Origin: Mayamaea pseudoterrestris | Lineage: Eukaryota | Length of the DNA stretch: 64,000 nucleotides | Reading direction: 5' to 3' | Assembly (NCBI GenBank): GCA_027923505.1 | Contig: BROI01000006.1 | Span: 806,001 to 870,000 of the forward strand | Shown: piece after piece, positions 1 through 64,000 of the stretch | How the letters are laid out: each line of letters opens with the position of its first letter | Position numbering within the stretch: position 1 is the stretch's first letter | The notes under the pieces: model-generated | What the model saw: only the letters and a program-made list of their open reading frames with translations | Told to the model about the DNA's origin: nothing | The model's database searches: none | Program-made: the position numbers and the translations under genes

Positions 1-563
1 TGAACAAGACAATTCGCTTCAACGCCTTGTTCACGAACAAGTAATGGAAGCTCCACAGCCAGAGTTCTTCGCTTGCCATGTCCGCATTGTTCCACGAGTA
101 TATTTCACACTCCTTTAGTTGCATATGCTCATCCAGTGCGTTCCAAAGATCCACAATGAGCAGCGCTTGCGAATCCTCCAATCCGCCCTCCCGAGCACCT
201 CCCGGAATCGCTACACTTGTCGCGCTACAAGTGACATCAGACTCATTCGTGCTGCAAAGTATCGGACTCAACTGCGAGTAAACGGCTTGCATAACATCCT
301 GCAGAGAGACGGATTGAAAGTCGTTTGGCTGGACATTTGAAAAGTCGTAGTCCGGAAAGCTCATGTTCAATGTCAATATGAGATCCGTCATCAACCGACG
401 AGTCGACAAATCCCTCAAGTCTCCGAGTGAGGTAATCTGCTGCGGTAGCTCATATTGACGCGTTGCTAGAGGCAAATCAAACGACGAACTCCGTGGGTGC
501 TTGGCGCGGCTTGTAAGCTTGCCTAAATCTTGACAGATTCCAACGGACTGACTCCGACCTCGT

Positions 564-594
<31 letters not shown>

Positions 595-856
595 TGAGTC
601 GCTGCAAGTCTTCTTCTCCAGCATTATCAAATATTTTACCTACGCTGCTCGCTGCAAGTAACTGCTTCCAGTCACTCTCAAACGTTTCCTGCTGCTCCAC
701 ATATTGATGCTTCAAGTCCGCCGCGTACTTTTTATCATTGCCCGCTCGCTTCATTGTAAAAGCTTCGATGCGTCCCTGAATATGGCGCTGTCCCGTTCGG
801 AATTCTTGCAGCCGCGCCGTTAACTCTGTCAAGGCGTCAACTTGGAGGTACTTCAT
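1..856 (-). CDS. MAF1: Repressor of RNA polymerase III transcription MAF1 (3' end runs off the window)
   Basis: Not in the ORF track. Manual translation from ATG 856: MKYLQVDALTEL...IQGRIEAFTMKRAGNDKK (box A), LILTLNMSFPDYDFS (box B), LWSFHYLFVNKALKRIVLF (box C); the frame is open to position 1. Confidence 0.9.
566..592. repeat. (CTG)9 microsatellite encoding poly-Gln in the MAF1 linker
   Basis: Read directly; in frame as (CAG)9 on the minus strand. Confidence 0.9.
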
Positions 857-1462
857 GCTGCTCTGCTGCTGCAAAACTCCGAATCTTGTTATTGCCGGCA
901 AATTAATTCCCTTCTTTGACGACCTGTTTTGACTCGTACTCTATCCGATCAATCATTCCTCTGCAAGTGCGGTATACAGCAACTGATTTAGTATTTGCTA
1001 TCCGCGTGTAAAGGTTTGTAAATGGATACAGCCTCGTTGCCCTTCTCCAAGACGGAATCGCGTCATGGCAGATTCGGGACGATCACGGAAGATGCAGTCG
1101 TGTTGCGACATTAAAACGCGGCATCTCTAAGTACTTCTCGCTTCCACAGTGCCAATGGTATCTTACATATATGCCTCGAAAACACTATAAAGATGAAGAG
1201 TACTCGCGGTTTCGCGGGCGCATCGGCGACGCTGCGTTTCGCCAACAAGCGACTTTGTAGCATTTTGAAACCACCTTGACGGATAATTTCTTCTGTGAAG
1301 CGGATCCAGACGCACTATATCAAGCAGCAACACGCAATTGACTTCGACTCTCGACTATCTTCCCTTGCAGAGTCCTAGTGAACCAGCTCGCTGCTACAGT
1401 ATCAACCCAACGTCACCGCACCTCCTGAGAACGAACAGCGACCCACCACATAAAGCTCAACC

Positions 1463-2995
1463 ATGCCGACCTTTGGAGACTTGACAGTCATCCCCTCGAC
1501 ACTTGAGGTCGACTACGACAAGAATCTTACTGAGCTTTACCAAGCCATTACCGATCAAAAGTGGGACCGCGCCGCCCAGATTGCTAAGAAGTATCCTGTC
1601 CAAGCGGCCACATGGGTGGTACGCCACTACGAGGATGACGACGAAATCATGTGGCGTTTCCTTCCCATTCACAGCGCCTGCGCTCGCCAACCACCAGCTT
1701 ACGTGATTCAAGCTCTACTCAAGGCCTATCCTGACGGAGCCAAGTGTGTCGACGACCAAGGCATGTATCCGCTACACTACGCCTGCGGCAACCAAGCCTC
1801 GCGCGACGTGATTCGCATGTTGCTCGTCAACTTTCCCGAGGCTGCCAAGCTGCCGGATCCCCGTGGGATGTTGCCGATTCACTACTTGGCATGCTGGGGA
1901 CCGTCCAGTGTCAGTGTCGTTGATATGCTGCTCGTGGCCCATCGCGACGTTGCCTCGTGTCGCGATGAGGAGGGAAACACGCCACTGGATTTGGCGAGGG
2001 AAGGCGATTACCCCGAACGTGCCGCTGTCATGACGGCGTTGAAAAAATGGATGGATGATGCTGGTAGCAAAAAGAGCAGCGGTGGTGGAAGCAGCAAGAA
2101 GAGCAGTCGTGGACTGTCGGTTCATGCTTATGACCAAGAGGAGAAGAAGGAGGACAATGAAGATACAGTCAAGCGAGCCGTCTCGCCAACGCAGGTGAAT
2201 CGTTTGGAGGAGCAGGTACGACAGCTCCAGCACAAGCTCGTTGACAACTCTAAGCAGCGATCACTAAGCAAGGGACGAGGCGCCGAGGACGAAATTTCCA
2301 CCGATGGAAGCAAGGGTATTTCGCGCATTCAACGCGACATTCGCAAGCTGCAGGGCGAACTTGCCCACAAGGAAGCCAATGAGCTCGAAGAAGAAGCTGA
2401 TCGTATCAACTCCAAGATGGACTCGGCTGCGGAGGCGAGACAGGAGGAGCACTACTGGCGAAGAAAGTTCCAGGATCTTGACAAGAAGTATACGGAGCGC
2501 GAGAAGGAACTATTGATGGAGAATGGTGAGCTCACGGACATGCATCACAAGGCCAAAGAGGAACTCAAGCTGGTTCAATCGCGTCTTGATGGCCATGATA
2601 ATGCCGCCAAGCAAAAGGACGAAAAGATCAAGGACCTCGAAAGCAAGCTTGAATCAAGCAAGCTGGAGCGAGATGGTCTTCGCTCCACGCTGGGCGACCT
2701 GATGGAGCAGCATGACAATTTCAAGAAGAAGGCACACAACCTGAGTGACCGCCTTGGCTCCCTCTCAGTGAGTTTGGAGAGCATGATGGACCAACAAAAG
2801 GCACTGGCCAAGGCCATGCAGGAGCGTAACGAACAATATCAGAACGTTCTCCGACAGCGGCAAACCAAGCTGAAGGAGCTGGAGGAGCTCGAAAGGGGAA
2901 TGGAGAAGGATGAGAACATGCTCGAGTCGTCTCTCGAAAAGCAAATGAAGGAGATGGAAGCAATCGCCGCCGTCATTGCCGCGGCACGAGAATAG
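1463..2995 (+). CDS. Diatom ankyrin-like (dAnk-like) repeat protein with C-terminal coiled coil
   Basis: 510 aa. N-cap EVDYDKNLTELYQAI..W..AATWV..WRFLPIHSAC, then ankyrin-type repeats (DDQGMYPLHYAC, DPRGMLPIHY, DEEGNTPLDLA) and an E/K/Q-rich heptad tail. Confidence 0.8.
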   Translation: MPTFGDLTVIPSTLEVDYDKNLTELYQAITDQKWDRAAQIAKKYPVQAATWVVRHYEDDDEIMWRFLPIHSACARQPPAYVIQALLKAYPDGAKCVDDQGMYPLHYACGNQASRDVIRMLLVNFPEAAKLPDPRGMLPIHYLACWGPSSVSVVDMLLVAHRDVASCRDEEGNTPLDLAREGDYPERAAVMTALKKWMDDAGSKKSSGGGSSKKSSRGLSVHAYDQEEKKEDNEDTVKRAVSPTQVNRLEEQVRQLQHKLVDNSKQRSLSKGRGAEDEISTDGSKGISRIQRDIRKLQGELAHKEANELEEEADRINSKMDSAAEARQEEHYWRRKFQDLDKKYTEREKELLMENGELTDMHHKAKEELKLVQSRLDGHDNAAKQKDEKIKDLESKLESSKLERDGLRSTLGDLMEQHDNFKKKAHNLSDRLGSLSVSLESMMDQQKALAKAMQERNEQYQNVLRQRQTKLKELEELERGMEKDENMLESSLEKQMKEMEAIAAVIAAARE

Positions 2996-3289
2996 GAAGG
3001 GGAAGAAATATTTGTTGAGACGAGCTACACACCATTCAACGTTTTGGATGCTCAAAAAGCCATGTCGTGTTGTGAATTATATAAAACACCTTTAGCATAA
3101 CGTCTTATGAGACTTAAAATCTATCTTAGTCACTGCGATCGGCAGATTGCACTTGTGCAGACGAGCTACTGCGCGAAATCTTGACGACGAACAAGATTCA
3201 TAAACGATGCGATGTAATGACGTTCCAAGCAACACATTTTCCCAACTGCCGATCGAAATTTCGTTCGCGCATTGACCATTTTGGTGACA

Positions 3290-4654
3290 ATGGCCAAACT
3301 GACTCGAAGGATGGATCCAAGGATGAAGGACCAGCCATATCCACTACTTCAATTTAAAGCAGTCAACAAATGTAGTAGAGGAACATTGAAGCGAGTTATG
3401 GAACGACTCATCCGACCTTGCGACAGACTACGTGGATCAATTCCAGACGGCTTCTCTGAGAATGCACTCAATGTCGATCTTTCAACCTTTCATCAAGAGC
3501 CGTCACAAGCTGAATCATACGCGCCTTTAATCCACTTTCTAGGAAATTCAATCCTCTGGATCTCTAAACGCGTCTTTATTGTTGGACGCGGTGGGGATAG
3601 AGCTCTGAACGCAGACTCAGAATTCCGACAAACATCCTCCAGTTCTCCCCAGCTCAGCATGACTTGTCGCACCTCGTCTTTTCATCGATCATCAAGAGGA
3701 TCAGCAAGTATAACTGTATGGCTTCAGAATGTTGATGAAGATCAAGAGAGCGTGGAAGAAATTAACGAATCGATGCGCGAAATGGTCGATTCCATGTTGC
3801 ATCTCATGCGCCAATGGAAATGCACTTGTGTAAGAATACAAGTCATTCGAAGCGATCGGACCCTGCATGCATCCGAAGCCGCATTATCAAGGTTGCTTGT
3901 AGGTCCATATATTAGGGAGCTTGAACTAGTCAATGTTGATCTGCTTGGCGAACAATGCCGCGCTCTAGGCCAACTGCGAAATGACCATTTGAAATTGACG
4001 CTTTGGGATGTGACGATGAGAGACATGGCATCATTTAACTCTGGACTGTCTCGGAATCTTGGCCCGAGAAACATTGAGGTTTGGACCATGGCAACGAGCT
4101 CGGGACTTGAAATGCTGGCTTTCTTTGCAAGAAACACTCGATTGAAAGGGCTGGTCTGTGGAGGTGCCGCGGCGTTACAATCGGAGAACATTGACTTGAT
4201 CATTGCTGCACTGGCGGCAAATCAAGGGCTCGAGCACCTGTGCTTGTCATGTTCCATCTCCAGCGAAGCTTGGACTGCTCTTTGGGAGGCGATTGCACTG
4301 CACCCACATTTGAGGCATGCTGATATACGCAATTCATCGAGTGAAATAGAAACGACGTGTATACGAGAATACACGCGAGTTGTTGGCCGATGTATGGAGA
4401 CAAACCAGATCTTACAAAAGATTGACGTTTCTTCTAGGCATCGCGATGCTACTGTATGGCGGCAGCTAGTGCTGCCGGCCCTTGAAACCAACATATATCG
4501 TCCGCGATTCAAGTCCATTAACAGACTCGACAGTCACGACAGTCGCGATGCGGTACTGGCCAAGGCTTTGGCGTCGGTACAGAATAAGCCTTATTTGCTT
4601 TATTTGGCTTTGAATGCTGGTATAACTAACATGGATCAAGACACCTATAGCTAA
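3290..4654 (+). CDS. Hypothetical protein with RNI-like leucine-rich repeat C-terminal half
   Basis: Long ORF, first ATG at 3290. LxxNxxLxxL patterns (FARNTRLKGL, LAANQGLEHL, METNQILQKI) and a helical C-terminal cap. Confidence 0.5.
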   Translation: MAKLTRRMDPRMKDQPYPLLQFKAVNKCSRGTLKRVMERLIRPCDRLRGSIPDGFSENALNVDLSTFHQEPSQAESYAPLIHFLGNSILWISKRVFIVGRGGDRALNADSEFRQTSSSSPQLSMTCRTSSFHRSSRGSASITVWLQNVDEDQESVEEINESMREMVDSMLHLMRQWKCTCVRIQVIRSDRTLHASEAALSRLLVGPYIRELELVNVDLLGEQCRALGQLRNDHLKLTLWDVTMRDMASFNSGLSRNLGPRNIEVWTMATSSGLEMLAFFARNTRLKGLVCGGAAALQSENIDLIIAALAANQGLEHLCLSCSISSEAWTALWEAIALHPHLRHADIRNSSSEIETTCIREYTRVVGRCMETNQILQKIDVSSRHRDATVWRQLVLPALETNIYRPRFKSINRLDSHDSRDAVLAKALASVQNKPYLLYLALNAGITNMDQDTYS

Positions 4655-4725
4655 ATATACAAAAAAGTGTCACGTTATGTACTTGCTAAGCTACTCGTAC
4701 GTTAAAAAGTATTTGTATTGCCTCA

Positions 4726-7700
4726 TCACGGTCGCCACAGTCCTTCGGGAAGCGCGCATATTCCAGAAATATCCTCCTCCGAGTCGTCGTCAACATCGCC
4801 TTCTAACGGAGTTTCGATTACTTCCATCTGGATGAGCGCGTCGCCTTGCGCCATACGTCCGCTGGGACCACCGCGCACGAGAAATGCTTGATATAGCTTT
4901 GCATGCACTGTGCATAGCACCTCCCCATTGTCCCGAGCGAGGACGTGGAAAGTTTGGCTTGCCTGCACTACGCATTGCACAGTCGGCTCGCGTTTATCAG
5001 CCAATGCAGTATTACTGAGAAGCATTTGCATCGATGGACGCCGTTTTAGCTTTGCGCCACCTTCATAATCCATCAGTTCCGCAGCCGTCCCTTTGCTGGT
5101 TGAGCGAAGTCTCCCAACAGTGCGACCAACGGCACCTCTGACAACATTTACACCGGGTGTTTTGGATATAGCTCCCTTAGCGACACGAATGCCACCTCGA
5201 AGACTGCCTGCCGCCGTGCTCTTAGCAATCCTAATTCCTTCATCCGTGAGTTTCCCCGCTGTGCCAGCCACTTTGCCGGCAGCTTTTCCAGCCGTGCCAG
5301 CCATTTTACCCGCTGTTTCAGCAACTTTGCCAGCAGTATCCGCTATTTTACCGGCCGTTTTCCCAGCCGCTCGACTCAGGCGGCTCGCACTGCTACCAAG
5401 TAATGTTGGTTTGCGATGGCCCAGGGCCTCAAATTGCTTGAGCACCAACTCGGATGACATTTCCACGCCCTCACTTTCATCTTCACCTTCCGAAATTGCA
5501 GCATCGAGCTCAATGCCAGCAGTTAACACTAAACTCGTATCTAGCGAATCATCGAGGTGCAGCGCAGCAGAACTTGAGTCATAAGCGAGTGCCATCTGGT
5601 CAACATGCTCTTGGATGCATTCTCTCCATTCAGCAAAATCGGTTTCATTATCAAAGGAAAGAACCAAATCTTCTTTGTCTTTGCGAGTACGTATCGTGAG
5701 TGAATACCGTTCTTCGGCTTCACCTGTCTCGTCAACTCCAATTTCAAGTTTAGCCCCGCTCAAGACTGTCTGGCCGCGCAGACCGCTCGGTCGAGGGAGC
5801 GCAGCTTCGTAGAAGCTCAACACGCCTTCTGACATGACAGCAAAGCGCTTCTTATGACTCTTTGGTGCCTGTTTTAAACGTCGCACCCATAGCCAGCTAC
5901 TCAACTCGTCATCAAAATGTGGCAACTCGTCAGGCAACTCTTCTCCTGCTACTGAAACCTCTAAATTCACTATTTGGTCAGTCTCGTCAATGGCTGAAAT
6001 ACAAACCAAATTTGGATTGTCAAACAGATCATGAACCGCAAGCAGAGTACTATTCTCGTCTCTATGATGAATGACCGCCAGCAAAATGTTGCGTGCATAC
6101 GAGATTGCTTGAAGTTCCGTGAGTTCTGGCGCCGACAATTCCTCTTCCGCAACCACCTTATCAAACTCTAACAGCGCCTTTGTTAAAGCCCCGAAAAGGC
6201 GTTCCGACGCCAAAGTACTCGCTCGAGGAATTTTTATACCATTCAAGCAGAATGTAATAGCCTCTAGATTCTTCCAAAATTCCAAAATTGAAGATTTCAT
6301 TTGCTTCTGAGCTGACGCGTTCGTTTTAGCCCGTTTATGCATTAGCTGGTTGTCAATAGCTCTTGGCTGCTCTACAAGCTTTTGCATGACCCATTCTACT
6401 GGAACGCGGACAGCTTCTTCTTGATGAAAAACCAGTTTCGTAGCATCTAAATACTGCTCTTTCGTTGTCGCCGTTTGAATGTCCGTTTGAATAGCATTAT
6501 AGACTGCCAGGGCTTTGTGATGAGGTGCCAAATCGACATCCCTTTTAGGAGCAATGCTTCCAAGCATTGCAGACTGGATACTCTTAATCCATGCCTGTCG
6601 CTCTTCCTCCGAGTTGGCCATCCAGTACGATGTCGACGCACCTAACACTGACAGTTCAAAAACATATCCAGAATTGTTCTTATTACACAAGCTCGGCTTG
6701 ACTTCGGCATCCGACTGGCGCAAATGTATCATCTTCCTTCCATGACCAGAGTCCTCGTAATAGCATAGATTGCCGTGCCGGAGTTCAACGTACTTTACTT
6801 TCCACTGCGCACTTAACTTCTTGCCGGCACGAGAGCTCAGCCTCTTCAGAGGGCCCTTCTTCCATATGTTTTCGCCGGAATCAATCGAACCTTCAACTCC
6901 GACTTGATCGCGCTCGGCTAGTAATTGCAGCACCGCTTGCAGAAGCATGCCATGCTCCCACGCGAATCGATCAGCGTCATCCACTGCAATATCCTCAGTT
7001 AACATGCAAGCGTCGAGGTAATGCGGCGTGCGCTGACGATTCCCATTAGCTCCCCAGTTGTGAAATTGAAGAGGCAAGGTCGGCATGGTCTCCCAAGCAA
7101 TTTCATTCGAGGCTGGATACTCCCAGTCGGATGAGTAATCGTCCAACGAAAACTCATCATCGTCAGTATCGTTTGCAAACTCATCCGACCCAGCCTCTTC
7201 GTCCTCATTGTCTCCAACGCCAGTGGCGGATCTGGCAATCGTTCCTGCAGCATCTGCTCCGCCTTCTGATTTTTCTTTGCTCCATTTGCGAATGTACTTG
7301 AGCAAACTGGTCGGCAGGGGCGAGGTCATGGATCCGGAATCAATACGTTTATGACGTCCGTGTTCCTTTTTGGGCTTACTGTCTCGTTCAAACAACGACG
7401 AAAGCTCATTCATTTGGTCTTTATGGCTTCGTCGCGGAGTCAGTGGATTGAGCAGCGATACTTTAGCAGCTCCGAGAGACGAAGTAAACTCCTTGGATTT
7501 TGGTGTTTGCGGAAGCAGCTTCTTTAAACCTTTGCGAGTCGCACGTTCGTCGTCCGTCTCGCCTCCGCCTTCATCGTCTGCGTCGCCTTCGAAAGACATT
7601 TCGTCTTCAACGTCAGCGTCGTTCGCGTTGCAATGCCGAGGAGACTTGCTTGGAGCAAGGTGTGCGGACGAAGGACTAGTGGCGCCGTGATGGGTCGTCT

Positions 7701-7977
7701 CCTCCATTTCATTGTCGGACATGACCTCATAGTCTTCATCATCCTCAATGATGATTGAATCTTGGCTTACAAAACCACTTGGCCTGCAGTAATGCTTGTT
7801 TGCTGGTGACGATCCAGAGTCGCTGCCCTCAGAGTAGCTTGGTGCTGAAGTCAATAGTTGGTTGATGTTGTTGACGGATGGATTTTGATTCTGAATCTCC
7901 GTCGGAGAAAGATCCGAAAACGTAATTTCGCCAGAGGAATCGACGAATCGATGTTGGTCTTGACTGCTGCCGAACAT
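4726..7977 (-). CDS. Protein with two PH domains
   Basis: 1083 aa. PH1: KKGPLKR...WKVKYVELRHGNLCYYE...EEERQAWIKSIQ. PH2: SSWLWVR...KKRFAVMSEGVLSFYE...FAEWRECIQ. Acidic disordered N-terminus. Confidence 0.8.
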   Translation of the reverse strand: MFGSSQDQHRFVDSSGEITFSDLSPTEIQNQNPSVNNINQLLTSAPSYSEGSDSGSSPANKHYCRPSGFVSQDSIIIEDDEDYEVMSDNEMEETTHHGATSPSSAHLAPSKSPRHCNANDADVEDEMSFEGDADDEGGGETDDERATRKGLKKLLPQTPKSKEFTSSLGAAKVSLLNPLTPRRSHKDQMNELSSLFERDSKPKKEHGRHKRIDSGSMTSPLPTSLLKYIRKWSKEKSEGGADAAGTIARSATGVGDNEDEEAGSDEFANDTDDDEFSLDDYSSDWEYPASNEIAWETMPTLPLQFHNWGANGNRQRTPHYLDACMLTEDIAVDDADRFAWEHGMLLQAVLQLLAERDQVGVEGSIDSGENIWKKGPLKRLSSRAGKKLSAQWKVKYVELRHGNLCYYEDSGHGRKMIHLRQSDAEVKPSLCNKNNSGYVFELSVLGASTSYWMANSEEERQAWIKSIQSAMLGSIAPKRDVDLAPHHKALAVYNAIQTDIQTATTKEQYLDATKLVFHQEEAVRVPVEWVMQKLVEQPRAIDNQLMHKRAKTNASAQKQMKSSILEFWKNLEAITFCLNGIKIPRASTLASERLFGALTKALLEFDKVVAEEELSAPELTELQAISYARNILLAVIHHRDENSTLLAVHDLFDNPNLVCISAIDETDQIVNLEVSVAGEELPDELPHFDDELSSWLWVRRLKQAPKSHKKRFAVMSEGVLSFYEAALPRPSGLRGQTVLSGAKLEIGVDETGEAEERYSLTIRTRKDKEDLVLSFDNETDFAEWRECIQEHVDQMALAYDSSSAALHLDDSLDTSLVLTAGIELDAAISEGEDESEGVEMSSELVLKQFEALGHRKPTLLGSSASRLSRAAGKTAGKIADTAGKVAETAGKMAGTAGKAAGKVAGTAGKLTDEGIRIAKSTAAGSLRGGIRVAKGAISKTPGVNVVRGAVGRTVGRLRSTSKGTAAELMDYEGGAKLKRRPSMQMLLSNTALADKREPTVQCVVQASQTFHVLARDNGEVLCTVHAKLYQAFLVRGGPSGRMAQGDALIQMEVIETPLEGDVDDDSEEDISGICALPEGLWRP

Positions 7978-8228
7978 GATGGCGAATGGCTTCTATCTTC
8001 TCGTTACTTGTTGTGCTTCAAATTGTTCCGTCGACAACTGCATCATGGTCGCGCGGCGGATGCGGTCGTCGAGCAAAAGTCACAGAAGAGTCATCCCCTA
8101 ATTAGAAAACGTGTTCATTACCGGTACGAGACGACGAACCAACCCGGAAACGTCCGTTGCTGATCGATCATTGCATCACTTTCGCATTTTCCAAGCTTCC
8201 TTCGACCTTCCTCAAAGCTTCAATCACC

Positions 8229-11003
8229 ATGGCGGATGCTCTCATCAACTCTCCCATTCCCTCGCATCAGTCGTTTGAGATGACTGGCGAAGAAGAATTC
8301 GAAATCGAAAAGAAGCCGCGCCGAAACCTCGACTCTGAATTCGTTCAAGCGTCAGCTTGCTTGCAGCACGTCTTGCAGGACACCGGCGGTGCACCAATTT
8401 TTGAAGCTGCGACGGCCACCAAGACGACAAACTCTAGTTCCGCAGCAATGACATTTTCCCATTCTCTTTCAAAGGAGCAAAAGTCCTTCTCGGTTCATCT
8501 CCGTCTTCGGCCTTCCACAACGACGACGATTGAGCTCATCAATGGCACCACGGTTCGAGCGCATCCACCTCGCCAAGGGGCTACCAAGGACTACACTTTT
8601 ACAAATATTCTTCCAGCGACCACGTCCCAGTTTGAAGTGTACCAGGAGACTGCAGCTCCCATGGTACATGGACTCTTCAACTCGGACGCATCGAACAGCA
8701 GCTGCAACAAGGATCACAATCTGAGTCAGCTTGGATCATCCGCTCTTTTATTTTGCTACGGCATTACCAACGCCGGCAAAACATACACTGTCACGGGTGA
8801 CTTGAACCATGAGTCCAAATGGGGCGTCTTGCCGCGGGCGCTCCAGGACGCCTTTCATCGCTCGCAGGCGGCGAAACTCACTCTCCAGATTGCGTACATG
8901 GAGATTTACAATGAACAAGTCTACGACTTGCTGCAGCCTCCCGACAAGTACACGCGCGCATGTCCCCAAGTCAAGATTCGTGAGAATCATTACGGAATGG
9001 CCGTCTGCAAGGGGCTTGTACAAATGACCGTCGAGTCGGTCCAGCATGGACTCGCCCTTGTTCACTCGGCCAAGAGCAAGCGACAGACCTCGAGCAACAA
9101 TCTCAACTCTGGAAGCAGTCGATCGCATTGCATTTGCCAGCTCACAGTCATGGACAATGAGAGCCAGCAGCAAGTAAACATGTGGATCGTTGATTTGGCC
9201 GGAAGCGAGCGCTCCAAGCGAACGGATGCCGGTCAAGCCCGCATGAAGGAAGCATCGCAAATCAACAAGAGTCTCATGACGTTGATGCGCTGCCTCATGG
9301 CGCTTCGCGAGGATTCGAGTGGAAACAGCAACAAACCAAAGGAACGTCCGCCATACCGCGACTCCAAGATTACGCACTTGCTCATGAATCACCTGACTGG
9401 GCCAAGCGCGGGTCGAACCACCATGATTGTCAATGTCCACCCGGCCGAGTGCGACTTTGAAGAGACGCAGCATGTACTGCAGTACGCTGCTCAAGCCAAG
9501 CACGTTGTCGTGAATGCGAATCATCAACATGGCGGCGATTCGAAAAAGGCGGCGGTGCAGTACGGCGAGAATGGACGAAAGATTGTACCCCACGGAAAAG
9601 GAACCATGGCCAAGCTAATTTCCAAGCTTTCTCCGCTCCTATCGCCAGCAGCACGAGCTCGCAAGCGCAAAGGTGACCAAAATGGCAAGGATGCACATGG
9701 CAAGAAATTAAAGCCTGCGGCAGGGCCAACTGCTAGTAGCGCTACCACGATGGCGGCGGCCGCGGTCGGCAAGCCTAAAAATGCGGAACCGTCCAAGGAG
9801 GTTCGTCGTTTGAAGATGCAGCTTTCAGTCCTGCAGGTTGAGAACCAGAACCTCAAGCGTAACAACGAAAGACTCTCAGTCGAGAATGAGTCGCTCAAGG
9901 ACCAGTTGGAAGCGATGGAAGAAAACGTTCGAGCAGAAGTTGTTGACGAGATGGAAGCCAAGCAGATTGAGACGAATGAAAAGTACGAGTCAATCATCAA
10001 CGAACTCAAGCACAACCTGCGCGAGCATGTAGTCAGTGCATCAACAACCAAGAGTACTCGCAAGATGCAGAAGGACCGCGCTGACGAGCAAATCAACGAT
10101 TTGTTGGATAGTTTGGCGGAGAGCAAGGAGGAGAACCAGCGGCAACGAATTGAGCATGATACTGTAATCCAGACGCTGAAGGTCAACCATGAGCAGCAAA
10201 TTGAAAAACTACAGTCCCAAATCAAGACTCTCATGGACGCGAAAGCCAAGTACCAGCTTCGCAAGAATGGAAATATAGCAGACGGCGATGGCGAACCCAA
10301 GGATGCCGATAGCTTGTCCATGGAGTTGCGCGCCGCTCAGTCACAGATTGCCAAGCTCCAGGAGGAAAATGCGAACTATAAAAAGTACATGGGTGATGGC
10401 GACGAAGATGACGGTGACGACGAAGAGGAAGATGACATGGATGATGTTGATGGCGATGATGATGATAAGGAAGGAGACGACGAACAGGCCAGCGATCCGG
10501 AATGCGCAGATGATGACAACGACCAGGAGGAGGAGCATGAAGCCGAGGCGTCTTTCAAACCGGATCTGTTTTCGGAAGCATCATTCTCAGTCAACGTGGA
10601 AACGGAGATTGATTTGGCGCATGAAAATGCCACGGACTTTGCCCTTAATGCGCATGATGCTTCGGATGCGGCAGATGTGGAGGTTTGCAAGCCAGTGAAC
10701 GAACCCAATGAAACACTTGGCGTCACAGACGACGTCAATGAAGACGCGGCCACCATTAACAGCCCGTTGGAGCCGAAGTCGTCATCAGCACACAAGGGTC
10801 GTTTACCTCTGGGTGACGTCGCTCAAAACTTCAGAGAAGCCGAGGACAGTGACGATGAGTTCGGCCCAAATCAATGGCTTTTTCCAAAGAAAGGTCCTAA
10901 GAAAGACGAACAAGGGTCTTTCCTGCGACCTAAAGGACGCAAGCCCAAAAATGCCGAGGATTGGGATTCTCGTAGAGGCGCATGGCGACTCTCAATGGCG
11001 TAG
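8229..11003 (+). CDS. Kinesin motor protein, kinesin-6-like (KIF20/KIF23/MKLP)
   Basis: P-loop LLFCYGITNAGKTYT (kinesin-6-type YG[IV]TN), switch I NSGSSRSH, switch II VDLAGSER, PYRDSKIT; coiled-coil stalk and acidic tail. First ATG 8229. Confidence 0.88.
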   Translation: MADALINSPIPSHQSFEMTGEEEFEIEKKPRRNLDSEFVQASACLQHVLQDTGGAPIFEAATATKTTNSSSAAMTFSHSLSKEQKSFSVHLRLRPSTTTTIELINGTTVRAHPPRQGATKDYTFTNILPATTSQFEVYQETAAPMVHGLFNSDASNSSCNKDHNLSQLGSSALLFCYGITNAGKTYTVTGDLNHESKWGVLPRALQDAFHRSQAAKLTLQIAYMEIYNEQVYDLLQPPDKYTRACPQVKIRENHYGMAVCKGLVQMTVESVQHGLALVHSAKSKRQTSSNNLNSGSSRSHCICQLTVMDNESQQQVNMWIVDLAGSERSKRTDAGQARMKEASQINKSLMTLMRCLMALREDSSGNSNKPKERPPYRDSKITHLLMNHLTGPSAGRTTMIVNVHPAECDFEETQHVLQYAAQAKHVVVNANHQHGGDSKKAAVQYGENGRKIVPHGKGTMAKLISKLSPLLSPAARARKRKGDQNGKDAHGKKLKPAAGPTASSATTMAAAAVGKPKNAEPSKEVRRLKMQLSVLQVENQNLKRNNERLSVENESLKDQLEAMEENVRAEVVDEMEAKQIETNEKYESIINELKHNLREHVVSASTTKSTRKMQKDRADEQINDLLDSLAESKEENQRQRIEHDTVIQTLKVNHEQQIEKLQSQIKTLMDAKAKYQLRKNGNIADGDGEPKDADSLSMELRAAQSQIAKLQEENANYKKYMGDGDEDDGDDEEEDDMDDVDGDDDDKEGDDEQASDPECADDDNDQEEEHEAEASFKPDLFSEASFSVNVETEIDLAHENATDFALNAHDASDAADVEVCKPVNEPNETLGVTDDVNEDAATINSPLEPKSSSAHKGRLPLGDVAQNFREAEDSDDEFGPNQWLFPKKGPKKDEQGSFLRPKGRKPKNAEDWDSRRGAWRLSMA

Positions 11004-11160
11004 AGTTGCGCAGCAAGCTGCTAGCCACCATCATTCATATGGCATAGTCTCCCGTAAATATAAGTCTCTAATTCTAGCTAGGTCTTACCTGATATTTGTG
11101 TATCAATATGTACGAAGCTAAGCTCAATTCCTTTAAGGACCTATAAAATTGTAAGCAAAT

Positions 11161-13467
11161 CTACTCTACCATAGATGCTTTCTCATCCTCATTCTTCACA
11201 TCCACTTCGGCGGGCGGGCAAATCGTCTTTGACTTCAAGGCGGCTGGTTCGTCGCTTGGCGACGCCTCGATACCGTTCCAGTTGTGCTCATTTCCTGCAC
11301 CTTCATCGGTCAACGCGGAAGCTGAATAGCTGACAGTCCTGCATTGCTCCACCTCGTCTTGGATGGACCGCGACATTGAACCCTCATCATTCGGAGTTAC
11401 TTCGGCGACGTTTGCATCTTCCTTGCCGTCACTGCCCCTGTCGCCCTCCGCCCCTTCAGAGGTGGAACCATGGACTTGAAAACTGCCGCCGTCACTTCCA
11501 CTATCGGGCGCGGAAAGAACAGTTTTAAGAACCTGATCGACAAAGTTCTCGTCCATCTGGTCAGCTTCAGCGGGGATGTAATTGTTCACTGAGTCGAGAA
11601 TGGTCTGCAACTGCTCTCTCATTGCCGTGGCGTTCTGGATAATGCCGATTCTAGTTTGAGACGTATGCTTCACCTGCAGCGCATGCTTTTCGACTGCAGC
11701 GAGGACATCGGCTCTAGCGTCAGCCGACTGTTGGAGCGCAGCATGCTCCCAACGAAGCACAGTTGAGATACGCTCACGCTCCACCCTGCACTGCTCGAAT
11801 AGCTCTTCCTGGGCTTTGACACTTTGAGCAATCTTTTCGTGTTCAGCATGCGCCGAAAGGACATCGATTTCGTGTTCCTCGACCCTCTGGATGATGGTGG
11901 CTTGTTCCGAGGCGACGTTTCCAAGATATTCAGCGACAGTCAAGAGTTTGCGACTGAGCTTGGAAACGGTTTGGCGAAGCGCTTCGCGCTCCTTTTCAAT
12001 TGTCCGAAGACGCAAGGTGTAGTTTGAGGTCGCACTATCGTTGTCCTGGGTTGCAACGGAAAGCTGACGCGCCAAAGAAGCTACCTGCTCGACGAGGGAA
12101 TTCTCATGTGCAATCTTTTTCTTGAGCTGCTCTTCGAGAATTAAAACATAAGACTTCACGCTCTTGTGATCTTCACTGATTGTCTTCAGCTCGTCGTTCT
12201 TTCCAGTGAGCTTGATCTCCAATCGAGTGACTTCAGACTTAAGCTTCTTTGTCTCTTCCTCAATCTCTGTCTTCAAACGAGAGATTTCGCGCTCGAGAGT
12301 GGTGCACTTCAAATTGATTTCCTCATTCTCTTCAATGAGAGCCTTGTTATCTCTTGTAAGTCTTCCCTCAACCTCTTCCTTGGCCTTCAAAGTTGCTTTT
12401 AAGCAACTTTCCATGGCAGTGACTTTGTTAGCGACCGAAGTCTCGCCAACCGACTTGCTCTCGAGACGCGTTTCCAATAGCTCGACTCGCTCCTTGGTAC
12501 GAAGACAATCTTCTGAGCTGTCCTTTAGTTCTTCTTTCAAGCGGTCAATTTCCTTTGAAAGACGTCCTTGTTCAGCCTTTGCATCCTCGATTTCCTCCGC
12601 ATGTTGCTTTCGCAACTTGGCAACAAGTTCTTCAAATTCAGAACGCTGCGCAGCGATGACTTTTTCATGCTGGACGCTTGACACGGAAGTAGCCTGTGCA
12701 TGGCGCTCCAAAGCTTTGATGAAGGCAGCACGGTTGGGAGACTTGGTTGTCTGAGCCATAACCAAAGGAGTGCGACCCTTGGCGTCCTGAACTTCAACGG
12801 AACCAGGAAACGCTGTCAGAAGAGCATCGACCACGGCTTCACTCGACCCCATGCGATAGGAAAGATGCAATGGAAGCATGCCTTGATCATCCTTGGCAGA
12901 CACCGATCCAGGATAGACGTCAAGCAATGCTTTCAAAACATGGTCAGGCGCTCCAAAAATGATAGCGCCATGTATTGGCAACAATCGCCAGCGAAGCTTT
13001 CCGTCCACCTCTTTGCGCGAGACCCAGTGCGTTGTTTCCTCAGGGCTTTCACGCGCTTTCTCGATGGCTCCCTCCCAGTCTCTGCGTTGCAGCAGCAGAT
13101 AAAGCTCGCTTGGGTCAACATCGAAGTCAAGCTCGACACTCAAAGCCTTGTCAGTGGGAGGATTGGTGACGGGCACAGTTTCCGTTTCGATCTCCTCAGC
13201 TTCCTTTTGTTTCTTTTCAGCCTCAGATATGTCGCGTGCCTCAGCTTCGTCGATGATCGTTTTTGGTGTCTTGGGAAAGTTGGGAACAGTTCGTTCCTCG
13301 TCGTCAACCCGTTCCTCGTTGTCCTCAGTGTGTTGCTCAGGGAAGACTTCCAATTCGTCCGGAGACTCCTTTTCCGCCTCGATGAATGCAACCTTGCTAC
13401 CTTCAGAAAGCATCTCGGCACTGTCGCTCAGATCGAAAGGCCCACAAAAGCCACACGCGTCCCTCAT
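11161..13467 (-). CDS. Diatom ankyrin-like (dAnk-like) protein with long coiled coil
   Basis: Probable ATG 13467 (MRDACGFCG). ELDFDVDPSELYLLL..W..THWVSR..WRLLPIHGAI, KDDQGMLPLHL, DAKGRTPL; coiled coil follows. Confidence 0.78.
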   Translation of the reverse strand: MRDACGFCGPFDLSDSAEMLSEGSKVAFIEAEKESPDELEVFPEQHTEDNEERVDDEERTVPNFPKTPKTIIDEAEARDISEAEKKQKEAEEIETETVPVTNPPTDKALSVELDFDVDPSELYLLLQRRDWEGAIEKARESPEETTHWVSRKEVDGKLRWRLLPIHGAIIFGAPDHVLKALLDVYPGSVSAKDDQGMLPLHLSYRMGSSEAVVDALLTAFPGSVEVQDAKGRTPLVMAQTTKSPNRAAFIKALERHAQATSVSSVQHEKVIAAQRSEFEELVAKLRKQHAEEIEDAKAEQGRLSKEIDRLKEELKDSSEDCLRTKERVELLETRLESKSVGETSVANKVTAMESCLKATLKAKEEVEGRLTRDNKALIEENEEINLKCTTLEREISRLKTEIEEETKKLKSEVTRLEIKLTGKNDELKTISEDHKSVKSYVLILEEQLKKKIAHENSLVEQVASLARQLSVATQDNDSATSNYTLRLRTIEKEREALRQTVSKLSRKLLTVAEYLGNVASEQATIIQRVEEHEIDVLSAHAEHEKIAQSVKAQEELFEQCRVERERISTVLRWEHAALQQSADARADVLAAVEKHALQVKHTSQTRIGIIQNATAMREQLQTILDSVNNYIPAEADQMDENFVDQVLKTVLSAPDSGSDGGSFQVHGSTSEGAEGDRGSDGKEDANVAEVTPNDEGSMSRSIQDEVEQCRTVSYSASALTDEGAGNEHNWNGIEASPSDEPAALKSKTICPPAEVDVKNEDEKASMVE

Positions 13468-14055
13468 GGTCTGTATGCTCCGTATGCCAATGTAGACTCG
13501 ACGAGACGGAATTGCGAAGCACTGCAAATGAAACAGCAACGGGTATCGCTTTCCTCTTTGAACCTTTTGCCAAGGATCCGTCGGGAAGTTTGTGATTCAT
13601 CGTCGCCAGATTGTATGTACCTCTCGCCACCGTCGCCAACGATTGGCAATCTCGATTAGCTAGCGATGATTCGCCTATGTTTTGGAAAACCCGAACATTG
13701 TGAAAAAGTTAGCTGGCAAATGATAATGAAACAACGAATCTTTGTGGTCGTGCTGGTTAACCATTGTTAACGCTCACTCGGCTGGCTCGTAGCCGTTTCG
13801 AGGACACTTGCTTTGTTCACAACATAATCTCGATCGACTCATCCCTTTGTACTCGATTCTTGCTCTACCGGTATAAGACGACGGACACACGCATGTTATC
13901 GTAATGGAGGCTTGCTCGATCGGGTTTTTTATTTATTTGCCATTAATTTATTACGGCTTTACTGTTAAAGTAGACGACCGTATACCGGTACCCGGTAAGC
14001 AACTTCGTACAGCATTATCAGTTCACCACTGCAAGCTGCAGGCTCATACTGCTAC

Positions 14056-15090
14056 TCAATTCTTTGCAACAACTAGATTGTAATGCTCGCCCAGTGCATA
14101 GTAGTGACGGTGATAGGAAAGCCGAATCGGGTCTATCTCACCCTTTTGCTCACACTCGATGCAAAGCGGCTCAACGGAATGCGCCTGATAGATAATCATG
14201 GGCCGACCAAGTGCAATGCTCAGCGCTCGAAGCTCCAAGTGTCCGCCCCAGTCGGCCGAATTCCTGATTCGATTCGTATATTGTTCAAACGTTGTTATCT
14301 CGTCCGTGTAGTCGCAAAACGGAGCAAACTCGTTTTGGTTCTTGTCCAAGGCATCTGCACAAAGCTGTCCTGATAGCAGCATAGCACAGTAAAAGCTGTC
14401 ACGTAAGAAACAAAAGTTGAATTACATTACATGCCCGCTCATCTCCCCACTTACGAATTTCCATAAAGTCCTTGCCACACGCTGCTCCAATCGCTCGATA
14501 CAAGCAATGTCCATCAGCCGCCACATCTTGAATGACTAAATCAAGCGGTGCTAGCTGTTCCATTAACGTTTCCATTTCGACTTGTCGTTGGGTTGGACCG
14601 GCATTGTCAAGCTCGTCTTGAATGTTTCGCTCGCGTTCCAGTTCCTTCTCGCGCGCCTTTTCGCGCTTGCGTCGCGCCTTTTCTGCCTTGCTGGAAGATG
14701 ATTGCCTTTCCTGGTCTTGATCGTTAGCAACCGACATTGACGCTTGATCATCTACTGCTTCCTTTGACGCTGCAGCCTCCTCAAGCACGGAACTTCCAGC
14801 ATTCATGGCGGCGAGCTCATCAGCATGCTTTGTCTTGAGTTCGACGAATCGTTCATCGTACTTGGCTTCGAGCCTGCAAACCAGAAGAGTGAGCAAATGA
14901 ACGACTTCCTGCTATTTATAACCATTTAATCCCAGTCATCCCTTCCTCATCAAACTTACGCTGCCAGTATTTCCTTTCCCTTTTGTCCCTTGCCAGCCGT
15001 TCCCTTGGCCTTTTTCAGCTCGGCGCGCTTCTCGCCCTCGAGCGCCTTGAGCTCTTTATTGTGTCGAGTTTTGACTTCATCCGCTGACAT
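14056..15090 (-). CDS. OTU-domain deubiquitinase, OTUD6/OTU2-like (exons 15090-14960, 14873-14455, 14369-14056)
   Basis: Catalytic motif ADGHCLYRA, WGGHLEL and YHRHYYALGEHYN. GT-AG introns 14959-14874 and 14454-14370 join three track ORFs in frame. Confidence 0.9.
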
Positions 15091-15546
15091 TTTCTTGTCA
15101 AGAAATGAGGCTTTCCGATGACGCGACTCGTGAAAATTGCGAATGGTGGCGCACCTACGAACCTTGCCAGATTTGACCGCCATGGTGCACCGCTCGTTTC
15201 CGCCGCAGCATGATTCCCCGATTAGGGTTAAGGTTTCGAAACCGCCGCGCCGGCGCGCCACGATGCATCCACCATGATTCACTCGCCAGTTTCGAGCCGG
15301 AGGTGCACTATGTAATCCTTGCCCGCCTCTATTTATCTGTATGAAGCGACTGCCTACTATCAATGAAGCATGCTTCCGAGATATGAATCTCCTAGTGTAG
15401 CTAGCGCAAGCCACGTGCTTGCCTCAGTTTTCCGAAATTCACACTTTCATTGTCGAATTCTCGCTCTGGATCTTGAGCAAGCTTCATTGATTTTTCAAAA
15501 GCAGCAAGACAAGTGCAACGAAGAAAGAAACAACCATTCAACCATC

Positions 15547-18429
15547 ATGGAAGCGCTTGCTAAACTCTCCGCGAGATGCAACGCCGACAACGTTTGCACC
15601 TCGGCCATGAACAGTCGCGGCCTCATGGACGAAACCAACAAGACCATTGTCGAAATGACGTTGGAAGTAGACTACAGCAAGCACTGTACGACGCTGTACA
15701 AGATGATTGAGGAGCAAGATTGGGAAACGGTGGCCAAGTTTTTGGATACTGGTTACTGGATTGGATCGCTCTGGGCGGACAAGCTCACGCCAGTGGAGCA
15801 AGCCAAAACCTGGGTCACGCGGTTCGACCCAGAGGATACCACCAAGATCAAGTGGAGTCAGCTGCCACTGCACTTGGCCATTGTCATTGAAGCTCCAGTT
15901 TCCATTATCCGGCGTCTTGTGGAGACCTACCCCAAGGCTCTCAAGTGCACCGACGATGAACATATGCTGCCCTTCCATTTGGCCATGCGTCATGGAGCCA
16001 CGGATGAAGTCGTCGACTATTTGTTGCAAGGTTTTCCGGATGCCGTCAATGTCAAGGGCAAGAACAGTCGTTCGGCTCTGGAGTGTGCCATGCGCTCACG
16101 CAAAAAGGCGCGGGCCCGCATGTTGACCGTCTTTTTGGACAAGACGCGGGGCAACCAAGTGGCCAATCTGGAATTGGTCAAGACGCAGCTCGACGAAAAG
16201 AACAAGTTCTTGGACCAGCTTCACTCGCAGCTGTCAAAGATTGAAACGGCCAAGACGCAGGTGGAGGATGACTTGGCGCACAAGATTAACCAGTTGCTCG
16301 ACACCAAGGCTGAACTCGAATCCAAGCTGGAGGAACTCAAGCATGAAAAGGAATCGCTCGAGTTGAGTTCGGCCAAAATGGCTGGACAGATGCAGCACAC
16401 CAAGCTCTTTCACGAGATTGAAACGGAGCGCAAGATTGCGGCGTTGGAGGTTCAGAAGAAGGAACTCGAAGCGGCCGAGCGCCAAATCCAGGAGGATGAA
16501 GTCCGTCTCCACTCGAACCTTGCCGTCATTGAGATGCGCGTTGGCGAAACAATGTCGGTCGAAGACATGGATGCGCTCAAGAAGGACCTTACAAGCTTTC
16601 AGACCTACCGCTTGGAGCATACCCGGTCGCGCGCCCTTGAAGACATTAAGAGTCTCAAGCTGACGATTCACAATGAACTCGAAAAGTGCCAAGGCGCGCA
16701 CATGGATGAAATTCGTGCCATTCAGCAGTCGGTCCACGTGATGGAGGAGTACGACACGAGCAAGGCGTCGGACGAGGAGCTGACCGAGCTTCGGGCGGAA
16801 CTGGACAAGCTCAAGGCTGCCTTGCGCGACAGGACGGAGGCTCAGAGTCTTCGTGCGGACTTGCTTGCTTTGAAAACGTCGCTCGAGTCGCACGTCAAGT
16901 CGTTTTGCTTTCACGACAAGGAAACCAAAGCTGAGTTGAACAAGACCATTGAAGCTATAACCGAGTCGCACTTGAATGAGCTCGACTACACCGGTCTTGT
17001 CCAGATGCGCCAGGACGTTACCAAGCTGAAGAGGAGCGCCCAAGAAAAGGCTCTCGTCTTTCAGGCCAAGAAGGACCTTGCCGAAATCCAGACTCTGCTT
17101 GCGGCGCAGATCAAGGCCGCTGGTAGTGGGGACGACCTTGTCGAGAAGAAGAAGGCGATTGACAGCATCGAAAAGGGGGGTCTTGAAGGAAAGTCCAGCG
17201 AAGAACTTGTCAGTTTGCAGATTGAAATGATCAATCTCAAGGAAGGCCTCAAGCGAGATGGAGTTTTGCTTCATAAGAAGGAACTCGTGACGGCTCTCAA
17301 GAAAGATATTTCCCTTGAATTGTCGAGTGCTAGTGGAAAACACAAGCATACTTTGAACGCGATGAAGAAGGAGATTGACGCTCTTGACAAGTCCAACGAC
17401 ATGGACAGCGTTCGTCTCGACACCTTGACGAAACATCGTCAAACGTTGGAGGGTCTGACGAAGCAGCGCATCGAAGCCAAACAGATCAAGGACGAACTTT
17501 CGCAGCTGCAAAAGCTTGTGGCGACACAGATGAAGCAAAGCAACGCCGAGTCGAAGCGCGAGCTTACTGCCTTCCATCGTGAACTGGAGCAAATTGCGAG
17601 TCAAAAGCTCGACGAGAAGAATCGCATTGAAATTGAAGCAATCAAGGCCAACATTGAGTCAATTAAGCATCAAGTCTATAACTCCAAGGAAGAGTTCTTC
17701 ACCAAACTCGAGTTTAATTCTTTAAAGCAGGCACTCGAGGAAAGAATTGAGTCAACCAAAGGTGAAGCGCATCTGGAGTTTCTCACAATGAAGCAAACGC
17801 TGGATAGCATCAACCTTGAAACTGTTAACGTCAAGGGCAAGGAAGGATGGTGTCAGCTAAAGGCAGAGATTGAAGCCTTGAAGGTAGATCTGATGCGGAA
17901 GGATCTCATCAACCTAAAGAAGGAGCTGGTTGAGGAACGCACAGCAAGCAAGAATGACAAGCAGAAGGAAGGACTCTCTCGGGCAATTGACTCGATCAAG
18001 ACTGATGGTATTGATTCTGTCTCCCTGGGAGAGTTGTTGCTAATGAAAAAGGCAGCCGTGGCGTACCGAAGCCAAGTCAAGATTGCAAAGAAGTCCTTGT
18101 TTCGTTGTTTTTTCAAGCGCAGCAAGAAGCAGCAACAGACGAGTGCAGCTGTCACAGCCAGCAAACAAGACTGCATCCAGCCATTCATGCCTCCAAGGGC
18201 CCCGACTGCCGATGAAATTTCGCACACTTCTTCCGAGCCTGACAGTGAAAGCAACGCTAGCATTCCGAAGTCGGTCCGCACCATGTCTTATGGAAACGTC
18301 TCGGGTTCGAACTTGAAGTCCGCCTCGGACGTCGAGAACCTCAAGTCACCGAGTTTTATGGCATCCAATGAAGGCAAGGAATTAACGACGGCAGACGTTA
18401 TGCCATCTTCGATCACGGTGGAACAGTAA
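15547..18429 (+). CDS. Diatom ankyrin-like (dAnk-like) protein with very long coiled coil
   Basis: Probable ATG 15547. EVDYSKHCTTLYKMIEEQDW..AKTWVTR..WSQLPLHLAI, TDDEHMLPFHLA; about 650 aa of heptad-rich sequence; basic KKSLFRCFFKRSKK near the C-terminus. Confidence 0.8.
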   Translation: MEALAKLSARCNADNVCTSAMNSRGLMDETNKTIVEMTLEVDYSKHCTTLYKMIEEQDWETVAKFLDTGYWIGSLWADKLTPVEQAKTWVTRFDPEDTTKIKWSQLPLHLAIVIEAPVSIIRRLVETYPKALKCTDDEHMLPFHLAMRHGATDEVVDYLLQGFPDAVNVKGKNSRSALECAMRSRKKARARMLTVFLDKTRGNQVANLELVKTQLDEKNKFLDQLHSQLSKIETAKTQVEDDLAHKINQLLDTKAELESKLEELKHEKESLELSSAKMAGQMQHTKLFHEIETERKIAALEVQKKELEAAERQIQEDEVRLHSNLAVIEMRVGETMSVEDMDALKKDLTSFQTYRLEHTRSRALEDIKSLKLTIHNELEKCQGAHMDEIRAIQQSVHVMEEYDTSKASDEELTELRAELDKLKAALRDRTEAQSLRADLLALKTSLESHVKSFCFHDKETKAELNKTIEAITESHLNELDYTGLVQMRQDVTKLKRSAQEKALVFQAKKDLAEIQTLLAAQIKAAGSGDDLVEKKKAIDSIEKGGLEGKSSEELVSLQIEMINLKEGLKRDGVLLHKKELVTALKKDISLELSSASGKHKHTLNAMKKEIDALDKSNDMDSVRLDTLTKHRQTLEGLTKQRIEAKQIKDELSQLQKLVATQMKQSNAESKRELTAFHRELEQIASQKLDEKNRIEIEAIKANIESIKHQVYNSKEEFFTKLEFNSLKQALEERIESTKGEAHLEFLTMKQTLDSINLETVNVKGKEGWCQLKAEIEALKVDLMRKDLINLKKELVEERTASKNDKQKEGLSRAIDSIKTDGIDSVSLGELLLMKKAAVAYRSQVKIAKKSLFRCFFKRSKKQQQTSAAVTASKQDCIQPFMPPRAPTADEISHTSSEPDSESNASIPKSVRTMSYGNVSGSNLKSASDVENLKSPSFMASNEGKELTTADVMPSSITVEQ

Positions 18430-18888
18430 GGCGCGACGAATGTAGGTTGGCCGACAAAGCATTAATTAGCTTGCTAGTTGTTGCATGAACATACATTTCG
18501 ATACTTCTTCAACAGCTACCGTAGACGCACGTAGGTTGCCTACCCCACAACCACTTTCATTTCATAGCCACGAAGAGCTGATTTAGGCAGCGGCGTTATG
18601 ATACACTCGTTACGCGGTATGTATATCGGCGCTGACTCGCTCAGCCGGCGACTCTTTTATTGTTTAATAACACATGAAATCAGAGCACAGTACAATTCTA
18701 GTGAAAAGCACATTTAGCTTGAGGCTGCCGCGTCAGCTATGAAAGTGGGCATGCGATAGAGAAAATGCTAGTGTAAAGGCAACGATAGATTATGTATACG
18801 AAAGACTTTGTTACATGCGGTAGCATCCGCTGCAACCCTCTTCATTGCAATATATTTTCTGACCAGTGTGCGAAACAACATGCTTTCA

Positions 18889-19848
18889 TCACTTTGCCTT
18901 TGTTTTGCGTCTCGTTCGACTGGCAATGCTGCGAATTCCCGACGAGACCGAGCCCTTGATCTTTCTAATACCATCCGACCTTGTCTTGGAGATAGTGGAC
19001 GTCTCGAGATGCTGCGACGGTATCGTTGATTGTTTAATTATAGGTTTCGGCGGTGCCGCGCGAAAACGCTGCTTCTTCAAGTCCTCTAGCTCCTTGCGAT
19101 TGCTCAACAACTCTAGCAAAACATCGGGTAGCGAGCCGTTTAGAACGTCTATCGGTTTGGCAAAATTTGTCTTCCGCTGTGCCATCTGGAGAAGCTCTCT
19201 CCAATTTTGATCCACCTCTGCTCGCGCATGCTTGCTCACTTGGTCGACTACAGCTTCAAATACAACTCCTCGTGCCTTATTTGGACCCAGCTCACAGCAC
19301 TGGTATGGAAGTCTTCCTCCCATACCGCGTTCATTAATCGACGACGGAAATGGCTCCAAGAGAAGCGCCAAGACCTGGTCAGAAGCTCCGAACCCAAAAG
19401 CCAAGTGTATCGGCAGCATTCCTTCATTATCTGTCGACTGAATTGACTTTGGATAGCACTCGACCAATTTGCGAATGACAACAAAGGGTGCATTGTAACT
19501 AATAGCCGCGTGGAGAGGCAGCTGACTCCACTCTGGCACCTTTTTGTGGTCGCTGTAGCTCGTCACCCAAGTCTTTACCTGTATCTCCGGCGCTGGGCTC
19601 TTCATATATTCATGCGCATTGGCCAGTATGGAGTTGCTCCACTTGCCAGTCGTCAGAAACATCAACACTCCCTCCCAATTCTCCTTCTCAATGGCGCGAA
19701 AGAGTGGCGTCGCTCGTCGATACGACGTGTTGAGTACATCGCTGTCATCGGACGAGTGAGTATGGCCTGTCGATATGGTGTATTTCGTAAATTCCTCGTC
19801 GTCGTCCAAGTTTTCGGGTGTGCCGCAGTTGCACCCAAAGGCCGCCAT
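18889..19848 (-). CDS. Diatom ankyrin-like (dAnk-like) protein, short form
   Basis: Probable ATG 19848 (MAAFGCNCG). ATPLFRAIEKENW..KTWVTS..WSQLPLHAAI, TDNEGMLPIHLA; basic C-terminal tail. Confidence 0.78.
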   Translation of the reverse strand: MAAFGCNCGTPENLDDDEEFTKYTISTGHTHSSDDSDVLNTSYRRATPLFRAIEKENWEGVLMFLTTGKWSNSILANAHEYMKSPAPEIQVKTWVTSYSDHKKVPEWSQLPLHAAISYNAPFVVIRKLVECYPKSIQSTDNEGMLPIHLAFGFGASDQVLALLLEPFPSSINERGMGGRLPYQCCELGPNKARGVVFEAVVDQVSKHARAEVDQNWRELLQMAQRKTNFAKPIDVLNGSLPDVLLELLSNRKELEDLKKQRFRAAPPKPIIKQSTIPSQHLETSTISKTRSDGIRKIKGSVSSGIRSIASRTRRKTKAK

Positions 19849-20298
19849 GGTAGATTGTGATCCAGAGAAGTGAACGCTTATTCGACCCAGCTTTCTGACC
19901 GCCACGATCAATACGGTACAAGTGCCAGCAAGAGGGCGAAAAACGGAGCAGTTTTCCTTGTAAGGGCACGGCAGTCCCAACATGAATCTTGCATTTTGGT
20001 TGCTTAGGCAATCGCTCGCCAAAATGAGTGTCAGTGGCGTCGTTCCCGAACTTTGAGAAAGTTACTTAGGCACATTTAATATTGCCTACCCAGAGCGAGC
20101 GATGTAGTATAGTGTAATAAGTACTCTGTGCGTCGTCACGTAACGCCCCGCCTCTGCGTCGCAATTGTGGCGGAGCGGCACTACTTACCGCGCTTACTAG
20201 CGCGCTCATCGCGCCGACAGACGCGGCAATCATCACGACGGCATCGATAGAGGAAACGTCAACTTTCAGTCTAAGTTGTAACTTTTTAAGAATAAAAA

Positions 20299-20927
20299 AT
20301 GATTGAAGTAGCAGCTCTATTACTATGCAAACTCGGCGGTCAAGGCGGAAGCGCTGACGAAATAAAAGCAGTTTTGGAGGCGGCTGGTGTTGAAGTGAAT
20401 GAGGAAGCATTGACAAAATTGACGGGAGACATGGACGGAAAGGATTTGAACGAATTGCTCGCAGCAGGAGCAGAAAAGATCAAGGATGTTCCATTTGGAG
20501 GCGGCGGCGGTGGCGGCGGCGGAGGAGGTAGGTGACGAATGATATTTTGACATGCCAACACATCGCATGTGTCGACGAAAGAGTAAAACGAGCATACAAG
20601 AAATAGCTTTTTTGGCGAATCGGAAGAGCATGGAAGTAGCTAGGATTACGAGAAAAGGTTTATGGGAATTTTAAATGTGATTGCAGGCGAAAATTGGCGC
20701 GGATCTGCAGTCGCTGCCCAGACAAAACGAAAATATTAAGCTTGTTTACACGCAATCATCGCTCACCTTTCTGTTTACTTTGTCATACAGGCGGCGATGA
20801 CGCTGGTGCAGGAGGCGCAGCGGCAGCCCCCAAGGAGGAAGAAAAGGAGGAGGAAGAGGAGCTTGACTTGGCCGGAGGCATGGACATGTTTGGAGGTGAG
20901 GCCGGAGGCGGCGGTGGCGACTATTAA
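20299..20927 (+). CDS. RPLP2: 60S acidic ribosomal protein P2 (exons 20299-20527, 20791-20927)
   Basis: AALLLCKLGG..SADEIKAVLEAAGVEV..GKDLNELLAAGAEK, Gly/Ala hinge, acidic EEEKEEEEE..GGMDMFG tail. Phase-1 intron 20528-20790 (GTAGGT...ACAG). Confidence 0.88.
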
Positions 20928-21153
20928 GCTACTGCTATTATAAAAAAAATAGTTACTTCAAAATTATGTTCTGTATGCGCTGCTGTTCGTTCGTTCGAGT
21001 TTGTCAACAATACTTGTATATCGCAGGATGGCAGGTGAAGCAAGCCTCATACTGTAAGAGTGGCGTCGTTTAGCTAGCTAATATGGTATCAAAGCACTGC
21101 ACCGGCAAATTACTCAATACATGGCGTATTTTAAAACGTACGGTAGCAATTAA

Positions 21154-23517
21154 CTATTGGCCGTCGGTTCTACGACGTCGTGGTTTTGTAGCTGCCGCAG
21201 GTTGTTGCGATGGTACTGTAGTGACCGGCGCACGCCGTCGCCCCTTGCTCGATGCAAGTTCCTGCCGCCGGCGTTGATCAACCACTCGCTCCTTTTCCTC
21301 CTCAGTCAAGCCGGGAGGAACAAAAAGATGCGTTGTGCCGGGAACATTACGGCGGCGCTCAGCGTTCGACAAGAGGTCCTGGCCGGCAGCGTCGGCAGAA
21401 ATAACCTTGTTGACAGTGTCCAGTAGCAAATCGGCTTCAATGAATGGAATTTGGACAACTGCTTCCCATCCTTGTCGCTTGCCATTAGCATCAGACTGAA
21501 AGTCATTGGGATAATACTCCGTCAAGGGTGACGAAGGGTGTATCATGAGCTCAGCGAGTGGTTTCGGGAGCAGACTTGCAGATTGTGGAGGAAGCACTGA
21601 AAGCAACTGAGCAAGGCTGTTAAATGGCGTGCCCTTTTCAAAAGCAAAACGGCAATATCCTTCCTCATCCGCTTGATCATAAAACTCGTGCAGATTGACC
21701 ATGTCTGTACATAGGGGCGCATATAAGTACGGGAAGAACCAGTTCCATGACATGCATCCGTGATGATAGTAATTCAGACACCAATGCAAGCCTTCCAAAT
21801 ATTCGCGGACATGCTCTCGGCGACGATATAGTGTCCGGCTACGGTCCTGAGGCTTCCAACCGAGCTTCGATTCGTAATAAAAGTCGCGATACGATCTGCA
21901 CAGATTGTCTGGATGACGATTGCGAAATGCTCGGTTCCCGGTCGGCGCCATTGGAAGCGCTTCCGGTGCTGGCACTTCGCTTCCTTTGCGATTGGCAAGC
22001 GCCGCCGCCGGTGGAGTCGGTTTGCCGCTAAAGTGCGTTCCGTAAAAGTCCTCTTCTTCATCCTCGTCTTCGCTCGTTAGCTTCCATCCGGGTTCATTCT
22101 CCTCCAATCCGCGACGCTTAAAATGTTCCTCTTCATAGACAGCCAAATTATACAGCAGCTGCTCCAATCGTTGCGGGTGAATCATATCCTCCTTTGTCAG
22201 ATATCCACCCCAATCCGGCATGAGTTCCATGTAGCTTCCAGTCATGAGCGACAAGGCTCCTCCGTCAATCTCCAAGTGCGGCGTATGCGGGAGGAAGTCG
22301 TTTCCGACAAGCATACACATGAACACAAAGTCGTCCACAATACGATCCAAATCATACTTGACCTTGAGTTTGCCTTGCTCGGCGAGCTGCTGAAATTGCA
22401 AACCAAGCATTTCTCGCAGCAAATTCAACTCCAATAGCTCAAAATCGTTATTGTTGTAATCAAGCATATCCTTCTTTTTGCGATACTTGGATCGTCCACG
22501 ACCAGCCATGACGACGGACATTTTCTCGCGCAACAGCATAAACTTTGGCTCGTGCGTGATTAACCCAAGCATGATGAGATCAGCATCCAAACCGTACAAA
22601 ACGTGGGAATAGCCGGGCTTCCAGTGCCCGCGGGTTGCTGCAACGCTTTCCACGCCATGGCCCCTGGCTTGGTAGTAGGCTTCTTTTGATTCGCGGATAA
22701 AATCCATGACCTTGTGCTCGCCCTCACCTGGAACATCGGGTCCACTCACAATGACATCGGCTCCGTCCTTCCAAAATGAATCGCTGCATAACAAGCACAA
22801 GTATACTAGTGTCAGGATCGATCAAAAGACAAAAGTTTGAAATAAATTTCGACTGCAGTCAGTTACTCACGTTTCCATTTTAAATTCAACCCACTTGCGC
22901 ATTGCCAGAGACAGTTTCAGCATGAAATCCGTCCCCGGCGTAATGCAGTTGCTGTCAAATCGATTCGACGTATCCAGTTTTCCATTGCGCGCCAACAGTT
23001 CGCCCGCCAGTTGCTCGGCCTCCTTGGCGGACCGAAAGCGGCGGGACCGTTGCTGGTTCATCTTGGCGCGCGGCGCCACGCCATCCACCGCCAAGTACAA
23101 GACTTTTTGCGGTCGTACCAATTTGTAGATGCGATCAACGTAGAGAAATATCTTTTTGAACATGGCAGTTTCGTCCAAAACAATGATTTCGTCGTTGTTG
23201 TTTCCATGCGTGGCTGGATGAATGATTCCGTTCATGTCGAGGTAAAAATTGTCAATCGACAAATCGTCGTTCAAGCCTTCCTCGAGTTGGCGACTCAGAA
23301 TGTCAGGATATTGATCAGTGAGCCAGCGAAACATTTTTGGAATACCAAATAGTGAAGTCGATGTATATGGTGCGCTTGATGAAACTTGATTATGTATTCT
23401 CTGCTTGTCCGTGATGGAGGTTGCGCCAATGTTTCGCTGCGGAAGAACAAACGCTGCCGTCGGCGCCATTGCCACGAAAATGGCGGCTGCCATCAGCGTG
23501 ACAGGAGATTGATACAT
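21154..23517 (-). CDS. XRN-family 5'-3' exoribonuclease with putative bipartite plastid presequence (exons 23517-22871, 22783-21154; 758 aa)
   Basis: GIPKMFRWL, YLDMNGIIH, AVDGVAPRAKMNQQRSRRF, FDSNCITPGT, PGEGEHK, YGLDADLI, GNDFLP, WFFPYLYAP, QLLSVLPP, GKRQGWEAVV. Intron 22870-22784 restores the frame. Confidence 0.92.
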
Positions 23518-23877
23518 GAGTAGCAATTGCGTAGCAAGGTATAAGAAGATTAAGTTCGATGCACAAGTTTTAGCAGCTTTGCAAGACAATCAGAGTAGGT
23601 CGAAAGTCGAATGATGGGATGTTGATCGCTTGGCTGTCGCAGCAGATGTTTCAGTACCGCTACGAGCTCACTCCGACACACTCGGGCACCTCTGTGAGAA
23701 ATTCGAAAAATGAAGTATGCAAACAAGCTACAAATACATAATCAATTTGAGGTATTAACCCGATTGTGCACTACGTATGTTTGGTCGTCAAGGCTCGCCG
23801 CCGCATGCGAGCCTCGTTCTCTGTTTCGGCCACGATTGCCATCCTCCTGCATCGAAGCCACCAACAAATTGTCCTCG

Positions 23878-24531
23878 TTACGCAGTCTTTTGTTTCAAAC
23901 TCTTTCGTTTCGATTTGACACCACTCAATCGCCTCTTGAAAGCAATTTGGTAGAACAAAATGGCGTTAATGACATGCGTCGACCAGCACAAGACGCACAG
24001 CTCCTTCAGCACCACGGTCAATTGGTAGGCCAGGAAGAGACTCGTCAGCATGGCCAGCGAGGAAACCAATGGATTCAAATATTTGCGAAAGGACGCCATG
24101 GGCATGTCGACAAAGAGCAATACCCATGAGTAGTACAAGAAACCAACAACAGCGTTTGGTAAGTCAAGCAAGCTGTCGCGCGGCACCAAGCCAGAGTAAC
24201 TCAGCAGTTTGCCGACTGGAAGTGTAAAGACGGTGCTGTTGTTGTATTGAAGAGAGTTTGTGAATGTGTGAGCAATAAATGTGTGAGATTGGCAGGTTCT
24301 TTGCTTTTCCTTGTGATTCGCTCTCAAGATTCGCTTGGCGTCTACTCATGACAAGAAAATTATCAAAACAATCTGTATTTTAACATACCTACAACTTGCC
24401 TGCAAGGCATCAATGTCACAAAGAGCCGTAAACTCCTCGCCAGGCCGCAAATGGTGCATTTTATATTCGACAAAAATGGCGTAGAGGGACAGAATCAAGC
24501 CGACAAAGGCAATGTTGCGAACAAACGACAT
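23878..24531 (-). CDS. Vitamin K epoxide reductase, VKORC1-like (exons 24531-24389, 24235-23878)
   Basis: ALCDI..ASCSTVF loop cysteines, PNAVVG, redox CxxC (LCVLCW), several hydrophobic helices. GT-AG intron 24388-24236. Confidence 0.88.
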
Positions 24532-25002
24532 GGTTTATCTGCGAAATGCGGTCTCGTATGCTGGTCTTTGATGTGATTCTACAAGTAAAGAGCTTTTGTT
24601 ACACTTTCCAAGTCTCAAGCCAGTGACATTAACGTTCGCTGACCTTTCTTGTTTGTGCTGTTTTTGCGCTGTTGTTGTTGCTGCGAAACAAAGAAGAAAA
24701 CGGACGATCCGCCATGGCCGCCGCGTCAGATCAGAACCGGTCAGACTGTAATAACACCAGTGTGACACGTCCATCCATCGCCCGCTTGATTGCGACAACC
24801 ACGAGATCCAATTCTTTGAAAGGCTGCTGCCAAGCAACAAGCCGAATCGATACATCATTGATCTTGCTTTTGTCGATTCTAGCAGGAAGATATTGCTTAA
24901 ACGTTACAAAGGAGCTATAACTGTAGACTGATCCTGATTGTAGAATTTGATCCATAGTTGATCAAGCAACAAAACAAAACAACTACACAGACAGATTCAC
25001 AA

Positions 25003-26164
25003 ATGTCGGGACGAGGCTTTCGAGGCGGCGGCGGCGGCGGTAGAGGACGAGGCGGTCGCGACGGAGGCGGTCGCGGCCGCGGAGGTGGTCGTGGATCACC
25101 GGGTGGTCGCGGTGGCTTTGGACGTGGCGGCGGCGGAGGTGAGCGATGTTGTTGCACATGAAAATGATTTTGCGCCTACGACGGAAGATCGAATGTCGAC
25201 CGGAGAGATTTGAGAGCAACTCCCAAACTCATTCATACTCTTTCCTTTTATTCAGGTCGCGACGGAGGCCGCGGTCGTGGCGGAGGTCGAGGTGGCCGCG
25301 ACGGTGGTCGTGGAGGTCGCGGGGGTGGTCGCGGCGGTGGCGGTGCCAAGGTGATTGTGGAACCTCATCGTCACGAGGGCATTTTCGTGGCGCGCGGCAA
25401 GGAGGATGCCTTGGTGACTCTCAACTCGACACCTGGTATTTCAGTCTATGGAGAAAAGAGAATTAGTGTGGAACTGCCGCCGGTTGGAGGAGATACTGTG
25501 GCGCAAAAGGTCGAGTACCGAGTTTGGAATCCATTCCGATCCAAGAGTAGGTCAAAGTGGACGTAGCACGACTTGGTTCATGCTGCAGCGATTTGCTCAC
25601 ATCTTCCTGCTTTTTCCCATGTTAGTTGCTGCTGCCGTTTTAGGAGGAGTCGACAATATCTGGATTAAACCCGGCTACAAGGTTCTCTACATTGGAGCTG
25701 CTGCCGGTACATCAGTGTCTCACGTTTCCGACATTGTGGGGCCAACAGGCGCCGTTTACGCCGTGGAGTTTAGTCACCGTCCCGGGCGAGACTTGCTGTC
25801 CGTCGCCAAGCAACGTACCAACATTGTCCCCATTATTGAAGATGCCAGACATCCGCTAAAATACCGCATGCTGATTGGTATGGTTGACACCGTATTTGCC
25901 GATGTCGCACAGCCTGATCAAGCTCGTATTGTTGCACTGAACAGTCACTACTTTTTGAAGAATGGAGGACATGCAGTCATTGCTATCAAGGCAAGTTGCA
26001 TTGACTCGACGGCGGCGCCGGAAGCAGTCTTTCAGAGAGAAGTTGCCAAGTTGAGCAAGGAAAACTTTAAACCGATGGAACAATTGACGCTGGAGCCGTA
26101 TGAGCGAGACCACGCAGTGCTGATTGCAGAGTACCGACCAAAGAAAAAGAAGGGCAGCGAGTAA
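25003..26164 (+). CDS. FBL: Fibrillarin, box C/D snoRNP 2'-O-methyltransferase (exons 25003-25138, 25256-25546, 25626-26164)
   Basis: RGG/GAR N-terminus, [45 protein letters not shown]; two GT-AG introns restore the frame. Confidence 0.96.
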
Positions 26165-26603
26165 AAAAGGCAGGAGCGCGGTGTGAGAATGGCCGACTTC
26201 TGACCACGGCGACAGATTAGTTTACGAAACATGTCGTCAGATTAAAGTTATGTATGAGAGAATAGTCAGTCTTGTAGCCTTTTCATTCCGTAGCGGAGCA
26301 TATACATGCTGCATAGGTTTCAGTCGAAGGGCCTACGTTCATCGTGTCGAGTATTTATGTATGCACACCTCGAACGAACGTATCGTTGAATGACTTTGAC
26401 AGCAACTCCTTCTTATAAACGGAATTCACGACGTATAAATGTAAATGTTTTAGTCAGTGAATACTACTATAGGCTAGTAAATTTGTGAATATATACGTTC
26501 ATGGCTCGCCGGCAACGATACAAATCTGCTTGACCCAGCTTTCACACCGAAACACCAGATCAAAGTGACTTCCATTCTCCTTTCAATTCCCATTCGCCAT
26601 GGT

Positions 26604-27298
26604 TTACGCATAGTTCAATCGAAAGATGCAGTTGTGTACCGAATACTGTCCCGGTCCAGTGGAAATGAGCTGGAAAAACTCGCAAAAGTGCAACGGATTG
26701 CCTCCATCAATGCGAAGGTTTCCAGTCACAAAAATGACAATGCAATTCTCCGTCGCCGAGGGCTGAACATCCGTCGACTTGATTTCGTGGGTGATCTTGC
26801 CCATGTTGGTGAGTTTCTGAACAATACTCTCCGCACCTTGGAATGGTTGTCCTTCAAAAGTCATCATGGAGTTTTGAGTCTGTAGCAGAGAGGATTGGCG
26901 AGAGTGCAATGGTAAGTGAAGAAGACGAAGAAAACAAGAACATTGACAAAGGCTTTACGGCGGTTGCGTGAGAACCGTGGTTGCTTGTCGCATGCCGCGC
27001 AGGGGGCCGGGGCCGTCATTTTATTCGCCGTCGAGCTTGCTTCTTTTGCTCAGCGAGCCGCGCGAAATAACCTTATCACAAGCGGACTGGTTCTCGCATC
27101 AAGCTACTTTACGCGCGGCGAGACTTGCGGAAGCGTCTGGGATAGTCGAGAAATTTTCCCAATGCTATTATCGTGGCCGCCACGCAACGAAACACACGCG
27201 GAGGTACTCACAAACAGCTGCGCCAACTGTTGCACATTGCTATCAAAAGTTTGATAGTAGTGCTGGACAAATGCATTAGCGACTTGCTCCGCAGACAT
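26604..27298 (-). CDS. NTF2: Nuclear transport factor 2 (exons 27298-27212, 26879-26604)
   Basis: AFVQHYYQTFD, SMMTFEGQPFQG, DVQPS, IFVTGNL, NCIFRLNYA. 332-nt intron 27211-26880. Confidence 0.93.
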
Positions 27299-27549
27299 GA
27301 TGGTAAATGGTTTCAGTAAAAGTAAAGGGAAGAAGAGAAAGTAGGAAGCAACGGGAGGGCGTGACGGCCTTGTTGTGGACGCATTCATCATCGTTGGGCG
27401 ACCGCTCGCTTCATCCGTGTCGTATTTATTAAAGCGGCACTGAAAACCCACGGCTGACTGGCTTAGGGCTAGGGTTTTGGCGTATCTCGCACTTCAACTT
27501 GTCGCGCCGCGCGAGCGCGCCTCGAAACGAAAGTCCAACGCGTGGCTTC

Positions 27550-27760
27550 TGTTGAGCATGGATGAGAACCCAAACCGAAGCGGCAGCGGTGACGTCACGA
27601 AGACGGTCACATTTAAGTAAGCGCGGTAAGCGGCAACCGAAGGAGTGGATCGAGGACGATCACTTCTTGGAGAAAATAAGTAAAGTGGTTTTATTGACTC
27701 TGTTCTGCTTAATCATTAGTGTCGCTTCAAGGGCGCGCAAGATATATTCTAGATCCAACA
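27550..27760 (+). repeat. 5' LTR
   Basis: Starts TGTTGAGC, ends TCCAACA; identical by eye to 32565-32775. Confidence 0.96.
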
Positions 27761-27774
27761 TTTTCTCCAAGAAG
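27760..27774 (+). promoter_or_regulatory. Non-tRNA primer-binding site, complementary to LTR segment 27663-27677
   Basis: ATTTTCTCCAAGAAG is the exact reverse complement of CTTCTTGGAGAAAAT inside the LTR; no TGG follows the LTR. Confidence 0.75.
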
Positions 27775-27787
27775 CGAGTGAAAAGAC

Positions 27788-30700
27788 ATGTCTTCGACGA
27801 GCAATACTCCGACGACAGGAGCGGCGTCGAGCGGTGGAGGTGCACCTCCCGCTCCGCCAGCAAGCGAAGGAAACCGACGCAACCGTCATTATCGTCGTGG
27901 GAATCGTGCTGGGAATCGTTCCGGGAATCAAGGCAATGGTAACAGACTCAACGGACCGAGTCGTGCGCCGAGTGGAAATTTCCAAGGAAGCGAGCCGACG
28001 CTCGCTGGATTCATCTACGACTATAACGGTTCGCGCGATCCCGATGGATTCATCCGTACGACGAACGAGATCATCACTTTCGTCGGGCGCTCCTACAAGA
28101 AATATACCAAGGAGCTGCTCAAGGGCATGCGCAACGTGGAACTGGAGATTCCTGACGAGCCTGCACGTCCAACGAAGGATGCCGACACGACGGACTCGGA
28201 CTGGTCCATAATGCTCGAGGAATACAAGGCCGACAAGAAAGAGCATGTCGAGCGCGTGCGTGTATACTCCGACTTCCTCGCTGGTCTCTACGCCGTGTTG
28301 CATGGACAATGCACGGAGCGTATGAAGGATCGTGTCAAGTCGCACGCCAAGTTCCGAGACGCCGAGGAGGACACGGACGGAATTAAGTTGCTGGCGATTA
28401 TCAAGGAGATCTCGCATACGTACGAAGGGCGCTGCAAACTTGTGGATCAAGTCGTGGACATTCAAGCTGAGTTGTTCGGACGTACTCAAGGAGCGCGCGA
28501 AAGCCTGCAGAAATATTACGAAAGCATGGTCACGCTGGCAGACGTGGCGAAGGCGGTTGGCGTCACGATGCACAACGAGATTGTGGCGTTGAACATTGCC
28601 AAGGATGACAATCGTAACAAGGCGAACAAGGAGGATATCAAGGCCGCCGAAGAGCTCGAGCTTGCGATGCTTTTCGTGCGTGGCGCAACGGGCGAATACG
28701 CTGGGTATTGCAAGCACTTGCGCAACTGCTACCTCGACGGGCACGACAACTTCCCGTTGACGATCCACGATGCATACAACATCATGCAGCGTCGTGAGCA
28801 TGCGGATGGAGAAGCCACGTTGCCAACGAACGAGGGCGTGGCGTTTCACACGACTGGTACAGCGCGTGACCCTCCCAGATGCTGGACCTGTCAACAGGTT
28901 GGTCATGTGCAGCGAGACTGTCCTACGAGAACGGAGTCTACGGAGAGTGCGCCGGCTGCAGAGGCTAGTGGGGCGCAGCACTTCACGCTGGGTAGCGAGG
29001 AAGAAAGCGATGACGACGATGAGGTCGGATACATGTTCGCGCAGCCGCCGAAGGTGAACATCTCGAAGAAGGCTGTGCTCTTGGACAATCAGTCGACAGT
29101 GGATCTGTTCTGCAACGCCAAGATGCTGACGAACATTCGCCCGGTGCCAACGTGGATGGTGATCAAGTGCAACGCTGGTACAGTAAGGACGAACATGATG
29201 GGCGACCTGGAGGGCTATGGTCCGGTGTGGTGGTATCCGCAGGGACTGGCGAACATTTTGAGTTTGGCGCAAGTCCGCAAGAAGTTTACCGTGGAGTATC
29301 TCATGCACGGCGTGGATCGTCCAATGTTCGTTGTGGAGAAGCCGGATGGTAAGCAGCGAGAGTTTGTCGAGACTGACTCTGGGCTGTATGTTTGCGAGAG
29401 CTTTTCGAAGGGCAAGCGCAGCGATGTCAAGGATGGAGTGGCGATGTTGACTACGGTAGACGATAACCGTACTAACTACACCAATGATGACTATTTACGC
29501 GCTGTTAGAGCTAGGGAACTGCAAATCAAAATTGGACGGCCAAGCCTCAAGGATTACCTGCGCATCGTTACTAGCAATCAGTTGCCGAACTGTCCTGTGA
29601 CGAAGGCCGACATCCTGGCTGCTGAGCACATCTTTGGACCAGATGTTGGCTCGTTAAAAGGAAAGACGACGCGTCGCGCGTCGCATCTGGTGAAGCCTGC
29701 GATTGTTGAGCAGCTTCCACCGGCTATCATGAGTCGCTATCGAGACGTTACTCTTTGTGCTGACATCATGTATATCAACAAAGTCCCTATGTTGGTGACG
29801 TTCTCCCGCAGCATTCGTTTTGCTACGGTTGAGGTGATTCAAAACCGTACGCTTCCGGTTATGTTGAAGGCAATCGAGTCTGTGTTGAAGATTTACGCAC
29901 GCGGTGGGTTCCGTGTCGTCGCGGCTCTGATGGATGGGGAGTTCGCTCCAATGCTTGGCGCGTTGGCTGATCTCGGAGTGGCGCTCAATGCGACATCTGA
30001 GGATGAACACGTTGGCGAAATTGAACGTTTTATCCGTGTCGTGAAAGAACGGGTGCGCGCGACATACAACACGTTGCCATTTAAGCACGTGCCGGCACGC
30101 TTGGTTATCGAAATGACGAAGTCTGCCGTGTTTTGGTTGAATGCGTTTCCGAACGAGCGTGGCATTTCGAAGGATCTCAGTCCACGCACTATTGTGACTG
30201 GTCAGACAGTTGACTTTAATCGGCATTGCAAGTATGAATTTGGTCAGTATGTGCAAACGCATGAGTCGCACAGCAATGACATGCAGGCGCGCACGATCGG
30301 TGCGCTGGCTCTGCGCCCGACTGGTAATGTGCAGGGTGGGTTTTATTTCCTCAGTTTGTCTTCGGGCAAAGTTCTGAATCGTGGGCACGCTACGCCTTTG
30401 CCCATGCCTGATGATGTCATTGAGCGCGTGCATCGTCTCGCTCGTCAACAGAAGGCCAATCCGGGCATCGTGTTCATGGACCGCCACCGTGTTGCGGAGG
30501 CTGCTGAGCCAGTCATGTGGCACGAAGATGACGCCGAGGATGATGATGACTCTGATTATGATGACGACGCTTCTCGCGGTGACGACGACTCTGCCGGCGG
30601 AAGCGAAGGAGTGAATGCGACCGATGACGACGACGACGACGACGATGGTGCTGACGGCGCAATCGAAGGAGTGCCGAACGACGAGGATGGTGAGGCCATT

Positions 30701-32635
30701 GACGGCGAACTTGACGACGCGCCAGCCGTGGATGATGGCGAAATTGAAGGAGTGCCCGATGAAGGCGAAATTGAAGGAGTGCCAGCTGCTGCAGACGAAG
30801 AGGATTTCGATGCGCGCTATGGCCCACGCACTGGTCGGTATGGCCTGCGTGCGCGCAAACCTCGCTCGTTCGCTCATTTGTTCACGCTCGACGCTGCAGA
30901 GGAAGTGTCGGAGCCACTCGTCACGGCACAGATGAATATGCGACAAGGTTTAAAGGCTTTTGGCGATGCTGGAGTGGAGGCAGTGCGCAAGGAAATGCAG
31001 CAGCTACACGACAGGCACGTCATGAAGGCAGTCACCCAATGCACTCTGACTCCGCAGCAGCGCAAGGACGCTCTGGCGTATTTGATGTTTCTCAAGCGCA
31101 AGAGATGCGGGACTGTGAAGGGACGCGGATGCGCGGATGGACGCAAGCAACGAGCATACACTGCAAAGGAAGACGCAGCATCTCCAACGATAGCGACAGA
31201 GGCCATCTTTCTGACAGCTATCATTGACGCTATGGAAGGGCGCGAGGTTGCTGTGGTTGATGTACCGGGTGCTTTCATGCAAGCGGAAATGGATGAGTTG
31301 GTGCACGTTCGTTTCACTGGGAAGATGGTGGAGCTACTGTTGGAAATTGATCGCGAGATGTACGAGCCTTGCGTCACAATGGAGAATGGCGAGAAAGTCA
31401 TGTATGTTGAATTACTCATGGCGCTTTATGGTACGCTTCGAGCAGCGCGACTATTCTGGGAGAAGTTGTCCGCAAAATTGCTTGAGTGGGGCTTCGAGAA
31501 GAACCCGTACGATCCGTGTGTGTGCAACAAGATTGTCAATGGGAAGCAAATCACCGTGGGATGGCACGTGGACGATTTGAAGATTTCGCACGTCGACGTG
31601 AGCGTAGTGGATGAGTTCATCGCGCAGATGGATGAGGAGTTTGGCAAGGAGACTCCAATGAATAAGTCACGCGGAAAAGTGCACGACTACCTCGGCATGG
31701 TATTGGACTATACTAAGCCTGGAGAAGTAGCAATCAACATGGTTGACTATGTGAAGAACATCCTGCATCATGCGCCAGACGACATGGATGGAACGGCAGC
31801 TACTCCGGCAGCCAGTCACTTGTTTCAGATATCGGAAAATCCTGTCATGTTGAGCGAAGCGAAGAAGCAGATTTTTGTGACGATTGTGATGCAGTGTCTG
31901 TATCTGAGTCAGCGAGCGCGACCGGATATTCGCACAGCGATTTCTTTCTTGAGCACGAGGCTGCAGCAGCCTGACGAAGACGACTATAAGAAGGCTGCAA
32001 GAGTGATTAAATATTTACGCGGAAGCGTGGACATGGTGTTGACGCTGAAGGCGGACCAGTCCAGGATAGTCCAGTGGTGGGTGGATGCGTCGTACGCGGT
32101 GCACCCAGACATGAAGGGTCACACTGGTGGAACAATGACACTTGGCCAAGGATCAGTGTACAGTACGTCGGCTAAACAGAAGTTGGTAACAAGAAGCTCG
32201 ACGGAGAGCGAAGTTGTGGGAGTTCATGATGTGCTACCGCAGTTGCTGTGGACAGGATATTTTCTGAAGGCGCAAGGTTTCGGGGTCAAAGACACGAAAT
32301 TGTATCAAGACAATATGAGTTCAATGCTGTTGGAAAAGAATGGCAGAAGCTCAAGTACAAAGCGCACGCGACACATGAATGTTCGGTACTTCTTTGTGAA
32401 AGATCGCGTGGCAGCTGGTGAAGTCAACATTGAGCATTGTCCGACCGGAGACATGGTCGCGGATTTCTTCACGAAACCATTGCAGGGAGCCCAGTTTGGC
32501 AAGCTCCGCAACCTGGTTATGAATCTGGCCTCGAGCAGTAAGTACTACTCGGCCCAAAGGAGTGTGTTGAGCATGGATGAGAACCCAAACCGAAGCGGCA
32601 GCGGTGACGTCACGAAGACGGTCACATTTAAGTAA
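27788..32635 (+). CDS. Copia gag-pol polyprotein (1615 aa)
   Basis: CCHC knuckle CWTCQQVGHVQRDC; protease LLDNQST; integrase CADIMY/MDGEF/EHVGEIER; RT DVPGAF, ALYG, WHVDD; RNase H VDASYA, SSTESE, YQDN, ADFFTKP. No stops or frameshifts. Confidence 0.96.
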   Translation: MSSTSNTPTTGAASSGGGAPPAPPASEGNRRNRHYRRGNRAGNRSGNQGNGNRLNGPSRAPSGNFQGSEPTLAGFIYDYNGSRDPDGFIRTTNEIITFVGRSYKKYTKELLKGMRNVELEIPDEPARPTKDADTTDSDWSIMLEEYKADKKEHVERVRVYSDFLAGLYAVLHGQCTERMKDRVKSHAKFRDAEEDTDGIKLLAIIKEISHTYEGRCKLVDQVVDIQAELFGRTQGARESLQKYYESMVTLADVAKAVGVTMHNEIVALNIAKDDNRNKANKEDIKAAEELELAMLFVRGATGEYAGYCKHLRNCYLDGHDNFPLTIHDAYNIMQRREHADGEATLPTNEGVAFHTTGTARDPPRCWTCQQVGHVQRDCPTRTESTESAPAAEASGAQHFTLGSEEESDDDDEVGYMFAQPPKVNISKKAVLLDNQSTVDLFCNAKMLTNIRPVPTWMVIKCNAGTVRTNMMGDLEGYGPVWWYPQGLANILSLAQVRKKFTVEYLMHGVDRPMFVVEKPDGKQREFVETDSGLYVCESFSKGKRSDVKDGVAMLTTVDDNRTNYTNDDYLRAVRARELQIKIGRPSLKDYLRIVTSNQLPNCPVTKADILAAEHIFGPDVGSLKGKTTRRASHLVKPAIVEQLPPAIMSRYRDVTLCADIMYINKVPMLVTFSRSIRFATVEVIQNRTLPVMLKAIESVLKIYARGGFRVVAALMDGEFAPMLGALADLGVALNATSEDEHVGEIERFIRVVKERVRATYNTLPFKHVPARLVIEMTKSAVFWLNAFPNERGISKDLSPRTIVTGQTVDFNRHCKYEFGQYVQTHESHSNDMQARTIGALALRPTGNVQGGFYFLSLSSGKVLNRGHATPLPMPDDVIERVHRLARQQKANPGIVFMDRHRVAEAAEPVMWHEDDAEDDDDSDYDDDASRGDDDSAGGSEGVNATDDDDDDDDGADGAIEGVPNDEDGEAIDGELDDAPAVDDGEIEGVPDEGEIEGVPAAADEEDFDARYGPRTGRYGLRARKPRSFAHLFTLDAAEEVSEPLVTAQMNMRQGLKAFGDAGVEAVRKEMQQLHDRHVMKAVTQCTLTPQQRKDALAYLMFLKRKRCGTVKGRGCADGRKQRAYTAKEDAASPTIATEAIFLTAIIDAMEGREVAVVDVPGAFMQAEMDELVHVRFTGKMVELLLEIDREMYEPCVTMENGEKVMYVELLMALYGTLRAARLFWEKLSAKLLEWGFEKNPYDPCVCNKIVNGKQITVGWHVDDLKISHVDVSVVDEFIAQMDEEFGKETPMNKSRGKVHDYLGMVLDYTKPGEVAINMVDYVKNILHHAPDDMDGTAATPAASHLFQISENPVMLSEAKKQIFVTIVMQCLYLSQRARPDIRTAISFLSTRLQQPDEDDYKKAARVIKYLRGSVDMVLTLKADQSRIVQWWVDASYAVHPDMKGHTGGTMTLGQGSVYSTSAKQKLVTRSSTESEVVGVHDVLPQLLWTGYFLKAQGFGVKDTKLYQDNMSSMLLEKNGRSSSTKRTRHMNVRYFFVKDRVAAGEVNIEHCPTGDMVADFFTKPLQGAQFGKLRNLVMNLASSSKYYSAQRSVLSMDENPNRSGSGDVTKTVTFK

Positions 32636-32775
32636 GCGCGGTAAGCGGCAACCGAAGGAGTGGATCGAGGACGATCACTTCTTGGAGAAAATAAGTAAAG
32701 TGGTTTTATTGACTCTGTTCTGCTTAATCATTAGTGTCGCTTCAAGGGCGCGCAAGATATATTCTAGATCCAACA
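32565..32775 (+). repeat. 3' LTR, preceded by a short purine-rich tract (AAAGGAGTG, putative PPT)
   Basis: Identical to the 5' LTR; followed by TSD GCTTC. Confidence 0.96.
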
Positions 32776-33316
32776 GCTTCTCCCCCTTGTGTGGTTGTGG
32801 GAAGCATCGAGTGACCGCCGAGCATCGTAGGAGAAGACTCTTGGCTAGCTTGATTGTCTAAGAACAGGTCAATCAACGAGACGAAAGGTAAGAGTGCTAA
32901 ATGTCATCAGCTACTTCCGCAGTAAGAAGAAAATGGACGAGAAGAATGGCAAATCCAATACTCGCCACGAAGATTCACAAAGGATGCTGTCCAGTTTACG
33001 TGTGACGCATTTTCTGTGGCAGCATTATTGACGTAATTAGCGCGGATTGAAACATCATTGGATTGATTGGACTAGATATATGCATCGCAAGTTGGCTGAA
33101 AGTTGTCACAGGCGTCATCTATGTCGATAGCGCCGCGACTGCAAGATGACAGCCCATCATGTCGGCTTTGGCTTTGATGTTGGTTGATGTCGAAAGGGAA
33201 AGGGGCATTTACTTGCAGATTTGTAGCTAAGGACTTGTTTGATAAAGATACTTTGCTGTTTTGAGTTCATCTCAAATCGATACATTTCTCCTTTCCATAG
33301 GTCATTATTCTTCATC

Positions 33317-33826
33317 ATGAGCCGACACTTTACACTCCGACGACTGCTATTTCTTTTGCTGGTGGTTTTAGCTGTCGCTATTCACGCACAAGAGGACGAG
33401 TACGAAGAGAATGGTGCGGTCGATGAAGGTGATTTTGATGCTGCCGAGGAGGAGCATGTAGAGCCGGTGCAGGAGGAAGAGTCATTTGAACCTGAGCCAG
33501 AACCTGAACCAGAGGTTGACCCCGAGCCAGAACCGCAACACGAGGAGGCCGCACATGTTACTGATGAAATTAAATCGCAAACACACTCGCTAAAGGCTAA
33601 GCTTCCGGACTTTTCCAAGCATATTTCGAACATTGTCGACTCGGTGAAGGTACAATCCAAGCGAGCCGTCGACAAGGTCAAGTCAATCAGCCAAAAGGAT
33701 GCCAAGAAGGTGGCAGCAGCGGTGGTTGGAGTATGGGGAGTCGGTCTAGGAATCGGCTGGTTGGCACAGCAAAATTCTAAACCTACGGTTGTTGCAACGG
33801 GAAACAGATTGAAGTTTAAGAAATAA
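33317..33826 (+). CDS. Putative type I membrane protein with acidic, EP-repeat lumenal region
   Basis: Signal peptide MSRHFTLRRLLFLLLVVLAVAIHA, D/E-rich segment with EPEPEPEPE, C-terminal hydrophobic helix VAAAVVGVWGVGLGIGWLA, short basic tail. Confidence 0.7.
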   Translation: MSRHFTLRRLLFLLLVVLAVAIHAQEDEYEENGAVDEGDFDAAEEEHVEPVQEEESFEPEPEPEPEVDPEPEPQHEEAAHVTDEIKSQTHSLKAKLPDFSKHISNIVDSVKVQSKRAVDKVKSISQKDAKKVAAAVVGVWGVGLGIGWLAQQNSKPTVVATGNRLKFKK

Positions 33827-34184
33827 ATATAATGGCTCACGTGAATATGTTTACGCCAAGTCTTTGTGACAATTTCAATCGAAGTTAGCATCATTAGGTG
33901 ATAGGCTTGCTCCTACAGGACATTTTAGCTTGCTGTCGCCCCGTTTTCGTATCGTCCTGCGTTCTCAGTGGTCGAGTTGCATAAACAGTCGTACCGATCG
34001 AAGGAGACGTGTCTGTCGCCTACCAATAGACGACTCCGTGTTCCAAATAACGCTGTCATGGGAGCGTATGACCTAATTTCATACTACCGTACTACAAATT
34101 TTAAATGAAAAGTAAGCGACAACCGAAAGGTTGTAAAGATGTAACAAAGAAAACAAAATGAGATGCAGCAGCAGCAGCCAGACT

Positions 34185-35129
34185 TTAAAAGCCCATGGGA
34201 AGCATTTGCTGCATGTAGTAAAAGTGCTGCTGCTGTCGCAGCATAAATGCTTGCTCCTGCTGCGATTTCTTCATGTTTGACTGAACGCAAGCCTCCCACC
34301 TTGGTCGATGCTGCTTGTACAGGTTGAGAGCTCCCATTGCATCCTCAATGGGATCATGAACACCAGACTGAAATTTCTTATCGCCGAGCTTTTCATGAAC
34401 AAGTTCCTTTAGCTTGCGAGGTAGCAACAAGGATTGTCCATCCTGCGACGTGACGTTTCGCATAAAGGGAGGATAAGTGGCAGTGTCGCGCTGCATATGC
34501 CAAGGGTGCTGAATTCGTAGCGCCTCCAAGTCATTGATCAAGGCATGCCCGACGAGAATCTTTCCCTCCAACAAATCCAGCACCTGCTGCTGGACACGCA
34601 TCAATGATGGCGCTCCCACCAAATCTTCCTCGGTGATTCCGCTAACATAGGTCCTATAGTCTTCAACGGGTTCCACCGGAGCCACGCACGTATCCAAAAG
34701 CGTCCTTCCCTTCCAATCCACCAAGACGACGCGTGCGCAGAGCGATGTACCACTAATACCTCCAACCATTTCACAGTCAACAGCGACATACTGACTTCGC
34801 TCCGGCAATGATCGCTTCTGATACGAGTGCACAAAGCTTCCGCTGCTAGCGGATGATATTGTAGCGGACGTTTCGTCGTGTGAAGCCGAGTCGTCGCTGC
34901 ATGACGAAATGGAACCGCCTCGACGCCTTGACGGCTTGTCGCGCCTAATCTTGTCACTGATTGTCAATCTTTCAATGGAATCATTGTCGCCTGAAGACTC
35001 TCCCGAAGTAGAACTGTTTCCACCACCATTATTTCTTCGTCGAGGCTTGTCGCGTTTGATCCTGTCGTGGATGGAGAGTTTCTCGAAAAACGACCAAGAG
35101 GAGGGCGGCGTTGTCGTCTTCTCGTCCAT
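34185..35129 (-). CDS. DEDDh 3'-5' RNA exonuclease, REX4/ISG20-like
   Basis: VAVDCEMVG, DYRTYVSGIT, LVGHALINDL, RDTA, HDPIEDA. The N-terminus has two copies of L[ST]IxD[RK]I[KR]RDKP. Confidence 0.9.
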   Translation of the reverse strand: MDEKTTTPPSSWSFFEKLSIHDRIKRDKPRRRNNGGGNSSTSGESSGDNDSIERLTISDKIRRDKPSRRRGGSISSCSDDSASHDETSATISSASSGSFVHSYQKRSLPERSQYVAVDCEMVGGISGTSLCARVVLVDWKGRTLLDTCVAPVEPVEDYRTYVSGITEEDLVGAPSLMRVQQQVLDLLEGKILVGHALINDLEALRIQHPWHMQRDTATYPPFMRNVTSQDGQSLLLPRKLKELVHEKLGDKKFQSGVHDPIEDAMGALNLYKQHRPRWEACVQSNMKKSQQEQAFMLRQQQHFYYMQQMLPMGF

Positions 35130-35482
35130 TGTTGCAATTTAAAGAACAAATGTCTGCTCTTGCTTCTCTTGGTCAACGTAGGCTCAGCAATAAAGAGCTC
35201 CGTTAACGGGTTGATCTGTGTCGTGGTTTGAGGAGGTGCAATCCTTGTTGTTCTGTCGCTTCACGTCCCTGCCACGCCGCCGCGCCGTGAACCCCATCCT
35301 GGCATGGAGTGTGACGTAGAATGACCGCATGTAGACATCTGGCAATAGTCAATCGAAGGGCACTGCTGTTACTCACGATCCAATCGTCACGAACGAATGT
35401 AGACTGTGGATGTTGGATGGACATAATATTGTGACTCTTCGGCCCAATCCAAGTTCCGTCACAGCCAGATTGTGCCATACCA

Positions 35483-35711
35483 CGTCATTAGGCAATAGTA
35501 CGAAACGACTGCCAGTGTCAATTACGTCAGAAGGCATTAATACGAAACGAGTGCCAGTGTCACTTGAGTCAGAAGGCAATAGTATGAAACAAGTGCCAGT
35601 GTCAATTACGTCATAAGGCATTAGTACAAAACGAGTGCCAGTGTCAATTACGTCACAAAGGGCTATATAGCACGAAACGGTGCCAGTGTCAATTACGTCA
35701 CAAGACATTAG
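35483..35711. repeat. Tandem array of about 5.4 copies of a 42-bp unit, each containing TGCCAGTGTCAATTACGTCA or a variant
   Basis: Units start at 35483, 35525, 35567, 35609, 35651 (45 bp) and 35696 (partial). Confidence 0.92.
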
Positions 35712-35787
35712 AGAGCGGTACCGATACGATGTTCATGCTGCGTCGTCCTCCGTCTCATTCGACCATGAGAATTTCCCGACAGACACG

Positions 35788-36630
35788 ATGCATGCAACAC
35801 GGTTGAAACTAGCTTTTCTTGCGGCAGTAGTCCTTTCTTCGAGAGGCTTTGTCATTGTCAACACTAAAGCGACTACGAGATCAAAGCAGATAATTAAATA
35901 TCCCACTTACTCGTCGGCAGCAGCTGCTGCATCAAAAAAGAACAACGAGGACGAGAAAGGTTCCTCCTCTGTGGTTGTGGAGTCGCCAGCACCAGTATTC
36001 GTCACTTCTCATCCGGTCTTAAGTCAAGTCTATCCAGCGCTACTTGACCACAAGGATACATATGGCCATCCCAATATACCGCTAGGAAGCAAGGAGGGAA
36101 AGCAATGTGAAACGCTTCGTCGATTGCACATTCAAGGCAAGCTGTCGTTGGAGCAGGTAGAATTGCTGACCAATCTTGGCTTTCGATGGCATAGTTTGGA
36201 GGATGTATACGAGACATGTGAATTTGACAAATTATTCGACAGATTGGTGGACTATCGAAAAGCAGAGGGAAACATTTCGCCGCCGAAAAAGTATCCTGCC
36301 GATCCAGAGCTTGGTGCTTGGGTGACTGGCATTCGACGACTAGGACGAGACAAGGTGCTTCCAGCTCACGCGGAGAGATTGAACGCCATTGGTTTTGAAT
36401 GGACATCACCGCGACAGTGTGGAAGTGCCTTTATGGAGCAGTATCGACAAATACAGTCGCGCATCGCAGAGGGCGAAAAGGAGTCAGTTTGGACGGCTAG
36501 TTCCAAAGTGCAACGCTGGATCAAGGCGCAGCAGGAAGCATGCACGAAAGGAGCACTCAGTGAAACGAGGAAGCACTACATGGAGACTATACTTGGTGAG
36601 AATTGGAAGGAGTGGAAGCCGCTGGAATAA
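35788..36630 (+). CDS. Helicase-associated (HA) domain repeat protein with putative plastid presequence
   Basis: MHATRLKLAFLAAVVLSSRG-FVIV signal with cleavage before Phe. HA-like repeats: YGHPNIP..LSLEQVELLTNLGFRW, LGAWVTGIR..ERLNAIGFEW, VQRWIKAQ..LSETR. No helicase core. Confidence 0.75.
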   Translation: MHATRLKLAFLAAVVLSSRGFVIVNTKATTRSKQIIKYPTYSSAAAAASKKNNEDEKGSSSVVVESPAPVFVTSHPVLSQVYPALLDHKDTYGHPNIPLGSKEGKQCETLRRLHIQGKLSLEQVELLTNLGFRWHSLEDVYETCEFDKLFDRLVDYRKAEGNISPPKKYPADPELGAWVTGIRRLGRDKVLPAHAERLNAIGFEWTSPRQCGSAFMEQYRQIQSRIAEGEKESVWTASSKVQRWIKAQQEACTKGALSETRKHYMETILGENWKEWKPLE

Positions 36631-36845
36631 GCGAGAGTCATTGTGTGAGTTTCAGAGTCGCCAAACCGCCAAATTTTGTAAACATGCGCAGCATTAAGAA
36701 ATTTTGAATCACCCATTTTTGAACATAATCTGCTGCGATGACTATCATCGATGTACATTCATGACATAGTCCGCTTGAGTTGAGCAATTACTGTGCCAAG
36801 TTTATCCACCAATAGTAAATGGTTATAACGACCCATTACAGTAAT

Positions 36846-37237
36846 TTAATGCTTGTGATCAAAGCGGCTACCAATACCAGAAAAGCTTCCCTCCTCACGT
36901 TGCTCATCCCACTGTTCAACCCAATATCCAGGACAAATGGAGTCCGCCATTTGACGAAGTGGCTTGCAGGCATCCTCGTCGCCTTGCTTGGCGCAAAGAA
37001 GCCACTCATTGTAGCGGTTCCAGCAGTGCAGGGCCTGGTTGTGCGAAGGAAAACGTTCATCGCGGGGAGTAGTGCCAGCCTTGGCAATCATGTTTAAACG
37101 GGCCTGCTCCTCCTTGTTGAGCTCGGGTGGGAGCGTTGTAAAAATCTACAGGACAAACAAGATTTTGGTGAGAACGCGCACCAACAAGCCTTACAATGTA
37201 TCGCTAAAGTACGTACCTTGCTAATCTTGCCCGACAT
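36846..37237 (-). CDS. COX6B: Cytochrome c oxidase subunit 6B (exons 37237-37217, 37145-36846)
   Basis: TTPRDERFPSHNQALHCWNRYNEWLLC..C..SICPGYWVEQWDEQREEG; GT-AG intron 37216-37146 is in frame. Confidence 0.92.
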
Positions 37238-37667
37238 GATGTTTTAGGCTGAACAAAACACGGAGAGCAATATCGTTAGCAAACAGGGAATCCGGAATTC
37301 GAGGTGCAAAGATACAAGAGGCCATCGGCCGTTTGCACAGAACATGATTTTGCTCGCTTTAACATCATGTTTGCAACATCCAAACCGCTCCTTTTTATTT
37401 TTACAAATACCTACAAATATGGACAATAGTCAATGAAACAGCAAGAATGCGTTAAAAAGGTGCAAGACGGCGATTGAACGACCGGCCGATCGATTGTGCG
37501 GTTCACTAGCGACACGAAGCACGACGACGTCATTCTACGACATCGTAGCGGTACTGCATTCATTTAAAGTGCGCGATCGACGAGTGTCACCATGGCCGTC
37601 ACAAATAGCGACAACTTTGCTTTCCTACAAACTACCCAGCAAGGAAGCCGAAGACGAATCATAAAGA

Positions 37668-39830
37668 ATGGATGAGTTAGCAGGACCGCACATTGTGGAA
37701 GATTTGGAGGATGACATCGAGCTCGAGGATGCTGCCATTCGACAAGCCGAAATTGTTTCGCCTCCACGGATTTATGTTTCACCCGAGTCTCAAGCTCCCC
37801 CTGACTCGGAGATGGATGGATTGCCAAAATTAAACGGCGTCAGGCAAAACAGTAACAGCGGGCCCAATAAATACACGGCTCATCTCGAGGAGCGACTGGA
37901 GCAACTCGAGGTCAAGCTTTCCGTCCTGAGTCGGCTGCTGCAAAGCCAAATGGCGACAAAATCTTCTCTCGGACCTAGACCCGGAGGAACCCCTTCACCG
38001 ACTCCATCTCCTTCGCTTCGCAATAGAAAGATGCGCTCAGAAAGCGAATTGAGTCAGGAGGCGTCATCATCGTCGCACAATCACGAGTCGGAAGCCTACG
38101 ATCGATACGAAAGCTCCGAGGACGACGACACGCCATTGCTTTCCGCCAAGAACAAGCCCAAGAATCCACACAAGCGGAACCTGAGCTATCGCGTCTTGTA
38201 TGATGGAATGAACTCATCCAAGGCCGACTTGGAATACCGGCGAGCGTCGATTCCGCCGACATCGAGCATGACGGCGGCGGAGCGAAAGTGGCTCGAGCCG
38301 CAACTACTAAAGTTCTTGGGAGACGAGAAACAAGAAGATGACGGGCAACCTCAACAGCAAGGCAAGGAAACGACGTCACTGGAAACGCTGTTTCAGTCGC
38401 CCCAGCATTCATCCAAGTCAGCTGATTCTCTGGCGACGGCCACGCTGAACGATGCCGATGAGAATAATAATAATGCGTCCACGCCGAAGGCGACAAAGAC
38501 AAAGGAGGAGGAAGCAAGTAAAGCCAACATGGCCGCCAACAGCAACACTTTGCTCGACGATGACACTGTGCGAACCAATTTTCTTCAGTATCTCAACTCG
38601 TTTCAGGATAGCGCGCCCGATGTCGATGCACAAATGCAGGAATTCATCACTGTACCCGGCAAGCTGGAAAATATTCTCAACTTTGGTTTGCTTGTTTGCG
38701 TCGACTCGTTCCTTTATATGATCACAATTCTTCCGATTCGGTTCGTTTGGAGTTGCGCTCTATTGGTGCTACGAATGGTACTGCAGGTGTTGAAACTGCG
38801 ACAAGCGCCGTCACCATATCGGTTTCACCGCCGACACTTGTACCAGATTATCCAAGTCGGCATTCTCTTTTTGATTTGTCGATACGTACTTGGCAATATT
38901 AGCATTGGCAAGCTCTATCATTGGATTCGAGGACAGAGCATGATCAAGATCTACGTTTTGATCGCCATGGTTGAAATATTCGATCGTCTCTTTTCGAGTT
39001 TGGGTCAAGACTGTTTGGAAAGCATGTATTGGAATACGGTGAACCGGCCACGGTCGACGCGCATGATCACAGCCGTGGTGGTTGTCTTTGTTTACGCGAC
39101 ACTGCATACGCTTATTTTGTTTTTGCACGTGGAGACGCTGAATGTCGCCATCAACTCGGCAGACCAGCAACTTTTGACGCTACTCATTTCCGGCAACTTT
39201 GCAGAGATTAAATCAACCGTGTTTAAAAAGTATAACAAGCCGGCCTTGTTCAAAATTACTGCGTCGGATATCTGCGAGCGCTTCAAGTTAGGTCTGTTTC
39301 TGAGTCTCATCTTGATACTTAATGTATGCCAAGGAATGGAGAAGGGCCAATTCTTGGGTTACCTGCGCATGTGCGTCATTGTCTGGTGCTCGGAGCTTGT
39401 ATCAGACTCGATCAAGCATGCCTTTATCACCAAGTTTAACTTTTTGCCGTCCAAAGTCTACCCCGAATACGCTTTGCTACTCGCTGGTGACGTGACTGGC
39501 ATTGGGCACGAGGGCGTCAACTTGGATCATTCACACGCCGTTGTCAAGCGCATTGGATTTGCGCAGATTCCGCTGGTTTGCGTCATGGTGCGGCTGCTGC
39601 AAGAGGCAATAAAATATGCACGTAGAAACCCGATGTGGCTGAATTATTGGCTTTCCAATCATTCCTGGTGGGCGATTAGCACATTGCTCTTTTGTGGATG
39701 GCTGTTGCTCATTGGAATCAAAACTGCGCTGGGCCGTTTGTTGGTGCGAATGTCACTGGAGAAGCTACGGGCCGCACCAGAGTTTATTGACACGAATAAG
39801 CTACCGAAGGAGAAGAAGAAACAGGCGTAA
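37668..39830 (+). CDS. TAPT1/EMP65/POD1-family ER membrane protein (DUF747)
   Basis: VPGKLENILNFGLLVCVDSFL, LYHWIRGQSMIKIYV, EIFDRLFSSLGQD, NFAEIKSTVFKK, SDICERF, DSIKHAFITKFN. Confidence 0.9.
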   Translation: MDELAGPHIVEDLEDDIELEDAAIRQAEIVSPPRIYVSPESQAPPDSEMDGLPKLNGVRQNSNSGPNKYTAHLEERLEQLEVKLSVLSRLLQSQMATKSSLGPRPGGTPSPTPSPSLRNRKMRSESELSQEASSSSHNHESEAYDRYESSEDDDTPLLSAKNKPKNPHKRNLSYRVLYDGMNSSKADLEYRRASIPPTSSMTAAERKWLEPQLLKFLGDEKQEDDGQPQQQGKETTSLETLFQSPQHSSKSADSLATATLNDADENNNNASTPKATKTKEEEASKANMAANSNTLLDDDTVRTNFLQYLNSFQDSAPDVDAQMQEFITVPGKLENILNFGLLVCVDSFLYMITILPIRFVWSCALLVLRMVLQVLKLRQAPSPYRFHRRHLYQIIQVGILFLICRYVLGNISIGKLYHWIRGQSMIKIYVLIAMVEIFDRLFSSLGQDCLESMYWNTVNRPRSTRMITAVVVVFVYATLHTLILFLHVETLNVAINSADQQLLTLLISGNFAEIKSTVFKKYNKPALFKITASDICERFKLGLFLSLILILNVCQGMEKGQFLGYLRMCVIVWCSELVSDSIKHAFITKFNFLPSKVYPEYALLLAGDVTGIGHEGVNLDHSHAVVKRIGFAQIPLVCVMVRLLQEAIKYARRNPMWLNYWLSNHSWWAISTLLFCGWLLLIGIKTALGRLLVRMSLEKLRAAPEFIDTNKLPKEKKKQA

Positions 39831-39972
39831 CAAAAACTAAATTGGTATTTGACACGTTTACACGCGTCTATTACAGTTGTTCTCACAAAAATGTATAAAA
39901 TGACCTGTGGTCGGGTTCAAAACTTCAAAAATGTCTGGTTCAAAAACTTAAAATCGTCAAAAATGCTCTCCC

Positions 39973-42805
39973 TCAATCCGTGTGCTCATCAACAATATTC
40001 ACGTTGCCGGGGTGCTGCCCATCGAGCGAATTCTTTCTGCCAACCATGGACGGGTCAACGAACGAAAGCACCGACGGCATACGAGTCGGTCCGCCTGAAG
40101 CGTATGTGCTCAGGTTGTTTACCACTCCAAACTGATGGCTTGTATACTGCTGTTCCGGCTTAGGCTGCGGTGCTGGAGGAACTGGCTGATGAGATCGCTG
40201 CTGCACCGGAGCAATAGCCTGTGCGCCTTGGTGTAGAAACTGCCAGTCTCGGACAATAAGGAACGCGACGTCCTTCTCGGATCGCCTCGAATCGTGGACA
40301 TATCCTCGGTAACTCTTGCGGATAATCTCAATCGCTTCATTCTCAGCAGCGGCCCGCTTCTCCCGTGAGCGAAGAAGCAACAGTCGAAGATACACAAAGT
40401 GTGGAATCAAGGTTTCCGGCCTCACAAATGGCACAGCCAGCTCCGATGACTGTCCAGGAGCCTCATTCAGCGGAATGTGGTCCCCGAGCAGCGTTGCAAT
40501 GCGGTATTCCTCCTCCTGCGGATCAATCTTTGCCGCAGCGGCCAATTTGCTCGCTATTGACGAATTGGCCGACCCCACTGACGCCGATCGATGGCGGATG
40601 GATCCTTGATGCGTCGGCATGTCCACGACTAGTTTCCATTTCGGCTCTGGATCGTAGCTGGCCAGCTCAGTCTGCACCATTTGCATCACATTCGAATCTT
40701 CAGCAACGTCAGTACCGCTGTACATGACCACCACCATGCGCGAAATTGCCGGCGTCGAAAGCGGAATACCAAAACCTGTATTGACGCGATAGACACGCGC
40801 TCCACCGGCGCGCTCAAAAATCTTGGGGTCAACATCACAAATGTTTCGCTCCCAGGACGGTTCGCCCGTCGTGTACACGCGGCCCGGTAGTCCACAACCA
40901 GGACGGAAGGAAAATTTGGTCGAGTATTCGCCATACTCGTTCAACTGCGCGAATCGCGCCGGATCAACGTCCGCCCTCGTCACGTAGCCAGCATGAAAGA
41001 GACGCATCTCTTGACCATTCTGCTCCTGCTCCGCATTATTGTGAAAGGAGGGCACCCAAACGTCAATATGCTCAAACGGCAAATTATGTTGCTCGACAAA
41101 CGACATGAGTGTATCCAAGAATGGTCCGCAGTTGCTGTTGCGAGCATGCGAGTCAATGTTCGTCGGACTTTCGGCTGACGCATCCGACGAAAACGGTTTC
41201 TTGTCGACCAACGTGTCAAAGAGCATGGACAAGTACTCCATGTTGGTGTTGTTATTCTGTCCACTGGCGCTGTTTCCACTACTGCCACCCATCATCATCA
41301 TGGCTTGGTTCATATTGTCGCCAAAGTCAAGAATTTGCGAAATGTACTCACTATCATGGTCACCCTGCGAGCTGCTTGTCGTTGCCACTGACTGGCCCGA
41401 CGATGCATTCGTGTTGACTTCCACCGACGTTGGGATCATGTGGTGAATCTGCTCGGTGACAGCTTGGCGCTTGCTCGGCGGCTGACAATGTCCCGAAATA
41501 AAGACGCCATGATTCGCCGACTTAAGGTCCGTCTTGAGCGCCATGCCCATGCGTCGGCGGCGGGCGTTGCGAATGACTGCTTCGGCCTGCGACGCTCTCG
41601 CCTCCACCATTTCCAGACTCGTGATCCAGTCGTTGGCGTTCAACATTTCGCTTCCAACCTGAAGACAAAGGTTGGAAAGAAAGGATCGCCAAGCCTTGCT
41701 CAATATGCAGCGCAGCTCGAGTCTCGTGGCTTCTAAAGGGATTGATTCAAGAAACTGCTGCTCCAGTGTGGAAAGCATGACGCGATTCAAGCCATGTTGC
41801 TGCTGCTGCCCCGTACTGGATGCAGCTACCGCTGCTGCATTAACCTCACTTTCTGCCATTGGCTGTACGTTATAACTCCGCGCACTGAGTTTGGCATGCT
41901 TCAGTTTCTTGGTCAAGCGACTGGCCTTGCAAAGCAGCAAGTCACGAAGCATATCATTGAGGCGCATTCCCTGCGGCATGACCAACTGTCCGCGGTCAAA
42001 GCTTTCCACCAAATAGTCCACATAGGCCGTTTCCTCCTCGGTCCAACGACCAGTGCGTAGGTAGTCACTGTCCATGCCGGAACTGTTGGATAATGATGCT
42101 GACGACGATGCATTCGTTCCGTGTCCAAGAAGCAGCAGGTAGGGTGACTCGGCCTGCACCTCCAGCAAGTCGTGGAGCATGCTACTGCTGCTGCTGGCGT
42201 CCGGTGCAGCCGCGCGCTTGCCATTGTCATTGCCGGATGACGACATGGACTGCTTCGTGGAATGATGATTTGCCGCTGCATTGGAGGCTGCCTGCTGTCG
42301 CTTGAGCTGCGAGGCATGATCTAAATCGTGGAGCTGCATGGGAAGAATGTAAATGCTTGAAACTGGAGCAGCGTGACAGACTGGACATTGCTGCGTCTTT
42401 GGCTTGGCTGCCTCAATGCCGTTGCTGCCTTGAGGTCGAACGATGATCAAGTTGAGTGGAACGCATCTCTGTCAAGTCGGGTAGAAAAAGATACAAGATC
42501 TATATTAGTCAGGATAAATGAAGCCGAGAATCACTTCAATGATCGTAGCTGCAGCTACGATAAGAATCATCAATTTACTGGCTAGTTACTCCGCTCACTT
42601 TCTCTCATTCCAATCACAAGCATAAAGATACAAGCAGGAGCTCGCAATTACACTTCCTCCAGCAGCATGAGCTTGGTTCCCTCCATCGCGGCGGAACTTG
42701 TCGCGTTCGACTCACCGCATGCAGCGTGCATCCGCACGGATCCAATCGAACGTCACTGCCAGCAAATCCACAAAGGCGACAGCACGGAGGCTCGCCAATT
42801 TCCAT
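39973..42805 (-). CDS. Putative regulator: RING-like zinc finger, Myb-like helical domain and NIN/NLP-type GAF domain (exons 42805-42716, 42468-39973; 861 aa)
   Basis: Spliced CRLC..PCGCTLHARC..CPVC; RTGRWTEEETAYVDYLVESFDRG..CKASRLTKKLK; GAF-like DVWVP..STKFSFRPGCGLPGRVYTTGEPSW..FERAGGA. Confidence 0.7.
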
Positions 42806-43133
42806 GGCTACTGCTCCTGAAGAAGTGTTTCCTTTCAAGCAGAAGGATGACTACTTTTGTGCGCGCGCAAGCTGCTGCAGGTCGTCGTCTCCGATGCGAA
42901 AGACGGAAGAGGAAGGATGGCGTGAACGGCTGCGTCGATCCACGTACGTTTCCACGTGTGCCCGTACTGGAAGACACGCTGAAAGGGCCTTTGTCATCGT
43001 GAAATGACGCAGTCATTCGTCGGAGTATTCGGAAAACCCCATCCCTGGCGTGAAAGATACTCGGGTGTGTTGTCGCAAGCATAGGATAGTAAATGATGTA
43101 GCATCAACTGTATACAGTATGTCTAGCATATGG

Positions 43134-44507
43134 TCATTTAGAAATAGGTTCAAGGATCTCGTCCTTTAGCTTGGCAGCTCCTTCCCCAATAGCTTCAACC
43201 CCGCTCGATACTTCCTCCTTCAACTTGCTAGCTCCCTCACCAATCGCATCAACTCCATTTGATAGCTCCTTCTCAAATTCTTTCGTCTTTTGATCCAGCA
43301 ACTCAAAGGCCTTGCCAGTCGCTTCCGCTCCATTCTCAAAGTAAATCTTTTGCGCCTTGATCGAGTTGGCAGCGTTTCCTCGCACGCGCACCGTTTGCGC
43401 CTGCAGCTGCTTCTCCGTCGTGGTCAAGATTTTGCCGGCAAACTTTTCACGCAACACTAACCGCTCACTCTCCTTTTGCTCCGTCGGACAAGAATTGTCA
43501 GTCACTACAAAGTCCTTGTCAAAGTCGTAGTTGATCTTTTTGGCTGCTTCACGCAAGCGCGGCAACAGTTGCGTTGGTAGCTTGGCGTCGCGCGTGTACA
43601 CCACCACGCCGCCGTAGCCATCCCAGGCGTCGTTGGAGCCGCGGTAGTAAATAAAGGCAAATGGTGGGTCTTTGTTGGGGCCGCCATTATTGTCGGGTTC
43701 GTAGTCAATCACCCACCAGTCGTCCTTGTAGTGCAAGTACTCATTGTCGTGATTGATCAAGTGGCCGGGCTGTTCTGGATCTTGTTTGAAGGCTTGGAGT
43801 GCGTCACGGGTAAAAAATTCACCGTCAGGCTCCTCAATGCGCCAGTTCAGCTTGCCGACGAACTGGTTTGGACCAGTCTTGCTGAAAAAGTGTACTTGAC
43901 ACGGAAAAATGTCAAACAACTCGTTTTGTCCTGCCGAAATGTACCACCGTCCTTCGAAAAAGTTTGTATCAAACTTTGGGACCACAATGGAAGGAGGCGG
44001 CACTGGATATGATCCATCGTCGGGTTTCTGTGGCACGCATGACATGTCGGAGACGGCGCACTTGTTGAACTCGCCGACAATGGCGTTTTCAAACAAGTCG
44101 CCGCACTTGATTTGGCATTCAATCTCGTCGGGTCGGTTGTTGCAAGTGTTAATGCAGGCAACATTGGCCAAGCACTTTGGGTTGAGAATGCACTTGCCGA
44201 GAGGAATGGGGCACTTTTTGACGAGGCAGCCAACAATTTGGCTCGGCTCCGTGGCGGCGTACGCAGGTTCTGGAGCAAAAAGAGTGGTTGGAACGAGGGC
44301 GTTAAAGGCCAGCGTCAGTCCGAGAATGGCTGATTGAATGGCTCTGGCTGGCGATGCTGATGATGCCGATACTTCGCGGTTATTTCTCATTGTGGCAGGT
44401 AGAGTTTGAAAACCTCCTCGTCGTTCCGATGATGGTTTCATCGGCGGCGCAAACGCATCGCTTGGGTGTAGAATCAAGGCTACAATGAAAAGGATGGAAC
44501 GCACCAT
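43134..44507 (-). CDS. VDE: Violaxanthin (diadinoxanthin) de-epoxidase
   Basis: Signal plus SDA-FAP presequence and a second hydrophobic lumen-targeting segment; Cys-rich CLANVACINTCNNRPDEIECQIKCGDLF; lipocalin GRWYISAGQNELFDIFPCQVH; YYRGSNDAWDGYGG; Glu-rich tail. Confidence 0.96.
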   Translation of the reverse strand: MVRSILFIVALILHPSDAFAPPMKPSSERRGGFQTLPATMRNNREVSASSASPARAIQSAILGLTLAFNALVPTTLFAPEPAYAATEPSQIVGCLVKKCPIPLGKCILNPKCLANVACINTCNNRPDEIECQIKCGDLFENAIVGEFNKCAVSDMSCVPQKPDDGSYPVPPPSIVVPKFDTNFFEGRWYISAGQNELFDIFPCQVHFFSKTGPNQFVGKLNWRIEEPDGEFFTRDALQAFKQDPEQPGHLINHDNEYLHYKDDWWVIDYEPDNNGGPNKDPPFAFIYYRGSNDAWDGYGGVVVYTRDAKLPTQLLPRLREAAKKINYDFDKDFVVTDNSCPTEQKESERLVLREKFAGKILTTTEKQLQAQTVRVRGNAANSIKAQKIYFENGAEATGKAFELLDQKTKEFEKELSNGVDAIGEGASKLKEEVSSGVEAIGEGAAKLKDEILEPISK

Positions 44508-45059
44508 GGCTATGATAGCTTTCCTCGACTTTAAATATATGCTTTATCTAAAGCTTGCCAGTAAATAGCCTGGAGGATGATTGCGCGAGTTGCTTTGGTA
44601 GTTGAGTCCCTTTTCTAAAGATCTTCGTAGATCTTAAAATGTGATGGGGTGTGGAGCTTCACCGCTGCTTCACTTCTTCCAACTCTTGTTGTCGTTTGTC
44701 AAACTACTTTTACCTTGTCACATGCAGTCGCTGATGCAAATGAGACCAGCAATTGAGCAAAACTCTGTTTCGATTGTGATGGATGAAGCGCGACTACAGA
44801 AAATCAGCCGATGATTCCATGGTTGATCGGCAGGCGGTCGCTGACGCATCGTGAGAATGATATGATGTCGTACCGGTTCACATATCTTTGATGACGTGTG
44901 CTTGATGACTGACTCAAATCTCGCGTGGCTCGAGTCCACGTCACGCACGCATATTCACCCCCGCCCCGTCACTCTCCGATTCTTCACGTCTTCGTTGTCG
45001 GACATGTTGCTGATGGCATTCGTCTCGTCCCTCACGGCTCAATCTGGACATTAAAAACA
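44508..45059. promoter_or_regulatory. Divergent VDE/ZEP promoter region with TGACGT motifs
   Basis: 552 bp between head-to-head ATGs; TGACGT at 44892-44897 and ACGTCA at 44938-44943. Confidence 0.55.
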
Positions 45060-46786
45060 ATGAAGCTGGCCCTTTGCTCGATCCTAGTCTCGCAGACGGC
45101 AGCCTTTGTGGTTCCTGCCGCGAGTAAAAGGTCAGTGACGAATGTGACTGGAAACGAATGAACGATTGCATTCTTTTTCGAAACTCCAATTGCTCACTAC
45201 TAGATTCTTTTTCTCGACGCAGTGCACTTCAGACTCGACTCCATGTTGCAGCAAGTCCATTCTTTGTCGAATCCAGCAATAACAAACTTGGTCTGGATTC
45301 ACTAAGCTCATCGGACGATGTCACACCAAATGAACCACTCCAAGTCTTGATTGCCGGCGCCGGAGTTGGAGGTTTGTCCTTGGCCAAGGCACTCACCAAG
45401 ATGCCTCATGTGCGCGTCACCATTCTCGAGCAAACGAGTGCCTTTAAGCGATTCGGAGGTCCCATTCAACTCGCTAGTAACGCCATGTCGCTCATCAAAT
45501 CCATGGATGAGGATGTCTATGCAAAGGTTTCGGAAAAGTTTACAGTGACGGGCGACAAGGAGAATGGCATCAAGGATGGAATAAGAACGGAGTGGTACGC
45601 CAAGTTTGATTTGGCGAGTCCAGCATCAGCGAGAAACATGCCCTTTACAGGAGTCATTGACCGGCCAGACTTGCAGGAAATTTACTTGCAGAGTCTACCG
45701 GAAGGAACCGTCATGAACGGAGACGGAGTTGAGAAATACGAGCACTTGCCGACTGGACAAGTCAAGGCAGTTTTGAGCAGTGGAAAGGAGGTCTTTGGGG
45801 ACGTACTGATTGGAGCCGACGGCATTTGGAGTGCCGTTCGAGCAACCATGAGGGAGCAACCACGGAAAGGACCTGGCAGCGGAGCAACATACTCTGGCTA
45901 CACTGTCTTTGCTGGCGAACTCAAGTATGCTTCTCCTGACAATGGTCAAGTAGGATACAAGGTGTACATTGGCCCTGGTCAGTACTTTGTTATTACTGAT
46001 ATTGGCAATGGCATGTATCAGTGGTACGCATTCCTGGCACGACCACCCGACTCGGCCGCATCGGAGGACAAGCCAGAAGGAACGAGCCAATACTTGCAAA
46101 ACATTTTTGACGGATGGTCACATGAGATTCATCACATTTTAAAAGCAACCATGGAGAATGAGATTGAGCAGCGCGACTTGTACGATCGACCGCCATCGGT
46201 GCGCCAACCGTGGACGGAAGGTCGCGTCGCAATGCTTGGTGACGCTGTTCACGCCATGATGCCAAACCTTGGACAGGGAGGTTGCCAGGCAATTGAAGAT
46301 GCCTTTGTCATTGCGCAAGAGCTAGGATCAGTCACAAAGCGATCCGAAGTTGCTACGAAGCTAAAAAAGTATCAGAACCGACGCTTGGTTCGATCAGCTG
46401 CTGTACAGGGACTGTCTCGCTTTGCTTCGGATATTATCATTCGTGGATTTGATACACCAGCAAAGATCGTCAAGGCCGAAGACGGCTCGCTGCGATTCGA
46501 GAATTTTAACTATGCTGGTATCGTGACCAAGCTTTTGCAACCGATTCTTCCCATCTTTTTCAAGGTCCAATTTAACTTTTTGTACGACGGTTGGGAGAAT
46601 GAGACTGCTTTCGATTTGAAGGCAGGACTTGGCTTTTTGACCATTGGTGGCTTCATTGCACTCTTGCTAGGAGGAAGTCTGGGAGAAGCAGGATTGATTG
46701 CCGGATTTGGAGCCGACGCCTTGTTTGGAGCCGAAGGACTCGTTGACATTGACGGCGCAATCACTGGCATTCAAGATTTTCTCTAG
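45060..46786 (+). CDS. ZEP: Zeaxanthin (diatoxanthin) epoxidase, probably ZEP3-type (exons 45060-45130, 45223-46786)
   Basis: TAA-FVVP presequence; IAGAGVGG FAD motif, GGPIQLASNA, GADGIWSAVR, LGDAVHAMMPNLGQGGCQAIEDA; C-terminal hydrophobic helix; adjacent to VDE. Confidence 0.93.
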
Positions 46787-46980
46787 TTGTTTACTGTAAT
46801 GAACTAAAGTTTACATTCTGTATATGCTATTCTACATCATTTATTTGCTTCATATAAGCGCCTTATGAAAAATAACAACTGGCATCGAAAATCTACGCTT
46901 TGTCTGAATCAAACGCTCTATCACAGTACGTTATAGACGTAGTTGCAGGAAAGTTACAACATCACACATCGGGCGCAAGC

Positions 46981-49158
46981 TCAAGTGTTATTCACACTAG
47001 CAACAGTCGGAGGCTGCGAGTGGCTGCGCAAAGTACATCTGGCGCGCGTCCTAGATGCCCCTGAACTGCTAGACAAACGAAGCGTACCCCGTCGACCATG
47101 TCTGGGCGAGGGCGCTCGCTCCTTGACGGAGGATGGCTGCTCGGTTCCATCATTGTCTGCCCCTAGCGAAATTTCGCGACTCTCGGAACTAGTTGCCGTA
47201 GTGGATGACACTCCTGGCACCTGCTTAGAGTCAAAAGAGTCGAGCGATTGGGCTTGGCTTCGCGCCTTTGACGATTCATTTTCGTTCGCCGAGCGCTTAA
47301 CGTCCCGCGGTGATGCTTTGGCGACCTTTCTACCGCGACGGGAACGAGGCGGTCCACTAGGAGGTGCCATGTCTGCCGTGATAACTTCGCTAGCTTCTTG
47401 CGTCGCTCGTATCGGGGCATCTTTTAAATTTTGTACTGTTGGCGGAGCGGACTGCAAATGTTCCACGTCATTTGACGACACGATAGACTGCTTGCGGACA
47501 CGACGATTGCTGCCGTGTATACTTGCAGTACTGGCTCGAATGACACTTGGATTCGAGAAACGGCGAGATGCGTGTGTCTGTCTCTTCGTCGGAACACGCT
47601 GTGTGTTGTAGGAAGGAATCTTTGATGTCCGAGTCGAGCGATAACCCACTGACCGACTAGATTTCGACGGACGATCCTTTCTCTCCTTCAAAAGATAATC
47701 CTTGATACGTTGCTGCGACTCTTGACTCAGATGAGATCCTGTTCGCTGCGGCGCAATGCGGATAGGCTCTTGATTGTGGCTGGTGACAACCGACGAAGAT
47801 TGCTCCCAGTCGATTGAGACAAAACTAAAGCTCAAGTTGAAGTCATCGCTCCGTTCTGTATGGAGCACATCAGTTAGGTCGCACGAAAGACTGTCGTGAG
47901 AGACTGACTTTTGCAGGTCAAATGGATCCGTGGCGTCAAAAGCGGAACAGACAGTACGATCTTCCAAAGCTGGACCTGCGAAAGGCGCTCGTGCATCGGA
48001 AGACTTTGACGATTTCCAGTCGTCATCCAACTCGTTTGCAAAGGAAATGTCAGGAAAGTCGAAGTCGGAAGAGTAAGAATGAAGTGTAAAGGAGTCTTCG
48101 GTACCTTTGTCGCCAATTGAGGCAATGTGGCGGTCAAAGGGGTCGTCACCGTGCGCGAAATCCGCCTTACCCCTCTGCAACACCCTTCCCTTTGTTGAGA
48201 TAGGACGATGCTCGCGAAATATAGGTTCTCGAGCTATACTTGCTGAAGTGGCCGCCGTGCCTCCAGGTGCGCGCCAATTGACGGCTGAAAAGTCAAAGCT
48301 GGCGCTGGTAGCATTGTCTTTCGGAGTCAAAGTGTAGTCGACTTTTGAATTGAATAAAGAGCCAAGATCATTGCGCTCTTGCAACTGTGACTTTTCCGCG
48401 GCAGAAGAGGCCTTTTGTTGGCTCGTAGACGCTTCGTCGTCGCTTGATAAATCATCAAGTACAGGTGCCGCCACCAACATATGCGCCAATCCGTCTACAA
48501 TTCGTACGCTGACCACATTGTCGACGCCTTGAAACTGCGGATCGCTCGGTGACGCTGAAGAAAGTAAACTGCCGCTGCATTCTAAATCTTGACCGCTGCC
48601 ACTACTAGTTTGCATTGAAATCGAGTTTTGTACCGTGCTTTCGTTCGAAGTGGAGTCATCAATCGGCAAGGTTGTATCGAAACTAGTCTTCTTTCCTACA
48701 CCATCATCCTGTAGCATGGATTCGCAAGCATTTGCCGGTAAACTACTTTGCTCTTCACTCTCGGCTTCCGTTTGCAGAGCATGTTCTGCGGTTGATTGAG
48801 AGTTTATCCCGGCTGCTGGTCGTGATTTTTTGCGGCGACGATTCTTCTTCTTGTCCAGACGAAAGAATCGTTGCTTGGAATGAGAACTTGCTGGTGACAT
48901 TGGAGACCCTTGTTGCGTATGAATCATTGTGTATAAAGGCAGGTTGAAAGTGTCATCATCGCTGCTGACTTCCGTCACGTGCTTGCGCAACTCGGCGCTC
49001 TTGTCAACGTCGTACGACGTGTCAGCGAGCAAGAGTATGCTTTGACCATGAGTCTCGGGCTTCTTGTGGGACTTGCGTGGAGAGAACATGGTGGTGCTAG
49101 AGTACTTGTGAGGAAATGATCGTTTCGATCGAGCCTCCTGCAGACTTGTGTGGGTCAT
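46981..49158 (-). CDS. Ser/Asp/Arg-rich, probably disordered hypothetical protein
   Basis: 725-aa ORF with no recognisable fold; contains DPF and FDF-type motifs. Confidence 0.6.
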   Translation of the reverse strand: MTHTSLQEARSKRSFPHKYSSTTMFSPRKSHKKPETHGQSILLLADTSYDVDKSAELRKHVTEVSSDDDTFNLPLYTMIHTQQGSPMSPASSHSKQRFFRLDKKKNRRRKKSRPAAGINSQSTAEHALQTEAESEEQSSLPANACESMLQDDGVGKKTSFDTTLPIDDSTSNESTVQNSISMQTSSGSGQDLECSGSLLSSASPSDPQFQGVDNVVSVRIVDGLAHMLVAAPVLDDLSSDDEASTSQQKASSAAEKSQLQERNDLGSLFNSKVDYTLTPKDNATSASFDFSAVNWRAPGGTAATSASIAREPIFREHRPISTKGRVLQRGKADFAHGDDPFDRHIASIGDKGTEDSFTLHSYSSDFDFPDISFANELDDDWKSSKSSDARAPFAGPALEDRTVCSAFDATDPFDLQKSVSHDSLSCDLTDVLHTERSDDFNLSFSFVSIDWEQSSSVVTSHNQEPIRIAPQRTGSHLSQESQQRIKDYLLKERKDRPSKSSRSVGYRSTRTSKIPSYNTQRVPTKRQTHASRRFSNPSVIRASTASIHGSNRRVRKQSIVSSNDVEHLQSAPPTVQNLKDAPIRATQEASEVITADMAPPSGPPRSRRGRKVAKASPRDVKRSANENESSKARSQAQSLDSFDSKQVPGVSSTTATSSESREISLGADNDGTEQPSSVKERAPSPRHGRRGTLRLSSSSGASRTRARCTLRSHSQPPTVASVNNT

Positions 49159-49378
49159 GGTCGATCATGTCGATTCTCGTCGCGAAGGCGAAGAACAGGG
49201 GCAATAGTAAAGCCAGCTTCGTTTCATGCTGCACCTTTACATCATGCTATGCACTCGAAATCGAGGTAAGGGTTAGCCAATCGGCGGTAGAAACATAGCC
49301 AAGCTTTCGCCAGCAAATGCAGATAGAGTGAGCAGTGTGATGCAGCTAATGTCATCGCCACGGAATCACTCGCACACT

Positions 49379-50923
49379 CTACTCCGGAAGGCTGACTCCC
49401 GTCGCTTCAACTGCACGAGCGTCCTGCAGAGTTTCAACATCTGAACGTTCTTCCGCTCGCAGCTCCAATGTACTGCCACATTGCCAGCAGTATTGCGCGG
49501 TTGACCAATGCATGGTGCTGCCGCAGCTGTCACAAGACGCTGCCATCTCCAGAGTCAGGCGGCCTGATACATTTGCAACGGTCGAGGTATTTGAAGTTGC
49601 CACTGACGAGGCTTTAAAACCACGCCTCCGTCTTGATATAGCCGATAAAGATGGCTTGCCATTATTTGTTTCTCCATTGGCAATTCTATCATCGTTTGCT
49701 TCCCGCAGTTCCTTCTCCTGCTGTCGCTCCAAAAGCGCATCAATCAACGCGGCTCCCTGCGCCGGAATGACCGTCACGCCTGCCATAATGCTCATGCTGA
49801 CAACGAGCTTGCCTTGCCAAGTGACGGGTGTAATGTCGCCAAAGCCAACTGTCGTGAGTGTTGTCAGTCCAAAGTCTATAAGAAATAAGAGAAACGAGTG
49901 AGAAACGGTCAATGCATCCGCCTGCAATTGACTAAGTTGCATCCAATTTGAAAAAGCATCCACCGTTGTTACATTTCACTCACATAGAGCTGTAAAGTAA
50001 TCGGATATTTGTGGATTCACGGCATGTTCCACCGTGTAAATCAAGCCCGTCGCCACCGACACGAGCGTAAAGACGCTCAACACGACGCGGGCCAGCTGCA
50101 GCTGGTAGGCCTTGACGTTTCCCGTCGGAATACCAAGGGCACGCTCAAAGCGCGTAAACGTTTTCATGTTCTGCAGGACCCGCTGCAGTCGCAGCACGCG
50201 CAGCAACCTAAGGTTGATGAGACTGCTGCTCGACGTCAGCCACGCTGGTAGCCACTCCGTGCCAGTGGTTGTCACAAGAAACGGAATGAGCACGACGAAA
50301 ATATCCACCAGTATCAGTGGCTGCGTCAAGTGCCGACCTCGCGGTGCACTGGAGCAAAACCATCGGGCGAAAAACTCCAAGACGAAAACGCCCGCGACAA
50401 TGTCTTGCGCAATCGTCAGCACGGAAACAACAAGAGACGGCAGCGCATCCACCGTGCTAATGGCAACAAAGAGACTGCTCGCCAATACCAAGAAGCAGTC
50501 AATGACTTCCACAATTGGTTCATTCAAAAATGTTGCGACGGATCGCTTCACTTTGCGAATGCCAAATCGATCATGTTCGTCCTTGTCATTCTCTGGATCA
50601 GTTTGATTGCTGGGTTTGCTGCCGTTCAAGTCGACGACATTGGAGTCTAGTGAAATATTCAGCGGTGGATATGACTCCCAAATGACGCTCGGCATATTGT
50701 ACGCCTTGATTGGATGAAATATTGATCTTGCCATGGGATTTGCAATGAACGTGGAGCATGGTGACGGATGGCAGTACATCAGGAAAAGGGCGAGCGGCTG
50801 GTAGACAGCCAGCGGCGTGAAAGTTCTCCGACGCTTCCGTCTTCTTTGTTCACTACTGACGTTGATACTGCAATCGTCGTTCATGTTCTGGGCCGTCCGT
50901 ACTGCATGCTCCGTGCCTCGCAT
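49379..50923 (-). CDS. 6-TM voltage-gated K+ channel with C-terminal zinc ribbon (exons 50923-49984, 49875-49379)
   Basis: S4 LRLLRVLRLQRVL; pore ALYFGLTTLTTVGFGDITP restored by intron 49983-49876; tail CDSCG..YCWQCG. Start codon uncertain. Confidence 0.88.
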
Positions 50924-51206
50924 TAGAATGAGTCGACCATGGTCGAATTTGCAAGAATCGATGGTTTAAATTGTGATGACGTGGCCGGTGTCATATTTTG
51001 TTTAGCTACGACTATGCTTCCTTGTCCAACGTTTTTGCGAAGTATATACCGGTAGAAAACTAACAGTAGTAATGATGCTCTTAGGAAAATCACCCTTTTA
51101 TACTAGGTATAGCTGCTACTCAGTAGTAGAGTCTATGATCGCACCGAACGGTTCAATTTGGAGCGGGAAGCGGAATATGTTAGTCGACCAAAAGGATGTA
51201 TTGCGG

Positions 51207-52748
51207 TCAATCGTCAAAGGCTCCACGAAACATGTTCGCCGTCGATGCGGGCCTTGGCGCTCGATGATTAGCTATGAGAGATGATCTTCGGCGTCGGCCG
51301 TTGTCAGGTGAAGATGCTGTCAACGATGAGTCGCTGCTCGTGCTTGCCGCGGTTGTGCCACTGCCCTTGGACCATGTTGGAGATGAAGGCGACGGAAAGA
51401 AGCCGTAATCATCTACTTGATGCTGATCTTGTGTCTTTTGCATTTGCCGCTGCTCCACTTCTTTGGCGCTGCGACGACTGGTGGAGCTTTTGGTACTTTT
51501 GGAGCTGTGGCTCCGACCCTTATCCTTGCTTCTGATACCATCTTCCGACGAATGACTGCTCCGGCTACGACGAATTCTGTGCGCGCCTTTTGGATTGTCA
51601 TTCACATCTTCTTGCTTGGCCTTATCCTCGCCCAATGATTTAGGAGATGAGCCCTTAGAGCGCGAGCGCTCCTTTCGACTACATAAACTCTTGCTTCCGC
51701 TGCTTGACCTTCGTCGCCCGCGATTGTCGGCATCGTCATTACCCGACTCGATCAACATTCCCAGAGCCGCCTTGAGCTTGTCGGGTGACACGCGCTCCAA
51801 CGCCGCTTTGATTTCTGCCGCCGTTGCGCCATCGTTTAATCCCAGCGCCGATGCTTTGAGCCTAATGGCACGCTTCTTGCGAGTGCCTGTGGTATGCGCC
51901 CGCTTCGTCGGACTATCAATGATGGTTTTCGTGACGGGTGTTCCTGGGACGCTGCGTGAACCGTTCATGTTGAGTGGCCTGTCCCGTCTGGAGCGAGGCG
52001 ATAATATTCGCGGAGACACACCAGGCGTATCGTAGGATGACTGTCGCAGAACTCCACTGCGCACCTTGCTGGGCGTGATTGGTGGTGACGGCAAGGCATT
52101 GTTTCGCGCCGTCGCTTCCTGTCTCATGGTTTGCCATTGCCCAGAAAGTTCGGCAATGGAGAGTTCCTCATCTCCCTCGCCCTCGTGAATCAAGTCTGAT
52201 TGCGACATTGTGGCGGCAAAGTGTTTTCCTAAAGTTGACTTTTTCTTTTGCTGCGGAGAGAACTGTACGACACTAAAATCGAACGAATCGTGACCATCAT
52301 CAAGCTCATTTTCTGCTACCGGTGATCTGGATCTGGAAGATTGTTTGGTAGGAGGCGTGCTTACAGCGGGCTGCATGGTAATCACTCTTCTCGGAGAGGT
52401 GCTTCTACTAGAAGAGAAGGCTGCTTGGTCAAATACATCGTCGCTGCATACATTCTTTCCAAAATTTTGGAAGACATTCTTTCTTGTTGCTTCCTTTGTT
52501 TTAAAAGTTTCATCAAAAAACTGTAGCACAACATCATCTTGCGTCGCAAATGAATCAGACTGCTGCGGCGTCTCTCTCATCGCTCTCATAGCTGCTGCAT
52601 TGAGGTTAAGAGCGCTCGCTGGCTTAATACGCTGGGCCTCTGCAAGAGCGGAAGCAATGTCGTGCTCCTCATCGGTATCATCGCTGCTGTAAACGTCAGA
52701 CGCCTTGGCCGAAAGACGCTGGTTTAAAGTTCTTGCTCCACGAAACAT
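51207..52748 (-). CDS. Ser/Arg-rich, probably disordered hypothetical protein
   Basis: Long ORF, first ATG 52748; many SP/TP sites. Confidence 0.6.
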   Translation of the reverse strand: MFRGARTLNQRLSAKASDVYSSDDTDEEHDIASALAEAQRIKPASALNLNAAAMRAMRETPQQSDSFATQDDVVLQFFDETFKTKEATRKNVFQNFGKNVCSDDVFDQAAFSSSRSTSPRRVITMQPAVSTPPTKQSSRSRSPVAENELDDGHDSFDFSVVQFSPQQKKKSTLGKHFAATMSQSDLIHEGEGDEELSIAELSGQWQTMRQEATARNNALPSPPITPSKVRSGVLRQSSYDTPGVSPRILSPRSRRDRPLNMNGSRSVPGTPVTKTIIDSPTKRAHTTGTRKKRAIRLKASALGLNDGATAAEIKAALERVSPDKLKAALGMLIESGNDDADNRGRRRSSSGSKSLCSRKERSRSKGSSPKSLGEDKAKQEDVNDNPKGAHRIRRSRSSHSSEDGIRSKDKGRSHSSKSTKSSTSRRSAKEVEQRQMQKTQDQHQVDDYGFFPSPSSPTWSKGSGTTAASTSSDSSLTASSPDNGRRRRSSLIANHRAPRPASTANMFRGAFDD

Positions 52749-53224
52749 TGTGGCGGCTGTAATAGTTGCCGATACTTTGACGAGATTGGACGCCGAGTAT
52801 TTGTGAGCCGAGGCGAGGGGCTTACAATAGAGCTGCGACGCCAAGAGCTTGTTTGTGTCGTGGTGTCGACGCAAGAAAGGGAAACGATCGGTCATTTCCA
52901 CAAGTGACTCATTCGTCGGACAAAGTAGGAGTAGTTTTCAATAAAAATATTATTGCCCCAAGATCGCGCTATCAAACACGATCGATTTAAGTTGAACTAC
53001 GAATAAAAATCGCCAAATGCATGCTGGAAGTCTTTAGCTCGTCTGATCCCGGAGCACTTGATCACTTCATAAAGCGGTCAACCGCCTCCACTGCGCGGGA
53101 TTCATAAATAATGCATCGGCACCGTGTCGCTGCAAAGTTTAAAGTATAAGCAAGTATCCTAGCCGATGAGCACACTCTGCGAGCATCACATTCTATCCAA
53201 TACTCAATTGACGGTCCGTCTGCA

Positions 53225-55042
53225 ATGAAACCCTACTACTCCTACACTTTCGATGAATCTGCTGGTCTCGATAATGGACTGAATTGGATAACACCGGAAG
53301 ATAATATAACTCATGAATCGGCATACTCTATCTCAAATCGATGTCGATCAGTTTCAGAGACGAGCAAAGCACTTGGATCGTCATCGCATCATACCAAAGG
53401 AAGTTGGAACAGCATTGGTTTAGAAGATGTCTTTCAAAGTCCTAAGGGGCGAAAAAAACATTCAGCTCGCAAAAGCATAACGCATCGGCCCATCAACAAT
53501 CGCTATAACGACCTTGACGGCATGAGTGCGGCGTTCCCTTCTGAAATATCGATATATGCTGAGCACGATGAGGGACTTTGCTACTCCCGCAATGACTCGG
53601 CTCTTCAGAGGCAAAGGCGTCTCTCTTTGAGTCAAGTCGGTCAAGCTGAAGAGTTGGCGAGCGAGTTGTCTAAGTCTTCGTCATTGGCAAATTGCAGCCA
53701 GCAAAGCGCTAACACCAATGCAGATGACGATATAAATTTGTCCAAATCAGTCGACGATAAAAAGAAGCAATTAGAAGACACAAGCAACTGCGAATGTACG
53801 GCGGACCTCACGTGTTCGACGGACCTCGAACAAAGTTACACAGATTACTTTCGTCCTTACCAGCACCATGATTCCATTTCCCTTAATGCAATTAGGGAGT
53901 TCCAGCCATGTCCGCAAATGCCTCCGCCCGAAGACTTGATAGAGATTCTCAGTTTATCGACTGTGTCCGACAACGTAGAGTGCCCAGGCGAGCGGCTTCT
54001 GCCGGATCGTCAACGAGGTGACGCCGATCGAAACAATAGACGGCGCACAAGACGTTTGCTGAATGGGGTTCCTCCACACGATGCACCTCGTGATACGGAA
54101 AACTCGCGGCGGCGGGCAAGACAAAGCCCCACAAATACAAAGCGATGTTCTCGCCGTCACAAGAAGTTGCTCCAAAAACTAGAAAACTTTATTGAGGCAA
54201 CTCCAAATAGCAAACATACCGGTCGTAGTGGCCGGAGTGTTAGCGGTAGAAGCCGATCTACTGCGATAACCGTGGCTTCCGCGACAACGCTCAACGGGAA
54301 TCAACCTGACTCCAGCGCCAGAAAGTCGAGACAAAGTAGCGGACAGTCTCACAAGCGCCGAAACCGACGGCAAGTCAGTGACCGTCACACAATGGCCAAA
54401 ACTAATGTAGGAGTGGAGAAAGTCGTTGAGTCGAGGGCCCGAACTAGGGGTCGAAGTAGGAATCCGTCCGCAAGAAGCGCCAATTGCCGTACACCCGACG
54501 ACTCGACAAGCACTTTACGCCAAAGAGATCGGCATTCTCGTTCGAGCACTTCCTCACTGCACCGACGTGTTCGAAGGGAAAGTGTAGATCCGGATCAGGC
54601 ATTGAGAAGTATGAAGCACATGGAAGGTATCATCGCAGGAACTTCTGATTATGCATCGTCACCAGACCACCGGAGGAGAGACAGCCACAACAATGGCAAA
54701 GCGAAAGCGTCTCTAGAACTCCAGTTCGACCGACATCGCTCATCTTCGCCATCGAGTCGAAGATCACACCGGCTGCACCATCTTCCTAGCTCAGACAAGT
54801 CAAACGTAATGGTTCCAGGTACTCGCAGCTTCAACTATTCTAAAAGTTCTCGTGATGAAGGGATAGTTGGATTTCTCGAACTCGCTCAAAGTGGGACAAA
54901 CGAATTCAACACTAAATGTGGAGATATTGATTCCGGACATAAAAGAGACATTGACGACATCCTCCAGGCTGCAGGGATAACAGTCCAGCAGATTGCAGTG
55001 CTGCACAAACATGGCCTAAATATCTTACCAGATAACAAGTAG
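53225..55042 (+). CDS. Ser/Arg-rich, probably disordered hypothetical protein with a short C-terminal helical motif
   Basis: 605-aa ORF ending IDDILQAAGITVQQIAVLHKHGLNI. Confidence 0.6.
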   Translation: MKPYYSYTFDESAGLDNGLNWITPEDNITHESAYSISNRCRSVSETSKALGSSSHHTKGSWNSIGLEDVFQSPKGRKKHSARKSITHRPINNRYNDLDGMSAAFPSEISIYAEHDEGLCYSRNDSALQRQRRLSLSQVGQAEELASELSKSSSLANCSQQSANTNADDDINLSKSVDDKKKQLEDTSNCECTADLTCSTDLEQSYTDYFRPYQHHDSISLNAIREFQPCPQMPPPEDLIEILSLSTVSDNVECPGERLLPDRQRGDADRNNRRRTRRLLNGVPPHDAPRDTENSRRRARQSPTNTKRCSRRHKKLLQKLENFIEATPNSKHTGRSGRSVSGRSRSTAITVASATTLNGNQPDSSARKSRQSSGQSHKRRNRRQVSDRHTMAKTNVGVEKVVESRARTRGRSRNPSARSANCRTPDDSTSTLRQRDRHSRSSTSSLHRRVRRESVDPDQALRSMKHMEGIIAGTSDYASSPDHRRRDSHNNGKAKASLELQFDRHRSSSPSSRRSHRLHHLPSSDKSNVMVPGTRSFNYSKSSRDEGIVGFLELAQSGTNEFNTKCGDIDSGHKRDIDDILQAAGITVQQIAVLHKHGLNILPDNK

Positions 55043-55047
55043 ACCTA

Positions 55048-56570
55048 TCAGCGTTGATTGTTAACTCGAGTGATCGTCAGCCCAAGCTCGCGCAGCCCCT
55101 CCAGCTGCTCGCTTGAAATACCGAAAAATGATCTAACATTTTGAACATTACACTGCTGTCCAGCCGCTTCACGTCAGGCACATTTTATGCAAATACCTGC
55201 TAAAGTGGGGAGCCCTTGTGCGCTATTCTAAAGCATTCTCGATTGTCTGAACACCGACTGACAGATCGTCGACGTGATCTTATTGACCCTGTTTTCTCTC
55301 CGACAAACTGTAAAAGAAAATTATACGCTTTTACGATTTGAACTTAAACGAGTTGCGTTCACCAGCTGATCATTCTTAAACGTAGCAGAACTGTCGCTCA
55401 AATCTATGCCTGTTGCCGCCGACCGCTAACTGTTATCAAGCGCTATCGCATGGTCTAGCGAGTTTGACTTCACCAAACTCACCCGGCCTACACGGCGCTT
55501 GAGCAGCGGGCCAGCACTGTTGGTGCTCGTTCGGTGGTTATCCTCTCCCCGGCTAAGCGACCGAGCACGGTGCTGCTCTTGATGTGACTCGATTATACTT
55601 GCTCGACGAGTAACGCGTCTGCCATACGGCGTAACACTCGCACAAGTTGCAAGGTACTTAAACAAAACTAAAATTCGAGAACGCTTCGCTAGCCGCCTGG
55701 CTTTCGCTGTGTCTAATTCCTCTCGTCGCGCACGGCAGATGGTGATCATCAACGCCATCCTCACCACATCCAATATTCAGTGACGAGAGTGGAGCCTATT
55801 TCCTGTCCGCAGTCTTTGCTGTGGAGATCGAGTGGGTGGATTCATAAGGTGCTTTTGATGGCTTGACGCTCTGCTTGTCTCGCGTAAATCCTCCCTTAAA
55901 GCGGATTATAATCAAATCCAGCGCTTTCGAGATGTCAGGGCCAAATTACTGGCACTTATTTTGACGATACGACGAGGAGTAGTAGGACGTTGTTCATTCC
56001 TCGGTGAATTCACTGATTTCATGGGCGGTGATCTCCTCGGCTTTGCTCCGGCGAAAGCTCCAGCGAATTCGAGTATACATTTCCCGTGATATTCACAAGC
56101 AACTTTTTGATAGATTTCCCATCTGTAGTAGCTTCAAATTCAACTGCAAAATCAATGTTGCCTTCACGGGTCGGCCGTGAAAGTCTCTCCTTCTCCTTTG
56201 CTTCCGACAACAACGTGTGCTCAGTCGATGACAAAATGAATCAGCGGCATCAATGGAGTAGCCCCCGAAAGCTCTCCTGGCAAGGGTTAGCAGGCGATTA
56301 TCGTCAAAATTTTGCGCAACTCCCTGACGAGCCAGTCGATTCCAAACCGAAAAAAGGCAAAGTTTCTAGGCGAAGATAGTCTGCTCAGGATGGCAGAGAA
56401 GACTCTCCTGATGAAGGATTCTCAGTTGACGAGTTCTTCTTTTCGATGGAAAGCGCGGCAGTGCAGACCCAGCCAACAAGGATGAAGTCGTGCTCTTTGG
56501 GTGACAGGCTTACAATCGTGCCTTGGCTGCTACATTCATCACAGCGGCGTCACAGTCTCTATCTTCGCAT
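55048..56570 (-). pseudogene. Possible decayed Ser/Arg-rich gene, convergent with 53225-55042
   Basis: Fragment 55173-55048 reads FFGISSEQLEGLRELGLTI, similar to the neighbour's C-terminal motif. The Arg/Ser-rich ORF 55426-55773 is in the same frame but separated by several stops. The upstream boundary is a guess. Confidence 0.35.
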
Positions 56571-56626
56571 CTTGTTGTTGAGGAATGGAAAAGATAGCCA
56601 GGAGAGATTACTTTTACAGCAATGGT

Positions 56627-59443
56627 TTATTTGTCTACCGTACTTCGACTTCTGCGTCTCCTTGATTCAGTGCCTGCAGGCCCATTTGCTTCCTCCGAGC
56701 TCGACGCATGCGAACCACTTCCCTTGCGAGCAGAATGTAGCTCCTGCCGAGAACCGTTCATCTCGGATACACTGACCCTTATCTTGCGCACCCGCCCTTT
56801 GGAAGGTCGATGATCAGTGGAACTCAACGATCTATTAACGCCGCGAGAATCCTTTGGCGAGTTATGCCAGGTGCTCCCAAGGTTGTCGCGTGGCGACCGT
56901 TCCGAATGGTGGCGGACATGCCCAGCTGCTGTCAAGCTTTCCTTCACCTTGCTTTTAATTTGCGCCAGTACTTCAGGATCTTCTACACTGCGACCACTCG
57001 AGCGACGTCGAACATGTTCTGAATGACGTTCACCACTCAAGCGCCGGCGTCCATGTTCTGAATGCTCTCGCTTGTCGCTATTTGTACCGGGAAAATCCTC
57101 GTGCTTTTGGCGCGGCGATCGCTGAGTCTGCTTGTCATCTTCCACTTTATCGCCTCCACCTTCGTGTCCGTACGAACGACGCCGATGACTTGAGCTTTCC
57201 CCTATCAATTCTTTCTCTTTGTCATCCTTGGCCTTTATTCGCGCCAGAAGTACATTGGCTTCAGGGCGACCATGACTTGACTTTTTCTCCTCGTCATTTC
57301 GTCGGCTAGTACGACGGCGGTGCGATGAGCTGTTTGCTGCTTTGCCATCGGCTGCTTTGCCATCGTCTGCATGCTTGTCACTTGAACTGCTACGGTGCGA
57401 CGAACGATGACTTCCGCTGGACTTACGCTCATCAGAGTGTTTGTCGCTTGAACTGCTACGATGTGACGAGCGGTGATTTCCAGTTGACTTTCTTGCCTCG
57501 TCGCGTCGATTAGAGCGCCTTTGGTGGGCCGCCGTTTCAGTGTCAGTGTCCTTTTTGTGTGGACTCTCCGACTTGGGCGACCTAGCGTGTCTCGATCGTT
57601 CCATTTCTTTTTCCTTGGCTTTGATCAAAGCTAATACCTTGTTTTCGGAGCGTACAGGTGTAACATTATTAGCAGGGGCGTCTTCGTTAAGCAACTCCGC
57701 CCGAAGACTAGCATCAACAGAAGCAGATCCCCTTTGCTTAGCTTTTATCATTTGCAACACCTTGTTTTCTGTACTTGCCGGCCGAAGACCAGGCGAATTA
57801 CGAATATCGTCCTCTGCTAACAATTCCGCACGAAGATCAGAGTCCAAACTGCGTGTGTTGCTCTCCTTTGCCTTTATCATTGCAAGTACCTTGCCTTCTG
57901 CAGTCCCTGCACGTGTGCTTGGTAGCTCAGACGATTCTTCATCATCCGTCAGAAAGGACGGAACACCAGTATCTTCGCGCATCTTCTCGCGTTCCTTATG
58001 TCTTATGAGAGCGAGTACCTTATTTTCGGCAGTAACTGGTTCCTCTGCGTCTGACCCCTCGGTCGTCGAACGTGATTTCTCAGCACCCGAGTCTTCTGAT
58101 ACAGAATCGCCACCTTTGGACGATTTGGATGCTGCCGAAACATCATCGGAATCCATGAAAGCGTGTTTGTTTCGATTGAAGAAATTTCTTGGGTTAAGCC
58201 GCTTTCGCTGCGATGGGCTCTTATTGGCAGCATCATCGCCCTCCCCATCCGCGGATGAATGCTTGAAAATGGCACCAAACACACCGCTAGCCTTGCTATT
58301 AATTCCTCCTCCAATATCATCGTTGCCATTACTATCATCATTGTCGTTCATTTTTTGGCGTGCCCTTTGAAAGATGGACCGTCCGCCGCGATTGCTTTTA
58401 TTCATTTCAATTTTTTCGTGCAAATCAGTGGTAGGACCAGCAGCACTGAATGCATTCGTACTAGTTGACTCTGTTTTTGGAGCATCCGCTAGCGACGATG
58501 ATGGCTTGCGAAAGCTTTCTTGCCGCTTGCGAGCCAGGCGAGGGTTTCGCGCCTTGGCAATAGCGTCGCTCGAATTTCCTGCAAGCAGTCCAGCAGTGCT
58601 ACTTGAAGTAGCACTGACAGAATGGTCCCCGTCTGGCATTGCTCCATTGCCAAATGTGCTATTAATACCAAGTAGTTGCGGACCCACGGAACGTTGCCGT
58701 TGCTGACGCGAGATTCCCTTGGCAGCAGCACCGGGCACAAGCAAGGCACTTCCGACCGATTTTTGTCGTTGCTGTCGTGTCGTGACGGGCTTTTCGAAGC
58801 GCTTCTGCAATGGTTGTATCTTGCCGCCAGCAGCCGGAAGTGTAGTCGGTCGCCTCAAGTTGGATTGACCTGGTATTTGACGTGCGTTTGCGGAAGATTT
58901 GGCGGAAGAAGACTTGTCCTTTCCATCAAGCCAAACATTCGATTCGTCGATTCCACTGGCATCGAATTTGAAAGCATTATCGTTTCCGAAAAAATCCATC
59001 GACAAGGTTTCTAAACCCAACGATTCCTGATCCCTTCCTTTGCTACACGGACTGTTGCCTCGGGACGACAAGGAATGCCTTGGAGATTCAACTTCGGAAT
59101 CATCGTGACAATCAGTAGCTTTCGTGGTTATATCGCCATTTCCACTGGCAGCAACACCCTGCGATTCATCAAAGCTCTCACTATCAGCGCTTTGGCCATC
59201 ATTGTAGTCATCGAAATCATTGTTAGCGTGCAGCAACTGCTTGTGTCGTGATGTCGTCGAGGAATTTAGCTGCTTGGCTGTCGCAAATGCGGATGGATCA
59301 AAATCCACAGCAGAAAAGTCAAAACTTTGCGTCGAGTTATGAAAGAGGTCTTCATTGGATAGCCCGTCTGTCTTTAGCTTGCTCAGTGAAGCAAGTTTAC
59401 TCTGCGGCTTGGCTCGATCCGATGCGCTGCCGGAGTTTCTCAT
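56627..59443 (-). CDS. Low-complexity protein with repeated ENKVLxxIKAKE helices
   Basis: Long ORF, first ATG 59443; four strong and two weak copies of the repeat; two copies each of LRAELL and HRSSHRSSSSDKH. Confidence 0.7.
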   Translation of the reverse strand: MRNSGSASDRAKPQSKLASLSKLKTDGLSNEDLFHNSTQSFDFSAVDFDPSAFATAKQLNSSTTSRHKQLLHANNDFDDYNDGQSADSESFDESQGVAASGNGDITTKATDCHDDSEVESPRHSLSSRGNSPCSKGRDQESLGLETLSMDFFGNDNAFKFDASGIDESNVWLDGKDKSSSAKSSANARQIPGQSNLRRPTTLPAAGGKIQPLQKRFEKPVTTRQQRQKSVGSALLVPGAAAKGISRQQRQRSVGPQLLGINSTFGNGAMPDGDHSVSATSSSTAGLLAGNSSDAIAKARNPRLARKRQESFRKPSSSLADAPKTESTSTNAFSAAGPTTDLHEKIEMNKSNRGGRSIFQRARQKMNDNDDSNGNDDIGGGINSKASGVFGAIFKHSSADGEGDDAANKSPSQRKRLNPRNFFNRNKHAFMDSDDVSAASKSSKGGDSVSEDSGAEKSRSTTEGSDAEEPVTAENKVLALIRHKEREKMREDTGVPSFLTDDEESSELPSTRAGTAEGKVLAMIKAKESNTRSLDSDLRAELLAEDDIRNSPGLRPASTENKVLQMIKAKQRGSASVDASLRAELLNEDAPANNVTPVRSENKVLALIKAKEKEMERSRHARSPKSESPHKKDTDTETAAHQRRSNRRDEARKSTGNHRSSHRSSSSDKHSDERKSSGSHRSSHRSSSSDKHADDGKAADGKAANSSSHRRRTSRRNDEEKKSSHGRPEANVLLARIKAKDDKEKELIGESSSHRRRSYGHEGGGDKVEDDKQTQRSPRQKHEDFPGTNSDKREHSEHGRRRLSGERHSEHVRRRSSGRSVEDPEVLAQIKSKVKESLTAAGHVRHHSERSPRDNLGSTWHNSPKDSRGVNRSLSSTDHRPSKGRVRKIRVSVSEMNGSRQELHSARKGSGSHASSSEEANGPAGTESRRRRSRSTVDK

Positions 59444-59987
59444 CGGATGTCTATATTGTCGTCCCAGCGCAAGTGCCAAACCCAGTAGATAGCTATTACC
59501 TAGGCATCAAATTAAAGTTTTGTAATTTCCGTCGTTGATAAGCAAAAGCATGAGCTACTTCAGCCGTCGTTTTGGTCTATCTCTGCAAGTTTCGTCGCAT
59601 GTCTCATCATGGTCGACTTTCGAGGCTGCGGCGCGACGGATCGACGATGAGCATTCAATAAAGAGTATTCGTGCAATGACCCTTTCGTCCATCTATGCCC
59701 CGCCGTCGGATATGCCGGCGCGCTGAAAGATACCATGCGACACGCGGAAGCACTTGCCAGCCTCGTACAAACGCTACGTGGGGAACTCGTAGGATGACTC
59801 GCCAAAAGACTCGCCAGAGGTGCGTCCCTCGCATGGTTGGATTGCGTCAAGCACAACGCAAAACGATTGCAAACGAAAGCTCTCTCGAGTTGCGTTGTAG
59901 TCAATCAAAGAAGTCTTATTTGCAATCATTCCTCGCAACGAAAGAAGCAAGTGTATAAGCAGCATGAGTCCATTCAATTGCACTCCA

Positions 59988-62102
59988 ATGGCGGAGGAAA
60001 CGCAGGTGGAGGCGATTGAGCGGCAAAACTCGGCCTTTGGCGATAACTATTCAATCAAAAGTCGGTCGACGAATAGCCATCATGCTAATATTCGATACCA
60101 TGATGAGCCGGAAGCTGACTATGATGAGGGAGCGACACTTTTGTATCGGTAAGTGCAGTGTTCGAGATTGACTAAAAAAGTGATCGAGGTGCAATTTGCA
60201 ATGCCTCGCCAATATGCGAAGTCAACGTAATACTCACATAACTGACCTATTCTTTATTATTACACCACACAGGCACATTGAGAACAAAGATTGGGACCAG
60301 GCCCTTGGACGATTGGAAGGCGCACCAGTAGAGGCCAAGACTTGGGTGTTTCGCCGTGAAGCCAACTCGGAAAAAACTCGTTGGCGATTGCTTCCAATTC
60401 ACGCCGTCTGCATCTTTCGGGCACCCCTCGCTCTCATTGAAGCCTTGATTGAAGTCTACCCGGATGGTCCGCAAATGAAGGATGACCAGGGCATGCTGCC
60501 AGTACATTTGGCCTGTCGCAATGGAGCGAGCAAGGGAGTCGTCATGACATTGCTCGCGGCTTTTCCAGAGTCCATTCACGTGCGCGATCGCAAGGGGCGC
60601 TCACCTGTCGACCTTGTTCTCAACAGTGCGTCGGCCAATAAGGAAGCCGTGTTGGTGGCCCTCAAGAAGTTTCGTCGCGAGGTACCGGAATCGCCCACAA
60701 ACATGAACATGGAAGTCTTGTATCATCACAACAATACGAATACTACAAACCTGAGCAGCACCAGGAGCACGCCACTGACAATTGAGCCGGCCATTTCCAA
60801 GCGAGAAAAGACTCCTCGAAACAACTCGATTGGAAGTAGTGTTGGTGCTGCGCCAACGCCTCACTCACTAGCGGTGCCACCAACTCCTGCTGCTCCAGGA
60901 TCACCCGTCGTCAAGGAAGTTGACTACGAGCATCGCACGATTCTCTTTCGCCTCATTCTCAAGAAAGAATGGAAAGCAGCATCAGCTCGTGCAGCTTCGC
61001 ATCCAGAGGAAGCACAGACTTGGATCGTCACCAAGGGGTTCAACGGCAACCTGCGGTTCCTTCCGCTGCACAAGGCGTGCGTTCTGCAACCACCAGACTA
61101 TCTCATTGAGGAGCTGTTGCGGGCGTATAATCCGGCGTCGATGGAAAAGGACCAGGATGGATGGCTGCCCTTGCACTGCGCGTGCTTTTACGGCGCCAAC
61201 GAAAAGGTCATTTCCGTGTTGCTGGCCGCTAATCCTCGCGGAGCACAATCCAAGGACGACGAAGGTCGACTGCCGCTTCACTACGCTTGTCTCAAGGGTG
61301 CCGCGCAAGGCTGCGTTGACGCGTTGCTGCAGTGCTTTCCCAAGGGTGCCATGAGCAAGGATGACGAGGGCCGCTTGCCGATCCATCATGCCTGCGGCAA
61401 GGAGCACCGGAAGGTGTCATTGACGCCTTGCTCAAGGCATCTCCCAAGGGAGCGCAGTCCAAGGATGACCAGGGACGCTTGCCGCTCCATCATGCCTGCC
61501 GCAAAAATGCAAGTGAGCGCGTCATTCGAACACTCGTCAAGGTATATCCCCGGGCCGCCCAAATCAAGGACGACCAAGACAAGCTGCCGATTCACTACGC
61601 ATGCCAGCATCAAGCGTCATCGCAGGTTGTTTCGCTCCTCCTGCAAACGTATCCCGAATCAATAAGCGTCCAAAACGGATTTGGTTACACGCCACTCGCA
61701 GAAGCCAAGTCGCAGGACAATGTCAAGATGGAAGCTGTGATTAAAATCTTAGAAAAGGCCAAGAAGGAGCAAGACAAGAAAAAGGCTGCCAATAACAGCG
61801 AGTACAACATTTACGACGCCAAGATTGCCAACCTAGAAGATAAAGTGTACAGTTTGGAAAAGACCTTATCAAAGGTTGCCATGTTGGGCAAGGAAATAAA
61901 GGTGGACTTGACACGCAAGCAACGAAACCCGACGGAAGTATTGGAACGGTTTGCCGATCGTCTCATTGAAGTGAGTAGTGGGAAGAGTAGCTCGTCGAAC
62001 AGTGGCGCTAGCAAGACGCCACTTAAGAGCCGTCAAGCAACTCCTGTCAAGGGATTGTTTGGCATTGGTGGCGGTCGTTCCAAGAGTGCCAAGGCCGTGT
62101 AG
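59988..62102 (+). CDS. Diatom ankyrin-like (dAnk-like) multi-repeat protein (intron 60149-60272; one base missing at about 61401)
   Basis: Two N-cap modules (EADYDEGATLLYRHIENKDW..AKTWV..WRLLPIH; EVDYEHRTILF..AQTWI..FLPLH) and several KDD[EQ]G[RWM]LP[LIV]H repeats. Adding one G at 61401-61402 fuses the two track ORFs. Alternative ATG at 59964. Confidence 0.8.
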
Positions 62103-62290
62103 TAGATAAAGGGGAATAAGTGTGTATGTTTGCGTTTTACAATGCGTGCAGTGAACATGTAGCCAAGCGCTTGCATTCGCGCTGATTATTTGAGCGTGCC
62201 ACACGATCACATTTCTTATTAAGATAACAAATTTTATTATAAACCCCACCAGCTCATGCCTGATATTGCTCGTCTGTCGAATGAATGCAT

Positions 62291-62828
62291 TGTTAGATAT
62301 TGTGCTCGACTGCTTTAGCCTGCTTGGAGAAATATTCTCTATATATAGCCTGTCAAGCGCTCTTGCGCTCTTTGATCAATGCAAAGTATTGAATTTTGTG
62401 GCATTGAAAGCTGCTGTAGCCATCTGTAAGGGGTCAACAGTATAATATTTTACTGGTACGAGAGAATGGTGAGCATGAAATGCGGGTCTCGTCGGTTGGT
62501 TAGCGCAAGGTCATAGCGGTAATGACGGCGGACCGACAGACGCTCGAAGCGACCGCAAAAGTGATAACTTCTACAACACACCGTAATGGCCACACCACTG
62601 TGTTGCCCCTTAGCCGGTAGGTTGGAGTCTCTATTCCCTCAAAGGTGCTTCGCCTCGATCCGATGATCAAGATGGGTTCAAGGAAATTGTGAGGCTCCAA
62701 CCATCGGCCTCGGTATTTACTATTAGGTTATTCTATCCTACTCCCTTTGGTCCACGATTCCAGATTCCAGGCCGTTAGCTAGGTCACCATCGCCAGCACA
62801 TCTTCGACACACTGTCGAGATTCTAACA
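62291..62828 (-). repeat. Putative 3' LTR of the second copia element
   Basis: 7-bp terminal inverted repeats TGTTAGA/TCTAACA; adjacent PPT at 62829-62836. The partner LTR is outside the window. Confidence 0.75.
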
Positions 62829-62870
62829 CTCCTCTTGAGCTACTAATGCACCGTGGCTCACCAAAGCTAT

Positions 62871-64000
62871 TTAACCATACATGAATCCAGCAACCAGCTT
62901 CCGAAACGTTGCCTGCGTTTGACCCTTCGTCAAGCAGTCCGCAAAGTTGTCGGTCCCATCAATCTTGATAGGATGCGCAATCCCCGCCGCAGCAGCCTCT
63001 CTCGTCTTGTGGTAAGCAATCGCCACATGCTTCTTCTTCAACAAGCTTTCCTTCATCGTCGAGTTCATGATGACTGCGCCGTTGTCCCCGCAAATGAGAC
63101 TTGGTTTAGACACCTTAACACCCAGACAACGAAGCATGTAACGGGTTGCAATCAGCTCTTCCACAGCCGTTCGCATTGCACAAAACTCAGCCCCATATGT
63201 AGACGTTTCAATCGCTCCTTGTCGTTTGCTCTGATGAAACACAGGAGTCCGACCAATAGCAATCAAAAGTCCTGTAATGGATCGCCTGGTAACCAAATCG
63301 TGAGCATGGTCCGAATCAACGAAAACGGTGATCGCCATCTCATCAATCAATGGTTTTGGTAAACTTGTATCAATCTCCTCGCTGGCTCCTTCATACAAAC
63401 CCGCAAACTCCTTTGTGAAATCAATCTTTAAAGCGTCTGCGCCGCCCTCATAGATTGGATCACGCGAATCAACAACAATGCGCCAATTCGGACGTCGTTT
63501 GAGATAGCCAAAGACTTGTAGCACTCGCTCGAGATGCCCCCTATGCGGGCATGCCGTAAAATGCGCAAGAGACGTATTAGCATGAGCGACATCAATCCTT
63601 CCAATGGTAACAATCCATACCAGCATGCCAATAAGCATTTGATACTTTCGATGCTCATCGTCGTTGAGCAATGGCGAGTCATCCATCTCTGGATGATCAC
63701 CCGTTGCTGTCGGATTAATGTGCTTCCGCAATTCACCAAACATGCCCTCGACACGCTTGATGGCCTCAGTCAAATACTTCCTGCAACCAATACACCAGCG
63801 ACCCCGTTTGTCCTGTTTGTAATCGTTTCCAAGGTAGTAATCCGGCGGACCAATCGCCTTGACCGAGTAAACAAGCTGGATTGCCTCCATGATGGCTTCC
63901 GGCTTCTTAGCGACAATCATAAAATCGTCCACATGCGTACAGATATACTCATAATGAGTCTCGTCTTCAGCCAAACGAATCCATACGTCTTTGTCATACC
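62871..64000 (-). CDS. Copia pol, RT and RNase H portion (5' end outside the window)
   Basis: YICTHVDDFM, YYLGND, GRIDV, FVDSDHAHD..TRRSITG, STYGAEF, GDN, ADCLTK; the frame is open to the window end. Confidence 0.93.
   Translation of the reverse strand, partial: YDKDVWIRLAEDETHYEYICTHVDDFMIVAKKPEAIMEAIQLVYSVKAIGPPDYYLGNDYKQDKRGRWCIGCRKYLTEAIKRVEGMFGELRKHINPTATGDHPEMDDSPLLNDDEHRKYQMLIGMLVWIVTIGRIDVAHANTSLAHFTACPHRGHLERVLQVFGYLKRRPNWRIVVDSRDPIYEGGADALKIDFTKEFAGLYEGASEEIDTSLPKPLIDEMAITVFVDSDHAHDLVTRRSITGLLIAIGRTPVFHQSKRQGAIETSTYGAEFCAMRTAVEELIATRYMLRCLGVKVSKPSLICGDNGAVIMNSTMKESLLKKKHVAIAYHKTREAAAAGIAHPIKIDGTDNFADCLTKGQTQATFRKLVAGFMYG

Follow-up and report, generated by a model that had tools for sequence, protein, structure and literature searches.

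A short red-algal-type XRN exoribonuclease with a conserved plastid-type presequence in the diatom Mayamaea pseudoterrestris, a likely 5'-3' nuclease of the plastid stroma

RNase J of plant and green algal chloroplasts has endonuclease activity. It also trims RNA in the 5'-3' direction against protein blocks and removes read-through RNA (compare PMC4717168 and PMC4079212). XRN nucleases are organized around acidic metal ligands, a 5'-phosphate pocket and a His/Trp stack, and they require 5'-monophosphate ends, refusing triphosphate and capped ones; their first helix shifts during catalysis, and activity falls on loss of the first four residues (PMC9512700, accessible part). An XRN gene, dhm, is present in eight of eight nucleomorph genomes, where it is filed under RNA metabolism and not as plastid-associated (PMC9548191 Table S1). 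For import into diatom plastids, the available parts of PMC4329603 and PMC3774753 describe Phe at +1 of the transit peptide as needed for passing the inner three membranes. The stromal peptidase motif given in the same portion of PMC3774753 has Leu at -2 as its strongest feature and hydroxylated residues at -3 to -6, with no large aliphatic residues at -1 in the motif set.

No description of a plastid XRN was found in a literature search by titles and the beginnings of abstracts, with most subscription papers outside its scope, and the literature searched likewise yielded no description of how RNA 5' ends are set or decayed in diatom and brown algal plastids. A chloroplast form of Chlamydomonas Xrn1 was reportedly once suggested. 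A search for 'CrXrn1' gave 0 matches, and the available part of PMC7154860 gave 0 matches for diatom, red alga and XRN. Orthologues of the gene described here are nevertheless already catalogued as predicted plastid proteins in supplementary tables. In the accessible part of PMC6723447 Table S1, the Phaeodactylum tricornutum orthologue 34033 belongs to the ancestral ochrophyte plastid protein group 3bk, with origin 'Ancestral' and a filing under DNA repair, and a second row gives Cyanidioschyzon merolae as the top match. The Thalassiosira pseudonana orthologue Thaps3a_20608 is SignalP positive and rated 'Plastid, high confidence' by ASAFind, and it appears in the list of 217 proteins of the plastid fraction and in that of whole cells, but is absent from the mitochondrial list (PMC6683858, supplement). 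That plastid-fraction entry consists of one peptide and two spectra. The coverage is 0.72% of a 1390-aa model, which exceeds the 758-aa protein studied here by about 630 aa, and the peptide may belong to a fused neighbour. We weight it lightly for these reasons. The tables for group 3bk offer the DNA-repair filing or a name only, and the main texts hold no discussion: XRN, exonuclease and ribonuclease occur 0 times in that of PMC6723447, and 'exoribonuclease' 0 times in that of PMC6683858. What is novel here is the predicted location.

The gene lies on the minus strand of the window, the whole 64,000-nucleotide stretch of M. pseudoterrestris DNA that was analysed (contig BROI01000006.1, positions 806,001 to 870,000). 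It occupies 21154-23517 and comprises two exons (Table 1). Its predicted product is identical to database protein P0001 (758 aa, 100%), named 5'-3' exoribonuclease of Mayamaea pseudoterrestris in its source. The intron is skipped exactly by contigs from two of four sequencing runs (X3 and X4, from one study, run type unrecorded), this skip being the sole sign of RNA in those runs. A contig of X4 (23309-23558) includes the ATG and the GIPK codons, and a contig of X3 spans 23224-23476; both runs lack cover at 23583-23824, a gap that we do not read as a transcript start. Near the start, X3 and X4 differ from the assembly at five bases, all synonymous and too few for a selection test. The gene and its splicing are real, and the presequence is conserved. 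An upstream exon or earlier start was considered and ruled out: an in-frame stop lies 5' of the ATG with no in-frame ATG between them, and the VKOR gene ends at 23878. The sequence-only reading of this DNA made no mention of the intron. The neighbouring genes encode VKOR, a 60S acidic ribosomal protein, ankyrin proteins and fibrillarin, alongside a copia-type element, and no functional link to any of them was seen.

Table 1. Features of the XRN gene, in window positions.
Feature	Position	Strand	Remarks
Exon 1	23517-22871	-	ATG at 23517
Intron	22870-22784	-	87 nt, GT-AG; absent in contigs of runs X3 and X4, joint 22783/22871
Exon 2	22783-21154	-	ends with stop
Predicted ER-type signal peptide, residues 1-22	23452..23517	-	hydropathy scan; hydrophobic core, TAA end; cleavage is a prediction
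Predicted transit peptide, residues 23-57	23347..23451	-	Phe at +1, Ser/Thr-rich, STSLF end (stromal-peptidase-like motif)
Remainder of exon 1: predicted mature N-terminus Gly58, helix alpha1, D94, H100, D145, K152/Q156/R159/R160	22871..23346	-	Pfam XRN_N from residue 58; alignment to 9e70, 2y35
Catalytic core in exon 2: E236/E238, D282/D284, D378, XRN_M helical domain, W655	21304..22783	-	alignment, Pfam, structure model
Basic C-terminal tail, residues 710-758, and stop	21154..21303	-	model confidence low from 726; XRN1 C-terminal domains absent

By every sequence and fold test applied, the protein is a member of the XRN family and is neither XRN1 nor XRN2. Pfam places the start of XRN_N at residue 58 and scores both XRN_N (275 bits) and XRN_M (274 bits) over the cut-off; no further family was found at E <= 0.1, hence no XRN1 C-terminal domains. 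Alignment to human XRN1 (9e70) and to Drosophila 2y35 indicates that all seven residues which we take to be acidic metal ligands are kept (D94, D145, E236, E238, D282, D284 and D378), together with the presumed basic 5'-phosphate pocket (K152, Q156, R159, R160) and His/Trp stack (H100, W655). The structure model has a pLDDT of 78.9, low for residues 6-58 and below 50 for 726-758, and its remainder adopts an XRN fold that Foldseek aligns to 9e70 with a TM-target of 0.86 and an rmsd of 3.5. The fold matches of the model were XRN and FEN-type nucleases, and the model did not show the metallo-beta-lactamase plus beta-CASP fold of RNase J. The C-terminal tail is Arg-rich and basic. Core, fold, acidic residues, phosphate pocket and stack are thus shared with XRN1 and XRN2 (Rat1), whereas the diatom protein carries a 57-aa bipartite presequence, lacks an initiator Met before the Gly, lacks the XRN1 C-terminal domains, falls in a clade apart from both and has the plastid as its predicted workplace.

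Ahead of the Gly of GIPKMFRW, residue 58, are 57 aa with a hydrophobic stretch, in which the Kyte-Doolittle mean over 11 residues peaks at 2.55; TAA-FVLP occupies 20-26 and STSLF 53-57. N-terminal extensions were judged by a crude test of hydropathy and motif, distinct from SignalP, that looks for a hydrophobic 9-mer followed by a small residue and an aromatic residue (F/W/Y) at +1; it puts the cleavage site at TAA-FVLP. Taken singly the presequence is unremarkable, as 196 of 2000 of its shuffles pass the same test. The case that it exceeds chance comes instead from conservation across relatives. Among 93 ochrophyte-type N-termini, pooled from three homologue searches whose sequences were typed as ochrophyte or other, 78 have an extension of at least 30 aa, 7 have one of 2-29 aa and 8 start at Met-Gly. 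The test was passed by 69 of the 78 long extensions and by 8.8% of shuffles, with Phe at +1 in 62, Trp in 4 and Tyr in 3 of those that passed. Of 103 XRN1/XRN2 controls, 96 begin with Met-Gly, and the two long extensions among them both fail. Named ochrophytes with the extension include Seminavis, Nitzschia, Cylindrotheca, Pseudo-nitzschia, Stephanopyxis, Ectocarpus, Tribonema and Chrysoparadoxa.

Gene-caller bias was addressed by reading raw DNA at 80 loci, which comprised 17 without a recognisable first helix, 42 of XRN1/2 type, 3 of red/nucleomorph type and 18 others of the short clade, with ochrophyte-like or unlabelled best matches. Of these last, 17 of 18 pass the test. The first homologue search returned 120 sequences, 49 of them diatom-type and with the first helix, while the other 71 begin further in and were left out of the counts. 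These 49 have at least 30 aa in front of the helix in 46 cases, 2-29 aa in 3 and Met before Gly in none. Twelve of the 120 (counted by eye) begin at an internal 'MFRW' Met equivalent to Met62. These starts, and the 8 Met-Gly records among the 93, which include Vitrella, Undaria and Phaeomonas, are read as probably truncated gene calls.

The end of the extension is also conserved. In the 46 diatom-type orthologues with a long extension, Leu occupies -2 of the catalytic Gly and Thr or Ser occupies -4 without exception, positions -5 and -6 are mostly Ser/Thr, and -1 carries Phe in 30 sequences and Leu in 7. The transit peptide is rich in S+T (0.25), with 0.10 K+R and 0.04 D+E. The N-terminus therefore has ASAFAP-type features under the crude test: a signal peptide with F/W/Y/L at +1, then a Ser/Thr-rich, acid-poor transit peptide with Leu at -2. 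Since Leu(-2) and the hydroxylated residues match the stromal peptidase motif, cleavage is predicted directly before Gly58, although residue -1 departs from the preference given in the available part of PMC3774753. A cut at this point is predicted to restore the start of a cytosolic XRN. Much of the sequence-only reading is borne out by these comparisons: it had proposed a plastid-type bipartite presequence, the loss of the short Met start at the Gly in this protein, intact acidic catalytic motifs and the absence of the long XRN1 C-terminal region, and had named retention of the extension in orthologues as a check. Each of these points held in the alignments, Pfam searches and homologue counts above.

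A second presequence-bearing XRN in the same genome (L005, G000:C6:1137248 onward) is divergent and has a signal, a Phe and ...RTSLF ahead of its Gly. The first helix is present in 100 of its 120 homologues, the named ones being diatoms, and 73 of these 100 have at least 30 aa in front; 60 of the 73 extensions pass the crude test and 59 have Leu at -2, and each acidic motif is retained by 108 to 120 of the 120. In this separate family, too, the transit peptide stops at the Gly, which supports a need for a free Gly start. The L005 model contains an alpha-beta-beta-beta-alpha insert, for which ranks 18-50 of a fold search consist almost entirely of proteins with a dsRBD (best Z 8.5, rmsd 3.1, 74 aligned). 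Pfam found no dsRBD in 40 of 40 family members and phmmer of the insert found nothing, so that the likeness comes from fold comparison only; with its middling Z, a dsRBD-like insert is a lead suggested by the model. In a quick tree L005 falls outside the red-algal clade described below on a very long branch, which leaves its origin unsure.

The complement of plastid RNA-processing enzymes was examined by exon-by-exon profile search of the nuclear assembly. For RNase J, TIGR00649 matched CPSF73 only, PF22505 reached E 0.59 and PF17770 found nothing. Models of RNase E/G gave nothing at E <= 0.001 (one no match, one E 0.55) in this nuclear assembly, which is without the plastid genome, so that a plastid-encoded RNase E lies beyond its scope. 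Of 14 control genomes, 6 to 13 gave matches to the same RNase J and RNase E models. The searches did find PNPase, Mini-III (a single-domain RNase III) and YbeY, each with a signal, aromatic and transit-like N-terminus by eye, and RppH had no match over the cut-off in the nuclear genome. An RNase J motif and two Arabidopsis identifiers gave 0 matches in the available part of the PMC6723447 supplement, a result that is uninformative without a positive control. The job proposed as common to the diatom protein and chloroplast RNase J is 5'-3' trimming against protein blocks and clearance of read-through RNA. This likeness is proposed for function only, and not for fold: the beta-CASP and XRN folds are unrelated, and the endonuclease activity of RNase J has no counterpart in the diatom protein.

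The genome holds five XRN_N loci: L001 (XRN2-type), L002 and L003 (XRN1-type), the 758-aa gene and L005. L001, L002 and L003 all start Met-Gly, so the separate XRN1 and XRN2 genes that the sequence-only reading had named as a check are present. The closest non-ochrophyte relatives of the 758-aa protein are short red-algal XRNs (Porphyridium, Gracilariopsis, Pyropia, Galdieria, Cyanidium and Cyanidioschyzon), together with proteins of about 550 aa in clusters with the 'dhm exonuclease' of Cryptomonas. In a 32-sequence tree, a 17-sequence clade of red algae, nucleomorphs, ochrophytes, Vitrella and two unlabelled sequences is supported at 100/100, with L001-L003 on the opposite side; the XRN2-type clade (100/100) contains L001 and not the 758-aa protein. 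A 65-sequence quick tree under LG+C20 recovers the same split, and the red clade has an SH-aLRT of 100 there and in a further quick tree. These trees are unrooted and branch order inside the red clade is unsettled; the direction from red alga to ochrophyte follows from the known direction of endosymbiosis. C. merolae also carries a long XRN1 that branches elsewhere, and the short red XRN is therefore a separate paralogue. The short red-algal XRN (C. merolae XP_005538218) and the cryptophyte nucleomorph dhm share the clade and the short architecture of the ochrophyte proteins, but they start Met-Gly without a targeting peptide: Met-Gly starts occur in 39 of 42 non-ochrophyte-type sequences (red, nucleomorph) of one homologue search, and at the red-type genomic loci L017 and L018 the frame is closed by a stop 18 codons upstream, with no earlier Met. 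It is therefore likely that the ochrophyte copies acquired the presequence after transfer to the host nucleus. The gene is likely derived from the cytosol of the red-algal endosymbiont, as judged from this grouping and architecture.

The sequence-only reading had instead taken the gene for a retargeted host nuclease, and a host XRN1 duplicate sent to the plastid would be in keeping with the long XRN1 proteins that are the nearest sequences outside the red clade. We reject a host origin and give this account almost no weight, because the 758-aa protein stands apart from the diatom XRN1- and XRN2-type genes: L002 and L003 branch elsewhere, forcing the ochrophyte and Vitrella sequences together with host XRN1 costs a delta lnL of 125 (p-AU 4.7e-63, LG+G4), and red algae hold the same short paralogue beside a long XRN1. 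The story may suit L005 instead, but for its very long branch. A different alternative is that the protein halts in what is left of the red-algal cytosol, the periplastid compartment, which is presumably also the site of dhm activity, and that its RNA substrates lie in this compartment. The red-algal and nucleomorph orthologues without a targeting peptide would be compatible with such a stop, and proteins of the periplastid compartment can be selected by ASAFind and HECTAR as well (PMC5462543). Against it stand the Phe found at +1 in most passing extensions, in a test that itself demands an aromatic residue, the described need for that Phe at the inner three membranes, and the Leu(-2) of stromal-peptidase type in 46 of 46 orthologues. 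Ochrophytes are not known to have a nucleomorph or periplastid ribosomes, and hence no periplastid RNA is known in them on which the enzyme could act. The nucleomorph is retained by cryptophytes only, according to the accessible portion of PMC4329603. We consider arrest in this compartment very unlikely.

Within the stroma, the enzyme could act mainly on the plastid chromosome, on RNA primers, R-loops or stalled RNA polymerase, and not on transcript ends. The filing of its orthologue under DNA repair and the basic C-terminal tail would agree with this, and the plastid fraction containing Thaps3a_20608 had lost most soluble stroma (available part of PMC6683858), which fits a nucleoid- or membrane-bound protein. 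The DNA-repair filing was, however, assigned automatically from KOG, the active-site residues are those of RNA-type XRNs, phosphate pocket and His/Trp stack included, and the niche vacant in this genome is that of RNase J/E; a chiefly chromosomal role is thus unlikely. There is also a slender chance that the extension is partly bypassed and that the protein works in the cytosol or nucleus too, with the Arg-rich tail directing it to the nucleus. In one homologue search, 15 of 40 ochrophyte-type sequences have Met before the Gly, and a short form is therefore possible in brown algae and their relatives. In diatom-type sequences such a Met is found in 0 of 49, a start at the next Met (62) would remove the first four residues and so lower XRN activity (PMC9512700), and the genome has three further XRNs that start with Met-Gly.

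The preferred and, as a whole, probable reading is that a short, likely red-derived XRN with a conserved presequence is predicted to be imported into the stroma and cut before Gly58, and likely serves as a 5'-3' exoribonuclease in the place of RNase J. Import into the plastid is very probable, a stromal location is highly likely, and an RNA exonuclease role there is probable; a true replacement of RNase J is marginally favoured. Plastid RNA maturation or decay, as the sequence-only reading had suggested, remains the best interpretation along with the conserved plastid-type presequence, while its host origin falls to the tree and the AU test. In the proposed mechanism, residues 1-22 would bring the protein into the ER lumen, and Phe23 with the Ser/Thr-rich transit peptide would carry it through the inner three membranes. 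A stromal peptidase would then cleave after ...T-x-L-x, freeing Gly-Ile-Pro-Lys, the start that Met removal leaves in cytosolic XRNs. Because XRNs take only 5'-monophosphate ends, primary triphosphate transcripts would be spared until cut or dephosphorylated, and the substrates would be ends that endonucleases leave, for instance Mini-III with its presequence. Processive 5'-3' trimming could set the 5' ends of rRNA and mRNA at protein or structural blocks and would also clear cleavage products and read-through RNA, with PNPase acting from the 3' end.

A broader scheme is offered tentatively, with slightly more doubt than confidence. Algae with red secondary plastids may have replaced RNase J and RNase E, the cyanobacterial enzymes at the front end of plastid RNA decay, by eukaryotic XRNs, an endosymbiont cytosolic enzyme having moved to the stroma before ochrophytes diverged and being shared with chromerids and another secondary-plastid lineage. 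Diatoms may have added a second, independently recruited XRN with an inserted dsRBD for antisense or structured RNA. The 758-aa gene supplies a specific candidate that is conserved and has an intact active site, together with a gap open to testing, RNase J/E not having been found in the nuclear genome. If the reading is true, a eukaryotic nuclease works in a gene-expression system of bacterial type, and a protein of the endosymbiont cytosol was sent across two further membranes instead of disappearing with the nucleomorph. The gene would also mark plastid transfer between lineages, namely ochrophytes, Vitrella and the unlabelled group.

The main XRN gene lies between a VKOR-family gene and a 60S acidic ribosomal protein gene. 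Elsewhere in the window, an uninterrupted copia-type retrotransposon ORF encodes 1615 aa, and one of two ankyrin-repeat genes contains a long coiled-coil-like region.

Features in the window and at related loci
Feature	Position	Strand	Evidence or remarks
VKOR-family gene	window 23878-24534	-	flanks main XRN gene; end 361 nt upstream of XRN start
60S acidic ribosomal protein gene	window 20296-20927	+	flanks main XRN gene, convergent
Copia-type retrotransposon ORF	window 27788-32635	+	zinc knuckle, RVT_2
Ankyrin-repeat genes, convergent pair	window 15370-18429; 18889-19983	+; -	similar N-terminal motifs
XRN1-type genes, two in genome	L003:1435-4155; L002:1378-3156		tree
Second divergent XRN	L005:1393-3657 (G000:C6:1137140 onward)		presequence and homologue comparison, pattern search, fold comparison
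PNPase	L008:1177-3810		bipartite-type presequence
Single-domain RNase III, Mini-III-like, two exons	L097:1049-1764		bipartite-type presequence
YbeY	L098:1180-2004		bipartite-type presequence
Main-type XRNs of GC-rich lineage, own sub-clade	L046, L050, L055, L067; P0132, P0173, P0243, P0398		tree, N-termini

The second divergent XRN of the genome carries a bipartite presequence that ends at the catalytic Gly, and homologue comparison shows this presequence-bearing type to be conserved among diatoms. A pattern search of the protein did not find the usual Trp motif, and an insert within it is predicted to adopt a dsRBD fold. The two XRN1-type genes branch together in the tree of XRN proteins; in the L003 product, long acidic stretches are inserted into the N-terminal domain.

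Presequences of bipartite type also occur on PNPase, a Mini-III-like RNase III and YbeY. A second, divergent PNPase-like gene is present at locus L009.

Relatives of the main XRN extend to the chromerid Vitrella brassicaformis, whose protein P0382, with an annotated Met-Gly start, is nested in the ochrophyte clade with full branch support (100/100). The GC-rich-lineage XRNs, which form their own sub-clade, carry signal and transit-like extensions in which Met is retained before Gly.

Follow-up and report, generated by a model that had tools for sequence, protein, structure and literature searches.

We identified an intact Ty1/copia retrotransposon (positions 27550-32775, + strand) in the 64-kb window, the whole stretch of DNA analysed here. 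According to the reading that we favor (rough probability, 0.78), the element belongs to a diatom-wide Ty1/copia lineage in which the RNA's own 5' end serves as the primer for minus-strand DNA synthesis, in the manner of Tf1. A predicted primer binding site (PBS) abutting the 5' LTR is perfectly complementary to a segment within that LTR, and the two arms covary in a fixed frame across the lineage.

Element anatomy and the self-complementary leader

The features of the element on which the analysis draws are as follows:

27545-27549 and 32776-32780, +: target-site duplication GCTTC (5 bp), the same 5 nt flanking both LTRs
27550-27760, +: 5' LTR, 211 nt, TGTTG...CAACA, identical to 32565-32775
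27660-27662, +: TCA of an initiator-like motif (motif match); predicted +1 is the next base, 27663
27663-27676, +: predicted self-primer, 14 nt, at the beginning of R, extendable by a pair between T27677 and the last base of the LTR, A27760
27684-27717, 27719-27738, and 27740-27750, +: internal R-U5 hairpins (predicted folds) within the primer/PBS duplex, the middle one being the U5 hairpin conserved in relatives
27761-27774, +: predicted PBS, 14 nt, abutting the LTR end, complementary to 27663-27676
27775, +: C immediately 3' of the PBS, possibly copied from a cap G
27788-32635, +: Gag-Pol encoded as one ORF of 1615 aa, which runs 71 nt into the 3' LTR
28877-28924, +: Gag zinc knuckle, aa 364-379 (Pfam zf-CCHC, PF00098)
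29480-30502, +: integrase, aa 565-905, found by predicted fold only
31103-31774, +: reverse transcriptase (RT) of copia type, aa 1106-1329 (Pfam PF07727, RVT_2; E = 2.8e-16)
32556-32564, +: short polypurine tract AAAGGAG, then TG, adjoining the 3' LTR and doubling as coding sequence (C-terminal RSVL)
32565-32775, +: 3' LTR, 211 nt, identical to the 5' LTR, in which the primer segment recurs at 32678-32692

Contigs from other runs diverged into different flanks at 27549/27550 and near 27758-27768, which fits the LTR borders as set here. A mis-set LTR border was therefore rejected on the basis of the target-site duplication and these divergent flanks. No relatives were found among viral contigs, and the sequencing runs on record as containing the element included none of RNA. 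The element is intact and probably active.

Both the coding region and the LTRs place the element in Ty1/copia. The Gag-Pol ORF was 99% identical to a hypothetical protein of the named host, the diatom Mayamaea pseudoterrestris, in NCBI, and the organisms named among the best 120 protein matches were M. pseudoterrestris (P0002) and Nitzschia sp. (P0039). Pfam returned no family for aa 401-1001, even at E values up to 10, and a profile search of the PDB matched zinc knuckles only. For an AF2 model of aa 565-905 (pLDDT, 81.9), the top Foldseek matches were retroviral integrases (E ~1e-7; probability, 1.0). Placed by this predicted fold, the integrase lies upstream of the RT, as in Ty1/copia (Pseudoviridae), and the TG...CA LTR ends and 5-bp target duplication are likewise Ty1/copia features. 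In contrast, members of the Tf1/sushi clade (Ty3/gypsy chromoviruses) have a gypsy-type RT and the order RT-RH-INT, whereas here the RT is of the RVT_2 type and the integrase precedes it; the resemblance to Tf1 is thus one of mechanism, as proposed below, and the element does not belong to that clade. The protease region between Gag and integrase was without a Pfam match, and its AF2 model (aa 405-560; pLDDT, 48.8) was too poor for searching; a conserved LLDNQST motif sits where the protease D(S/T)G would be expected.

Immediately after the 5' LTR we observed TTTTCTCCAAGAAG and not TGG. Positions 27760-27774 match the reverse complement of 27663-27677 at all 15 nt, and at 17 of 18 when the pairing is lengthened to 27660/27777; this primer/PBS pair was the only perfect inverted repeat of at least 8 nt within 27550-27830. 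When the 15-mer was searched throughout the 64-kb window with up to 2 mismatches, it matched only the PBS plus both LTRs on the opposite strand; these 3 matches compare with 0.20 expected and were reached in 1 of 100 shuffles. No tRNA genes were found in the window. The preliminary description had reported an intact Ty1/copia element, no TGG after its 5' LTR, the 15-nt complement with its 17-of-18 extension, and a paired segment whose 3' end falls at the LTR boundary. All of these statements held: the LTRs are identical and flanked by a 5-bp duplication, the 1615-aa ORF carries RVT_2 and zf-CCHC, and the PBS directly abuts the LTR-terminal CAACA.

The same description had pointed to TCACTT as an initiator-like motif and had placed the expected transcription start at about 27662-27663. 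It is present at 27660-27665 and fits the published diatom initiator-like consensus TCAH+1W (PMC4686930) with +1 at 27663, the position at which the first arm (arm 1) of the pairing starts. Among related elements, the paired arm begins directly after CA in 35 of 42 (after TCA in 27). Given this motif and the point at which pairing ends, transcription is predicted to start at 27663, and arm 1 would correspond to the first nucleotides of the transcript.

Conservation and covariation among related loci

We fetched 79 related metagenome loci, of which 44 hold the LTR/gag junction (the 35 "no junction" loci were classed by match coordinates, with L050 alone read by eye). A perfect inverted repeat of 13-17 nt in the same frame was observed in 41 of the 44 junction-bearing loci. 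Across all 79 loci, perfect inverted repeats of at least 12 nt at 60-200 nt spacing occurred in 40, compared to 0-5 loci in 20 shuffles. In 38 of those 40, arm 1 directly followed YCA and the second arm directly followed ACA, and in three further loci the PBS lay at the contig head, with arm 1 in the 3' LTR at the contig tail. L050 and L051 were left out of the count, as their 13-nt repeat is inside pol and out of frame. Pairing was imperfect in L057, whose two LTRs are in agreement but form U.G with the PBS at two positions, and in L007, where a run of T carries an indel. In L041, the arm 1 frame was present in the 3' LTR, with no matching 5' LTR or PBS. On the strength of the 79-locus shuffle control and the 15-mer control in the 64-kb window, a chance origin of the repeat was rejected.

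Conservation of the pairing was not conservation of its sequence. The related loci contained 31 distinct primer/PBS pairs, with a median difference of 8 of 14 positions. Over these 31 pairs, 433 of 434 cells were Watson-Crick; because this count is drawn from loci picked for a perfect repeat, the shuffle control and the 41 of 44 are the fair figures. The frame was fixed: of the 41 elements that could be measured, 32 had a pairing of exactly 14 nt past the LTR border, and the arms were spaced 59-165 nt apart (97-132 nt in 32 of 39 measurable elements). Where LTR 3' ends could be checked via LTR pairs (L029, L037, and L057), all read CAACA with the site directly after. The start codon lies 13 nt past the site in the window element and 1-16 nt past it in L062, L022, L055, L037, L069, and L043, leaving no room for a second PBS in these elements. 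The preliminary description had raised the possibility of self-priming in this diatom copia lineage and had suggested looking for compensatory changes between LTR and PBS in relatives. That comparison was strongly positive, with perfect pairing retained in 41 of 44 loci despite the 31 distinct pairs, and it supports the proposal.

RNA structure prediction pointed to the same helix. RNAalifold, applied to 26 sequences, predicted exactly these 14 pairs, with double-sided changes in all 14. The primer/PBS covariation score was 0.707, compared to 0.219 in shuffles (0 of 500 reached the observed score) and 0.11-0.19 when the partners were slid. The adjacent U5 hairpin (helix 2) also showed double-sided changes, in 6 of 7 pairs, and contained many G.U cells, whereas the primer/PBS duplex contained one. 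This near-absence of G.U fits copying of one arm from the other rather than selection alone. In the window element, the leader folded modestly better than shuffles (z = -2.0), with 7 of 200 shuffles folding equally well.

Proposed priming cycle and alternative explanations

In the cycle that we propose, transcription would begin at the base following TCA (27663), and nucleotides 1-14 of the RNA would fold back over about 97 nt of R-U5 to pair with the 14-nt PBS abutting the LTR, closing a junction that contains the conserved U5 hairpins. The element's RNase H would then cleave after nucleotide 14 (or 15) to yield a free 3'-OH; that RNase H cuts within an RNA/RNA duplex is assumed here by analogy with Tf1. 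RT would extend this primer, copying the LTR-terminal ...CAACA first. Later, plus-strand synthesis would run through the still attached RNA primer as far as its cap, which would re-create the PBS, so that the PBS would be re-templated from the LTR in each cycle. Such re-templating would keep the arms perfectly Watson-Crick and would give the paired region sharp ends at the transcription start and the LTR border. It might also account for a C after the PBS.

Of 40 distinct elements, 28 had C at this base, against an expected fraction of about 0.25 (the binomial test takes the elements as unrelated), and positions +2 to +8 were without bias. An extra 5' G occurs in cDNAs of capped mRNA (PMC2650634, PMC4417143), and the C after the PBS is possibly a copy of the self-primer's cap G. 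A more far-reaching version of the model, which we offer tentatively and hold to be somewhat less probable than an even bet, is that the genomic RNA itself supplies the primer as its capped 5' end, that the PBS is rewritten in each cycle with the C as RT's copy of the cap guanosine, and that self-priming was acquired independently of Tf1/sushi and of the plant TAR lineage. If so, the PBS would be a sequence "fossil" of the element's transcription start, with the paired segment ending exactly at +1, and the transcription start, primer length, and cap status could be read from DNA alone across the diatom-wide copia lineage.

Several other explanations of the duplex were weighed against self-priming. 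The classical copia arrangement, in which a host tRNA, whole or half, pairs with the site and the LTR match is secondary, has a precedent in the half-tRNA priming that passages of PMC6317226 describe from Ty1/copia lineages. A site of this kind would carry TGG or a conserved internal tRNA segment, conserved in relatives; here TGG is absent after the LTR and relatives carry 31 different sites, each of which would need its own tRNA fragment plus a perfect match to its own LTR. Such variability argues against a tRNA or tRNA-half primer, and we consider this explanation highly improbable. Less improbable, but still unlikely, is a purely structural duplex acting in leader cyclisation, packaging, dimerisation, or start-codon control, with another molecule priming from elsewhere. 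The duplex does close a conserved multi-hairpin leader, and in many elements the start codon is 1-25 nt downstream, where the stem could affect translation. However, in several elements the ATG is too close to the LTR end for another PBS to fit in between, the 3' arm is always at the canonical PBS position, and the stem is nearly G.U-free with abrupt borders at constant positions, in contrast to the U5 hairpin alongside it, which is under selection.

The same pairing could also be made by a 14-nt RNA acting in trans, either a short capped transcript of the LTR or the 5' end of a second genome packaged alongside; alternatively, a nuclease other than the element's RNase H could release the primer. 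Pairing in cis and in trans look alike in the sequence, and the two U.G positions that separate the LTRs of L057 from its PBS are what different parental RNAs would be expected to leave. Yet this arrangement adds components needlessly, passages of PMC7175516 describe Tf1 as supplying both RNA and RNase H itself, and the fixed 59-165-nt spacing with its enclosing junction suggests folding in cis; we regard it as quite unlikely. Self-priming by the element's own 5' end remains the reading that we prefer.

Relation to known self-priming elements

The principle of self-priming is already known, being proven for Tf1/sushi and predicted for the TAR lineage of plant copia elements. In Tf1, as described in passages of PMC7175516, the first 11 nt of the element's own RNA anneal to the PBS and RNase H cuts between nucleotides 11 and 12. 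The window element resembles Tf1/Tf2 of Schizosaccharomyces pombe (Tf1/sushi, Ty3/gypsy) in that the start of its own RNA, as predicted here, can pair with a PBS directly behind the 5' LTR, and in that structured U5 RNA lies within the paired region. This abutting complement to the element's own LTR segment was found in the window and at 41 of 44 related junctions. The diatom element differs in superfamily, in host, and in the length of the pairing (14 nt, or 15-16 nt in a sub-lineage, versus 11 nt); Tf1 priming is experimentally proven, whereas the diatom element is known here from its sequence.

The preliminary description had stated that copia elements are generally described as tRNA-primed. 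This needs one correction: according to the portions of PMC6317226 available to us, self-priming has already been predicted within Ty1/copia, for the plant TAR lineage (including Houba and Osr-1). The survey, as described there, predicted a self-primer where 10 bp or more of sequence complementary to the 5' LTR began 0-5 bp downstream of the LTR; the diatom element has 14-15 bp at offset 0. TAR is a land-plant lineage, and its assignment in those portions relies on the survey criterion, without frame-anchored covariation, a transcription start motif, or a cap-derived C. Other copia elements offer further comparisons. The diatom copia-like CoDi elements (Maumus et al. 2009) appear in the available part of PMC2806351 as Ty1/copia elements comparable in size, whose LTRs have TG/CA ends, and that paper's main text makes no mention of tRNA, priming, or primer binding. 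The fungal GalEa copia elements also have no tRNA-type PBS and carry a "conserved hairpin site" instead; in the accessible sections of PMC5445492, the authors found no LTR complement to this site and the Tf1 model unfit, whereas the diatom element has a perfect complement.

Copia-like elements are described in part of PMC2806351 as the main, stress-activated transposons of diatoms. In the diatom literature searched, the start of reverse transcription in copia elements was not addressed, and we found no report of diatom self-priming. A self-primed lineage would be free of dependence on host tRNA and, as we would argue, may also escape defences that act via tRNA-derived fragments. Such a lineage is likely missed or discarded by annotation pipelines that require a tRNA-type PBS, of which the LTRdigest filtering used for Cyclotella is an example (PMC7466962). 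It would extend self-priming from fungi, vertebrates, and plants (predicted) to stramenopiles, and the 31 naturally covarying primer/PBS pairs with their fixed 14-nt frame provide ready predictions for experiments.

At the opposite end of the element, the AAAGGAG tract is a candidate plus-strand primer. The RSVL C-terminus that it encodes is conserved (63 polyproteins compared), and the junction AGGAGTG/TGTTG, with the slash marking the start of the 3' LTR, was also observed in L026, L041, L050, L055, and L057.

Anatomy of the element and its primer site

A single complete LTR retrotransposon lies in the window (27550-32775), bounded on both sides by the 5-bp duplication GCTTC; no second copy was found within the window. 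Its two LTRs are identical, 211 nt each, starting with TGTTG and ending with CAACA. In other public sequencing runs, contigs part from the element at 27549/27550 and near 27758-27768 and continue into differing flanks, which agrees with the LTR borders and shows several insertion sites. The coding content is as follows:

27788-32635, single ORF of 1615 aa, with its last 71 nt inside the 3' LTR

Pfam detected a zinc knuckle and a copia-type reverse transcriptase (RVT_2) in this ORF, with zero matches between them. A model of aa 565-905 built from 18 homologues (pLDDT 81.9) matched retroviral integrases in Foldseek (probability 1.0, E about 1e-7). With the integrase placed by this predicted fold, the gene order is Gag-(PR?)-INT-RT, by which the element is Ty1/copia. 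An NCBI protein named for the diatom Mayamaea pseudoterrestris is 99% identical to that of the element. At the expected place of a copia protease (29000-29467; aa 405-560), a conserved (W)ILLDNQST was found instead of D(S/T)G, its D, Q, and S invariant across 7 sequences; this region has no Pfam match and its AF2 model is poor (pLDDT 48.8). Farther downstream (32556-32635), the ORF continues through the polypurine tract (PPT) and then 71 nt of the 3' LTR. It is the PPT/LTR junction (AGGAGTG followed by TGTTG) that codes for the family's nearly invariant C-terminal RSVL, so that coding and cis-acting constraints overlap.

According to the preliminary description, TTTTCTCCAAGAAG, not TGG, adjoins the 5' LTR, and 27760-27774 is a perfect reverse complement of 27663-27677 (17/18 once extended); both statements are correct on the sequence. 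This is the sole perfect inverted repeat of at least 8 nt in the LTR-leader region. When the 15-mer was searched across the whole window with up to 2 mismatches, it matched only the primer binding site (PBS) and the two LTRs (3 matches versus 0.20 expected). Because A27760 is the final LTR base, the site proper is 27761-27774 (14 nt) and its partner is 27663-27676.

Conservation and covariation of the primer/PBS duplex

We aligned 62 homologous polyproteins with the window's protein and used the resulting 63-sequence alignment to retrieve 79 related loci from metagenome contigs (protein identity, 33-60%). Many of these contigs are circular permutations with a collapsed LTR, so that the end of pol, LTR, leader, and gag are contiguous in that order. 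When perfect inverted repeats of at least 12 nt, spaced 60-200 nt apart, were sought blindly, 40/79 loci matched, versus 0-5 loci in 20 block shuffles. One common frame describes 38 of the 40: the LTR arm follows (T)CA, and the PBS arm lies at or directly after the LTR-terminal ACA, mostly TTCAACA. In 3 more loci, the site lies at the head of the contig, with the complementary arm in the 3' LTR at the tail. The complementarity between LTR and PBS is thus kept in related elements, with perfect pairing in 41/44 loci holding both parts. Locus L057 has two mismatches, each U.G in RNA, and LTRs that agree mutually; L007 differs by one T within a T run; and L041 carries the LTR-arm frame in its 3' LTR together with a non-matching 5' region. 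The remaining 35 loci were classed by match coordinates as being without the junction, L050 alone being read by eye. Where LTR pairs were usable (L029, L037, and L057), they place the LTR end at CAACA, with the site immediately next. L057 itself (290-415) is an old copy: its LTRs are 92.9% identical, the primer segment is the same in both, and the PBS differs at two positions. It looks like an intermediate in which the PBS follows the primer; alternatively, two co-packaged RNAs may have given rise to it.

Arm sequences were diverse: the window and the 41 perfect loci, 42 elements in all, carry 33 distinct ones. Anchored at the LTR end, 31 distinct primer/PBS pairs were Watson-Crick in 433/434 cells, and primers differed pairwise at a median of 8/14 positions. 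Since this set was chosen for perfect repeats, the shuffle control and the 41/44 loci are the fair figures. RNAalifold received 26 sequences, namely the window plus 25/38 framed loci; 7 loci with duplicate arms and the 6 of a short-spacing sub-lineage were left out. The program returned exactly the 14 primer/PBS pairs, with double-sided changes in 14/14. The covariation score of the duplex was 0.707, compared to 0.219 for shuffles (0/500 reached the observed value) and 0.11-0.19 for slid partners. The few unpaired cells were confined to 3 rows misaligned by MAFFT at the 5' end (L008, L018, and L077), and one cell was G.U. By comparison, the adjacent conserved U5 hairpin, in which 6/7 pairs covary, contains many G.U pairs and is 72.9% paired. 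We read this contrast as the probable mark of a duplex whose perfection is maintained by copying in addition to selection.

Leader architecture and the nature of the primer

The frame is also consistent in length and position. In 41 measurable elements, pairing extends beyond the LTR end by 14 nt in 32, 15 in 6, 16 in 2, and 13 in 1. It starts directly after CA in 35/42 elements and after TCA in 27/42; in 5 further elements of the 42, the A of CA is also paired. In the diatom initiator-like consensus TCAH+1W, +1 is the base following TCA (PMC4686930), which predicts C27663 as +1 in the window. From start to start, the arms are 97-132 nt apart in most elements and 165 nt apart in L020. In a sub-lineage with a much shorter R-U5 (L039, L054, L055, L059, L078, and L079), this distance is 59-69 nt; here, pairing past the LTR end covers 14 nt in L039, 15 in L059 and L078, and 16 in L054 and L055, and L079 has the variant LTR end CAACT.

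Leaders of six hand-picked relatives and the window were folded, giving z scores of -3.7 to -6.7 in the relatives and -2.0 in the window. All share one plan: a closing duplex of 14-15 bp, a hairpin starting two bases past the primer, a long U5 hairpin whose tip is conserved, and unpaired UUCAACA ahead of the site. The conserved U5 hairpin (27719-27738; alignment A3, columns 108-127) has a stem of about 4 bp, then a bulged U/G, a further 3 bp, and a loop of 5 nt, and its stems covary. Tf1 priming requires a U5-IR stem-loop, of which this hairpin may be the counterpart.

Priming by a tRNA or half-tRNA is very unlikely, given that TGG is absent after the LTR and that relatives carry 31 different sites. 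A purely structural role for the stem is also improbable, for it would leave the element without a PBS: the start codon lies 13 nt past the site in the window and 1-16 nt past it in L062, L022, L055, L037, L069, and L043, a space too small for another PBS. Less probably than in cis, the primer could be supplied in trans. For the element's own transcript as primer, the comparative evidence in this lineage is unusually clean. The proposal that this diatom copia lineage may self-prime is supported by the relatives, which extend it from one element to the whole lineage.

Proposed self-priming and a possible cap-copy signature

In Tf1, for which self-priming is proven, nt 1-11 of the RNA anneal to the PBS, and RNase H cleaves directly behind them (PMC7175516). 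The element has the same arrangement, its PBS pairing with the predicted RNA start. We infer that its RNA would start at 27663, that nt 1-14 would pair with 27761-27774, and that an RNase H cut would follow nt 14; reverse transcriptase would begin by copying ...CAACA, and the plus strand would later copy the attached primer, re-creating the PBS. The 5' R of the parental RNA would then be the template for the PBS of each new copy; this would account for perfect Watson-Crick pairing, free sequence drift, and a sharp stop of pairing at +1.

The first base past the paired site is C in 28/40 distinct elements (C27775 in the window), against an expected share of about 0.25 (binomial p 2e-9, relatedness not corrected for); positions +2 to +8 show no base bias in these 40. 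Reverse transcriptases leave an extra 5' G on cDNAs from capped mRNA (PMC2650634, PMC4417143), seen in >92% of full-length clones (PMC2650634). If a capped self-primer is copied, the plus strand should therefore carry a C at its end, after the PBS, and we hypothesize that the C seen there is a copy of the cap G. If true, this testable idea would provide independent evidence that the 5' end of the primer is the capped transcript start.

Self-priming as a kind is already known: the Tf1/sushi group has been described as using it, Houba and Osr-1 are copia families for which it has been proposed, and a criterion of the same kind predicts it for the plant TAR lineage of copia (PMC6317226). The element is thus an addition from a new host group. 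It differs from the fungal GalEa copia, which are without a PBS but have no complement in the LTR either (PMC5445492). In the openly available main texts covered by the search, no description of self-priming or such a PBS in diatom retrotransposons was found; the main texts of the CoDi paper on diatom copia and two later diatom TE papers contain no priming or PBS vocabulary.

Near-identical element copies match 27300-28100 in nine public sequencing runs (X1-X9), which come from three studies and carry the labels of six coded organisms. Contig depth over the element far exceeds that of the flank in X1 and X7, although such depth is no copy number. This spread and depth could stem from strain labels, from a high copy number, or from transfer. 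About 2.7 kb 3' of the element, a tandem array with a 42-nt unit (35484-35693) comprises four overlapping 84-nt copies that are 61-87% alike.
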